The notes: generated by a model from the letters alone, not told the origin. A stretch of DNA of 62,143 bases from Octopus sinensis (GCF_006345805.1 NW_021832247.1:1-62143); one strand, 5' to 3'; shown: positions 1-62,143, counted from the stretch's first letter. Made by a program: numbers and translations.

Positions 1-97
1 GGGTTTAAAATGTCCTGGGTTCGACACGCCCGACTGAAACCCTTGAAGGCAGTGCTCCAGCATGGCCGCAGTCAAATGACTGAAACAAATAAAAGAA
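1..97 (+). mobile_element. SINE family A, 3' end only (cut by window edge)
   Basis: GTGCTCCAGCATGGCCGCAGTCAAATGACTGAAACAA matches the 3' end of full copies at 42901-43342 and 49681-50076. Confidence 0.85.
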
Positions 98-108
98 TGT
101 ACACACAC

Positions 109-140
<32 letters not shown>

Positions 141-220
141 TATATATTATATGTATATACATACATACGTACATACATACACACACGCATACATACATGC
201 ATACATACATATATATATAT

Positions 221-614
221 CTTTTACTTGTTTCAGTCATTTGACTGCGGCCATGCTGGAGCACCGCCTTTAGTCGAGCAAATCGATCCCGGGACTTATT
301 CTTTGTAAGCCCAGTACTTATTCTATCGGTCTCATTTGCCGAACCGCTAAGTGACGGGGACGTAAACACACCAGCATCGGTTGTCAAGCAATGCTAGGGG
401 GACGAACACAGACACACAAACATATACACACACACTTATATATATGTACTTATATACGACAGGCTTCTTTCAGTTTCCGTCTACCAAATCCACTCACAAG
501 GCATTGGTCGGCCCGGGGCTATAGCAGAAAACACTTGCCCAAGATGCCACGCAGTGGGACTGAACTCGGAACCATGTGGTTGGTTAGCAAGCTACTTACA
601 ACACAGCCACTCCT
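221..614 (-). mobile_element. SINE family A, near full length (tRNA-like head, internal CA/TA microsatellite)
   Basis: Reverse complement starts AGGAGTGGCTGTGT (box A-like) with GAGTTCAGTCCC (box B-like); collinear with other copies in the window. Confidence 0.92.
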
Positions 615-616
615 AT

Positions 617-1531
617 ATATATTCATAAAACAGAAGTTTGAAATCGCCACTATATAAGATAAATTTTAATTTTCTTAGAAATTTTACGTTTCGGTTCTTC
701 TTGAAAAAACGAACCTTATCGAAAATATTTTTAAAAGTGTAATAAAAAGTTCATAATTGTTTCTTACTAGCCTCAACAGAGACCACGTGGTGTTTTTTTC
801 TTGTGCGGTGGGGGGAGCATAACAGTTGTCTTGTGTGTTGACTAGTTTCGTTGGCTGTAGTTAGGAAATGACCAGTGGCCGAAATAGCTGTAGTAGCAGT
901 GACTGTTGGTCGTAGTAGCATTGACCATGGTGAGGGAGGTTGGAGTTGCAGCAGTTCATTGGCTGTAGTACTAGCAGCAGCAGTAGTGGAAGTGACCGTT
1001 ATCAACAGCTGTGGAAGACTGTTGGTCGTAGTAGTAATGGTAGTGACCATGGTAGTAGTAGTAGTAGTAGTAGTGATCGTGGTGGTAGTGGTAGAATTCC
1101 ATTTTTCTCTTCGGAAAACCAATATAAGGTTTTAATGTTCCTGGCCCAGGGTGTTTAAACTTGGTCCGAATTTTCCAATAAAATAGTCCTTTATTATGAG
1201 GTTGGGTGAAAGTTACGTTGTTACTGAATAGGTAAAAGTGGGAAAGTAGTAGTCACTGCTACTACTGCTATTTCGGCCACTGGTCATTTTCCCCACTACA
1301 GCCAACGAATCTAGTCAACACGCAAAACAGCTTTTATGCAAACCGCCCACACACACACACCCACCACCACTGTTGAGATTAGTAAGAAACAATTATGAGC
1401 TTTTTATTACACTTAACTTTTAAAATATTTTGGTCAATGTTCGTATTTTCAAGAACAACAAAAACATGTAAAATTTCAAAGAAAATTAAAATATTTCTTA
1501 TGTAGTGGCGTTTTCTTTTTTATAAATATAT
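617..1531. mobile_element. Foldback/MITE-like element with ~290-bp imperfect inverted arms and a (GTA)n-rich core
   Basis: Arms ~617-904 and ~1251-1531; three blocks of 26-39 bp match in inverted orientation with one mismatch each. Confidence 0.65.
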
Positions 1532-1573
1532 TCATTTTTATAAATTTATACCCACTCGTATACCACCTACACT

Positions 1574-1606
<33 letters not shown>

Positions 1607-1610
<4 letters not shown>

Positions 1611-1808
1611 GGTTATAAAATGAGATAGGGGTTGAAAAATTCAACCCACCATGGGATAACATATATCCAATATACTGCTAGATAGGTACCCAACAAGACT
1701 AATACATAGATGTTAAAAATTGCCAAGCAATTAGTTCATCTATTGTATTATATGGGCAAAGGTAATAATATTACCGTAAATTAATACTACAAATTAGAAA
1801 ATGGAGAA
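1607..1808 (-). mobile_element. (TA)n-flanked short insert, probable PLE-type 3' tail
   Basis: Bounded by TA repeats; hairpin GGGTTGAA/TTCAACCC (1629-1647) followed on the minus strand by CTCA near the TA tract. Confidence 0.4.
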
Positions 1809-1984
1809 ATATATATATAATGCTGCTTTTTCAAGAAATTCACAGTCGCCCAGTTATTGGCGTTTCCCTCGATTTCACGGCGGATTGTCATTGGTTGAGC
1901 ATGAGATGCGTGTTGTGTATTTAAAGAATACGGACAGGATACGACAAATTACTTCGTTCTTTTACTTGACTAACCTCTCAACTT

Positions 1985-1987
<3 letters not shown>

Positions 1988-2016
<29 letters not shown>

Positions 2017-2337
2017 TGTATGTATGTATGTATGTATGTATGTATGTATGTATGTATGTATGAATGTATGTATGTATGTATGTATGAATGCATTATCTAT
2101 CTAGCTATCTATTTATCTGTATGTCTGTGTATATGTGTGTGTGTGTTTATGTGTGTGTTTGCGTGTGTGTGTGTGAGAGAGAGTGAATGTGTGCAAGTAT
2201 GTGCCTCTGAGTTTCATGAATAGTTATATATGCGAACGGGGGTTCGTGTGCAAATTTACGCGCATAACATATACATACAAACACACACACAGACTCGGCC
2301 CTACACACGCACACAGACACACATACACACACACACA

Positions 2338-2396
<59 letters not shown>

Positions 2397-2400
2397 TTAT
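1988..2400. repeat. Compound microsatellite (ATGT)n, (GT)n, (CA)n, (TA)n
   Basis: Direct reading. Confidence 0.95.
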
Positions 2401-3049
2401 ATGACTAGGATTGCATTCATCATTCATATCAGCTTTACTGATTTTTCCTCTAATAGAGCGAAAACGACATTTACTTATATTCTTCCAACTGCCTTTAATT
2501 CTACATTATATCCACAGACAAAAGAATTCTAGTTTTTATAACGACATCATTCAATATTCGCTTGAACACCTTCAAAATACGTATGTGCAATGCATCTGTA
2601 ATTAAAACCTCCATGTCTGCCGGATAACAACATCCGTCTTTAATGAACAGCGTATAACGTATGACCCGGGGGAGATTCATATCCTATTTCTATCGTTTAC
2701 GTTGAGAATATTCAGAATAGTACAACAGTAAACAATGGAAGAGAAAGCAGAAATAAAATTTGACCAAGCTTTTAATACTGCAACAGGGGTAGCTTAAGAT
2801 TATATTTCACAAAACATACCATTGTATTCCAGTACTTGAATGGGAAAAATTCAAGTTTTGGTGGAAGGCACAATGGCTAGCTAAGAATAATTACCTCAAG
2901 TATTGCAACTCTAACCTAATTTAAACTGGCACTGCTTACCAAATTCCTTTTGTCTCTGCTGGTTTTATGAGAACATTTCTTGCATAATTCTCTTTTTATG
3001 GTGTACATTCTGAAGAAATTCCTTGTCTTGATATCAATGCGGACCAAGA

Positions 3050-3252
3050 GGGAGAGTGAGAGACAAAGAGAGCGAATGTAAGAGGAGATACAGACTTAGA
3101 GAGACAGAGACAGGAGAAGAGAGAGAGAGAGAGAGGCAGAGAAAGAGAGAGAGAGAGTGGGTATGTTACTAGTGGGAAGAAAGAACAAATGAAAGCAGGG
3201 AAATTAAGAGAGACAGACTCGGATGGATGAAATTGTGATATATATATATATA

Positions 3253-3296
<44 letters not shown>

Positions 3297-3383
3297 TAGA
3301 TATTATATATATATATATATTATATAATATATATATAATAATATATATAATATACATATATATATATACATATATATATATAC

Positions 3384-3432
<49 letters not shown>

Positions 3433-3740
3433 GTGTGTGTGTGTGTTGTGTGTGTGTGTGTTTGTGTTGTGTGTGGTGTGTAAGAGAAAAAGAGTTTTGG
3501 TGCGGGAAGGAAACGGAGAGAGCAATTAGAAATATAGAGACATAAAAGAGAGTGAGAGACGGGGAGACAAAACAGGGGACAGAGAGAGAGAGGGGGGAAA
3601 GTCACAGAGAGAGGGAGAGAGAGAGAGAGTGAGAGAGAGAGAGAGTGAGAGAGAGAGAGAGTGAGAGAGAGTGATAAAGTAAATGGTGATAGCGCAACAA
3701 AGAAAGAGAAGGATATAGACAGACAAAGAAGTGAAAAGGA
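3050..3740. repeat. GA-rich, (TA)n and (GT)n microsatellite block
   Basis: Direct reading. Confidence 0.9.
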
Positions 3741-4056
3741 AGAATCAAGAATTTTGAGGTGGGGAGAATCGATTACAAGAATTGTGACTTGCCTTTTTTT
3801 TTGCGTTTCAATTGTTCCTTTTATTGTTGTTCATCCGTTCTTTATTGTTTTGTCTTATTTCACCAGTGAATACAATAGAATCTAAGAGATAACACTGCGC
3901 TGAAGTAAAACGCCGAATCGATAGTTTGGTGGCATTTTAAATGGCTCACGGAATGGAGGTTCGTATTCCGTTAAATATGATCTGCTAAGCAGTTATGGCT
4001 ATATATCATATATCTTATATTTTATTGAAGATGTTGGTTCTGAATATGCATATCAA

Positions 4057-4436
4057 AGCACTCCGTCGGTTACGACGACGGGGGTTGTAGGTGATCAGAT
4101 CAATGGAACAGCCTGCTCGTGAAGTTAATGTGCAAGTGGCTGAGTACTCCACAGACATGTGTACTCTTGTCGTAGAACTCGGGGAGATTCATCGTGACAC
4201 AGAGTGTGACAAGGCTGGCCCCTTTGAAATACAGGTACAACAGAAACAGGAAGAAAGAGTGAGAGAAAGTTGTGGCGAAAGAGTACAGCATGGTTCGCTA
4301 CCAAACCCTGCCGGAGCATCGTGGAACTTTAGTTGTTTTTGCTCAATAAACACTCACAACGCCCGGTCTGGGAATCGAAACCGCGATCCTACGACCGCAA
4401 GTCCGCTGCCTTAACCACTGGGCCATTGCACCTCCA
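4057..4436 (-). mobile_element. SINE family B, full length, with TSD
   Basis: Head GGAGGTGCAATGGCCCAGTGGTTAAGG with GGTTTCGATTCCC on the minus strand; TSD AATATGCATAT at 4043-4053 and 4439-4449. Confidence 0.93.
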
Positions 4437-4654
4437 CAAATATGCATATAGACACAAGTATACATAAATAAACACACATGAACGGATATATATGTACATT
4501 TATGTAATCTATACATATAATGTGTGGAGAGTGGGGATTGGGGATTGGGTGCGTTTGCATATACATTGAAAAAAAAAGTAAAAAGAAGACACACAGTATT
4601 GTCAAGTTTTAACAAAGGCGTTATTTGACTCGTTTACAGTTTGCAAAGAAAAAG

Positions 4655-4695
4655 ATAGTTAACGTTTCGGAAGCATGTCATTCATCAGAGAAACG
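4655..4695 (-). ncRNA. Degenerate minimal hammerhead-like motif
   Basis: Minus strand CTGATGA-ATGACATGCTTCC-GAAA-CG-TT; stems I and II pair poorly. Confidence 0.3.
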
Positions 4696-6307
4696 AAGAA
4701 GAAATAGTGTCGATGGGAAGTAAGGAATCGATAACAAAAGGTCTTTACGAATCAGGTGGGAGTGCAGTTTTCTGGGGAAGAGGTTAAGAAGACTCAAGAG
4801 TTGGTGAATTGTGTGCATGTATAGGAGATCATCTGCTTAATGGGATGGGTGTAGGGGATAGAGAGTGAGTAGAAATTAGGTAAATTTTACGCGTGCTAGG
4901 TTAACTGACATTTCAGACATACTAGTGAAATGCACATTACGGCTTGCATACTGGCAGGCACGTCCGTATTATAATTCGTTAGAATTACGATCCATAAAGT
5001 TTGTCAAGTCGCTCAGCCGTTGATAAATATAACTAAACATGAAACATCTAAAATGCTTGATTCAACTTCTCATATATTTAATTAGTACATATTTAATCAG
5101 TTCACCGGAAAAGACGTATTTACATTCGCTTTTAGTTTACAAGTTGCAGTTCCAACTCTAGTGTATTCCTTTCAATATAGTTAATTGACTAAGCCGACTA
5201 GATTTGAACCAAGCATCTATCTATCGATTAAAGCTGCAACAAAAATGACTACAACATATAATGAATAAATATAATGAAAGTAGTAATAAAGAAAATAATA
5301 AAAAAAAACAATCATACTGAAGCAAACTACTAAAGACTGTTATCAAATCTCGCCAAATCCCATGAGATTTATATAACAGTTAGCCGTATTTATTAAACAA
5401 TTTTCAAGTAGTCTCTCATACGCATCATTAATTTATCGAAGCGCTCCATTGCTACTCATACTACATCATTCTTTGATCAAAGAGTTTATATATTTGAGCT
5501 AGCTAAGAACTTCCTAACATGTATAACAAACATTAAAAGATAAAGTTATATTTGACGTAATTTCTTCTTGTTTACATGAAGGTCTGGCGGAAAGATTCGA
5601 AACGAAATAACCACTCACAAAAACACGTCTTTATTAGGTGTTCATGTTATTATTGTTGTTGTTTTTATTAGCCCCAGTTTTCGATTCATCGAGTAGTTCT
5701 ACGATCAAAGCTGTTCCACTCGTGACCACTCCACCATTTTTGTTTTACCAACGCTTATATTATCAGCTGCATTGTTTTTCTCAGATGATCAGACGATTTT
5801 GATTGGGGTTTGATGAAAATTTTAAAACCAGATAAAATTAAAGCTTTGGGTACCAGTATTGTGAATTTTGTTCCAAAATCTACTCTATGTGATTCGAATT
5901 CATATAATTTGGTGTATGATTGATTTACGTTACACTACACATCTAGAGTGTAAATGTGACTAATAGCAGCAACATGCAAATTAGTGTGTAAACCTCTTTG
6001 ATACTGGGTCTCAAAATTTTTACGGTCTGTTGCAATGGAGTTCGGTAAAAAGAGGTTATTTTTGTATTTCAGATAAAAAGTTGACAACTGTAATATTTTT
6101 TACTATAAGCACACGGCTTGGAATTTTGTGGAAGGGGGTAAGTCGATTGTATCGTTCTAAGGATTCGTTTAATACTTCTTTAGAGACCAGAAAAAGGTGG
6201 AAAGCGAAAATGACCACGGCGAAATATTTAAGTGTGAATATAATGACATACGGAAGGCCGCTAAGCATTTCATTCAGCGTGCAAATGACTATGCCAGCTC
6301 GGCAAGT

Positions 6308-6308
6308 C

Positions 6309-6355
<47 letters not shown>

Positions 6356-6386
6356 CAGTAGTAGCAGTAGCAGCAGCAGTAGTAGC

Positions 6387-6420
<34 letters not shown>

Positions 6421-6500
6421 ATGTGAAGAAGAAGAAGAAGAAGAAGAAGAAGAAGAAGAAGAGAAGAAGAAGAAGAAGAAGAAGAAGAAGAAGAAGAAGA
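6308..6500. repeat. (TAG)n/(CAG) tract followed by (GAA)n
   Basis: Direct reading; source of the poly-S/K/R and poly-L/F ORFs. Confidence 0.97.
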
Positions 6501-7171
6501 GGAATACCGCAGTAAATATCAAACAACATGGACGTGTGACGGCGAGCTGCCGCGAAGATAGATCAAATCTGAAACCATCTCGAAGCAGGAATTAAGAATC
6601 GGCAGAAGCAATGAAAGAAAACTATGACTTAATGTAAGCCAACTCGGGAAACTAAGATTATTCTGTAGCACTGACCACTTCGCAAGACCCACACCATCAT
6701 CTACACAGCTACACATGTACACACGCACACGTCAATATCACCAGTTCCTATCCACACCGACACCTTCATTTTGAGATCACCACTAATTTTTTATCTCCCC
6801 TTCTTCCTAGCTCTCCTGTCTGAGAGCACCTCTGTCCGGCATTCACCATGATTGATCTGTAGCTACCTACCTGCTAACCACCACATGGGGAGATATATGT
6901 ACATACGTAGGTATGTATGTAAGTATTTACGTATGAATGCTTATGCGTATGCAAATGTATATGTGTACAAGTATGTTGATTATGTTCCTACAGATTTGCA
7001 ATGTTTTTGTGTTTTTGCTTCCTTTCAATGCGTCGGAGGATGGTTTAAATTAATAAAGAGCATATTGGGCATTATATGTACAGGCCTTCCATTCATAATC
7101 TACTTCACTCTCAATTCGGTGATGTAACTGGGAAGAAATAATTATATTTATTGAGGATATTCTCTAATTCA

Positions 7172-7269
7172 TCTCCTCTGAAGAAAGAATACTTGGCTTT
7201 TCTAGATAAATATTTGCTCCTTGAGATATGCACCGCCTACACAGCTATTCCAGAAACAGCTGTAAGAGG
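7172..7269 (+). ncRNA. Type I hammerhead ribozyme-like motif (partly decayed)
   Basis: CTGAAGA 7178-7184; stem II GAATA/TATTC with a mismatched base; GAAA 7253-7256; palindromic stem III ACAGCTGT; GUA site; stem I TCTCCT/AGAGG with one bulge. Confidence 0.55.
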
Positions 7270-7759
7270 CATTATGCACAACATTTTCATCCTTCCTCTG
7301 ACATTTTCATCCTTTATTTCTCTGCAATGAATTTTGAATTAAAATATCCATTCACTAAATGATAGCACGTGATTTGTCTGGTCATTCTTTCGTTGACTAT
7401 AATAAATGTATGCCTATACACACACAACACACACACACACACACAACAAACAACACATTTATATGTATAAAGTAACAAACTAAGAAAAGGAATTGCTTGA
7501 AAGGGGTGTGTAAAACATACAGTTCACTGGTACGTCAGTTGAATACCACATAAATATGGGTGTAATGCAAATTACAAACAAAAAATGAAAAAGAGAGATT
7601 CAATTGACAGTCTAATAATTTATTTATCTTATAATATAACAGACTAGGAATATAATATAATATAAGATAGCATAAAAATCATTAAAAGAACCCAAAGAAT
7701 CAACAATTTGTTTTGACCTAATTACATTATTTGATTGATAATGGCTCGCAATGTAGGTA

Positions 7760-8133
7760 GGAGCACTCCGTCGGTTACGACGACGAGGGTTCCGGTTGAT
7801 CCGATCAACGGAACAGCCTGCTCGTGAAATTAACGTGTAAGTGGCTGAGCACTCCACAGACACGTGTACCCTTAACGTAGTTCTCGGGGATATTCAGCGT
7901 GACACAGAGAGTGACAAGGCCGGCCCTTTGAAATACAGGTACAACAGAAACAGGAAGTAAGAGAAAGTTGTGGTGAAAGAGTACAGCAGGGATCACCACC
8001 ATCGCTGCCGGAGCCTCGTGGAGCTTTAGGTGTTTTCGCTCAATAAACACTCACAACGCCCGGTCTGGGAATCGAAACCGTGATCCTACGACCGCGAGTC
8101 CGCTGCCCTAACCACTGGGCCATTGCGCCTCTA
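7760..8133 (-). mobile_element. SINE family B, full length, with TSD
   Basis: Collinear with 40045-40432; TSD TATTTGATTGATAA at 7728-7741 and 8138-8151. Confidence 0.93.
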
Positions 8134-8996
8134 CGGCTATTTGATTGATAAACAATACATATCCACTTATATATGTTTCTTCCGAGCTTTGGTTTATAGA
8201 CAGACGACATTCCGTGGGAAAGGACGGCTGGATCGTAAAAACATTAATTCAATTGCCTATGTATTATGAGCGTGTGCGTTAACTTTCAACTACATAACAA
8301 TTACAATTAAAAAAATATTATAACGGACAAAATAATTAAGTAAATAAAATCTACAGTTATCGAAATATATCTCTATATATCTCAAATAATATTAAGCCAA
8401 ACTCGTTTAGGTCGAAGGCAAACTTTGGTTATTATGATAATATACAACAATATATAGATATAAGAATGAAGTATCAGGATCTTATTTAATCTCGAGAATG
8501 TAATAAAAGTTATAAATAAATATAAAAGTTAATATATTACTATATTGTTAATATATAACAACTCTTCGCTTTTATTTAAAGGTATTGATATAAAAAAAAA
8601 ATATTTAAAGTAACTAAAAAAAAACGTTATTTTTTATTTAGTTTATCATGGGAAGAATTCCGCAATAAATATGAAGAGAAACCTAAGAAATACGTTCTTT
8701 ATTTACTTAATTTATCTGAAGAATTCAGTAATAAATATGAAGAAACACTTAGTGCTAAAATAACTTCTGCCTATATAACCCCATATATAGAGAGTTAGGT
8801 AATAATAATGGGTGTCAAAATATTACTAGTTTTTCAGAACTAACCAGATTTGAATTCACTTAAATAGGGATTATTTACTGTAAATAAGAAGTAAATGTCC
8901 CTAGATTCGTATACTACGGAAGGGAGAACTCAGCAAATAAAATAAAGTAAGATAAACTAAAACAAAGATTGAGTACCGATCCTCGGTAACTTTATT

Positions 8997-9347
8997 CACT
9001 CTTTCACTCTTTTACTCTTTTACTTGTTTCAGTCATTTGACTGCGGCCATGCTGGAGCACTGCCTTTAATCGCGCAACCCGACCCCGATACTTATTCTTT
9101 TGTAAGCCCAGTACTTATTCTATCGGTCTCTTTAGCCGAACCGCTAAGTAACAGGGACATAAACACACCAGCATCGGTTGTCGAGCAATGCTAAGGGGAC
9201 AAACACAGACACACAAACACACTCACATACATATATATATACATATATACGACGGGCTTCTTTCAGTTTCCGTCTACCAAATCCACTCACAAGGCTTTGC
9301 TCGGCCCGAGGCTATAGTAGAAGACATTTGTCCAAGGTGCCACGCAA
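8997..9347 (-). mobile_element. SINE family A, lacking most of the tRNA-like head
   Basis: Collinear with family A copies; short (ACTCTTTT)-type tail repeats. Confidence 0.9.
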
Positions 9348-9729
9348 TATTATTTTTTAAATAAATGACTATAAGTAGTATATATTCGAATTTTATTAAT
9401 TCTTTCAGAAGTAACAAATTGTAATTGGTGTGCAGTTGACGCTCACGTTCATAATCCATAGGGATTTCAATTAATTTTTGTTTTCTATCCAGCCGTTCTT
9501 TCACATGGAATTTCGCCTGACTACAAACCAAATCTCCGAAGAGACATATATAAGTGGATACGGATTGTATATAAATCAAATAATGTGTATTAGTCGAAAC
9601 AAATTGTTGGCTTTTTGCATTTTTAATGATATTTTATGTTATCTTATATTCATAGTCTGCTTATGATGTAATATAAATAGAATATTGATTGGATCTTTCT
9701 ATTTAAGTTATATGCATATATTATATTAT

Positions 9730-9776
<47 letters not shown>

Positions 9777-9954
9777 CATATATATATATATAGAATATAT
9801 ATATATATATATGTGTGTGTATACACACACACATACACACATTATATATAATATATATATATATATATAATATATATATATATAATATACATATGTATTA
9901 TATATATATAATTTATATATTATATATGTGTATATATGTAATATATATAATATA

Positions 9955-9995
<41 letters not shown>

Positions 9996-11210
9996 ATTTT
10001 TCTTTTGCATCATGTCACATTGTGTTCACCAATATAAAAAAATATGCGTCTGAAACAGCTGTAACGGACAGCAATCCATGTGTTGTTATACATACATACT
10101 TACGTACACATACATACATGCACACACATGAACACACACATATAACATAACTAAATCGAGTGCGCGCGCACACACACACATAACAATAGAAAGCGTGCGG
10201 GGGGGGTTAGTTTTGTTTGTTAGCGTGTGTGACATCATCTGTAATCGTTGTCATTCGTTTGCCTGAATCTATTGCAAACAATACTAGCATTACTCAACCT
10301 CAGAGTAAATAAATTAAAAGAGATTGTGTAATATCAAGAGGTGACACTCTAGAAAACTCTGGTATTATTGTTATGGCGATAAGTGTAATATACTGAAAGG
10401 GGGTAAATTATTTTGAAGAGCATAAAACAAAAGATCTATAGAGGCGATGAAATATATTAATACATTAACGTTAATCTGATGAATATAAAGTTACATTATT
10501 ATATTTTGTAAAGTAGATTAAGTGTTCCGGCTTGTGTTAAAATCTTGTAAAGATTTTCCATAAAAAATATACAAGATTCTCAATGCTTAAACTTATCTAA
10601 TTACCGATTTTCTGTTTAGTTTTCGTATAATAGGTTCATCCAACTAATTTCTATTCTGAAACCCCTTTTTTTTTCTCTTAATTATTTTGTTTTGAATCGG
10701 GTATGCGATGTCAAGCAATTTTGGAATTCCACTTCATATTTATTGAGGTAATAATTGTATATCTTGCTTGCTTTTTATTTTTCCGTTATGAGTGCTGACT
10801 ACTAAGCACTTGAAAGTGTTGCAACCACAGAACTAATTAAGAGTCGATATTTTTGTTTTTTGCTGTGTGTCATTAAAGTTAGCGGTTCAATTCCATTGAG
10901 ATCAACATTGAATTACATCCCTTCAGACCGATGAATAAAATTATCAGTCGCGTGGAAGGTGAGATGATATAACTTAAAACCCTTTCCACAAAATTCCTAG
11001 CTTTGAGCTTAAATAATGTACTCTTAATGATAAACACCTGAGATAATTATATTTCGAAATTACTTATCATTTTTCTATGTTTTCTTTTCTTAATATCCGG
11101 GTTCTAGTTTTGGTATTCAGGTTCTCTGGAGTCTTTATTATAATTAACAATAATATATATTTTCTATTTAATCACCGTTATTTTCTCTTCCCACAACACA
11201 TACGTTATTT

Positions 11211-11382
11211 TATTTTCTCTCGATATACACCTAAGTTTATTTGGTTAATCGTTCTCCCAACCCATAGTGTACTTACTGGATAGTATAATCCAAGGTAGAC
11301 AATGCAGCGAAACAAATTATTGGATTGTCAATTGAATCTCTCTATTTAATTTATTAGCATATATATATATTATATATATATA

Positions 11383-11415
<33 letters not shown>

Positions 11416-11605
11416 ACTGCCTTTTATCATTATTTCAACAATGAAAATTAAATATAAGAGGGCACAAAATGTGAGGAGACCTTTTATTATATATATATAT
11501 TTTCTCTCGATATACACCTAAGTTTATTTGGTTAATCGCTCTGCCAACCCATAGTGTACTTACTGGATAGTGCAATCCAAGGTAGACAATGCAGTGGAAC
11601 AAATT
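11211..11605. repeat. 108-bp direct duplication flanking a (TA)n tract and a short insert
   Basis: Copies at 11211-11318 and 11498-11605, about 6 mismatches. Confidence 0.9.
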
Positions 11606-11759
11606 TGAGTTGATATTCGATGTTTGAATCAGAAAACAACAAAGCAAAATATCGGGGATTATTACCGTTTCGATCTGGCTTTTTGCAAAGCGAAGAAATT
11701 CACTGTTGAAAAAGAATCCATTCATGCATTGGAGTTGAGCTTTATTTCAACAAAACCAG

Positions 11760-11955
11760 ATTCCTTTCGATTGTAGGCTCAAAGCCTAAAATTTTAAGAG
11801 AGTTTGGTGGTCGGACCCTTAGTTACATATTTCATCGACTTCGAATTGATGAAAATCAAAGCGGGCATCGGCGAAATTTGAACTCAGTAAGCAAAGATGG
11901 ACGAAACGTCACAAAACATTTTAATCCGGCGTGCTTATGCTTCTGGCAGAGGACT
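11760..11955 (-). mobile_element. Old degenerate SINE family C copy
   Basis: GATGAAAATCAAAGC...CGGCGAAATTTGAACTCAG resembles the reverse complement of the family C core. Confidence 0.55.
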
Positions 11956-12360
11956 GCCTTATTTTAGCAACATCAGAATGATATTTCACTTTAGTATGAT
12001 TTCAATACTGATTGCAAGAAAAAAAATTAATTTAACACCCAAATTTATTTTTGTAACCAAAATATTGTTCTCTCCTTCATCGTGACAGTCAGGCTTAACT
12101 ACGTGTATATAATTGAGATAGGACGCACATCCGTTTCTTATGTAGTGCATCAGTTACCATTTTCAAAATATCTACTTTCTGATTAGTCCTTATATTATAT
12201 ATGTGTGTGTGTGAGTGTGTGAGTATGTTCGTGTGTATACGTGTGAGTATGTATGTCTGTATTTGTGCGTGTGTATAGATATATATATACATACATTCAT
12301 ATATGTATATGCATTTAAATATGTATATATATATATATGTGTTGTGTAATATATATATAT

Positions 12361-12409
<49 letters not shown>

Positions 12410-12415
12410 TATATA

Positions 12416-12607
12416 GGGAGAATTTACGAAGAAAAACAAGAGTCGAAGGACAGGTGGGGTAGAAAAACAAATAGATGTATTAGTATAACGCTCAGGAAGA
12501 GAAAAAGTCTTTTATATTTCGATCTACGCTCTTCTACAGAAAGGGACACAGAAAAAACAAGGAGAGAAAAACATGTGTGTAGTGGCTAACGATCTATCAT
12601 GGCGACT
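12416..12607 (-). mobile_element. ~190-bp TA-adjacent repeat with variant hammerhead-like core
   Basis: Second copy at 29662-29851; minus strand CTTT-CTGTAGAA-GAGCGTAGATC-GAAA-TA-TA-AAAG at 12509-12543. Confidence 0.75.
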
Positions 12608-12665
12608 AGTGCCGGACATATCTATATCTATATCTATATCTATATATAATATATATATATATATA

Positions 12666-13148
<483 letters not shown>

Positions 13149-14035
13149 ATATATATACATATATATATATATATAAAATATATATACATACATACAAACA
13201 CACACACATACGCACCTGTATGTATGTATGTATGTCTGGTGTGTCTATGCCAATTTGATTACTATTAGAATTTTAGGTATGCATATTAAGTATAAAAACA
13301 TGGAAGAACCCATTTAAATATTTGCTTTTCTGAAGACAGACGTAATATATCTGTGATGACTAGTACATTGACCAACCTCACAGACACCCCTTTCCTTCGC
13401 AATGGTAAAAACCGGTTAGTGCGCTCTATTTATAGTGTTCTCTCATATAATAAGGAACAGTTTGGTAGAAACATTGTATAGGGGAGAATAGAAATTTTTG
13501 TTTTGTTCTACTTGAACAGCAAAAAATAATTAAATTAAATATTGCGGTTTCTCTCACACATTTCCTTGTTTAATATTCATCACAATCGCTTATATATTTG
13601 GTCTGGATAGAGAATGTTTGTAATGAAACAGACAAAAAAAAAATGTAGAGGGAAATGAGAAATGAATATTATGATTTAAAGACAAACCTTATGGATGGAT
13701 TCTTCTATTTATTTCATTTCCAACCAACTTTGAATGTTATGAATGGTCACTAATACAATTCTGATTTTATGAGGTTTTATACAAAGCTAATATCTTAACA
13801 CAATTCGATTCCTGTTTTGTTTTTATTTAAAATGCATTCAAGGAACACGAAAACAAAATATTGTATTTTTTTTTATTGCTACGTTTTATAGTAACTACGT
13901 AACCAGCAGCACAACTCATAACGTTTCAAACTCCTTTTATGAATAGTAAATTGCCTCAGTTTCGGTTGCTGTCAGTCATTTTTGTTGTAGAACGGTAGTC
14001 TGTACACCATACATATAGCTAGCACTTTATCCGCT

Positions 14036-14065
14036 CTATATATATATATATATTATATATATATT

Positions 14066-14110
<45 letters not shown>

Positions 14111-14123
14111 TATATATATATGC

Positions 14124-14164
<41 letters not shown>

Positions 14165-14486
14165 TATATTATATATCCATACATACATATATATATAATT
14201 TATATATATATATACATATATAATTATATATACATACATATATATATTATATATTATATATATTATATACATGTATACATATATATACATACATATATAT
14301 ATATACATACATATAATATATATCTTAGTATATATATATATATATATCATATTATATATATATATTATACTTCCTATATATATATACATACATACTATAT
14401 ATGTATAGGTATTATGTATATATATGTATGTAGATATATTTATATGTATATATATGTGTGTGTGTGTATAAAAAAATATATAATAT

Positions 14487-14529
<43 letters not shown>

Positions 14530-14611
14530 AACACATACACACACACACACACACATATATTATATATATTATGCAATCACATATATACACACACACATAT
14601 ATGTATATATG

Positions 14612-14667
<56 letters not shown>

Positions 14668-14703
14668 TGTATATATATATGCAAACACACAAACACACAC
14701 ACA
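14036..14703. repeat. Long degenerate (TA)n/(CA)n array
   Basis: Direct reading. Confidence 0.97.
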
Positions 14704-16559
14704 TCAGAAATACATCAGCAAACGATTTGTCTCGTTCTGCATCGCGGAATACGTTGATGGGCGATGCTTGCAGCGTGTATATTGTGTATATTGTGCATCA
14801 TTTAAATACCGAACTGCAATTAAATGTAAGATAAATGGAAACGGATTTCATTTGTAGCTCATATTCTCTTGCTTGTAATTCGCCAGTTCGACTGCCTGGT
14901 TATTTGCTTCCCTTTTAGCCAAAATAACAGCAAAAGTACTGTAGTGTAATATAGAAAAATCTGATAAATCCGTCTAACGAGACTTCACGGCATAATATTC
15001 TACTAAAGGAAATTCTAAACCATATCCATCTGCCGGCTCAATTTCGGAAATTTGAATGCATGACTGGGTAATTGTGAAGGTTCGCAGCTCAAAATAATTC
15101 AATCCGCAACTTGTTTCTCTTTTGTAGTTGAATTAGGGCGTCTAAATGTATTTTAAGCCGTAGATATTTTTCTTCTCTTATGTTATATGTGTAACAGGTT
15201 CGGGATGCTATCGTGGCTTTTTTTCTTTTTACTGTTTTGGGGATATAAAATCATGAAATACGTGGATTGTCAACGTTTTAAACACGCTACTTCCTGAACG
15301 AGAGAGTAAATATGCGCCATCGCTGTCTCTCCCGCCTCCTTTTCTCTCTTTTCAACTCTCTTTTTCTTTCTTTCCCGCTTTTCCTCTCTCACCCATTCAT
15401 CCTTTCTCTCGTTCGCTAGCTCTCCCTCATTCTTTCGTTCATGTTTCTTTTTTTTCGCTCTCTCTCTCTCTCTTTCTCGCTCTCTCTGTCTACGTCTCTG
15501 TCTCTCTCACTCGCTCGATACACGGAACTCAGTTTGATAGTTTTGTTTTTAAATGTCTCCAGTTGAACAAATCGCATTGTCGTAGCTAAAACCACTTTGA
15601 TCATAGACTGATAAGCTCGCATTAAACTGTGCCTGAACAATAATAAAAAAAGACCAGCATCATTAACTATTTTTGTATTCGATTTGCAAGATTCCTGATG
15701 TAAAATCGTGAGCTGAAAGAAACAGGTACTGTTATTATTCGGGACAGTCATTTTTTGTGTGACCAAATAAACACATGCACTGTATATTTGTACTTCACAT
15801 CAGATTTATTATTGTTCATATCTATTTCGTCATACATCCTGTGACCTCTGCAACGACACTCCATCCCACGTGTCTCTTCCTGTTCCAATGGGTTTAAGAA
15901 GCTATAATAAATCTGATGTGAAAAATGAATGTAGAGTATGGGTGTTAATTTGGCTGAAAAAATTACCATCCTATAATATACTAATATCCGCAAAATTCTC
16001 TATTTGGAAGGAAAGGTTAAATACATTAGTAAAATTTTTAGTATTTCAATTAGTCAAACTGTACGAAATGATAGGAGAGAAGGTACTACGTTGTATATTC
16101 AGTGTCATGTCAGTGTACCACTATATTCTTTAGCTTGATGTTTATGAAATGTTACTAACATATATTATGAAGGATCTAAACTTTCTAGTTGGTGTGTGTT
16201 TCAGACATTGTTATTCTAGGTCCCTTATTTTTCTCAGAATTGAGTGTGCTTTTACCTGCCAAAACGATGTTCATTGATTACACTTAATGATTTATACATA
16301 GTACAGCAGAAAGTTTGCGCAGATTTCAAAGGTTAATAAAAAGCAAACATGAAAATGTACAAAAAATAACGGTGCTCTCCAATCAAGGCCTGGGTGTTTA
16401 CGACCTGAAACAGAAGTAAGAAATGGCATGTAATGCTTCAGCACGCAAGTCCTTGATTTCAATGGTTGCTGTGCGTGTCTGTGATTTTCAGCTTATTCCT
16501 TAACTTCTATATTCTCTTGATTTGGTCTTATCTGAATCTCATCTGTTCCCCACCATGAA

Positions 16560-16827
16560 AAGACACATGTCTGGGACCCGGTATCGCTGCTGTGCTCTTT
16601 CGCCACAACTTTCTCTCACTCTTACTTCCTGTTTCTCTTGTACCTGTATTTCAAAGGGCCGGCCTTGTCACTCTCTGTGTCACGCTGAGTATCCCCGAGA
16701 ACTACGTTAAGGGTATACGTGTCTGTGGAGTGCTCAGCCACTTACACGTTAATTTCACGAGCAGACTGTTCCGTTGGTCGGGTCAACCGGAACCCTCATC
16801 GTCGTAACCGAAGGAGTGCTTCCATAT
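16560..16827 (+). mobile_element. SINE family B, 5'-truncated
   Basis: Matches the family B body through CGTAACCGAAGGAGTGCTTCCA. Confidence 0.88.
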
Positions 16828-17107
16828 CCATCGCAGAGAGGATGACGTCACATCTGATGTTGATAGTTTTTGTTTTTAGAAACTCGTTGAGAGCTTCTTC
16901 ACGAACGAGGTCCAAGCACGACAAGACCGAGGGCAGAATTGTGTGGACCGCAAGGATTAATATGTTAAAAACTCAAAATCATTTCTTAATATTCCATGGG
17001 AATAACTTGGTCAGCCTATGAAATTTTAAGCCTCGTATATTGTTCGACGCTCTAAAATTGGATAAACATATCTCTATATGTACACGCGTGCGTTTATACA
17101 TACATAC

Positions 17108-17111
<4 letters not shown>

Positions 17112-17193
<82 letters not shown>

Positions 17194-17209
17194 TAGGTAG
17201 ATAGATAGT

Positions 17210-17288
<79 letters not shown>

Positions 17289-17290
17289 AT
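17112..17290. repeat. (TA)n-(GA)n-(GATA)n compound microsatellite
   Basis: Direct reading. Confidence 0.97.
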
Positions 17291-18676
17291 ATACATATAG
17301 ATACTGATATACATACCTAGGCCATACGAACGGAAATAACCATAACAAGTTGGTGTATCTTAAGAAGCAGAGCAATATATTGGAATATGAATGCCCCGAC
17401 ACATAGGCCGTAATTATCAAGAATATTTACGATAATTATATATACTGGACGTAACATATGCTGGGCACGATCTTACACCTCAGTCACTGAAAGCACTTAT
17501 TTATTGCTGCCGGTATCAATCGTATGACATATCATTCATCTGACTATCCAATGCTGTTATATGTACAAGGCGACTTACACGTCATCTGATGGCATCTTAA
17601 GATACTGTGTATGATATACAGCTTATGACTGCATGGGAATCATTGCACGCATACTTCTCCACTTCAAGTGCAGCGGCGGCGGATTACTCATTCCTATCCA
17701 GAAGTCTGGACAACGTGGACGCACACTACCGCACACACACACACACACACACACACACCACACACGTAGACACACACATACACACACACACACACGCACA
17801 GACGTGCAGGCGTAGACTCGTCTATGTATGTATGTGTTTATTAATTTCCCCTCTTGGTCTAGATAACATATTTCATTAATGTCCTAACACGAAACAACAT
17901 ATGTTGTAGAAGCCCTCTGTGACCCTGCAATTGAACTGGAAGCTGTCATTCCGTTACCATGAAGTAATCTGATTATATTAGACAGTATACTGGCTAATAT
18001 AATAATTTTCATTTAATGATATTTCGTAAGTTTTAGCACATATCACTACAACGTATTGCTTTCCACTAGATGAGCAATGAACTGTGAGCTTCCAGCCGCC
18101 AATTCGACGGTATACTTGTACGCGAAAATCACTGTCACTGTTAGGAATCTTCCTATAATGTTTTCTTTAACCCATAACAATAGAGACCACTTTAACTCAC
18201 CACGCGAGTGTTTGTTTCTGTCTTTTACGGTCAATAATGCTATGCAACTGGGAACAAGATTCCCACTATAACAATAATCAGATGCTAACTGTATCAGATA
18301 CTAGTAAGTGTTGGGATCTATCTAATGAGAAAGAAAAAAGCTTGACCCATGATCCAATAAAAGCATTGTTTATTTATATAAAAGGTAAACGTTTCCATTT
18401 AAATCTGAAATTCAGAAGTTTATACGTTTCAGTAAAATGCTATTTGCTATTGGAACACGTAAGAAAACTATTTATTGTGTATTGTCATGGAGCAAAAAAT
18501 TCTCGCTGTGGACAAACGGAGTAAATACACTGAAAGTCATCGCGCAGCGCCAACCAACCAGACTATAAGATTCAAGTATTTTGGAGTGATTATCTCCTCT
18601 TCAGTGACAGAAACCGAACATGATATGCTGCAAGCTGACAAGAGGGACTGTATTATTTATGATATTCGTCATTCAT

Positions 18677-19455
18677 TAAGGCGGCGAGCTGGCAGAAACG
18701 TTAGCACGCCGGGCGAAATGCTTAGCAGTATTTCGTCTGCCGCTATATTCTGAGTTCAAATTACGCCGAAGTCGACTTTGCCTTTCATCCTTTCGGGGTC
18801 GATTAAATAATTACCAGTTGCGCACTGGGGGAGATATAATCGATTTAAATCCGTTTGTCTGTCCTTGTTTGTCCTCTCTGTGTTTAGCACCTTGTGGGTA
18901 GTAAAGAAATAGGTATTTCGTCTGTCTTTACGTACTGAGTTCAATTCCACCGAGGTCGACTTTGCTTTCATCCTTTCGCGGACAATAAATTAAGTACCAG
19001 TTACTTAATCCCTTTGACTGTCCTAGTTTGTCCCCTCTATGTTTAGCCCATTGTGGGCAATAAAGAAATAAGAAATGTTAGCACGCCGGGCGAAATGCTT
19101 AGCGGTATTTTGTCTGCCGTTACGTTCTGAGTTGAAATTCCACCGAGGTCGACTTTGCCTTACATCCTTTCGGGTCGATAAATTAAGTACCAGTTTCACA
19201 GTGGGGTCGATATAATCGACTTAATCCGTCTGTTTGTCCTTGTTTGTCCTCTCTGTGTTTAGCCCCTTGTGGATAGTAAAGAAATAGGTATTTTGTCTGG
19301 CTTTACGTACTGAGTTCAAATTCCAGCGAGGTCGACTTAGCCTTTCATCCTTTCGGTGCCGGTAGGTTAAGTACCAGTTGCGTACTGGGGTCGATCTAAT
19401 CGACTGGGGCCCTCCCCATAAATTTCGGGCCTTGTGCCTAGAGCAGAAAATAATA
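18677..19455 (+). mobile_element. Head-to-tail cluster of four SINE family C units
   Basis: Head TAAGGCGGCGAGCTGGCAGAAACGTTAG with GAGTTCAAATT (box B-like); core GTCGACTTTGCCTTTCATCCTTTCGGGGTCGAT recurs four times. Confidence 0.92.
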
Positions 19456-20058
19456 TCTACTTCATTTTTGTACATTGACCAAACACAACGAATAGCTTTC
19501 TTACGGGTTCGAATGTGCTTCAAGCACAATTGAACTGGTAATTGATTTGCATTTATAGGCATCACTGCTTAGCGTTGCCACCCGGTAAGTTATACGCTTC
19601 GCCTCGTACAAACTTCAGATACAATGCTTCTGAGTCAACCTTTTAATACAAACTTTGCGAAATGTTTTTGAATGCTCTAATTCGTTTGTGTAACCGTCTT
19701 GGAAAGTGAGCATCTTTAGCACACTCTGCTGCCTCACTTCTGATATGAATCATTTCATCATTTAAAATGTTAATTTCTGAGAAGACGTGTTTCATGAATA
19801 ATTTATTCCGTTCTACGATCTTCATGACTTGACAAACCCCGCAGCTGCAGCAACAGATGTGTTTCACTCTCACACAGCACACTAATGAACACCATATATA
19901 TATATATACATAATTTGCTAAAATAAATACATAGTCAAGGTATATAATTCGATCTATACATATGTAGATACGTATTATAAATATATGCATACGTATACGT
20001 ATATACTGATGTGTTAGTGTATGTATTGTAAGTATATGAATGTATCTATTTAAGTATG

Positions 20059-20129
<71 letters not shown>

Positions 20130-20132
<3 letters not shown>

Positions 20133-20279
20133 CTTAGGGTAACAAAAAACTTTTAGAAACAAATTCTAGAAAAATTCTCCGCTACCAGTGGTCTAGCGAG
20201 AAGGAAAGAATAGTCATTAGACTATATATTATTCATTTAAACACATAAGAGATGACCATGGTTATCTCTTATGTGTTTA
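20130..20279 (-). mobile_element. (TA)n-flanked short insert ending in a 42-bp palindrome
   Basis: Palindrome 20238-20279 (one mismatch); long hairpin 20138-20186 followed on the minus strand by CTAA then (TA)n. Confidence 0.55.
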
Positions 20280-20283
20280 TATA

Positions 20284-20317
<34 letters not shown>

Positions 20318-20617
20318 CTTATAATTAAGGGCTAAAGAAGGTTATTCTAAAGCCAATACACTGATTTATCCAATTATAATCCACTTGTTACAGGAAAACT
20401 GAACTGAAAGCGGGCAACTAACCTTTAAACAATTTAAATTTCGTTATCTCTCTATTGAATCAATTTCGGAATTAATCCCTATAAAGGATACATTCTTCTT
20501 CAGTAGAGCTTACTGAAGAAGAATGTATCCTTAAAGGTTTTTTTTAATATACTGTCACGCTTTTTCATGGAATCCTTTTCTGTAGAGAAAGGGTCTTCAA
20601 CCTATAATGTTAGTGAA
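20318..20617 (-). mobile_element. (TA)n-flanked insert with hammerhead-like motif and local inversion
   Basis: Minus strand 20450-20508: CTCTA-CTGAAGA-A-GAAT...ATTC-C-GAAA-TTGATTCAA-TAGAG; 22-bp inverted repeat 20484-20505/20511-20532. Confidence 0.6.
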
Positions 20618-20619
20618 TA

Positions 20620-20663
<44 letters not shown>

Positions 20664-20734
20664 TATATAATATATATATATAATATATATACATATATAT
20701 ATGTATATATGTGTATCATGTATGTGTGTATAAA

Positions 20735-20900
20735 CCAGACATAAGTTTGTTAAACTACAAAATACAAAATATAAATATCCACACTACCACACTTGAAACG
20801 CACCTGTGATAGCAATTAATCTCGATTTGAATGTGTGTGTGGAAGGTATTTAGAATGTCCAAACTTATTTCTGCAAATGTGCTAAGCACTGATGCTGACC
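20735..20900. repeat. Unclassified dispersed repeat, inverted partner at 49019-49175
   Basis: GAAGGTATTTAGAATGTCCAAACTTATTTCTGCAAATGTGCTAAGCACTGATGCTGA is found reverse-complemented at ~49021-49077. Confidence 0.8.
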
Positions 20901-21273
20901 ACAGTTTAATCAAGAAGCGTAGAAGCTAGGTAAATACAGTAACAACAGCGGAGTCAGAGATACATTTTAGCGGCCCTTTAGAAATTGATCCATCTTACGA
21001 TACCCACTAGGAGTTCATGGCATGAAATTAATTATCATTGTTCTGATTTGGTCACCAATAGCATTTATTTAGATGAAAATGCAGTAAAAGTAGTGGAGGT
21101 GTCAGTGGAGCCCCAGTTGGGCGGCCCTTAAAAGAATAGAGACACTTATGACATTCCCTGATATTAGGAGTCTTGCTCGTTTGCGCTTCGTTGTCCTTGC
21201 GCCAACGATCTATGAGAAGTTGACGAATATATAAGCGTAATGGACGGAGAAAATATGACTCTAATTTATAATA

Positions 21274-21310
<37 letters not shown>

Positions 21311-21448
21311 CATTTGTCTGTTTATCTGCGTGTGTCTGTGTGTGTGTTTCTGTATGTGTGTGACATGTAACGTGTCACAATGCAGAGTGGACTGTAATAA
21401 CTGTTAGAAATAATTTAAATTTTCATAGTCTAATATTTCGGAATATAA

Positions 21449-21832
21449 GGAAGCACTCCGTCGGTTACGACGACGAGGGTTCCGGCTGATCCGATAAACG
21501 GAACAGCCTGCTCGTGAAATTAACGTGTAAGTGGTTGAGCACTCCACAGACACGTGTACCCTTAACGTAGTTCTCGGGGATATTCAGCGTGACACAGAGA
21601 GTGACAAGGCCGGCCCTTTGAAATACAGGTACAAGAGAAACAAGAAGTAAGAGTCAGAGAAAGTTGTGGCGAAAGAGTACAACAGGGATCACCACCATCC
21701 CCTGCCAGAGCCTCGTCGAGCTTTTAGGTGTTTTCGCTCAATAAACACTCACAACGCCCGGTCTGGGAATCGAAACCGCGATCCTACGACCGCGAGTCCA
21801 CTGCCCTAACCACTGGGCCATTGCGCCTCCAC
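21449..21832 (-). mobile_element. SINE family B, full length, with TSD
   Basis: TSD TTTCGGAATATAA at 21436-21448 and 21835-21847. Confidence 0.95.
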
Positions 21833-21994
21833 TTTTTCGGAATATAAAAATTCCTTCTCCAGAGATTGCTAGGAGTTAACGCAAATATACGATACGTATA
21901 TAATTAATTTGTTACGTATGCATGTATGTATGAATGCATATATATCCATGTTTGTATTCTTTTAATATACTTGCATATATGTGTATATATGTTT

Positions 21995-22212
21995 GCGGCG
22001 AGCTTTCAGAATCGTTACCTCATCTGGCAGAATGTTTTGCGACATTTCGCTCGTTTTTACATTCTGAGATTAAATTTCACGAATGTCAAAGTTAGGTTTT
22101 CATCGTTTCCGGGTCGATAATTTAAGTACCAGTTGAGCACAGTGTTTGATGTAATCAACTTACCCCATCCCCTGAAACCGCTGGCCTTGTTTCTAAAATT
22201 CGTAACCAATAT
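21995..22212 (+). mobile_element. Degenerate SINE family C copy
   Basis: GCGGCGAGCTTTCAGAATCGTTA head and GGGTCGATAATTTAAGTACCAGTT core. Confidence 0.7.
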
Positions 22213-22385
22213 TTAGCAAATATTCTCTTCCAGTTGGATCTCATGCCGATGATATCCTCAATCTTGTAATATATTTGTTAGCGGTTTGTATATTCTATCT
22301 TTTGTGTAAAAAATACGCCCTGAGTATTTCATACAAATGAATTGCAAGAAATTAATAATATTCAAGGTGAGATTTTATAATAACA

Positions 22386-22760
22386 CTAACAGTATCGCCC
22401 GGCGTTGCTCGGGTTTGTAAGGGAAATAACTATAAAGCATCTTTAGAGAGTTATAGCCAAAAAATAGAAAAAAATAGAAAAAAAATTATGGTAAATTTTT
22501 TTTGAGAGTTAAAAATGTCGAGTTGCGTCCACTAGACGGTCTGTGGTTTGTGTTTCTGATTCTCGTACCCATGTCGAATTTATCGATTTTTTTCAGAACT
22601 GGGGGAACTTTTCAAAATTTTCGCTGTGTTAGTTTTGAATTATGACATTGGGCAATGTGTGTGTCAAGTTTCATCAGAATCGTTTGAAAGCCATGGTCAG
22701 GGTGAGGGTACAACCTGACAGACACACAGAGACACAGACAGACAAATATATATAGAGAGA
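22386..22760 (-). mobile_element. Non-autonomous Helitron-like element
   Basis: Minus strand starts TC after A and ends with hairpin CCCGAGCAACGCCGGG plus TTAG (variant of CTAG) before T; 3' end shared with 41889-42291. Confidence 0.7.
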
Positions 22761-23247
22761 TTCGATGCCTGAACAAGGATTTAAGTCTGTTGCATGACTC
22801 CTTTTCAGCATTTCAGTTCAATCACGCAATGCTAAATTGAATTTTCAATTAATTCTTGAAGGGATCCCTATCAGAGTCGATGAGTTTATATTTAATGTCT
22901 TTCTTCAAAGTTATAATTATTCTATAATTTGTTTTTTTTTTTTTTATTTTTTCGGTTTTCTGGTCGAATACTTTACAGAGATAGTTGTTGAGGGTCTTCT
23001 GGTTTTGCTCTCTTGAACCTGTTGATTTAGGGTTCATAACTGTCTTTAATCCGTTCTTAGTTGAGATATGATGACGCAGACGATACTTTTCCTGAGAAAA
23101 AAAAATAGAAGAAAAAATACTATGCCAAGATTCCCATAAATGTTCAGCATTTTAGTAACGGCGGACATTTTGTTGCTTCCACCTCGCTAAATTTATATGT
23201 CGGACAAATGTAAATGGAATTCTATAATATATAAACTATATGAAAAT

Positions 23248-23296
<49 letters not shown>

Positions 23297-23423
23297 TATA
23301 TATATATTTATATATATATATATATATATATATAGATATATATATATTCATATATATATATTTATATATATATATATATATATTATACATAATATATATT
23401 TATATATATATATATATATATAT

Positions 23424-23874
23424 AAAAACAATAAGATTCAAGTTAATTTAAATGAATTTACTTGAATATGGTACCTAACTTAGATGCACCAAAAAAAACT
23501 ATACTGTTTTAACAATACAGTAATGTGGGGTGATTATAAGCGAGAAAGAAGCAACAAGAATGGATAGGTTTTTAGTACAATCGTTTCATACAAGGACAGG
23601 CTTTATTAAAAGTTGTAAAAATTACAGCATATAACCGTGTCAAGTACTCATCAGCTAAAATACATGTGAGTTCTCTAGACATCCTAGTGGTTGAGGCTAT
23701 ACTCATGAAGTAATGTAGATAATTAAGTAACATAAACAGATTTCCAAAGTTCATTAAAGTTCTTTAAAGATGATGTACAGTCTTATCACAGAATTTTAAA
23801 AAAGTTCTAATAGCATCACAGAGAAACGATTGTACTAAAAACCTATCCATTCTTGTTGCTTTTTCTCGCTTATA
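23424..23874 (-). mobile_element. (TA)n-flanked PLE-type insert with hammerhead and inverted segment
   Basis: Inverted arms 23535-23587 and 23823-23874; terminal hairpin ATTCAAGT/ACTTGAAT (23436-23467) plus CTTA. Confidence 0.72.
23570..23660 (-). ncRNA. Type I hammerhead ribozyme
   Basis: Minus strand TTTTAG-CTGATGA-GTAC..GACA.GGTT...AGCC-TGTC..GTAT-GAAA-CGATTG-TA-CTAAAA: all core nucleotides present, perfect 6-bp stem I, long stem II, near-palindromic stem III. Confidence 0.8.
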
Positions 23875-23886
23875 TATATATACATA

Positions 23887-23942
<56 letters not shown>

Positions 23943-23983
23943 TATATATTATATATATATATATATATTATTTATATATATAT

Positions 23984-24018
<35 letters not shown>

Positions 24019-24069
24019 ATAATATGTATATATATATATATACATTATCTATATATATTTATATTATAC

Positions 24070-24100
<31 letters not shown>

Positions 24101-24101
24101 C

Positions 24102-24162
<61 letters not shown>

Positions 24163-24216
24163 TTATATATATACATATATATATTTATATATATATATAT
24201 ATACATATATATATTG

Positions 24217-24261
<45 letters not shown>

Positions 24262-24371
24262 TATATTTATATATATGTATATATATCTATGTATATATTA
24301 TATACATATATATATATTTATATATATACATATATATATTTATATATATATATATATACATATATATATTG

Positions 24372-24416
<45 letters not shown>

Positions 24417-24470
24417 TATATTTATATATATGTATGCGTGTGTATATATGTATTTATACACACACGTGTA
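23875..24470. repeat. Long (TA)n array with internal higher-order duplication
   Basis: Direct reading; ATTGCTATAT interruption recurs near 24213 and 24368. Confidence 0.95.
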
Positions 24471-24656
24471 TGTATATTTATGGATGTACATGTGCATGTA
24501 TACGCATGTAGGCCTTATGTATGTATACGTCAACGATGTACGAAAGATTTACATGACCAATCAAAACTAAAAGTAACATTGTTATAAGGCAATGCCTGAA
24601 TATTATCAGATTACAATTAAATGCCGAAGAACGAGAGTGAAATTTATCTATCTCTT

Positions 24657-24687
<31 letters not shown>

Positions 24688-24769
24688 GTGTGTGTATATA
24701 CATATATTTATTTGTATGTGTGTGTCTACATGATATCGATGTGAGTGTATGTGTATACAATACATGGAG

Positions 24770-24837
<68 letters not shown>

Positions 24838-25329
24838 GATATATATATATATATTATATATATATATATATATATATGAGAAAGAACTAGAGAGCTTGGT
24901 ACGGAATGAAATCTAGACTTAGAGTGAGTTAAGTAGTTAAGTTTAAGGAAATATTGCATTAAAAGTAAAGCAGAATAGAATATATGTTGCTGAGTGACAT
25001 AGAGTCCGTAGAAGTTTCGTAATGGAGAGATTAGTGTGGATGGCGCAAGAATGAACCATTCACGGAACTAAATCTGGTGACTCCATTTGATATTGCAAAT
25101 GAATTCTAGAAACCTAAACCTACATCAGCTTCAAGATAGAACTTTCCAGAATGAATTCTTTATCAGCTTAATGACTAAAATATTAGTGTTGGTTTCTGGT
25201 GGTAAGTCTATCATATATTTCAGAATAAACTTGTGGCCAACTTGATATTTAGGCGCTTCTCTGTATGACTGACTTTGGTCTGTCGGCGAATACAGTATCT
25301 AGCAGCCATTGCTAAATTTTATTTCTCCA

Positions 25330-27000
25330 GTTAACGGTAATATATTATCTGTAGAGTTTTTACTAATCTTCGAAACAGAGCAGTCACTTTCGTCGTACAG
25401 AATAGCAGTGCATAGGTATTTGAATAATATATTCAGGATTGTGTTGTAACACAGTAAATTGTACAAAAGGTGTGGCCAGCTGTACTGTCGATATTCATCA
25501 TGTCTTTGGTTCAGAGACGAAAATTGTTCAACACGTGACACTGTGTATTCGACTTCCACAACAAGCTAATAGCATAGGAGAGTGCAAATCTAACGTTTAA
25601 GAGGGTTTTGGCGCTGTATATGTAATTCGGAAACGTTCGACTGTTTGGTGTTCTACGCTTGGAGGTCTCTTTTTAAAACGATAATGATACAATGCCGAAA
25701 TGTAGAACATTAGCATACAAAACTCATACGGAAGCTGGCCATAGTTCCTGACTTGCAAATCAATCAGTAATTCTTTTAAGTTGTTCTCGACAAAATCCCT
25801 TCCAGGACATTGTCATTCATATCCTCCGACAATCTGCTCTAGATTATAAGTATTGTTATTTTACTGAGTGTTGTGTGCAAGTCTTTTCCAACAGTCTCGA
25901 TGTTTGACACTCAAATTCTGTCTCCGCTTGTCCCAAGAAGCTCGATCCAAGACAGGAGTAGCAAGATGATGCTCCTCAACTTGGTCCAGTGATTTTAAAG
26001 GCAAACATGTGCTTCATTCGCTAACTGATATACACAATATCTTAGGGTCAACTATGTCTGCCTATATCCAAGGAGGCGGTTACGTTGCTGACGACTTTTC
26101 CGGTCCTTATCCAGAATGTGGTGCTATCTAAGACAAAATTTGTTTGCCTTCACCAAATTTCTTAGTCCAGTGATAGACGTCACGGAAGGCCACTGTAGTC
26201 TTGATATTCCGGTTACCAAATTGCAAGCTCATTGGTTGTTGGGTTCGCAACATTGAAGATTGGGAGAGTTCTGTTGTTAACCTTCTAGACCTCTATACTA
26301 GGTATATGCTCCTGTATGACCTCACTGTGTCCAGATAAAAGGAATTCATATGAAAGCAGAACATTTTTTTGCAGTGCCGGTGCTATGGATTTAATCAAAT
26401 TTTCTCAGCTAAGTTTTCTTCCTGTTTGGATTAAAGAATATTTGTCTTGTTTCACTTATCATGTACAATGTGTGGTCGTCAATATATAGAAGTAATATGT
26501 TTTCATCCTGGTTTTTCAATCACATGCACAAGCCTCGATCTTCACAATATGCATGTCAGAGGGAGTAACATAATCCAAAAGAGCAATTTGAGAGGGATAG
26601 TCTCCCTGGTGTTCCCACTCATTGAATTTTTACATTACTTACTGATTCACTTCCACTATTTTGTACTTTTCATGATCTCAACTTTTCGAACAAATTCATC
26701 CAATCTTTTCATTAATCTTCTCAGACTCCCTCAAGAGCCAGAAGCGTAGAACGACTCCTTAAGTTTTCTTGTAGTTCACTCAGTTAATGACATAGTTAAT
26801 TTTTTCCTATTTGTACCTCATCAATACCACGCTATACATATACAACAGATCAACAATTACACTAGACTTCCTTCTGCATTACTTTGGTTCCTCTGGTAAT
26901 AGATTCTTCTCCTCCAAAACATAATGGTATGAGCTCAGCTAATGAATTCCATATTAACAGCAAGCATAATAGAGATCTATAGTAACTGATTTCCCCTGTC
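25330..27000 (-). pseudogene. Heavily decayed Ty3/Gypsy-type pol remnant (RNase H to integrase)
   Basis: Minus-strand translations in the expected order: APALQKNVLLSYEFLLSGH and QWPS..LVKANKFC (H2C2 zinc-finger-like), PPPWI*ADIVDP (start of catalytic core), VEQF..SWPHLL..LCYNT (core C-terminus); many stops and frameshifts. Confidence 0.55.
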
Positions 27001-27829
27001 TGTAGGTTGCCGTTGTTTATGAGCAAATTCTGTCCTCTCTCTTGTCAGATAAATTGTTGTTCTATTTTCTATACAGCTTTTCAGAAAGGTTTGTATACAC
27101 CTGCTCATGCATGTGAAGAAATTTTAAAAAAAAAAATAATTCGTCGACACCGTCCGTTCTACGGGTTCTCCAATTTGGTATTTCTTCAGTTTCATTTTCA
27201 CTTTTTCAACTGCGATATTTATATTTTCTAGCTTTGTATTATTTCAGAGAGGTTATTACAATAGATTTTGACACTTTAATGTGTTTGCCTCATTTGGATT
27301 AATTGTCAGTTCTATGGATGATGGAGGAGAAAGAATCTTCATTTTCAAGAGAATATGTAGGCTAATCCAATGAGAACTGATACGTCGAATTGGATAAGCA
27401 TCAAAGATAGAAACAGCTGAGAAATTTTACTCCCGTCGATAAGTGTATTTACAAAATGAAAGACTATTTCTCGTAATTTATAATGAAAATAGAAGATATT
27501 TGTGTGTAGGTGTACGAGTGTATGTGTGTATGTGTGCATGTATGTGTTTATGTCTATATTTTTTCGTCTGCTTAATTGAACTCCTCATATCAGCTAGATA
27601 ATATTTGTTCAGATATTTTTCCTACGAAAGTCATTCACCGCTTTCTACACATACTTCGACATCAAGAGGAATGTCTATTTTGTGAATCGGCATATTTTAA
27701 TGCCCACCAAATCTTTTGATAGTTAAGGAAACAAATACTACACACTGCAGTAAAGAAGGATACAACGTACCGTGCTTTCCTATCCCCTATATCATATATA
27801 TATATATGTATGTATATATATATATTTAG

Positions 27830-27981
27830 AGGACCTGGAGTGGCTGTGTAGTAAGTAGGTTGCTTACCAACCACATGACTCTGGGTTCAGTCCAACTGCC
27901 TGGTATCTTGGTCAAGTATCTTCTACTATAGTCTCGGACCAACCAAAAGTATTGGTAGACGGAAGATGAAAGAAGCCCGTC

Positions 27982-27983
<2 letters not shown>
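27830..27983 (+). mobile_element. SINE family A, 5' half, running into (TA)n
   Basis: GGAGTGGCTGTGTAGTAAGTAG head through GAAAGAAGCCCGTCGTATA. Confidence 0.88.
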
Positions 27984-28047
<64 letters not shown>

Positions 28048-28049
28048 TA

Positions 28050-28482
28050 AGTATATTTGAGCAGTTGAATGAATTATCTTATTATGGATAATTCGGTTAA
28101 CCGATACCTGGGTAGCAAATTCACGTCAGAAAAACACGGTTGAAGCTACATGCCAAGGGCAGAGATCACGTGCCTTCGTGTGGAAATTTGTGTGTTTTTT
28201 TAAATACAAATAAATGAAAGAATGGAGTTGAACGACGAATTAACAAAATTTCTTTATTCTCGACATATGTTTCGAAGGCTGCATATTCCTAATTTCGAAG
28301 GAATAAGGAATATGTCATCTTGACGCTAACATATGTTCCTTGTTTTTCCTGATGAGAAGGCGGCATAATGCACCCCTTATTCCTTCCAAATTAGGAATAT
28401 GCAGCCTTCAAAACATATGTCGAGAATAAAGGAATTTTGTTAATTCGTCGTTCAACTCCATTCTTTCATTTATTTATTCAAA
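28050..28482. mobile_element. (TA)n-flanked PLE-type insert with ~100-bp inverted repeat
   Basis: Arms 28208-28308 and 28375-28475; terminal hairpin GAATTATC/GATAATTC plus CTCA on the minus strand next to (TA)n. Confidence 0.75.
28336..28434 (+). ncRNA. Type I hammerhead ribozyme with G12-to-A change
   Basis: TTCCTTGTTTTTC-CTGATGA(28349-28355)-GAAGGC...GCCTTC-AAAA-CATATG-TC-GAGAATAAAGGAA; stem I 11 of 13 pairs; palindromic stem III ACATATGT; the inverted arm keeps GCCTTCGAAA. Confidence 0.8.
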
Positions 28483-28640
28483 TATATATATATATAACTT
28501 GATGAAATTTTATTTCACAATGTGAAAATTCAAATATCACGACAAAAAGGTTTCGTAAGTTAAGATCATGTATCGTAATATACATTCTATATGTCTTGTA
28601 GAATGATACATTAATGAGTTTTATTTGTGACTACCATCTG

Positions 28641-28700
<60 letters not shown>

Positions 28701-29593
28701 AGAAAGAGAGGGAGATATGGATAGATAGATAGAGTGACATATTTTTCTGTGTGTACATATTCTGTTGTATCCCTCATATTCTCCATATTAAAATAGTATA
28801 TGATGAACATAGGTTAGAGCAAAATTAGCTCAATTAATTGATTGAACAAGATTCATTTGAAGTTAAACAATAACAAACAAAATAGAATTAATTACAGTTA
28901 TATGCACCCCATTTAGGAGTTTCTACCTCATAACGTGTTGTGAAATATACAGCATACATAGAAAATATGTTCCTCAAATGTTCCTCAACTGACTGACTAT
29001 CATCAATAACAATATAAACATGGTAATTTTGTGTTACATGTATTATATCTCATGTCAAGATGACACAGGTTAATTTCCCCTCTTGGATTCCATTTATTAT
29101 ATGAGTGATCTCCTCATAGCTGAAACTAAAACATCATTAACAACGATGATTAAATGACAAAGTGTTAATAAAAGAAATGCTATAAAATAGTGTTTGTTTC
29201 ATGTGCGAATCACATCCTACTGTCTTATACATCAGAACGAATGATATGATTTGAAGGAATGCTAAATGTACAACACTGTGTGCGTGCCAACGACAATTAC
29301 AAATCCTTTAGAACTGGAATGATGTGCCATAATATGAAAGAACTAAATGACACATTCTCAAATATTACCAATAGGAAGTGCAGTCCTGTACATAGTGTAC
29401 CCGAAACAAATAAAGAAACTGATACAGAAATTGCCTGGAAACAATTGTAGTGACTAAAAATTAGAAGTCCAACTGCGCCCCTTGATTTATATGTATTTTT
29501 ATACATATATATATATGTGTGTGTGTGATGTATGTACATATACACACACACACACAGAGACATATATATATATATAATATATATATATATATA

Positions 29594-29851
29594 ACGGGAA
29601 GCTTTATGAGAATAAACAAAAGACGAAGGCAAGTGGAATACAAACAAACAATTAGGGAGAGTTCATTAAAAAACAAGAGGAAGACAGGTGGTGTACAAAA
29701 CAAATTGATGTATTAGTATAACGCTGAGGAATAGAAAAATTCCTTTTTCGTTTCGAGCCTAAGCTCTTCTACAGAAAAGGACACAGAAAAAACAAGGAGA
29801 GAAACGAAAGAAAAAAATGTGTGTAGTGGCTAAGGATCTATCATGGAGACT
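29594..29851 (-). mobile_element. Second copy of the 12416-12607 family plus a partial extra 3' end
   Basis: Shared GATGTATTAGTATAACGCT..GCTCTTCTACAGAAA..GTGTAGTGGCTAA.GATCTATCATGG; variant core at 29742-29780. Confidence 0.8.
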
Positions 29852-30582
29852 GTAATCAACTTACAACTTCCCTCAAAATTGCTAGCCTTGCGCCAAGACG
29901 GTGAAGCAAATACTTAGAAGTAAAATGCAGTGAGGGCAAGAACCCAATCAGACATTCGTTGCTTTTTTGTTTAGGTAAGTTTCTTGTATATTTTGACTTC
30001 AGATTCCATAGATGTGTCTTCTTTGTTTGACATCTGAAATGAAGTATTGTGCAAAATCGACGTTGGCCATAAACGTTTATATATATGTGACTACGAGAAA
30101 CATTTGTGAGCAGAATTTTTAGTTAACCCTACACAAATGTTTCTTCTCACGAGTCCACCGATTTTTATCCGATGTAACGGAAGCAGATTCGGTCCGATAC
30201 AGCTTGGTATCTGTGCATCGCAGCCATTACTAGTTATCAGAATTCAAAATGTCGGAAACTATACGCCATATAATTTCGTGTGGCCCTTTAAGTGTTCCAA
30301 CAACTCCCTCCCCCGCACATTATCAACATAAACAAACTTTATTACGTGACGATGACGTTTGCTTCAAACCATGACGCATGAATGTTCATAGTGATAAATA
30401 TCAAAGCGAAAATATGGATAAATATATTCATATATTCCGACAAAACACATTAACACAAAAAGCTTTCAAAGTACATTAATCTGAAAGTGGAATAATTAAG
30501 CAGTCCGCGGCGTAGGAGAGTAAAGTTCGCACTAATAATAATCGGTGTAGCGACTATGTGACAAATATATATACATAAATAC

Positions 30583-30659
<77 letters not shown>

Positions 30660-30744
30660 TATACATATATATACATACATATATATACACATATATTTGT
30701 GTATATATATATTTATATATACATAGATATATATATATATGCAT

Positions 30745-30862
<118 letters not shown>

Positions 30863-30896
30863 TGTATACACACACACATATATATGTAGATATAAA

Positions 30897-31124
30897 AGTT
30901 GTGTGGTAGGTACCTTGCTTACCAACCACTTGATTCCGAGTTCAGTCACACTGCGTGGTAACTTGGGCAAGTTTTACTATTACAGCCTCAGGCGGACCAA
31001 AGCCTTGTAAGTGGATTTGTTTGACGGAAAGGGATAGAAGTCTGTCGTGCGATTGAATAAGTACAGACGGTGCTCCAGCATGACCGCAGTCAAATGACTG
31101 TAACAAATTGAGGAATAAAAGAAT
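30897..31124 (+). mobile_element. SINE family A with internal deletion
   Basis: Head joined almost directly to the 3' GGTGCTCCAGCATGACCGCAGTCAAATGACTG. Confidence 0.82.
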
Positions 31125-31499
31125 GCATTTTTAAGAAAATTGAATGAAAATCCTTCGTAAATTTGATTGACCTGCGAGAAATAGTAGATAGAACCAACTG
31201 ATTTTTCTTTTAAATAAGAGAATAAAACAAAGATAAAACCCAGTGCAGTATACTCAAATCTAATTAACCTGCATTTTAAGGGTTTCATAATCGGCGTCCG
31301 AATCTTGTTTTAGTCAACAGAAATTCAAAGAGCCTGATTAATGCTAGTTGCAAATTTGGAGGAAAGCGACTGGATACTCTTCAAGATACGGTCCTTAACG
31401 CTATGAAAATGCTTTAAAAATTACGTTTATCTGTCCGTGGGCCCGCATTAGACAAGAAGTTGAAAGTTTATTGACTCATGACACTCTATGAACCGTATT

Positions 31500-31602
31500 T
31501 AATGCATGGGTAAAATTCTATTAAATTTGGTTGGGTGGATTTCTAGTTTTAAGGACGTGACAAACACACAGACAGACATATTCGTGTTTTATAAATATAG
31601 AT
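31500..31602 (-). mobile_element. Possible Helitron-like 5' end remnant
   Basis: ACAAACACACAGACAGACA..TTTTATAAATATAGAT resembles the ends at 22720-22760 and 42250-42291. Confidence 0.35.
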
Positions 31603-32591
31603 AAATTAGTTTGCATATTGGAAACTAGAGGCACTAAAGCATTTCCAAACTGGGCGACTGCACTAACTTGATCCTGATGGTCTAAATTCTTTCGCTATGT
31701 TTATACTTAGTGTTATACATCATGCAGTACAGGTTGAGTGGAACGGTAAATATCTGATGAATTTAGACATAATGGGATTTCACCAAGGAATGTATAGGAA
31801 CCAAAACGCTTCAGTTTCTTCTAAGACAATAATTTCATAGAATGAGAAAAAATTCACAAATTCGAGGGGTATACATAATATTAGAAAGTGGATTCTTTTG
31901 CGAGATTGTTGTCTATAAAACTTAATAATGTTGAAGATATTCACATATGTAGAATAGTGCATTCTAATTATTATATCAACCGTTATTGGCGAAGCAATCA
32001 GTAATTAATAACTTTCTGTGATGCTCTTAAATATTAAAATAAACAAATAAAATTAAAAAACAAGGGTTGTAATGAAATTGATCCAACAACTCATTTTATC
32101 AAATATCTTATGGCAATATGGAAGACACTGATTGATTGTATGAAGTTACGAAGCCAACGACGATCAGTAAAAGTCATACTGCTGCCAAAACTCTCCAAAG
32201 ATACTCCATCTGAGACTCTTTAGTTAATGAGATGCACACACGTGTGTGAGTGGGTGTGTATAAGTGTGTTGCTGTCTGTGTACATCGACATCACGACCGA
32301 CACATCATCCCAAACACATATTTGCAAATACCAGAAACCATTTTAACACAACATTGCTAGAAACCGGCTTCGTTCTGTGTGTGTATGTATATATATATAT
32401 ATATGGAAAGAGAGGGAGAGAGATAAAAGGTATTCTATTACAAAGAGACAAAACATTATAAGTTAAAAAAAGGTTTACTCGTGTTTGTAAATACGTGTTT
32501 GTGTTGCTGCCTGACGATCGTGCTCTCAATAAACACACTGGGACAATTGTGTATATCTTTCTAGCTAAAGAATCTCATATATATATATATA

Positions 32592-32994
32592 CTCTCTTTC
32601 TCTTTTACTTGTTTCAGTCATTTGACTGCGGCCATGCTGGAGCACCACCTTTTAGTCGAGCAAATCGACCCCGGGATTTATTCTTTGTAAGCCCAGTACT
32701 TATTCTATCGGTCTCTTTTGCCGAACCGCTAAGTGACGGGGATGTAAACACACCAGCATCGGTTGTCAAGCAATGCTAGGGGGACAAACACAGGCACACA
32801 AACACACACATACATATATATATACATATATACGACGGGCTTCTTTTCAGTTTCCGTCTACCAAATCCACTCACAAGGCATTGGTCGGCCCGGGGCTATA
32901 GCAGAAGACACTTACCCAAGATGCCACGCAGTGGGACTGAACCCGGAACCATGTGGTTGGTTAGCAAGCTACTTACCACACAGCCACTCCTGCG

Positions 32995-32997
<3 letters not shown>
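32592..32997 (-). mobile_element. SINE family A, full length, between (TA)n tracts
   Basis: Complete head GGCGCAGGAGTGGCTGTGTGG on the minus strand. Confidence 0.95.
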
Positions 32998-33038
<41 letters not shown>

Positions 33039-33045
<7 letters not shown>

Positions 33046-33144
33046 ACCGACCAGACCATCAGATGTTGCTACACATCGCTGATCACAATGCGCTTCATTG
33101 TTTTAGCCTTCGAATGACGCCACCCCGCTGGCTAAGCGAGGAGG

Positions 33145-33147
<3 letters not shown>
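33039..33147 (-). mobile_element. Isolated retroposon 3' tail (tail 2) within (TA)n
   Basis: Reverse complement matches 53928-54041 (CTCGCTTAGCCAGCGGGGTGGC...GGTCGGTCACGT). Confidence 0.85.
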
Positions 33148-33189
<42 letters not shown>

Positions 33190-33239
33190 GTACATACGTA
33201 TGTATGTATATATATATATAGATGAACGGATACATGCGG

Positions 33240-33399
33240 TAAGCTTCTTTCGGATTTCGTCAAACGAATCCACTCACAAGCCTGTGGTAAGTCGGGGCTC
33301 CAGAGGGCTACACTTGGTCAAAGTGTCATGCAGTGGGACTGAACCTGGAGCCACATAGTTGGAAAGAGAACGTCATACCCCACAGCTACGCCTACGCCT
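33240..33399 (-). mobile_element. Degenerate SINE family A head
   Basis: AATCCACTCACAAG...GCAGTGGGACTGAACC...CACAGCTACGCC. Confidence 0.75.
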
Positions 33400-34322
33400 A
33401 TATATATATATATACTTATACATGCTTAGACGCTCACATACACAGACACACATGCAAACGCCCACATATACAAATAAATATATATATCGAGAAAAAGAGA
33501 GAGAGCAATACACATATATGCATGTGCACACACATATGACCAGTGTGAGTGCGTGCAAAGAGAGCGGCAAAAGAACGTTTGAAGTTGGTTATGTTTATAA
33601 ACTGTAAGTCTTGTGGGAAATGTTCCAAGATTACAAGACTAACCAAAGCAGCTAAATTCATAGAATCACAGATATGTAATATAGTGGTGCAAATAATATT
33701 TTCAGTCACGCAATTATCGTGCACAAAATCATTGCATCAAGGAAGATAACTCCAATAAAATTAGTTGATATAAACAATGGCACAACTTAGATGATATGGA
33801 ATGAAATAAATATAATCATTAACGTATATGGTGAAAGAAATAGAAATGATTGAAACTTATTATGTTGTACCATAAAAGATATCAGCATAAACGAAGTGTA
33901 CTCATGTTGATAACGAACATGAACAATCTAATTTGAAGCAACTTATTCGGTGGACATTTCTATACACTAAATTGAAGACCGGGGCTACTCTTCTTAATTT
34001 CGGGAATTGAAAATTGATCCAACCAATGTTTCATTGTCTGCCAATAACTGCTTCTTGCTTTGAGGAAATTAGAGCAGAAGTAATTGCATGTGGGATTCCC
34101 GATTTCACTTTCTCATATGTGAATTCACGAACGAAAGAGCCCTTTCCTTTTTTCATATACATATATTTTTAAAAACGTGTAAATCCGGAACCAGAGTACT
34201 TGTCTGATCCACCATATTAGCCCCTGTCAGGTTTATGGCTATGGTTTACCTAGCATATGTAATGACAACCCATTTGAGCGCAAAGAGGCATAAAAAAATG
34301 ATGGATGATATCAGGGCACATA

Positions 34323-34540
34323 CGGCGAGCTGGCAGAACCGTTAGCACGCCGGGTGAAATGCGTAGCCGTATTTCGTCTGCCGTCACGTTCTGAGTCCAA
34401 ATTCTGCCGAGGTCGACTTTGCCTTTCATCCTTTTGGGGTCGATAAATTAAGTACCAGTTACGTACTGAGGTCGATGTAATCGACTTAGTCCGTTTGTCT
34501 GTCCTTGTTTGTTTATCCCCTTATGGGTAATAAAGAAACA
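34323..34540 (+). mobile_element. SINE family C monomer with 16-bp TSD
   Basis: TSD GATATCAGGGCACATA at 34307-34322 and 34541-34556. Confidence 0.95.
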
Positions 34541-34934
34541 GATATCAGGGCACATAGTAAAATTGTAAAGGACCACTAGCTCGTGTAGTTACAATCGCAT
34601 AAGCGAAAGACAATATTTTGTAAAATCAGCGGTTTCACGTGATTGCTGGTCATCTCACTACAGCTAGTCATTTGGTACTTGTTATAAAGTGGAAACAAAT
34701 AACGATATTGTATTCAGAATATGATTTGATTGATGAACATAAAATATGGCGATAATTCCCAAACGCGATGTAAAATGTTAAACCGTAATTCCAATTGTCC
34801 GAGATATAAATGGATATGATTCTACTGAAAACAAACGTCGCGCAGAAAGAGAAAGAATTTATCTCTAAAATGAGTCAATACATACATTATTTCACCTGAT
34901 GCTGTCCATACAATATTTGTCTGACTAGTTAAAT

Positions 34935-35325
34935 GGATGGATGGAAGGACTCCGTCGGTTACGACGACGAGGGTTCCGGTTGATCCGAATCAACGGAACA
35001 GCCTGCTCGTGAAATTAAGGTGTAAGTGGCTGAGCACTCCACAGACACGTGCACCCTTTACGTAGTTCTCGGGGATATTCAGCGTGACACAGAGAGTGAC
35101 AAGGCCGGCCCCTTGAAATACAGGTACAACAGAAACAGGAAGTAAGAGTGAGAGAACGATGTGGTGAAAGAGTACAGCAGGGATCACCACCATCCCCTGC
35201 CGGAGCATCGTGGAGCTTTTAGGTGTTTTCGCTCAATAAACACTCACAACGCCCGGTCTGGGAATCGAAACCGCGATCTTATGATCGCGAGTCCGCTGCC
35301 CTAACCACTGGGCCATTGCGCCTCC
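34935..35325 (-). mobile_element. SINE family B, full length, (TCCA)n tail, with TSD
   Basis: TSD ACTAGTTAAAT at 34924-34934 and 35326-35336. Confidence 0.95.
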
Positions 35326-35647
35326 ACTAGTTAAATAGGTGTAAGCTAAAGCATAAACGATGTATTAATAGAAGTAGGATATCACGTCATGACGGAATTG
35401 CGCCATAGTTTTGGATGAGCAAAAATACACAATTAATACCAGATATTTTGTGTCGAGTCAACTGGAGCTGTCTTTGTACTAACCATGGCTACTCGAGAAG
35501 TATATCTGGTTAGTACTCAAGAAAAGTGAGAATGTGTGAGGGGAGAAGAACTAGGAGATGGCAAAGGCATGGGAAGATTGTGCAGTAATCAATTAATCAA
35601 TCAATATATACGTGTGTGTGTGTGTGTGTGTGTGTGTACCTAGTGAT

Positions 35648-35972
35648 GCCATCGGATTGTGTAAAGGTGGTTCTGTATACTCTGGACCTTGAGAGACAAG
35701 AAACTTCTAGATGGCGCATGGTGCGGTTTGGAAGATGCAGGTTGGGTCCTGGGATGGTGTGGGTGCATCGTAACGGCTATTGATGCGTGCGATGTTAGAA
35801 GCGTAGCATAAGAAGGCTTACCTCACCTTGATATTATGGGGGTTGAAGCGTTTGTAATAATTATGACCTCTGGGGAGATGTTTCTTAACTAATCACAGGA
35901 AGCCCCTACTTGTATTAGTGAAAACTTCTAGGTTGAAAGGGGTGTTATACAATATAATTCTCCAGCTCCTAG
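35648..35972 (-). pseudogene. Decayed Penelope-like element ORF fragment (RT C-terminus/linker upstream of GIY-YIG)
   Basis: Translates RIILYNTPFNLEVFTNTSRGFL*LVKKHLPRGHNYYKRFNPHNIKV..SNIARINS, then CLSRSRVYRTT after a frameshift; resembles the PLE IIWFNPP..TN.G..FL.L..KHFP..FN..N.KVSYS motif (recognised from memory). Confidence 0.75.
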
Positions 35973-36192
35973 TCCCTTTCGGGGTGAGGAGTAGCTGTTT
36001 AGGGGCTGGTGGTGGTGGTGTTGATGATAACGATGGCAGTGATGGTGATGATTTACAGTCCACCTCAAAAAGTCATTTAAAGTCATTGCACAGCACTCTT
36101 CGTGAATAAACGGCGCGATTGAACGAATTACGTTGTCTTCTGTCCATCGTATAAGAAACACAGTTTCAATATATATACGTACCACACTTTTT

Positions 36193-36376
36193 GGAAGCAC
36201 TCCAAGTTGTGGTGAAAGAGTACAGCAGGGATCACCACCATCCCCTGCCGGAGCCTCGTGGAACTTTTAGGTGTTTTCGCTCAATAAACACTCACAACGC
36301 CCGGTCTGGGAATCGAAACCGCGATCCTATGACCGCGAGTTCGCTGCCCTAACCACTGGGCCATTGCGCCTCCACA
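36193..36376 (-). mobile_element. SINE family B with ~200-bp internal deletion
   Basis: Intact head; extreme 3' end GGAAGCACTCC joined directly to AAGTTGTGGTG. Confidence 0.88.
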
Positions 36377-36640
36377 TGTATCACACTAACATATACAAGC
36401 ACACACATGTTTATATACTCGTCAAAAATACAAACACAAAAATTACATTGCAATGAAATATAAATGGATGAAAAGTGTAATACAGGAAAAAACACAGCAA
36501 ATAATAATCTGGAATATAAGTATAGACAACAAATTAGATTATGTGGACAATGACAGGATAGCTGATATACAAATTGGACACATACACCCAGGCAGATGAA
36601 CGTAAACACATTTTGTACACGTGTATAAGATACATGAATG

Positions 36641-37295
<655 letters not shown>

Positions 37296-37791
37296 GAGGA
37301 AGGACAACAACGTCAACAGTAATAAACCCCTCAGGTTTAGTGTTTTTTTTTCATATGTGTGTGTGTGTCGAAAAGTGCTACGAGAACAAGTTGGCATGCA
37401 GACAAATTGAAAACAGATCGAAACATTTTTATTAGGCGAGGGATATAGAGAAGAAACTAAAAAAAAAAGCAAGGACATAATATAATCTAATGTAAATCAA
37501 TAAGAAAAATAAACATCGAGACGATAATATTCCACTGTTATTATATTCCCATATTTTGTTTGTCTGTTTCTCCTCAATTTATATATCAGGTTGTAATTTA
37601 ATTTTGATCTTATCGACACACGGAAAGTATAAAAAAATGTTGTATCTGGGAAAATGAAGAAAAAAAAAATCATTATGCAATTATTTAAGTTTAAATATTT
37701 TCATGTCACATTTATTGAAAACAGAAATGTGTAAATTTTTGACACTGAATTTGATGCTCCTACGAGCACTTCAAAATAGATTTACTCTATG

Positions 37792-37823
<32 letters not shown>

Positions 37824-38339
37824 TTCTTTCGCACGCAGTTCGATGGAGACATTCTGGCAGCAATGTGCAACAAGAATCAAACTTGCAAAACCAGAATAGT
37901 AAACAAAGATATCATCACTACCAAGTCCCTTTATATTCTTTTAATTGTTTCTGTCATTCAATTGTGGCCATTCGAGGGCACCGATTAGGAAGGACTTCTG
38001 CAATGGAAGGAGGCGGTGACCGCATATCAGCCAAATGTCGTTGTGCTTTTAGGCATCATGCTTTTACATGAGGGTCCCGCTCAAGGTATAATCGGCGTCC
38101 TAGCAAGACATCCACGTTCAGGTGGATTTATAGATTTATCGTTTTCGTACTAATACTGATTCTTTCGCTAATAATTTTGTATCCATACATGCAACTGCCT
38201 ATCCATCCATCCATCCATCCTTACCTCTCTACCTCTCTACCTACGTACCTACCTGCCTAACTACACACACACACACACACAGAGTCAAGTGCATGCAGCC
38301 ACACGCACACACACGTATATGTGTATGTCTGTGTGTATA

Positions 38340-39058
<719 letters not shown>

Positions 39059-40044
39059 AATTCAAATTTACAGAAAACGAAAGACTACGGCAGGTGAAAG
39101 AACAACCAGCATATGCATTTGTTTAACGCTCGGGAAGAAAGAAATATAGAACTGATTAAAATCTTCACTGACATCCTTATCCGTGAATTATGTTTCCCAT
39201 TTATCATCAAATATTTTGTGTCTTGCAACCATTCTCTGCTGACCGTATATTCCCATTAATCGTCTGTATATGCATAAGTATTCTGCCACTTTTCCTACGT
39301 CTAAACGTTCTCTCGGTTCGTTTCTGCATTAAAACAATTCATTATACACCTATGCTTTCACTTTTAGCATTGCTAATTTATAAAAAGTGATAGGGCACGC
39401 CATAAAGATTTAGGTGATCAGTTCCCGATAGTACGATAATTTCAATTCAGGGTTTGGCTGGTGGTGCTTTCTTGCCCTGAATAATGCACTTGATTTCATT
39501 GTTTGCGCAATCCATTAAATCGTGCATGAACACTCGGCTCCCAGATGAACAGGAGCGTTAATCCATTCAGAAGGCTGTCTTCTGCTATCAGTCATCTACG
39601 CGCAACGACAACTGAGGTAATTTCAGGTGTAACTGGCTCGAAGATGCAAGACCTTTGACGAAGTACCTTCACATATACTTACAAGTACAGCAGTACACAG
39701 ATTTTGGGTTTTTTTTTTGTTCTCTATTTTCTATCTTGTGTAACTTCATTATGGGCATGCACCCAATACAATGATAATTTTCCTTTCAGGCGTGGCAAAA
39801 AAAATTTACATTTAATTTGTTTGTTATTTCAATTAGTTTAACTAAATTGTCTGAGATTTTTCCGAACACAATCGTTTGTCTTTAACAGAAATATTCCATC
39901 CAATTATACAATAACAAAACGCATCGGAACAATGCATATAATAAAAGTGACACAAATTATTTATTTTAGTCTAAAATATAATGGAGATTTAAAACAAACA
40001 CATATTCAAGTACAATCGCCATCGCTCTTATAGATAACTTCATT

Positions 40045-40432
40045 GTGGAGGCGCAATGGCCCAGTGGTTAGGGCAGCAGACTCGCGGTCATAGGATCGCG
40101 GTTTCGATTCACAGACCGGGCGTTGTGAGTGTTTATTGAACGAAAACGCCTAAAGCTCCACGAGGCTCCGGCAGGGGATGGTGGTGATCCCTGCTGTACT
40201 CTTTCACCACAAATTTCTCTCACTCTTACTTCCTGTTTCTGTTGTACCTGTATTTCAAAGGGCCGGCCTTGTCACTCTCTGTGTCACGCTGAATATCCCC
40301 GAGAACTACGTAAGGGTGCACGTGTCTGTGGAGTGCTCAGCCACTTACACGTTAATTTCACGAGTAGGCTGTTCCGCTAATTCGGATCAACCGGAACCCT
40401 CGTCGTCGTAACCGACGGAGTGCTTCCATCCA
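40045..40432 (+). mobile_element. SINE family B, full length, with 16-bp TSD
   Basis: TSD TATAGATAACTTCATT at 40029-40044 and 40433-40448. Confidence 0.96.
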
Positions 40433-41157
40433 TATAGATAACTTCATTATGACACCTGGTATCAGAATCTTCCCCATCGTCATTACGTTTTTAATTTAGT
40501 ATAGGGGCTATCAAGTATGTATACGTTATATACACTAAATATATAAGCTGAAATTACGTGGTTTCGGCGCTTGTATAATCGGTATTTTATCAGGAGCAGC
40601 TTTGCTATTTACTGTGGAGTTCTTTTTATATCGCCAGTCACTGTTCATTTGAGCGCTACAATCGAAATTTTTAAAAATGTATAAATACTAACAGGTTTGC
40701 TGCAAGGAGATGTAGAGAAAATGTAACTGCGTAATAAACAGAATAATAGGAGAATCTTCAGAACCTGATTGGTTGTCATTTGTATTCAAAGATGCCAAAA
40801 ACACAACCAATTTGTATTCCACTATGGAGAACTTCACTGCAACGGATAGCGGAAATATGTGAATGTTCTGATCTATGCGACACATTATATAAAAGTACTG
40901 GCATTTCCTTGTCATATATTTGTATGATAGTTCGAGCACTGAAACGGAGTATCGGTTGTTTTTTGTGTGGTTGGAAGTTGTTCGAGTCGTAATTTGAGCC
41001 GAAGTTTGATTGGAAGGGCTGCGCTGTACGACAAGGCATACTCACAAGTCACACACCGCCTGAACCTGCCGGAATGTAGCCAAAATGAGTAGAAATGTAT
41101 TATGGATGCATGTCGTATTTTTGGAAAATTTATGTTTCATATTTTAACCTACGGGAA

Positions 41158-41598
41158 GGTGGCAATCTCGCAGTATCATCAGTGCCTAGTGGTATTTACT
41201 CTGTCGACCTGGCAGGATCGTTAGTACGCCGGGCGAAATGCTTAGCGGTATTTCGTCTGCCGCTACGTTCTGAGTTCAAATTCCGCCGAGGTCGACTTTG
41301 CCTTTTATCCTTTCGGGGTCGATAAATTAAGTACCAGTTACTGGGGTCGATATAATCGACTTAATCCGTTTGTCTGTCCTTGTTTGTCCTCTCTGTGTTT
41401 AGTAACTTGTGGGTAGTAAAGAAATAGGTATTTACTCTGTCTTTACGTTCTGAGTTCAAATCCCGCCGAGTTTGACTTAACCCTTTCATCACTTCGGGGT
41501 CGATTAAATAAGTAATAGTTGAAACATTGAGGTGGTTGTAATTGATTTACCCACTCTCCGAAATTGCTGGCCTTGTGCCAAAATTTGAAACCAGTATC
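41158..41598 (+). mobile_element. Young SINE C (41206-41426) nested in an older SINE C
   Basis: TSD GGTATTTACTCTGTC at 41191-41205 and 41427-41441, lying inside the older copy's head. Confidence 0.85.
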
Positions 41599-41888
41599 TT
41601 AACACCTTGCGGAGACTGGTAAACATTTTATGTCGAACAGGTTCATCTGTACAATGAACATCAGTGTATGTATAGACATAGCAGAAAGAAATACCTTTCA
41701 TAATAATATCTTCTGGTCCGGTTTCTCTTCGAGAGATTCCTGTTTCATTATGATCTGAGACAACATACAGAACTCTTACTGGTTGTTGCCTTTCTGCTCT
41801 TTGAAACTTTAAATATCTTGGGCATTTTTGTGGCGTAAATCGCCGACGCGTTCTGATATGCATTTTAATCGTGTTCATATATAAAATA

Positions 41889-42291
41889 CTAGCAGTATCG
41901 CCCGGCGTTGCTCGGGTTTGTAAGGGAAATAACTATATAAGCATTTTTAGAGACGTAAAGTATAATAGCCATCTCAATATGGCTAACCAAAAAGGGTGGG
42001 GGTGTTACTGTAGCTTTTTACGTTCTGAGATTTAACAATAAATTTTTAGAGAGTTACTTCCCTTATATATGCCAAAAATGCATTAAAAATGGGAAAAATT
42101 GATGGTAAATTATTTTAAAAATCGTAGACTGATCGTAGACGCGCGCTAATACCCAGAAGGGCTTGATATGAATCACGACTATAAGATACCCAGTTTTGGT
42201 TAAACTGCACCGAAAAATGTGGGAGTAGTTAGGAATCTAAATCGTAGGAGACAGACAGCACACAACCTCTCTTTTATATATAAAGACTAGA
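41889..42291 (-). mobile_element. Non-autonomous Helitron
   Basis: Minus strand 5' TC, 3' hairpin CCCGAGCAACGCCGGG then CTAG, inserted between A and T with no TSD. Confidence 0.8.
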
Positions 42292-42900
42292 TGAATGAAG
42301 ACACAATTGAGATCGTTCATCTTTTGTACAGGTTTGTTCTACCGCTCACAAGGTGTTCAAAAGTCATCCTAAACTCTGCTTTTGCATACCAGGTTACGGG
42401 TTTGGGAACAGAGTACCTAACCGTGTATCAGTTCGTGTAGGGTTGCGGTTTCTCTGTAGTGTATATGACCTGACAGAACACTAGGAAACCAATAACCGTA
42501 AGATGTTAACCATACTTCACAAAATATTACGTCACATAAGATATTTTTGAGGTATTTCAAATTATAGTGTCTGAGTCCATCTTTCGCTTAGTTTCACGCA
42601 ACCATGTAATTACAGGGTACCTTTAGCAAGCTGTCAGACCAGATGTCCACCCCTGCGTTAATTTCCTGGTTTCGTCCTACTCTTCGTGGAATGCTGGAAA
42701 TAATGAGAGTCAATGATGTTTTTCATGTCGACTAAACAGTAAAGCCAATATCTTAACTACGCAGTTTATGTGGACCTTTGATTATTACAGTGCGGTGGGG
42801 AAGACATTTTAAATTTTTGTAACGTGCCTGAAAGAAACAGTAGATAGAAGTTGACGGAAATGCAGATCCTATATTGAAGTTATATGTCTCAGAATATGTA

Positions 42901-43065
42901 GTCGCAGGAGTGGCTGTGTGGTAAGTAGCTTGTTTACCAACCACATGGTTCCGGGTTCAGTCCCACTTCGTGGCACCTTGGGCAAGTGTCTTCTACTATA
43001 GCCTCGGTCCGACCAAAGCCTTGTGAGTGGATTTGGTAGACGGAAACTGAAAGAAGCCCGTCGGA

Positions 43066-43126
<61 letters not shown>

Positions 43127-43342
43127 TGTGTGTGTGTGTTTGTGTGTCTGTGTTTGTTCCCCTAGCATTGCTTGACAACCGATGCTGGTGTGTTTATGTC
43201 CCCGTTACTTAGCGGTTCGGCAAAAGAGACCGATAGAATAAGTACTGGGCTTACAAAAGAATAAGTCCCGGGGTCGAGTTGCTCGATTAAAGGCGGTGCT
43301 CCAGTATGGCCGCAGTCAAATGACTGAAACAAGTAAAAGAGT
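42901..43342 (+). mobile_element. SINE family A, full length
   Basis: Head with TGGCTGTGTGG and GGTTCAGTCCC, internal (TA)(GT) repeat, 3' GAAACAAGTAAAAGAG. Confidence 0.95.
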
Positions 43343-43738
43343 AATATCATATCACAGATTTGTTCCAAACGATTATGTAAGTGAAAAGATGGGTAAACAC
43401 ACATCTTTGCAAATTGCTGGTTGTAAAATCCAGAAACACATTAAGTTTATTTTTCAGGAACGAAGACAGTCTAACTGACAGACAACCGTGCATTTTCATT
43501 TACTGGGCTTGTGTCACCTTGAGGCGACTGATAAAGCCGTGTGCCATGAAGAGTATCAGATCCTGAAACACATTTTTATCTTAGAAATCACTTAACCTCA
43601 CGGCTAGGGCTTTAGAACTATGAGCTGTATCGTTAAATCTGTTTAACACAATTTATTTACTGATCTCATTAAATCATATCAATTATTAATAAATATTTTA
43701 CAAAGATCGTGTAGAATAGTACACGCACAATATTGTAT

Positions 43739-44081
43739 ACTAGCACTATAACCCTATAACGCCGGGTCATAGTGCTAGTGCATGCATACACAGTTGCGTG
43801 GATGCGTACATACACGCGAGTACTGTCAAAATCTCCGACCAATCACATACAGCTAGCTGGCATTCAATTGGCTTATCAAGTTTCGGGCATTTTGATTGGG
43901 TTTTGGATAGAAAATTCACAAAAAAAGTCACTTCTATTGATATTTAATGGCTTTGCGGGGTGACTGGGGAAATGTAAAGATGTGCACAACCACCCTTGGA
44001 CGGTTTTCAATGACCATAGAAAGTGCGAGCCCTCTAACTGAAAAATTGTGGATTTGTATAAAGGACACACACAGACAGAAC
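43739..44081 (-). mobile_element. Helitron-like element with palindromic CTAG terminus
   Basis: ACTAGCACTATAACCC...GGGTCATAGTGCTAGT (43739-43779); other end has ACACACACAGACAGA like the other Helitrons. Confidence 0.55.
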
Positions 44082-44085
44082 ATAA

Positions 44086-44156
44086 CATAACGGCAGACGA
44101 AATACGGCAACGCATTTCGCCCGGCGTGCTAACGATTCTGCCAGCTCGCCGCCTTA
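44086..44156 (-). mobile_element. SINE family C head fragment
   Basis: Reverse complement TAAGGCGGCGAGCTGGCAGAATCGTTAGCACGCCGGGCGAAATGCG. Confidence 0.88.
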
Positions 44157-44164
44157 GAGTTGCT

Positions 44165-45692
44165 TAAAATTTTGATTAGACTGAATCAGAAACTATTTAA
44201 ATACAAAACAGATGTAAATCATAATATATTAAAATGTAGCCAGAATGAAGCGAAAATGAGATAAAACAAACCAGAAAATAGAAAACGAAAGATGCGTTAA
44301 GCATTAATATGACTACAATGGGAATATATTGAAATGCTAACAAGATAAAAGTCAGTATAAATTAAAATATTTACTAGACTAAAACACTAATAGATTAAAA
44401 TATTAAGTCAAGTACAATGAGATTATTTTAAATAGTAACTTGACTATAAATATTATTGCGCAAAATGCTAACTAGACTACAGGCGATGTTAAAATATTAA
44501 TACGAATACAGCAGAATAGATAAAGAATACTAACTAGAATCTGAATAGATTAAAATATTAAGTAGAATAAACGAGAAACTGTTATCATAGTCACTAAACT
44601 ACTTCCAAAATTACTAAAATACTAACCAGGATAAAAGCACAATTGATGGAAATGGAAACAATATTAAAATCTGAACTGATTGAAATGTTAACGTTAATAC
44701 AATCTTAGGTTAAAAACTAACAACTCTACCATCAGAATAGTCATATACTAACAAGAATCTAATATTGACTCACTAACACGCCAACAGCCACGAGGTTTTC
44801 AGACACTAACCCAAATAAAAAAAATAAATCCACAATGGACTAAAATATTAACTATATTAAAACACAATTGATTAACATATTAAATAAGCTGCAAGGAAAT
44901 GAAATAAAATTGTATTCATATCCAAATATAGATTTCTGTAAAATACTACCTAGACTGGTTCAGATTGCATTGAAATTATAATTAGACTATTGTCAAAATA
45001 CGTTAAATCTCTAACCCAGAGTACGACTGAAATATATTAGAATATTAAAATGAATGCAACTACAATTCGTTAAATATTTACACCACTATATATGGCCTAG
45101 ATTATAATGCTAGCTGACTACAGACAGAATAGATTAAAATATTAACTAGACTAAAACTAGAATACAGTAATGTCTTTCATCGAATACAATCGGAGTACTT
45201 TAAATATTATCGAGAATAAAACTAGAATTTGTGAAAATGATGAATACGATTCACAAATGACGTTTTAAAATAGTAACCATGGTTCAGATAGATTTGATTA
45301 GTGTAGTAACCTGAGTAAATGGTGAATAGATAGATTAAACTAATAAGTATAATACAAGCAAATAATACTGTGTAATAACTAAATTAAAGTAATGATTGTT
45401 TAAAATACCAAGTCGACTACAAGAGGAATAAATACTACACTGACAATAAACAAAATAGTTTGTAACGTGCAAAGCGGAAAACAACAAGAATTTATTAACA
45501 TGTTTAACTAAATTCACATAGAGACGATTCAAATACTACTTGTTACATAGAAGGTTCAAATACCCATAAGTTAAGTAAGAAACAGATGATAGGTTTAATA
45601 GTTCATCATTTTGGCTAGACTACGACATTAAGTGGATTACAATCGGAATAAACGAAAATATTGATTAGACTGATATTACAATATATTAAACG
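44165..45692. repeat. Old degenerate ~33-bp tandem satellite
   Basis: Recurring AATAGATTAAAATATTAACTAGACTAAAACTAG-like units (clearest near 45128, 44389, 44545). Confidence 0.75.
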
Positions 45693-45898
45693 TGACTTAG
45701 GCACAGGCGTGGCTGTGTGGTAGGAAACTTGCTTCCCAAACGCATTGTTCCGGGTTCAGTCCCTCTGTGTGGCACCTTCGGCAGCCGTCTTCTACTATAA
45801 CCTCGAGTCGACCAAAGTCCTGTGAGTGGAATCGAGAGCCGGAAACTGAAAGAAGCCCGTCATACATGTATATACATATACTTAGTATATACATGTAC

Positions 45899-45951
<53 letters not shown>

Positions 45952-45994
45952 CACATACACAAACTCACTCACACACATACATTCATATATCTGT

Positions 45995-46034
<40 letters not shown>

Positions 46035-46313
46035 CAACATTGAGGGCAAAATTAATTAATTATTAATCAATTTCACCAAGTGTTCAGTATGCAAAGGGAC
46101 CATTCAAGGCAAATTCAAATTATTACATTATATAAAAGGCTTAGTAAAATAAATTACTTCGCCGCATACTGAACTCATTAGAAATAGCAGCTAAAAAACT
46201 TTTTTAAAGCTATTTCTAATACTTAAAGAAAATCTCTCTCATATATAGTGTTGGCAATTCAACTCACAAAAGTTGGGGGTAAGGACATCGAAAAATCAAA
46301 TGCTAAGGTTATT

Positions 46314-46365
46314 TGAGAACGTACGTTTCAAGATTAGTCAAAACAACATTTCTATCATCAGCTCA
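46314..46365 (-). ncRNA. Type I hammerhead-like motif, unit 1
   Basis: Reverse complement of the 47625-47676 motif. Confidence 0.68.
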
Positions 46366-46854
46366 GAAATTCCTTGGTTTGGATTTGGAAACACTGAAAT
46401 TAAGAACATACCCTTTCGAAGATCTGCTCGTAACAAACAGTGCCAACAAATTCAAATAAGCAAGCGAAGAATCTCTGTTCTCCTTTCCACCAGCGTGGGT
46501 TAAAATCATCAAACACTATGCTTATTTCGGTAAAATCCGAAGCATTAATCAGAGGGAGATTAATTATAATTTCAACAATTGAGGGCAAAATTAATTAATT
46601 ATTAATCATTTCACCAAGTGTTCAGTATGCAAAGGGACCATTCAAGGCGAATTCAAATTATTACATTATATAAAAGGGCTTAGTAAAATAAATTACTTCG
46701 CCGCATACTGAACTCATTAGAAATAGCAGCTAAAAAACTTTTTTAAAGCTATTTCTAATACTTAAAGAAAATCTCTCTCATATATAGTGTTGCTTAATTC
46801 AACTCACAAAAGTTTGGGGGTAAGGACATCGAAAAATCAAATGCTAAGGTTATT

Positions 46855-46906
46855 TGAGAACGTACGTTTCAAGATTAGTCAAAACAACATTTCTATCATC
46901 AGCTCA
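46855..46906 (-). ncRNA. Type I hammerhead-like motif, unit 2
   Basis: Identical motif 541 bp from unit 1. Confidence 0.68.
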
Positions 46907-47624
46907 GAAATTCCTTGGTTTGGATTTGGAAACACTGAAAATAAGAACATACCCTTTCGAAGATCTGCTCGTAACTAACAGTGCCAACAAATTCAAATAA
47001 GCAAGCGCAGAATCTCTGTTCTCCCCTTTCCACCAGCGTGGGTTAAAATCATCAAACACTATGCTTATTTCGGTAAAATCCGAAGCATTAATCAGAGGGA
47101 GATTAATTATAATTGATTAATTTTGCCCTCAATTGTTGAAATTATAATTAATGATTTTTCGATGTCCTTACCCCCAAACTTTTGTGAGTTGAATTAAGCA
47201 AACACTATATATGAGAGAGATTTTCTTTAAGTATTAGAAATAGCTTTAAAAAAGTTTTTAGCTGCTATTTCTAATGAGTTCAGTATGCGGCGAAGTAATT
47301 TATTTTACTAAGCCCTTTTATATATGTAATAATTTGAATTCGCCTTGAATGGTCCCTTTGCATACTGAACACTTGGTGAAATTGATTATAATTAATTAAT
47401 TTTGCCCTCAATTGTTGAAATTATAATTAATCTCCCTCTGATTATGCTTCGGATTTTACCGAAATAAGCATAGTGTTGATGATTTTAACCCACGCTGGTG
47501 GAAAGGGGAGAACAGAGATTCTTCGCTTGCTTATTTGAATTTGTTGGCACTGTTAGTTACGAGCAGATCTTCGAAAGGGTATGTTCTTATTTTCAGTGTT
47601 TCCAAATCCAAACCAAGGAATTTC

Positions 47625-47676
47625 TGAGCTGATGATAGAAATGTTGTTTTGACTAATCTTGAAACGTACGTTCTCA
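47625..47676 (+). ncRNA. Type I hammerhead-like motif, inverted arm
   Basis: TGAG-CTGATGA-T-AGA..TCT-T-GAAA-CGTACG-TT-CTCA; palindromic stem III ACGTACGT; stem I extends by AAGG/CCTT; stem II is weak. Confidence 0.68.
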
Positions 47677-48544
47677 AATAACCTTAGCATTTATTTTTCG
47701 ATGTCCTACCCCCAAACTTTTGTGAGTTGAATTAAGCAAACACTATATATGAGAGAGATTTTCTTTAAGTATTAGAAATAGCTTTAAAAAAGTTTTTAGC
47801 TGCTATTTCTAATGAGTTCAGTATGCGGCGAAGTAATTTATTTTACTAAGCCCTTTTATATAATATAATATATATATTATATATATATATATATAATATA
47901 TATATATGCGTGTGTGTGTGTGTGTGTGTGTGTGGGTGTTGTGTGCGTGTGTGGTGTATCTTTGTCTCTGTGATTGTCAGCTACTACTGCTTATCAACCA
48001 GTGTTGGTGTGTATATATCCCTCAACTCAGGGATGTCGTAAATGTACCGATATAATAAGTACTAGGATTAAAAGTTGTTCTAGTTTCGATTTGTTTAACT
48101 AAAATCCTTCAAGTCATTGCTCCAACATGGCCGCAGTGAAATGAATGACAGAATTAAAAAAATAAAAGATAAAAGAAGGAGGTCGCTTAGTTAAATACAA
48201 AACAACAATTAATGTTTCAAAAAACATGACACCAACAATCCTATTACAAATTTGAATAACGTTTCTCTGTCTGTTAACTTTTTATGTTCGTTAACGCCTC
48301 CTAAGCCGTTAGGGCAAGGAAAACAAAACTCAAATCCCAGGGAATGTGGTAAGGGGTTCTATTTTTTAAGGGCCAATGACCCCCATATTTCTACTGTATT
48401 TTACACTAAATGCATGGCATTGGCGATCAATTCGAAGATATGACAATGAATTTCATCTCATGAACTCTTAGGGAATATCGTAAGGCGGTGCAATTTCTGA
48501 AAGCCTGCTTAAATGAGGTCCCCACAGGTCCCCTCCTCTTTCCC

Positions 48545-48947
48545 TCTCTTTTACTTGTTTCAGTCAGTTGACTGCGGCCATGCTGGAGCACCGCCTTTAA
48601 TCGAGCAACTCGACCCCGGGACTTATTCTTTTGTAAGCCCAGTACTTATTCTATCGGTCTCTTCTTTGCCGAACCGCTAAGTAACGGGGACATAAACACA
48701 CCAGCATCGGTTGTCAAGCAATGCTAGGGGAACAAACACAGACACACAAACACACATACGCATACACATATATATACATATATACGACGGGCTTCTTTCA
48801 GTTTCCGTCTACCAAATCCACTCACAAGGCTTTGGTCGGCCGGAGGTTACAGTAGAACACACTTGCCCAAGGTGCCACGCAGTGGGACTGAACCCGGAAC
48901 CATGTGGTTGGTAAACAAGCTACTTACCACACAGCCACTCCTGCGCC
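48545..48947 (-). mobile_element. SINE family A, full length
   Basis: Complete collinear copy. Confidence 0.95.
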
Positions 48948-49680
48948 TATTTTATTGCATTCATCTCCCCATATTTTTATTGCATTTATCTCGCTCCTAC
49001 GCTTATTGATTAAATTTTGATCAGCATCAGTGCTTAGCACATTTACAGAAGTAAGTTTGGGCATTCTAAATACCTTCATGAAAAGTCAAATCGAGATAAA
49101 GAGTTATAACGAGTACGTTTCAAGTATGGTAGTATGGATGCTTATATTTTGTAGTTTACGAAATGTATGTCTAGGTGTTCCGTTTTCATATTGGTGCTTG
49201 GGCCTTTAGCACCAGAGCTCAATAGTTTTTTTCTACCTGAATACCCTATAAGATTCCCCAAAGACCTCCTCAGAAGCTAGCCTGTGTGCCACTTGGAGGG
49301 CAGCTTCGTGGCCAGAAACTAAACCGTATGTCTTATAGGAAGCTGTAAGTCAAACTAGAGACTAACTGAATGTCTATCGGCAAAGCTAGCAGAAAGCGGT
49401 CCAAGTGTTGCTACACCGACATACTGTTACAGAGATAGAATTCACGTTACATATTCAATGAACAATAAGTTATGGGACATGGGGTTTAGGTTTGGGTACT
49501 AGTGAAGTATAGATATTGAGTGCATGGTTATGGGAGTGCGGATATCTATCGGGAGTTTGAAATGGGGTATCGGATAATTTATACCAGGAGATACATATAC
49601 AATGAATGTGCCCGAGTCCATTATTTCACACAAGGTTAGAGGGCCGCGTAGCTGTCCGATAGTATGGCCAAAGTCCTCAA

Positions 49681-50076
49681 GGCGCAGGAGTGGCTGTGTG
49701 GTAAGTAGCTTGTTTACCAACCACATGGTTCCGGGTTCAGTCCCACTGCGTGGCACCTTTGACAAGTAGTTTCTACTATAGCCTCGGGCCGACCAAAGCC
49801 TTGTGAGTGGATTTGGTAGACGGAAACTGAAAGAAGCCCGTCGTATATATGTATATATATGCGTGTGTGTGTTTGTGTGTCTGTGTTTGTCCCCCTAGCA
49901 TTGCTTGACAACCGATGCTGGTGTGTTTATGTCCCCGTTACTTAGCGGTTCGGCAAAAGAGACCGATAGAATAAGTACTGGGCTTACAAAAGAATAAGTC
50001 CCGGTGTCGTTTGCTCGATTAAAGGCGGTGCTCCAGCATGGCCGCAGTCAAATCACTGAAACAAGTAAAAGAGAGT
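49681..50076 (+). mobile_element. SINE family A, full length
   Basis: Starts GGCGCAGGAGTGGCTGTGTGG; complete collinear copy. Confidence 0.95.
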
Positions 50077-50258
50077 ATGTGCACTCCACAGGGGTTAGAT
50101 CGAATGTTGTCCGAAGTGCTGCTTCAACGTTAGTATATTTTAACATAGAAGACGCATAACAATAAGTAAGAATTGGTTAAAGTCGTGAATAGAGTAAATC
50201 TAAAACTGATACACATAATAACAAATCCAACTAGTTTATATGACATAGGGCATAGAAT

Positions 50259-50584
50259 GTGGAGGCGCGTGGCTTAGTGGTTACGGCATTCGGCTCACGA
50301 TTTTAAGGTCGTGAGTTCGATTCCCGGCGACGCGTTGTGTCCTTAAGCAAGACACTTTATTTCACGTTGCTCCAGTCCTTTCAGCTGGAAAAAATGAGTT
50401 GTACCTGTATTTCAAAGGGCCGGCCTTGTCACACTCTGTGTCACGCTGAATCTCCCTGAGAACTACGTTAGGGGTACGCGTGTCTGTGGATTGCTCTGTC
50501 ACTTGCACGTTAATTTCACGCGCAAACTGTTCCGTTGATCGTATCAGCTGGGACCCTCGTCGTCGTAACCGACGGAGTGCTCCT
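50259..50584 (+). mobile_element. Chimeric SINE: different tRNA head and CORE-like middle joined to the family B tail
   Basis: TGGCTTAGTGG and GAGTTCGATTCCC boxes; GTGTCCTTAAGCAAGACACTT middle; family B tail from GTTGTACCTGTATTTCAAAGG; TSD AGGGCRTAGAAT at 50247-50258 and 50586-50597. Confidence 0.88.
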
Positions 50585-50639
50585 AAGGGCGTAGAATACC
50601 GTGGGAATTGATTACTATTTTCTATAGTATAAACATAGA

Positions 50640-51390
50640 ACATTTTAGGCAATGATCAGTAAAAATGTGGCACGGGTTTAAGTAATAATTTCATTACAAA
50701 CTAAATATGCTAATATACAAAATGTACTATATACAAAATAGGTTAGTATAGTCAATAGACTAAAGATAGTAATACTTTTTGTAGCAAGTGTAAAACAATC
50801 CGATGTGGATAAAATATGGCCTACATAAATGCAGAAGACCTTAAAAAGCTAGAAAGGTTATTAACTGACTAGATTAAGATACTAACTCGACTAAGACTAA
50901 AATAGGTTACAATATTTACTAGATTAAAAATGGAATAGGTTAGCATATCAAGAAGAATAAGATGTGAACAGGATAAAACAGAAAGTAGACAAAAGTCAGA
51001 ATAAGTTAAAAACAGAGCAAACGAGAATAAAAGCAGAACTTAAGAGAATATTAACTTGACTAACACTAGAATGGGTAGTAATATTAACTAGACTTAAACC
51101 AGAAAAGATTAAAATTCCAAGAACAATAAACCCAGACTAAGATAAAATATTACCTAGACGAAAGCTAGTGCAGTTCAGAATACTTCTTAGCTTTACAACT
51201 AGAATAGATTGGAAAAAAAAATACCCAGCAAGATTACAAGCAAATCATATAAACTGTTAACCTGAGAACAACGAAAAGATATTAAAAGAGCTAACCAGAC
51301 TATAACCAGAATGGATTTTAAAAAGCAAACCAGACAGCAACCTGATGACGTTAGATTATTAAAATATATACCAAAGCCACTAAAAATGAT
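50640..51390. repeat. Second block of the degenerate ~33-bp satellite
   Basis: For example TAGATTAAGATACTAACTCGACTAAGACTAAAATAGGTTACAATATTTACTAG; same orientation as 44165-45692. Confidence 0.7.
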
Positions 51391-51642
51391 ATTGCTGCCT
51401 ATGTTTTTGGCTTTCAAATAAATTTTAAATTCTGTTTTCTTCCAGAAAAATAAATTTCTTATCAAACTTCTCCTTTCATTCTTGCTCTTTCTTTCTGTCT
51501 GTCTGTCTTCCATTTTATATTCTTTCTTTTCTCTTCATATCTTTCGTTATGTCTTAGTTACATTTTTTCTTTATTTTTGTTTATTTCTTGCTCTTACACA
51601 ATTTCTGCGCGTGTATATAAAACCCGGTATAGTCTAAGCAGT

Positions 51643-51700
<58 letters not shown>

Positions 51701-51834
51701 CCATATTCATACAGACAGGCAAACACATACTCACATACACACACACATACAGAAGCACATGCAAAATGAAGCGCACATATACACACATATGTATTCTAGA
51801 TAAATATTGAACACAATAAATTGACAGATGACGT

Positions 51835-52005
51835 CAACAACAACAATAACAACAACAACAACAACAACAGCAGCGGCAACAACATCAACAACGATAAGAG
51901 CAACGACGATGACAACCACGATGACGATTATGATAATAATGATGATGATGACGATGGCGACACAGACTACGATGACGAAAGACGACGTGGCGACGATGAC
52001 GATCA
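51835..52005. repeat. (AAC)n/(GAY)n trinucleotide block
   Basis: Direct reading. Confidence 0.9.
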
Positions 52006-52265
52006 AGAACGTAATCAAAATAATTCAATAGAGAGTAAGAATGACAAACAAAAGTATAAATTCAAATAAATTAATTATGGAAAACGTATTTAGTGTCCAT
52101 TTTTGATATGTGTAACAACTGATTTTAAGAGTTTCTGTTTACTGAAATAACTTTTAACTCGGTTAATATTGTTAATAGCATAACAACAACGACAGCTACG
52201 ATACTACATACAGAACCAACACCTCCACGACTACCGAGACCACCACCAACATCATCATCATCATG

Positions 52266-52304
<39 letters not shown>

Positions 52305-52613
52305 AAAAATAAATGGTAATATTAATGAAAATATACGAAGAGTTAACAATGTAATTGTAAAGGAATGTATCAAAATTCACAATAATTTAATAATTATGTT
52401 GATAATATTAAGCACTGCTTCTATTGTCTCTGCGACTTATTCATACGTACACAAAGTCTGGTATTACACTGATATACCAAAATTATATCGGGATATACAA
52501 CGTTACATAAAAACGAACGGTAAGGGACATTATAAATATGAAGTTGGACCGTTTAATTATTAATAATTATTAGGTTTCATTGAATGTATGTACATGTGTA
52601 CGGTATACACAGT

Positions 52614-52864
52614 GAAAGGAAGCGAGCTGGCAAGGCGGTGAGCTGGCAGAATCGTTAGGACGGTGGGCGAAATGCTTAGCGGTATTTCGTCTGCCATTAC
52701 GTTGTGAGTTCAAATCCCGCCGAGGTCAACTTTGCCTTTCATCCTTTCGGGGTCGATAAATTAAGTACCAGTTACACACTGGGGTCGATGTAATCGACTT
52801 AATATCTATGTCTGTCCTTGTTTGTCCCCTCTATGTTTAGCCCCTTGTGGGTAATAAAGAAATA
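52614..52864 (+). mobile_element. SINE family C with duplicated 5' tip and TSD
   Basis: TSD GGTATACACAGT at 52602-52613 and 52865-52876. Confidence 0.93.
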
Positions 52865-53614
52865 GGTATACACAGTTATACGCAAATATATGCACACCTA
52901 TATGCACACCTATATGCACATTTATATTTGTATATATGGTACACAAGGAGTTTTCTTCTACTCACCCAAACTAATTGGCAGGTCACTAAAACTCCGTCAG
53001 GAACTGTGTTTGATCATGTGATATTGAGACTACCTTTCAGAAGCGGCTAGGAGTGATTTCTTCAAGAGCAGGTAGGTACAGATTAAAAAGACACGTAAGG
53101 CAAACCTTTCGCCAAGACTTGACAAAGACATTTAACTTAAATATAGGATCAAAAATGTTTTATTCTTGTCTACTTTCCACTTGCTGACTAGGAAAAAATA
53201 AACTAAGCCATTTTGGTTACATCCTTGAATGTTTCAGCGTAATTTTCTCGCTTTTTTTTAACTGTTACCATTGCTATTGTACGAGATTCTCAGTCAGATG
53301 TTTATGTATAAAACTTTCTATCAGTTTGAGATGTATTTCAGATATCACATATGTAATATCTGTCGTTATGTTCAAATGCGGTCGTATAATAATCAGCGTT
53401 CGTTTCTTTAGTTGAAGTATCAAGTTACCACTTTAGGAGAAGGATTCCTTGTGACCACAAACATCGACATATTAAATCCAACGATGTGTATGACGCTGTT
53501 TCTAGATGTGTGCACGCGTATATATGTGTGAGTTCGTTCAGTGTGTGTGTCCACGTGGGGACCGAGTGGAGTCTACAATATATATATATATATTATATAT
53601 ATATATATAATATT

Positions 53615-53709
<95 letters not shown>

Positions 53710-53734
53710 TATATATATATATTATATATAATAT

Positions 53735-54041
53735 AGGAGGCGCAATGGCCCAGTGGTTAGGGCAGCGGACTCGCGGTCGCAGGATCGCGGTTTCGACTCC
53801 CAGACCGGGCGTTGTGAGTGTTTATTGAGCGAAAGCACCTAAAAGCTCCACGATGCTCCGGCAGGGGAGGGGTGATCCCTGCTGTACTCTTTCACCACTC
53901 TTTCTCCCACTCTTTCTTCTGTTGTTCTGCTCGCTTAGCCAGCGGGGTGGCATCATTTGAAGGCTAAAACAATGCGAACGCATTGTGACCAGCGAAGTGT
54001 AACAACATCCGAGGGTATGGTCGGTCACGTTATCACGTGAT
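53735..54041 (+). mobile_element. Chimeric SINE: family B head with alternative tail 2, in (TA)n
   Basis: Family B head to ~53925, then the tail shared with 33039-33147. Confidence 0.9.
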
Positions 54042-54121
54042 ATATATATATATAATTGAAAACAGTTGGAGTCAACAAGAAGTTGCCTACTGGACATTTA
54101 TTTCCAGCAGGCAACCATACT

Positions 54122-54157
54122 TAGGATGTCTTTCGATTAATTTTAATTCTTCAGCTA
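54122..54157 (-). ncRNA. Minimal hammerhead-like motif in a TA-flanked insert (54054-54215)
   Basis: Minus strand TAG-CTGAAGA-ATTAA-AA-TTAAT-C-GAAA-GACA-TC-CTA; adjacent strong hairpin GTTGCCT.CTGGA/TCCAG.AGGCAAC. Confidence 0.45.
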
Positions 54158-54482
54158 TTTTGGGGGGCTTGCAATCGCCTATATTATTAATTCTGTTATT
54201 ATCTATGTGTTTCCATATATATATATATATATAAAGCTCTCACCTATTGTTTGTAGACTCACACGCGTCCGCACGTGTTTTACTCATTATCTTTTATTAA
54301 ACTTTTAATACTTTTGATATATATTTAAAATAATATAAATTAATTAATTTTACGTATTGGCTTAAGTTTTTCATTGTTTGATTTGCCTAATAGTGGTTTT
54401 ATCTCTAATTTAATATTATATATATATATATATATATACAAATTCACATAAAAACATATGTATACATATATTCGTATATACA

Positions 54483-54926
54483 TTGTTGTTCTTGTTGTTT
54501 GTTGTTGCTGGCATCCTTTTGTCTCGGGAGACAATGGATTTGCGCATAAACTAATCCAGTCTGGTTTTTACATTTCATGTCCTCTCCAGTTTCCTCTCCA
54601 GTTTTGCGCAGGCCTGGGCTAGATGTAAGAAAATCCTGGGTAGCCCAATCGTCAGAAAATTCTTCTCTCGACCTTGCTGACGTAGTCCAAAGGAGTTCAG
54701 AGCATTACGTTTGGCACAAGCTGCCGGAAGAGTGTCGAGTAAAACACTAAACCGCCTACGGGACTCAACTCCGGATTTCTTTGAAGGTTGTCTCCTTTCC
54801 TTAACCCTGGATAGGGGCCATACCGGGTACTGTCAGCCGGAGCCGGCTGAGCCAGCTGGGCCCAGGACTCGTGTCAGGCAGGGTCCTCACTCCCTGAAGT
54901 AGTGAGGAAAATCGCTACCCACTACT
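54483..54926 (-). mobile_element. Non-autonomous bipartite RTE-clade LINE derivative (5' UTR plus 3' end)
   Basis: Minus strand ends CCATTGTCTCCCGAGACAAAAGGATGCC plus an (AAC)n-like tail; GTGCCAAACG..CCTTTGGACTACGTCAGC resembles RTE 5' UTRs (from memory); GC-rich hairpins, no RT. Confidence 0.6.
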
Positions 54927-54930
54927 ATAT

Positions 54931-54976
<46 letters not shown>

Positions 54977-54979
54977 ACA

Positions 54980-55055
<76 letters not shown>

Positions 55056-55491
55056 GTGTATGTATATATGCATATACATGCACGCACGCACACATACGCA
55101 CATACACATATATATATATATAAACCTTCTCATTCAGATTTAGTAAAGATTTGTGACTAATGATTCTTGCCTGGATTTAAAATTACTAATATACGCTGTG
55201 ATATTTTTGTCTGAAAATCCATACTTAATAACTTGGTAATATGGATGTGTTGGCGTCCATAATTTCTTAAATATTGTTCTTGCAGTTCAAAAATAGCGTT
55301 ACATATAATTTTATCATAAACTTTTTTAACCTTATATGAAGTCATAGGATGATGCAAATCTGTTATATTCATATTTATGGACTTTGAGACGCTGTAGAAT
55401 TTACGAGATATTGTTCAAAATTGGAAATATCTGTTCAAAGTGACATGCGTTTCATCTTTTGGTTTCGTGATATAAACGTTTTATATCGAAA

Positions 55492-55600
55492 CTAGCAGTA
55501 TCGTGCGGTGTTGCTCGGGTTTGTTTCGACCCTTTAGAATTGGAATTTTTGAAAAATTAAAATTTTGCATTATGTAGATTGTTATTCTCTTTAAGTGAAT
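55492..55600 (-). mobile_element. Helitron-like 3' end fragment
   Basis: CTAGCAGTATCGTGCGGTGTTGCTCGGGTTTGT matches the terminus at 41889. Confidence 0.7.
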
Positions 55601-55641
55601 ATACACACGCACACACACACGCACGCACGAACACACACATT

Positions 55642-55688
<47 letters not shown>

Positions 55689-55717
55689 GCACACACATAT
55701 ATATGTACGATTGTGTA

Positions 55718-55893
55718 TAGGAGGGGGTGCTGAAAATTTCCTGGCTTTAAGTTTATTGTGAAAGGCCTGGTTAGAAGCCAAAAATTCCGAGTTCTTTTAC
55801 CGGCCTTAGATAAAATGAAGGGCTGTTGTAATAATGTGTGAATGTCAGGTGGAAGTATTTTGAATAGAATCATAATTAACAGATCCTCCTGTA
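55718..55893 (+). mobile_element. Possible decayed short mariner derivative
   Basis: TAGGAGGGGGTGCTGAAAATTTCC resembles a mariner TIR; internal CVNVRWKYFE* resembles a transposase C-terminus. Confidence 0.35.
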
Positions 55894-55914
55894 TTTTCGT
55901 TTACCCAAAGCAAG

Positions 55915-55950
55915 TCAAGGACATTCGGATACCCTTCCGTATCTGTAAGT

Positions 55951-56001
<51 letters not shown>

Positions 56002-56170
56002 TTTGTGTCTATCTTTGTCCCTCTAATACCTCTTGACAACTGGTGTTGGTGAGCTTACGTCTCTATAATTTATTGGTGAGACCGAGAAGATAAGTGTCTA
56101 TTTGTTCGATTCGAACTCGTGAAGGCGCTGCCCGCAGCTTGCTCGCAGACAAAGGACCGAAACAAAAGAT
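55915..56170 (+). mobile_element. Old degenerate SINE family A 3' half
   Basis: (GT)n then TTTGTCCC..CTTGACAACTGGTGTTGGTG..GAGACCGA..GAAGGCGCTGC. Confidence 0.65.
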
Positions 56171-57088
56171 TCGTAGGAATTCTATACGCTTATTCTTTTA
56201 TTCTTCTACTTGTTTCACTCAAAAGAGCGCGACAAGAACTGTTTAAGTGAGAAATCTTTCATTATATTTCAGGACACATATACAGTAAATGATCATAATT
56301 ATTTAGCTGATGTAGACACACAGCTAAATATTTTCTTCTGATTCCACAAATTCCTTCTTACACCCGACGTAGATCTGCATATCTTTGCATTCAGCAGTAA
56401 CATTTATACCATTGAAAAAAAAGTAAATAGTAAATTTTCATATATTTTAGATATTTTCTCTCTTAATATAATATACAAAATGTTCCCCGTACATAAGCGC
56501 ATCGATTTTTCTTTTATATTTCCTTCTTTCGTTTTTTCTCGACCATTTTCTCTTCACCATCTATTTCGTAGTTATATCAATTTTCTGTCTGTTTTTCTCA
56601 TTTATACATAGGGCCTTTATGCTGTTGATATATAAATAGGGGTCTTTTGCTTCAGCATTCTTCAATCAATAGTTTGCATTTACTTTAAAATACTTTACTG
56701 AATAATTATTTACGTGTTCGCAATATTTTCTTATTTTCTATAATTAAGTCAAGAAATTGGCGGGGTAGCCATGTCTGATGTTTTAACTTTCTATCAACAA
56801 AAAAAAATGTCCTTTTATCAGTTTACGATCAACATGAAATATTCTCTTTTCTCATTGCAATTTAAATTCTAGTTTCACCTACACAGACACGTTTAAGCAT
56901 ACACACACTTACACACGTACACACACACACATATGTATAGGTATATGAATGCGTGTATATATGTGCGAAAGGAAGTTTGTGGATGCAAATTCATAGTTGC
57001 CGGTATCATAAATATTTACATATGCCCGTGTATGTCTGTGCACCAATTGGTGTATGTAGTGAGATATTAGTCATATACATATATATAG

Positions 57089-57140
<52 letters not shown>

Positions 57141-57142
57141 GC

Positions 57143-57174
<32 letters not shown>

Positions 57175-57194
57175 TATATGTGTGTATATATATG

Positions 57195-57242
<48 letters not shown>

Positions 57243-57258
57243 ATGTATATATATGTAT

Positions 57259-57289
<31 letters not shown>

Positions 57290-57373
57290 ATATATATATT
57301 ATATAATCTATTTATATATATATATAGATATATAGATATATATTTATATATATATAATATATATATATATAAT

Positions 57374-57435
<62 letters not shown>

Positions 57436-58295
57436 GGATATTCATCTATATTGAAAAATATTTAATCATTAAATCATTATCACTTTTTTATTGCTTAAAC
57501 ACAAAATCTATTCCAACTATATTCCTTGCCATCAGTTCTAAAAAAAAATTCTCACAACTATTACAGAGTTATATGAAAATATTCTAAGATTGCTATGCGT
57601 TCAATTTATCATACTTTTTTTTTGTATTTCTTTTAATGGCTCTCATGGTAACTGATTAAAAAATGTTGGTCCTGTTTGAGTTTAATAAAAGCGAAGCAAA
57701 AATGGCATCATACATTTAATGGAAAGCCGAGAAAGTAACTTTAAACCACACAAATGTTCTGTATTTATGATACGACAAATTACTTTCAGCAGAAAATATT
57801 GGGAGGTAAAAATGATAGAATAGGATAGGAATGTTATTTTCGTCCGGAATCTAATAGAATTCAAAGAATAAATAGTAAATCATTCAATAAGGAATAATTT
57901 TCTGCTGTGTTCTACGCAACTATTCTGCAAGAATATATATAGACACGAGAATGTCGTTGATCAATTTAAGAAAAAAACTTTTTCTTCTTTCTGTAATGAT
58001 GAAATACAAATCAATTCTTTCCTGACGATGTAAACGTAGGTAAGGAAGATTTAATTTTCGAATTGATACAAGATTAATAGGAATTACTTCGATTGAGAAA
58101 GATCTCTAATACATTGGATGGATATTGTATAAAAGTGTACCCTAATATTTCGAATAATTTCCCTCGATATTTCTAACTAGTTATGTCATAGTGCGTTTAT
58201 ATTTAAAACTATGATTAGTCGTCCACTTAATTCTGTTTTTGTTTTCGCATTGTGACAACTAAAAAGCAAAACAACTTCGTTAACGAATGATATTC

Positions 58296-58711
58296 TTATT
58301 TCATTAATGCCCACAAGGGGCTACACCCAGAGGGGACAAACAAGGAAAGACAAACGGATTAAGCCAATTACATCGACCCCAGTGCGTAACTGGTACTTAA
58401 TTTATCGACCCCGAAAGGATGAAATGCAAAGTCGACCCCAGCGGAATTTGAAATCAGAACATAAAGGCAGGCGAAATACTTATTTCTTCACTACTCACAA
58501 GGAGGTAAACACAGAGGGGACAAACAAGGACAGACAAACGGATTAAGTCGATTACATCGACACCAGTGCGTAACTGGTACTATTTAATCGACCCCGAAAG
58601 GATAAAAGGCAAAGTCGACCTCAGCGGAATTTGAACTCAGAACGTAACGGCAGGCGAAATACTGTTAAGCATTTCGCCCGGCGTGCTATCGTTTCTGTCT
58701 GCTCGTCGCCT
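58296..58711 (-). mobile_element. SINE family C dimer with a single TSD
   Basis: Two units; TSD CGTTAACGAATGA at 58278-58290 and 58713-58725. Confidence 0.92.
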
Positions 58712-59897
58712 ACGTTAACGAATGAATATTCTGGTAAGAAATGTATTGAGTAAAGAGAGCGTGGGCGATTAGATAAAAAGGGGCTGGTTGATTTACTTTA
58801 GCGATTTCTCTCTAAACTATACCCGTAACTCATGTTAAAGAATTTTCTGTAGTGCCAGCGTAATCACAAATAAGATTCTAGCAAACGTCTTCTATTTTTC
58901 AATTTCCAAGTATTATACGGTTAACTGCGGGCAAATTCGCCTTTCCAAAATTTGATTAAATCAAGAGAACTGTTGACAAATTTCTTAAATGCTGTTTTCC
59001 ATTTCAGCGATAAACATATCCGCTGCTTTTAATATACGCGTAAACCGAGTTTCGATCTTCATCTGGTTTTTCTTTGCTCTTGTACATTTTTTTCTATTTT
59101 TGCAATGTGTGGCACGCGAGAAATCGAGAAAAAAAAATGGCACATATCCTACGAAAAGTTAAAAAGATTATTTCTAAAACCAAATATAAAATTATTTGAG
59201 AAACGAATTGCTTATTTTGTTTAATAAATAATATAATTATATTTTTAATATCTCTTGATGCACTTTGAAGTGTAATATGGATTTGGCAACTCCTGAAAAT
59301 TTATTGAAAAGGGTAAAAAAAAAAAAACTGAAAATTATTTGTGGATTGCACTGCACCAGTGCACCTGCACGCATCGTGAAACACTGGATTAGATATGACG
59401 TTTTCTATATTAAAATATGGAAATATTGGGAAAATACACTAGATACCATGGCTTTCATGGATTAGGAAATGGACAGAGAAGCGTAGAATATTATCTACTT
59501 GCTGGGTTCAAAGAAACAATAATATAAACGTGTATGAAACGATATTACACGAGTCGCTGCAGTAGGAACCAGTGAATCAATATATCTCTTCCTGGAAGCC
59601 TACGACATAATAAAAACCATTACAGATGTTAAAAGCTAGCAGGGGACGTTGAAATATAAAATATACCTTAATAAGTTCAACAAACGATTACAGGTACAGT
59701 GCAGTTTCTGTCGAGTTAATACCACCGTATGTTTACGAATAGCATCTGCACTGATGCTCTTCATAGTAAGGCAGCATGTGAAATAGTGGAAATGACACAG
59801 ACAAAATCATATATGCCTGTCTGTCTGTCCGTCTATCTCTTTATCTATATGTTTAATGATCCAGGCTCTCTTTCTATTTATCTGTCCTTGTATATTT

Positions 59898-60087
59898 ATT
59901 CTTTTACTTGTTTCAGTCATTTCACTGTGGACATACTGGAGCAACGCCTTTAGTCGAGCAAATCGATCCCAGGACTTATTCTTTGTAAGCCTAGTACTTA
60001 TTCTATCGGTCTCCTTTGCCGAACGGCTAACTTACGGGAACGTAAACACACCAGCATTGGTTGCGAAGCAATGTTAGGGGGACATGC

Positions 60088-60134
<47 letters not shown>

Positions 60135-60235
60135 GAACACACACATATATATTCGCCGGGTTTCTTTCAGTTTCCGCCTACCAAATCCACCCACCTCGCT
60201 TTGGTTGGCTCGAGGCTGTAGTAGAATACTCCTGC
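59898..60235 (-). mobile_element. SINE family A, 5'-truncated and diverged
   Basis: Collinear from TTTTACTTGTTTCAGTCA to GAGGCTGTAGTAGAA. Confidence 0.88.
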
Positions 60236-60342
60236 TTACAGATACACAAACGCATACACAAACTTACATGCGTATGTAGATGATGCTAAATCCTTTGTAT
60301 ATCCATCTTGTATCATATAACTTAGTACAGAATCCCAGTCAA

Positions 60343-60415
<73 letters not shown>

Positions 60416-60429
60416 TGTGTGTGTGTGTG

Positions 60430-60494
<65 letters not shown>

Positions 60495-61358
60495 GTATGT
60501 ATGTGTATGGATATATATTGAGGAGTATTGATGTGTAAGCTATAACGTCTAAAATTATATCCTTCAATAGTTTATAGCTCTAAGGAATCCATAAAATATC
60601 AGAAAACGGAAAGATAAATCCAGCCGAATGTAAACATTGTCCTAAAATAACTCCAGATGTCTTTGTTGATAACCTTCGACAGATCATGAATCGCGAACAT
60701 GTGATACCATGAAATTAATATATCAAATCGGATATAACACAGTCAAAATGTAGACAATTCGGTGTTACAGTCGATATATTCGTAGTTATTTTCCTCGTTT
60801 CGAGAAGATATATAAATTTTTGGAATAAGACCAAGATTTTTTAGTTTGATATCGTCTGTTATTCTTTAATATGATACGCGATGCGAGTTTGAAATAAAAT
60901 GGATTTAGTGTACGATGTAAGCTATCAGATAAATAGCGTATTCCGTTAGTATGGATAAGTGGGTCGAAGCCTGAAAAATGACAGAGTTGCAACTTGCAAA
61001 ATTGCACGAATGTCTTCGTGTGTATATGTGAGCCTTTGTGTATCCATGTGTGTATATACTTTATTCTGCTAAGGTAAGATGAACAAAAAGATGTACTCCA
61101 TTCACTGAGAGATATATAGCATTTCAACAATATTCAATCGACTAATAGTTTCTTCCTGTTAAGTCACGTGTGTCAGCAGATTTTTATAAAATGAGTTGTA
61201 TCTCCAAGCAATGTATACCGTCTGAGCACATGGTCTGTTCTATTTGAAAATACCCATAGATATATATATATACACATATATGCGTGTGCAAACATGTACA
61301 TAATTATATGTACGTATATCTATATATTTGTACATCTCTCTCTCTCTCTCTCTCTCTC

Positions 61359-61408
<50 letters not shown>

Positions 61409-61876
61409 GCATATGTATATATGTATTTGAACATTTTTAACAACCTCCACTTCCTCAATCCTCTCTCTTACCTCTTCTCTCGCATGTTCCATCTTAACAC
61501 TCCCCATAACACCATACGGTCTTCTATTTGCCCCTTATAATACGGTGAGCTCTCCACATTTCATCATTCCATAATTGAACTCCTCTGCATTAAGATCTGA
61601 AGTGTAAGGTCTCTTGTACTCTCCTAATGGAGGCTCGGCTTATCCAATATTGATTGCTTCTATTGCGGCTTCATATTGTGATGGACTATATCTACCACCA
61701 TTATGGTGGATCTCAGAGCCCCTAGAAACAGCTATACCTATAACAATTCTCTAACACCTCTTTCGTTTTCTCTGCGTAATTATGCTGAAATATTCATCGT
61801 CTGAAATTTTCCACAATTTCGCTCTCTCTCATTTTGCATCTATAAATACCTACATCTACATACATATATATATATA

Positions 61877-62143
61877 TACGAGGGGCGTTCAATAAGTAAT
61901 GCCCCTGACCCACTTCCCAAAGCAGTAAAGCAACGAAACTTGGCACAGTTATTAGTCTTTTTCTACATAGGAACCACCCAGAGTTACGCATTGCTCCCAT
62001 CGTTTGATGCAGCTCTGGAGACTGTTTTTGTAGAAGACCCCAGCTTGATCCTCCAGCCTGAACGTGACTTCAGAAATCAAGCTGCATCATCTGGGAAACA
62101 AGCGAGTTGTGGACCGAAGCGTTGCCCTGCAGGAGGAGGATGC
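61877..62143 (-). mobile_element. Internally deleted mariner (Tc1/mariner) transposon, cut by window edge
   Basis: TA plus CGAGGGGCGTTCAATAAGTAATGC TIR; minus strand FYKNSLQSCIKRWEQCVTLGGSYVEKD* (stop 61952-61954) and ILLLQGNASVH (LHDNA..H-like) in another frame; YSPDL segment missing. Confidence 0.85.

Follow-up and report, generated by a model that had tools for sequence, protein, structure and literature searches.

The stretch of Octopus sinensis DNA analyzed here, hereafter the window (62,143 nucleotides; GCF_006345805.1 NW_021832247.1:1-62143), contains a repeat array of low GC content (31-33%) that repeat search and BLAST/alignment resolve into two head-to-tail units of ~541 bp and two inverted segments (a 39-bp piece and a 712-bp arm), bordered by (TA)n. 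This agrees with the sequence-only reading of the locus, which had described two tandem units, a 39-bp junction piece and an inverted arm of ~710 bp between (TA)n tracts. The features of the locus are the following.

45699..45877, plus strand: head of an older SINE-like host repeat of ~395 bp (positions 6-186 of the intact copy, 82%)
45869..46032: (TA)n target tract on the left side, containing a short CA-rich stretch
46031..46570, minus strand: unit A; the hammerhead-sense strand is the minus strand and the sense 3' end adjoins (TA)n
46314..46365, minus strand: unit A's type I hammerhead motif, cleavage predicted between 46318 and 46317
46571..47113, minus strand: unit B, head-to-tail with unit A
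46855..46906, minus strand: unit B's type I hammerhead motif, cleavage predicted between 46859 and 46858
47114..47152, plus strand: junction piece of 39 bp (unit positions 517-543, then 1-12)
47153..47864, plus strand: inverted arm (unit positions 276-543, joint at 47419/47420, then 1-445)
47625..47676, plus strand: the inverted arm's type I hammerhead motif, cleavage predicted after 47672
47857..47957: right (TA)n tract, then (GT)n; the (TA)n portion is 47857-47907
47944..48159, plus strand: the corresponding tail of the older ~395-bp SINE-like repeat (positions 186-396, 67%), which is colinear with the head
220-614 (minus), 9015-9346 (minus), 32599-32997 (minus) and 42900-43341 (plus): copies of the SINE-like repeat, ~395 bp with inner (TA)n(GT)n
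48544-48948 (minus), 49680-50075 (plus) and 59900-60226 (minus): further copies of the SINE-like repeat

Units A (aligned over 46033-46570) and B are 97.6% identical, and unit B matches the inverted arm in reverse at 47152-47419 and 47420-47870 with 98.2% identity (BLAST/alignment); BLAST found no further copy of the unit elsewhere in the window. The left arm of the array consists of 2.0 units read leftwards on the hammerhead-sense strand and the right arm is read rightwards, the two standing head-to-head with both sense 3' ends facing outward into (TA)n. Both outer ends lie at TA-like unit sequence, which is weaker on the left, where the end falls in an AT-rich quasi-palindrome, and amounts to 8 nt on the right, where the inverted arm terminates in TATATAAT, common to the unit and the (TA)n tract. 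The 39-bp piece is flipped at an AT-rich quasi-palindrome, overlaps the left arm by ~5 nt and is, in flipped orientation, the stretch expected next after that arm. Both arms traverse the head-to-tail joint in the alignment and, when they are read end to end on one template, the sole gap between them comprises unit positions 446-516, a close fit that by our estimate would arise by chance in roughly one of five cases. A 44-nt hairpin (46716-46759 and its copies, unit positions 356-399) and several shorter stem-loops lie 3' of the hammerhead and are candidate binding sites for an enzyme. Within the left (TA)n tract, the CA-rich stretch 45945-46000 differs from the intact host copies, which have GT only downstream of the TA tract, and may be a small inversion that arose at insertion.

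The array contains no ORF of at least 100 aa, and ARAGORN found no tRNA. An open frame of 69 codons before the hammerhead scored with none of 58 candidates and with no Pfam family; its lone representative match was rejected as a repeat-summed artefact with no pairwise alignment. Since a frame of 77 codons arises by chance in 192 of 1000 shuffles, the 69-aa frame is of chance size, and the unit can be considered non-coding, as had been claimed. An RT plus GIY-YIG ORF between the repeats was not present in the 8 frames scanned, out of the 66 listed plus the unit's own, and no partner PLE ORF was found or linked in the window, the run contigs, or the prokaryote, metagenome and viral collections.

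The unit also occurs in sequencing runs, being present in 20 of the 24 runs listed, spanning six organism codes and ten studies. Contigs from four of the 20 positive runs, abbreviated as X1, X2, X11 and X15, were aligned to 46835-47425, a segment comprising one unit and the centre of the array, with 7570, 1707, 12 and 54 contigs aligned, respectively; in X11, a run of 4.4 Mb, coverage reaches 29 of the 30 bins. The 541-bp unit is thus an abundant repeat family, with the proviso that summed depth is not copy number. The head-to-tail joint (47114-47418) has a depth of 19.8 in X11 (2 contigs), against a mean of 19.8 in the adjacent bin, and is found also in X15; in the latter, a probable RNA run, the joint could stem from a tandem transcript as well as from a circle. 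Because this joint is present and few contigs leave for unlike sequence (shares of 0, 0, 0.06 and 0.15 across the four runs), the unit mostly closes on itself.

These data bear on the unlikely alternative that the unit is the pLTR of an autonomous PLE and the locus a truncated remnant of stacked pLTRs, with no independent retrozyme lineage. PLE insertions are indeed heavily 5'-truncated and can comprise a pair of direct pLTRs together with an inverted one (PMC8557442, PMC3846280), and 31 recently active PLE families have been reported in Octopus vulgaris, in a paper the main text of which mentions no hammerheads, ribozymes or retrozymes (Bonar 2026). Also in keeping with this alternative, a 630-nt contig of X1 matches the unit along 84 nt only (83%), loose contig ends reveal diverged relatives (subfamilies), and the run contigs, mostly of 70-90 nt, would conceal a rare link to an ORF. 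Against it stand the closure of unit start onto unit end in X11 and X15, the near absence of contigs entering unlike sequence and the chance size of the 69-codon frame, which has no credible homologue.

Among the 15 joints listed, of 18 in the runs, four show unit continuity, one a deletion and ten a passage from an antisense half to a sense half; the last appear to be other head-to-head junctions, of the same geometry as that of the present locus. Several of the ten carry short unit-like inserts, and their breakpoints vary. All are single contigs of X1, the library type of which is unrecorded, with sides of 23-28 nt (below the 30-nt flag) and 85% likeness, and none was found in X2 or X11. In the head-to-head joints listed, one breakpoint lies at unit positions 54-262, at or upstream of the hammerhead, and the other at 307-512, downstream of it; same-half inversions, which would be expected about equally often, are absent from the joints listed, and this absence may be due to a filter of the tool or may be real. 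Three of 12 inversion breakpoints lie no more than 6 nt from the predicted cut (p = 0.02), a post hoc clustering that carries little weight, as nearby variants may shift breakpoints.

The flanks of the array are informative in their own right. Using the copy at 49680-50075 as the intact reference, the sequences at either side prove to be the head and the tail of one SINE-like repeat on a shared strand, and the array thus splits an older repeat at its inner (TA)n. The host repeat has seven long copies in the window with 80-94% identity, and its spurious translation has as its only match a predicted protein of Argonauta hians (Octopoda, 80%). Since both ends of the array lie inside (TA)n, comparison of the flanks leaves a target-site duplication (>4 bp when present, by the retrozyme criterion) unreadable. 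Two heads of the SINE-like repeat (45698-45879 and 48768-48949) form an 82% inverted pair around the array and are a second source of dsRNA upon read-through. Directly left of the locus, at 44170-45690, an AT-rich and strongly AT-skewed repeat of ~28-30 bp is present in degenerate form.

The split host repeat also weighs on whether the inverted arm or the duplication could be an assembly or library artefact, either a foldback chimera or a mis-join within a high-copy repeat. The copies differ mostly by single-base indels, as previously remarked: unit A differs from unit B by 4 substitutions and 10 indel columns, and the inverted arm from unit B by 1 substitution and 11 indel columns. These many one-base indels, together with broken microsatellites, indicate a noisy consensus, and no contig bridges the centre of the locus among the 32 of 9424 pieces listed. 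Nevertheless, we regard an artefact as very unlikely, because the sequences on either side are not mirror images but two colinear parts of a single host repeat, and because the arm does not mirror the copy next to it. Its segment 47420-47864, where a foldback would mirror unit A, is instead B-like at the private sites of unit A (88-89, 138, 173, 299, 319-321 and 436) and agrees with unit A at position 106 alone, where A bears the family-wide letter. The asymmetric centre with its templated 39-bp piece and the similar joints in another data set argue in the same direction.

All four copies, moreover, carry the allele G47292, which in the runs is rare (0.2% of summed depth in X1, 1.3% in X2 and none in X11 and X15), and its sharing indicates that the copies stem from one source. 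Unit A holds four of the five private changes (p = 0.03), an excess more readily explained by a template whose units differed slightly than by a single circle, even if errors or later mutation could also have produced it. The same excess, as if unit A were older, and the length of the left arm, almost exactly 2.0 units, would suit a different history, in which a monomer was inserted first and the array was later built in DNA by unequal crossing-over together with a template switch that occurred at the quasi-palindrome during replication; local amplification via unequal crossover has been proposed by Li et al. (10.64898/2026.07.22.740005). We rate this history as the least probable of the alternatives considered and highly improbable, since the right arm terminates separately in TA-like sequence (unit position 445), traverses the head-to-tail joint and is B-like where a DNA foldback would have copied unit A, and since head-to-head joints recur in the family at varied breakpoints.

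The hammerhead was then analyzed at the level of its sequence pattern. CTGATGA-N25-GAAACGTACGT has three matches in the window, at 46319-46361 (minus), 46860-46902 (minus) and 47629-47671 (plus), and none in 100 dinucleotide shuffles. A relaxed descriptor requiring a helix I of 4 bp recovers the same three plus one non-palindromic match at 49273, whereas in 30 shuffles it gives 0.17 matches per window, none with a palindromic helix III. The claim that each complete unit carries a hammerhead with palindromic stem III therefore holds for all three motifs. Rfam covariance models returned no hammerhead at the gathering score (0 matches) or at E<=10 (7 unrelated weak matches), and the motif is thus recognized by descriptor only. 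Its core is intact (C3-A9, G12-A14, A15.1-U16.1, with U as H17). Helix I has four pairs and may be extended by a distal helix; helix II begins with a U.U at its 10.1/11.1 base, followed by 3 bp, an internal loop and 3 bp; helix III consists of two pairs closed by GUAC. The palindromic helix III region, ACGTACGT, would form a duplex with a calculated energy of -9.8 kcal/mol. The predicted cleavage site is GUU and the position proposed for it, after 47672, had been read correctly. GUU is cleaved more slowly than GUC.

Variation within the family extends to the core, for the change U4C accounts for 38% of summed depth in X1, 53% in X2, none in X11 and 17% in X15; at least four more variants affect helix II and loop II among the variants listed. 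At 49101-49115 (minus), 12 nt agree with the hammerhead's 3' half; this match, missed by the relaxed descriptor and with no 5' core upstream, is either a decayed relative or due to chance. Outside the octopus sequences, the exact pattern has no match in the metagenome and prokaryote contigs and a looser pattern none in the viral collection. The 14 metagenome loci obtained with the looser pattern were dropped, none being unit-like (the best had one 16-nt match) and 12 of 14 having a helix I of no more than 2 bp. Two metagenome loci, L001 5001-5049 and L009 101-149, show a hammerhead-like pattern with a 6-bp helix I (including G.U) and a palindromic helix III; they are unrelated to the 541-bp unit.

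Cleavage by the ribozyme is plausible but probably weak. The predicted cuts, from 46858 to 46318, delimit a monomer of 541 nt, which as a circle would be 67% paired with a fold z of -5.7 relative to 60 dinucleotide shuffles. The 91-nt motif region has a predicted MFE of -11.9 kcal/mol as an inhibitory hairpin burying GAAA versus -2.6 for the constrained active fold, while Li et al. use an MFE below -5 as a criterion (10.64898/2026.07.22.740005). By these calculations, the active fold would lie above the GAAA-burying fold by ~9 kcal/mol in the 91-nt motif and by 20 kcal/mol in the dimer. In the B+A dimer the double hammerhead (-265.5) is predicted to be favoured by 5.6 kcal/mol over two single forms (-259.9), against an MFE of -285.8. 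Natural variants of helix II would improve the active fold only from -2.6 to -4.9.

Read-through of the array is predicted to form a stem of 702 bp, pairing 46127-46839 with 47152-47864. Full read-through would pair the hammerheads with their own antisense, so that the proposed monomer of ~540 nt and the long dsRNA, both retained as predictions, would need different transcripts. A promoter was not located in the unit; the sequence TATATAT (unit position 328) is located downstream of the hammerhead, and a promoter at that point would leave only one cut site at this locus.

Signals compatible with dsRNA formation come from run X15, which is by guess RNA, none of the positive runs being recorded as such. 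T>C changes account for 26 of its 41 changed places, compared with 5 of 26, 5 of 22 and 2 of 10 in the other three runs. At least 12 of these sites lie on one 194-nt contig, corresponding to A-to-G on the sense strand, and at least five further sites in the other half of the unit correspond to A-to-G on the antisense strand. After removal of five T>C sites that are common DNA variants, a 5' G is found at none of 15 edited sites, versus a background of 16.5% (p = 0.07). The clusters look like ADAR hyper-editing of dsRNA, the source of which need not be the present locus. Editing of repeats is in itself ordinary; octopus has the most hyper-edited reads in the table of a published survey, which also names a lizard Penelope as massively edited (PMC5625713).

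Considering these results together, we interpret the array as one insertion of an abundant 541-bp hammerhead repeat into the (TA)n of an older SINE-like repeat, likely carried out by the RT and endonuclease of a PLE acting in trans, and assign this interpretation a probability of about 0.7. The insertion may have proceeded as follows. A PLE endonuclease would nick both strands of (TA)n, and one of the 3' ends would prime at the AT-rich terminal hairpin of the unit, its extension through 2.0 units giving the left arm. The other 3' end would prime at the internal UAUAUAAU (unit position 445) and yield the 1.3 units of the right arm. The two cDNAs would then be joined head-to-head by microhomology, with a 39-nt templated piece flipped at the quasi-palindrome. 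Since both arms traverse the head-to-tail joint, the RNA that served as template was probably circular or an uncut multimer rather than a linear cleaved monomer. The hammerhead would act, weakly or aided by protein, as a double hammerhead in multimeric transcripts of family arrays, while read-through of inverted copies would produce long dsRNA that is edited by ADAR, with the ribozyme being blocked. In L1 twin priming, two cDNAs from both target strands leave the 5' part inverted, and a small gap marks the point of inversion. The octopus array differs from such products in having no poly(A) tail or L1 duplication and in its probable template, a circle or multimer of the repeat. The literature searched, which covers few subscription papers, contains no account that explains inversions of PLEs or retrozymes by twin priming.

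Biochemical precedent for such steps is provided by the PLE protein of Anolis: at AT-rich sites it cuts and extends the two strands, and it initiates reverse transcription at an internal position (PMC11167929). Its start site is not homologous to the cut DNA, whereas the octopus array ends in TA-like sequence. The Anolis hammerhead cleaves only with the protein and is dispensable for insertion (PMC11167929); of nine predicted Xenopus dimers, one cleaved in vitro (10.64898/2026.07.22.740005).

Several elements of this layout have been documented for PLEs, consistent with the affinity to PLEs and retrozymes that had been suggested. Tandem and inverted 5'-truncated copies, a bias for (TA)n, tails of 30-40 bp and head-to-tail non-autonomous PLEs were described by Craig (2021, PMC8557442); two direct plus one inverted pLTR, arranged head-to-head with palindromic junctions, by Arkhipova (2013, PMC3846280); and pairs of hammerheads on opposite strands 100-700 bp apart, with palindromic helix III and a circle hypothesis, by Cervera (2014, PMC4209133). 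The octopus array shares with insertions of endonuclease-bearing (EN+) PLEs (PMC3846280, PMC8557442, PMC4209133, PMC11167929) the partial tandem, the head-to-head inverted 5'-truncated copy and the overlap at the junction, as well as the AT-rich or (TA)n target, the hammerheads on opposite strands several hundred bp apart and TATATAT in the repeat. It differs in having no ORF between the repeats, and homology to a specific PLE was not found in the prokaryote, metagenome and viral collections. The 39-bp piece has the size of the 30-40-bp terminal tail of PLEs and covers the 3' end of the unit, but is central (PMC8557442). The non-autonomous Chlamys PLEs such as MRC1 are likewise multicopy, head-to-tail and attributed to PLE enzymes; they are green algal and mostly devoid of a canonical hammerhead, and their 3' similarity to autonomous partners has been demonstrated (PMC8557442). 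The minimal PLE hammerhead has G10.1-C11.1, an extra base after A9 and a helix II of 7-8 bp, a combination that the octopus motif lacks; the octopus motif does contain the palindromic 15.2-16.2 region that would allow a dimeric helix III (ACGTACGT; PMC4209133).

The closest known relatives in organization are the metazoan non-LTR retrozymes, especially axolotl HHR_Amex2/Rtz353 and the Mytilus family, which are likewise abundant, non-coding, low-GC tandem units with type I hammerheads (PMC7229834; 10.64898/2026.07.22.740005). The layout definition of Li et al. asks for two or more tandem units in succession that all bear a complete type I hammerhead, and by this definition the array is a retrozyme (10.64898/2026.07.22.740005), its ribozyme function being predicted. 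Other retrozyme traits are present too: no protein coding, a GC content below 50% and a strongly self-paired monomer, as predicted also for retrozyme circles (PMC7229834; 10.64898/2026.07.22.740005). The unit length of 541 nt falls outside the range of 150-450 bp given in one account, in which the units measure 170-400 nt (PMC7229834), and inside that of 51-972 bp given in the other (10.64898/2026.07.22.740005). In HHR_Amex2 as in the octopus unit, helix III is made up of two pairs and a tetraloop, and helix II has a U.U mismatch at its base; the axolotl ribozyme cleaved to 22% as a monomer and better as a dimer (PMC7229834). The octopus array differs in its inverted arm, none being described for retrozymes in the two accounts compared (PMC7229834; 10.64898/2026.07.22.740005), and in its GUU site and predicted blocking of the ribozyme by self-pairing. 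Its cephalopod host is another difference, as the literature searched, which includes few subscription papers, contains no cephalopod retrozyme or hammerhead repeat, although supplements or repeat libraries may list the family. Retrozyme circular RNAs and PLEs as their likely mobilizers were reported by Cervera and de la Pena (2020, PMC7229834), and a 2026 preprint names retrozymes in its title as non-autonomous PLEs and argues for their derivation from pLTRs (10.64898/2026.07.22.740005).

The system is therefore known in kind, PLE-style layout and tandem hammerhead retrozymes having both been published. New, as far as the literature searched shows, are the cephalopod host and the fact that both arms cross from one unit into the next, a feature suggestive of a multimeric or circular template. 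For the origin of retrozyme tandems, one proposal invokes a borrowed RT copying circular or multimeric RNA (PMC4209133, PMC7229834) and another later amplification at the DNA level (10.64898/2026.07.22.740005), the insertion step being demonstrated in neither of the latter two accounts (PMC7229834; 10.64898/2026.07.22.740005). Two opposed, joint-crossing arms within a split host repeat would constitute a footprint that separates these proposals, and a family of such abundance would supply many comparable insertions. A bolder version, which we advance tentatively and consider doubtful, is that the family is a young, very high-copy octopod retrozyme whose 541-nt RNA circle was copied in one step by a Penelope RT dimer from both target strands. 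If this were true, tandem retrozyme arrays would be rolling-circle products written at insertion rather than later DNA amplifications, and the genome would be seeded with long inverted repeats acting as major ADAR substrates and self-silencing ribozymes. The present interpretation of the array would also add cephalopods to the hosts of retrozymes and link a PLE-derived repeat to the heavy A-to-I editing of these animals.
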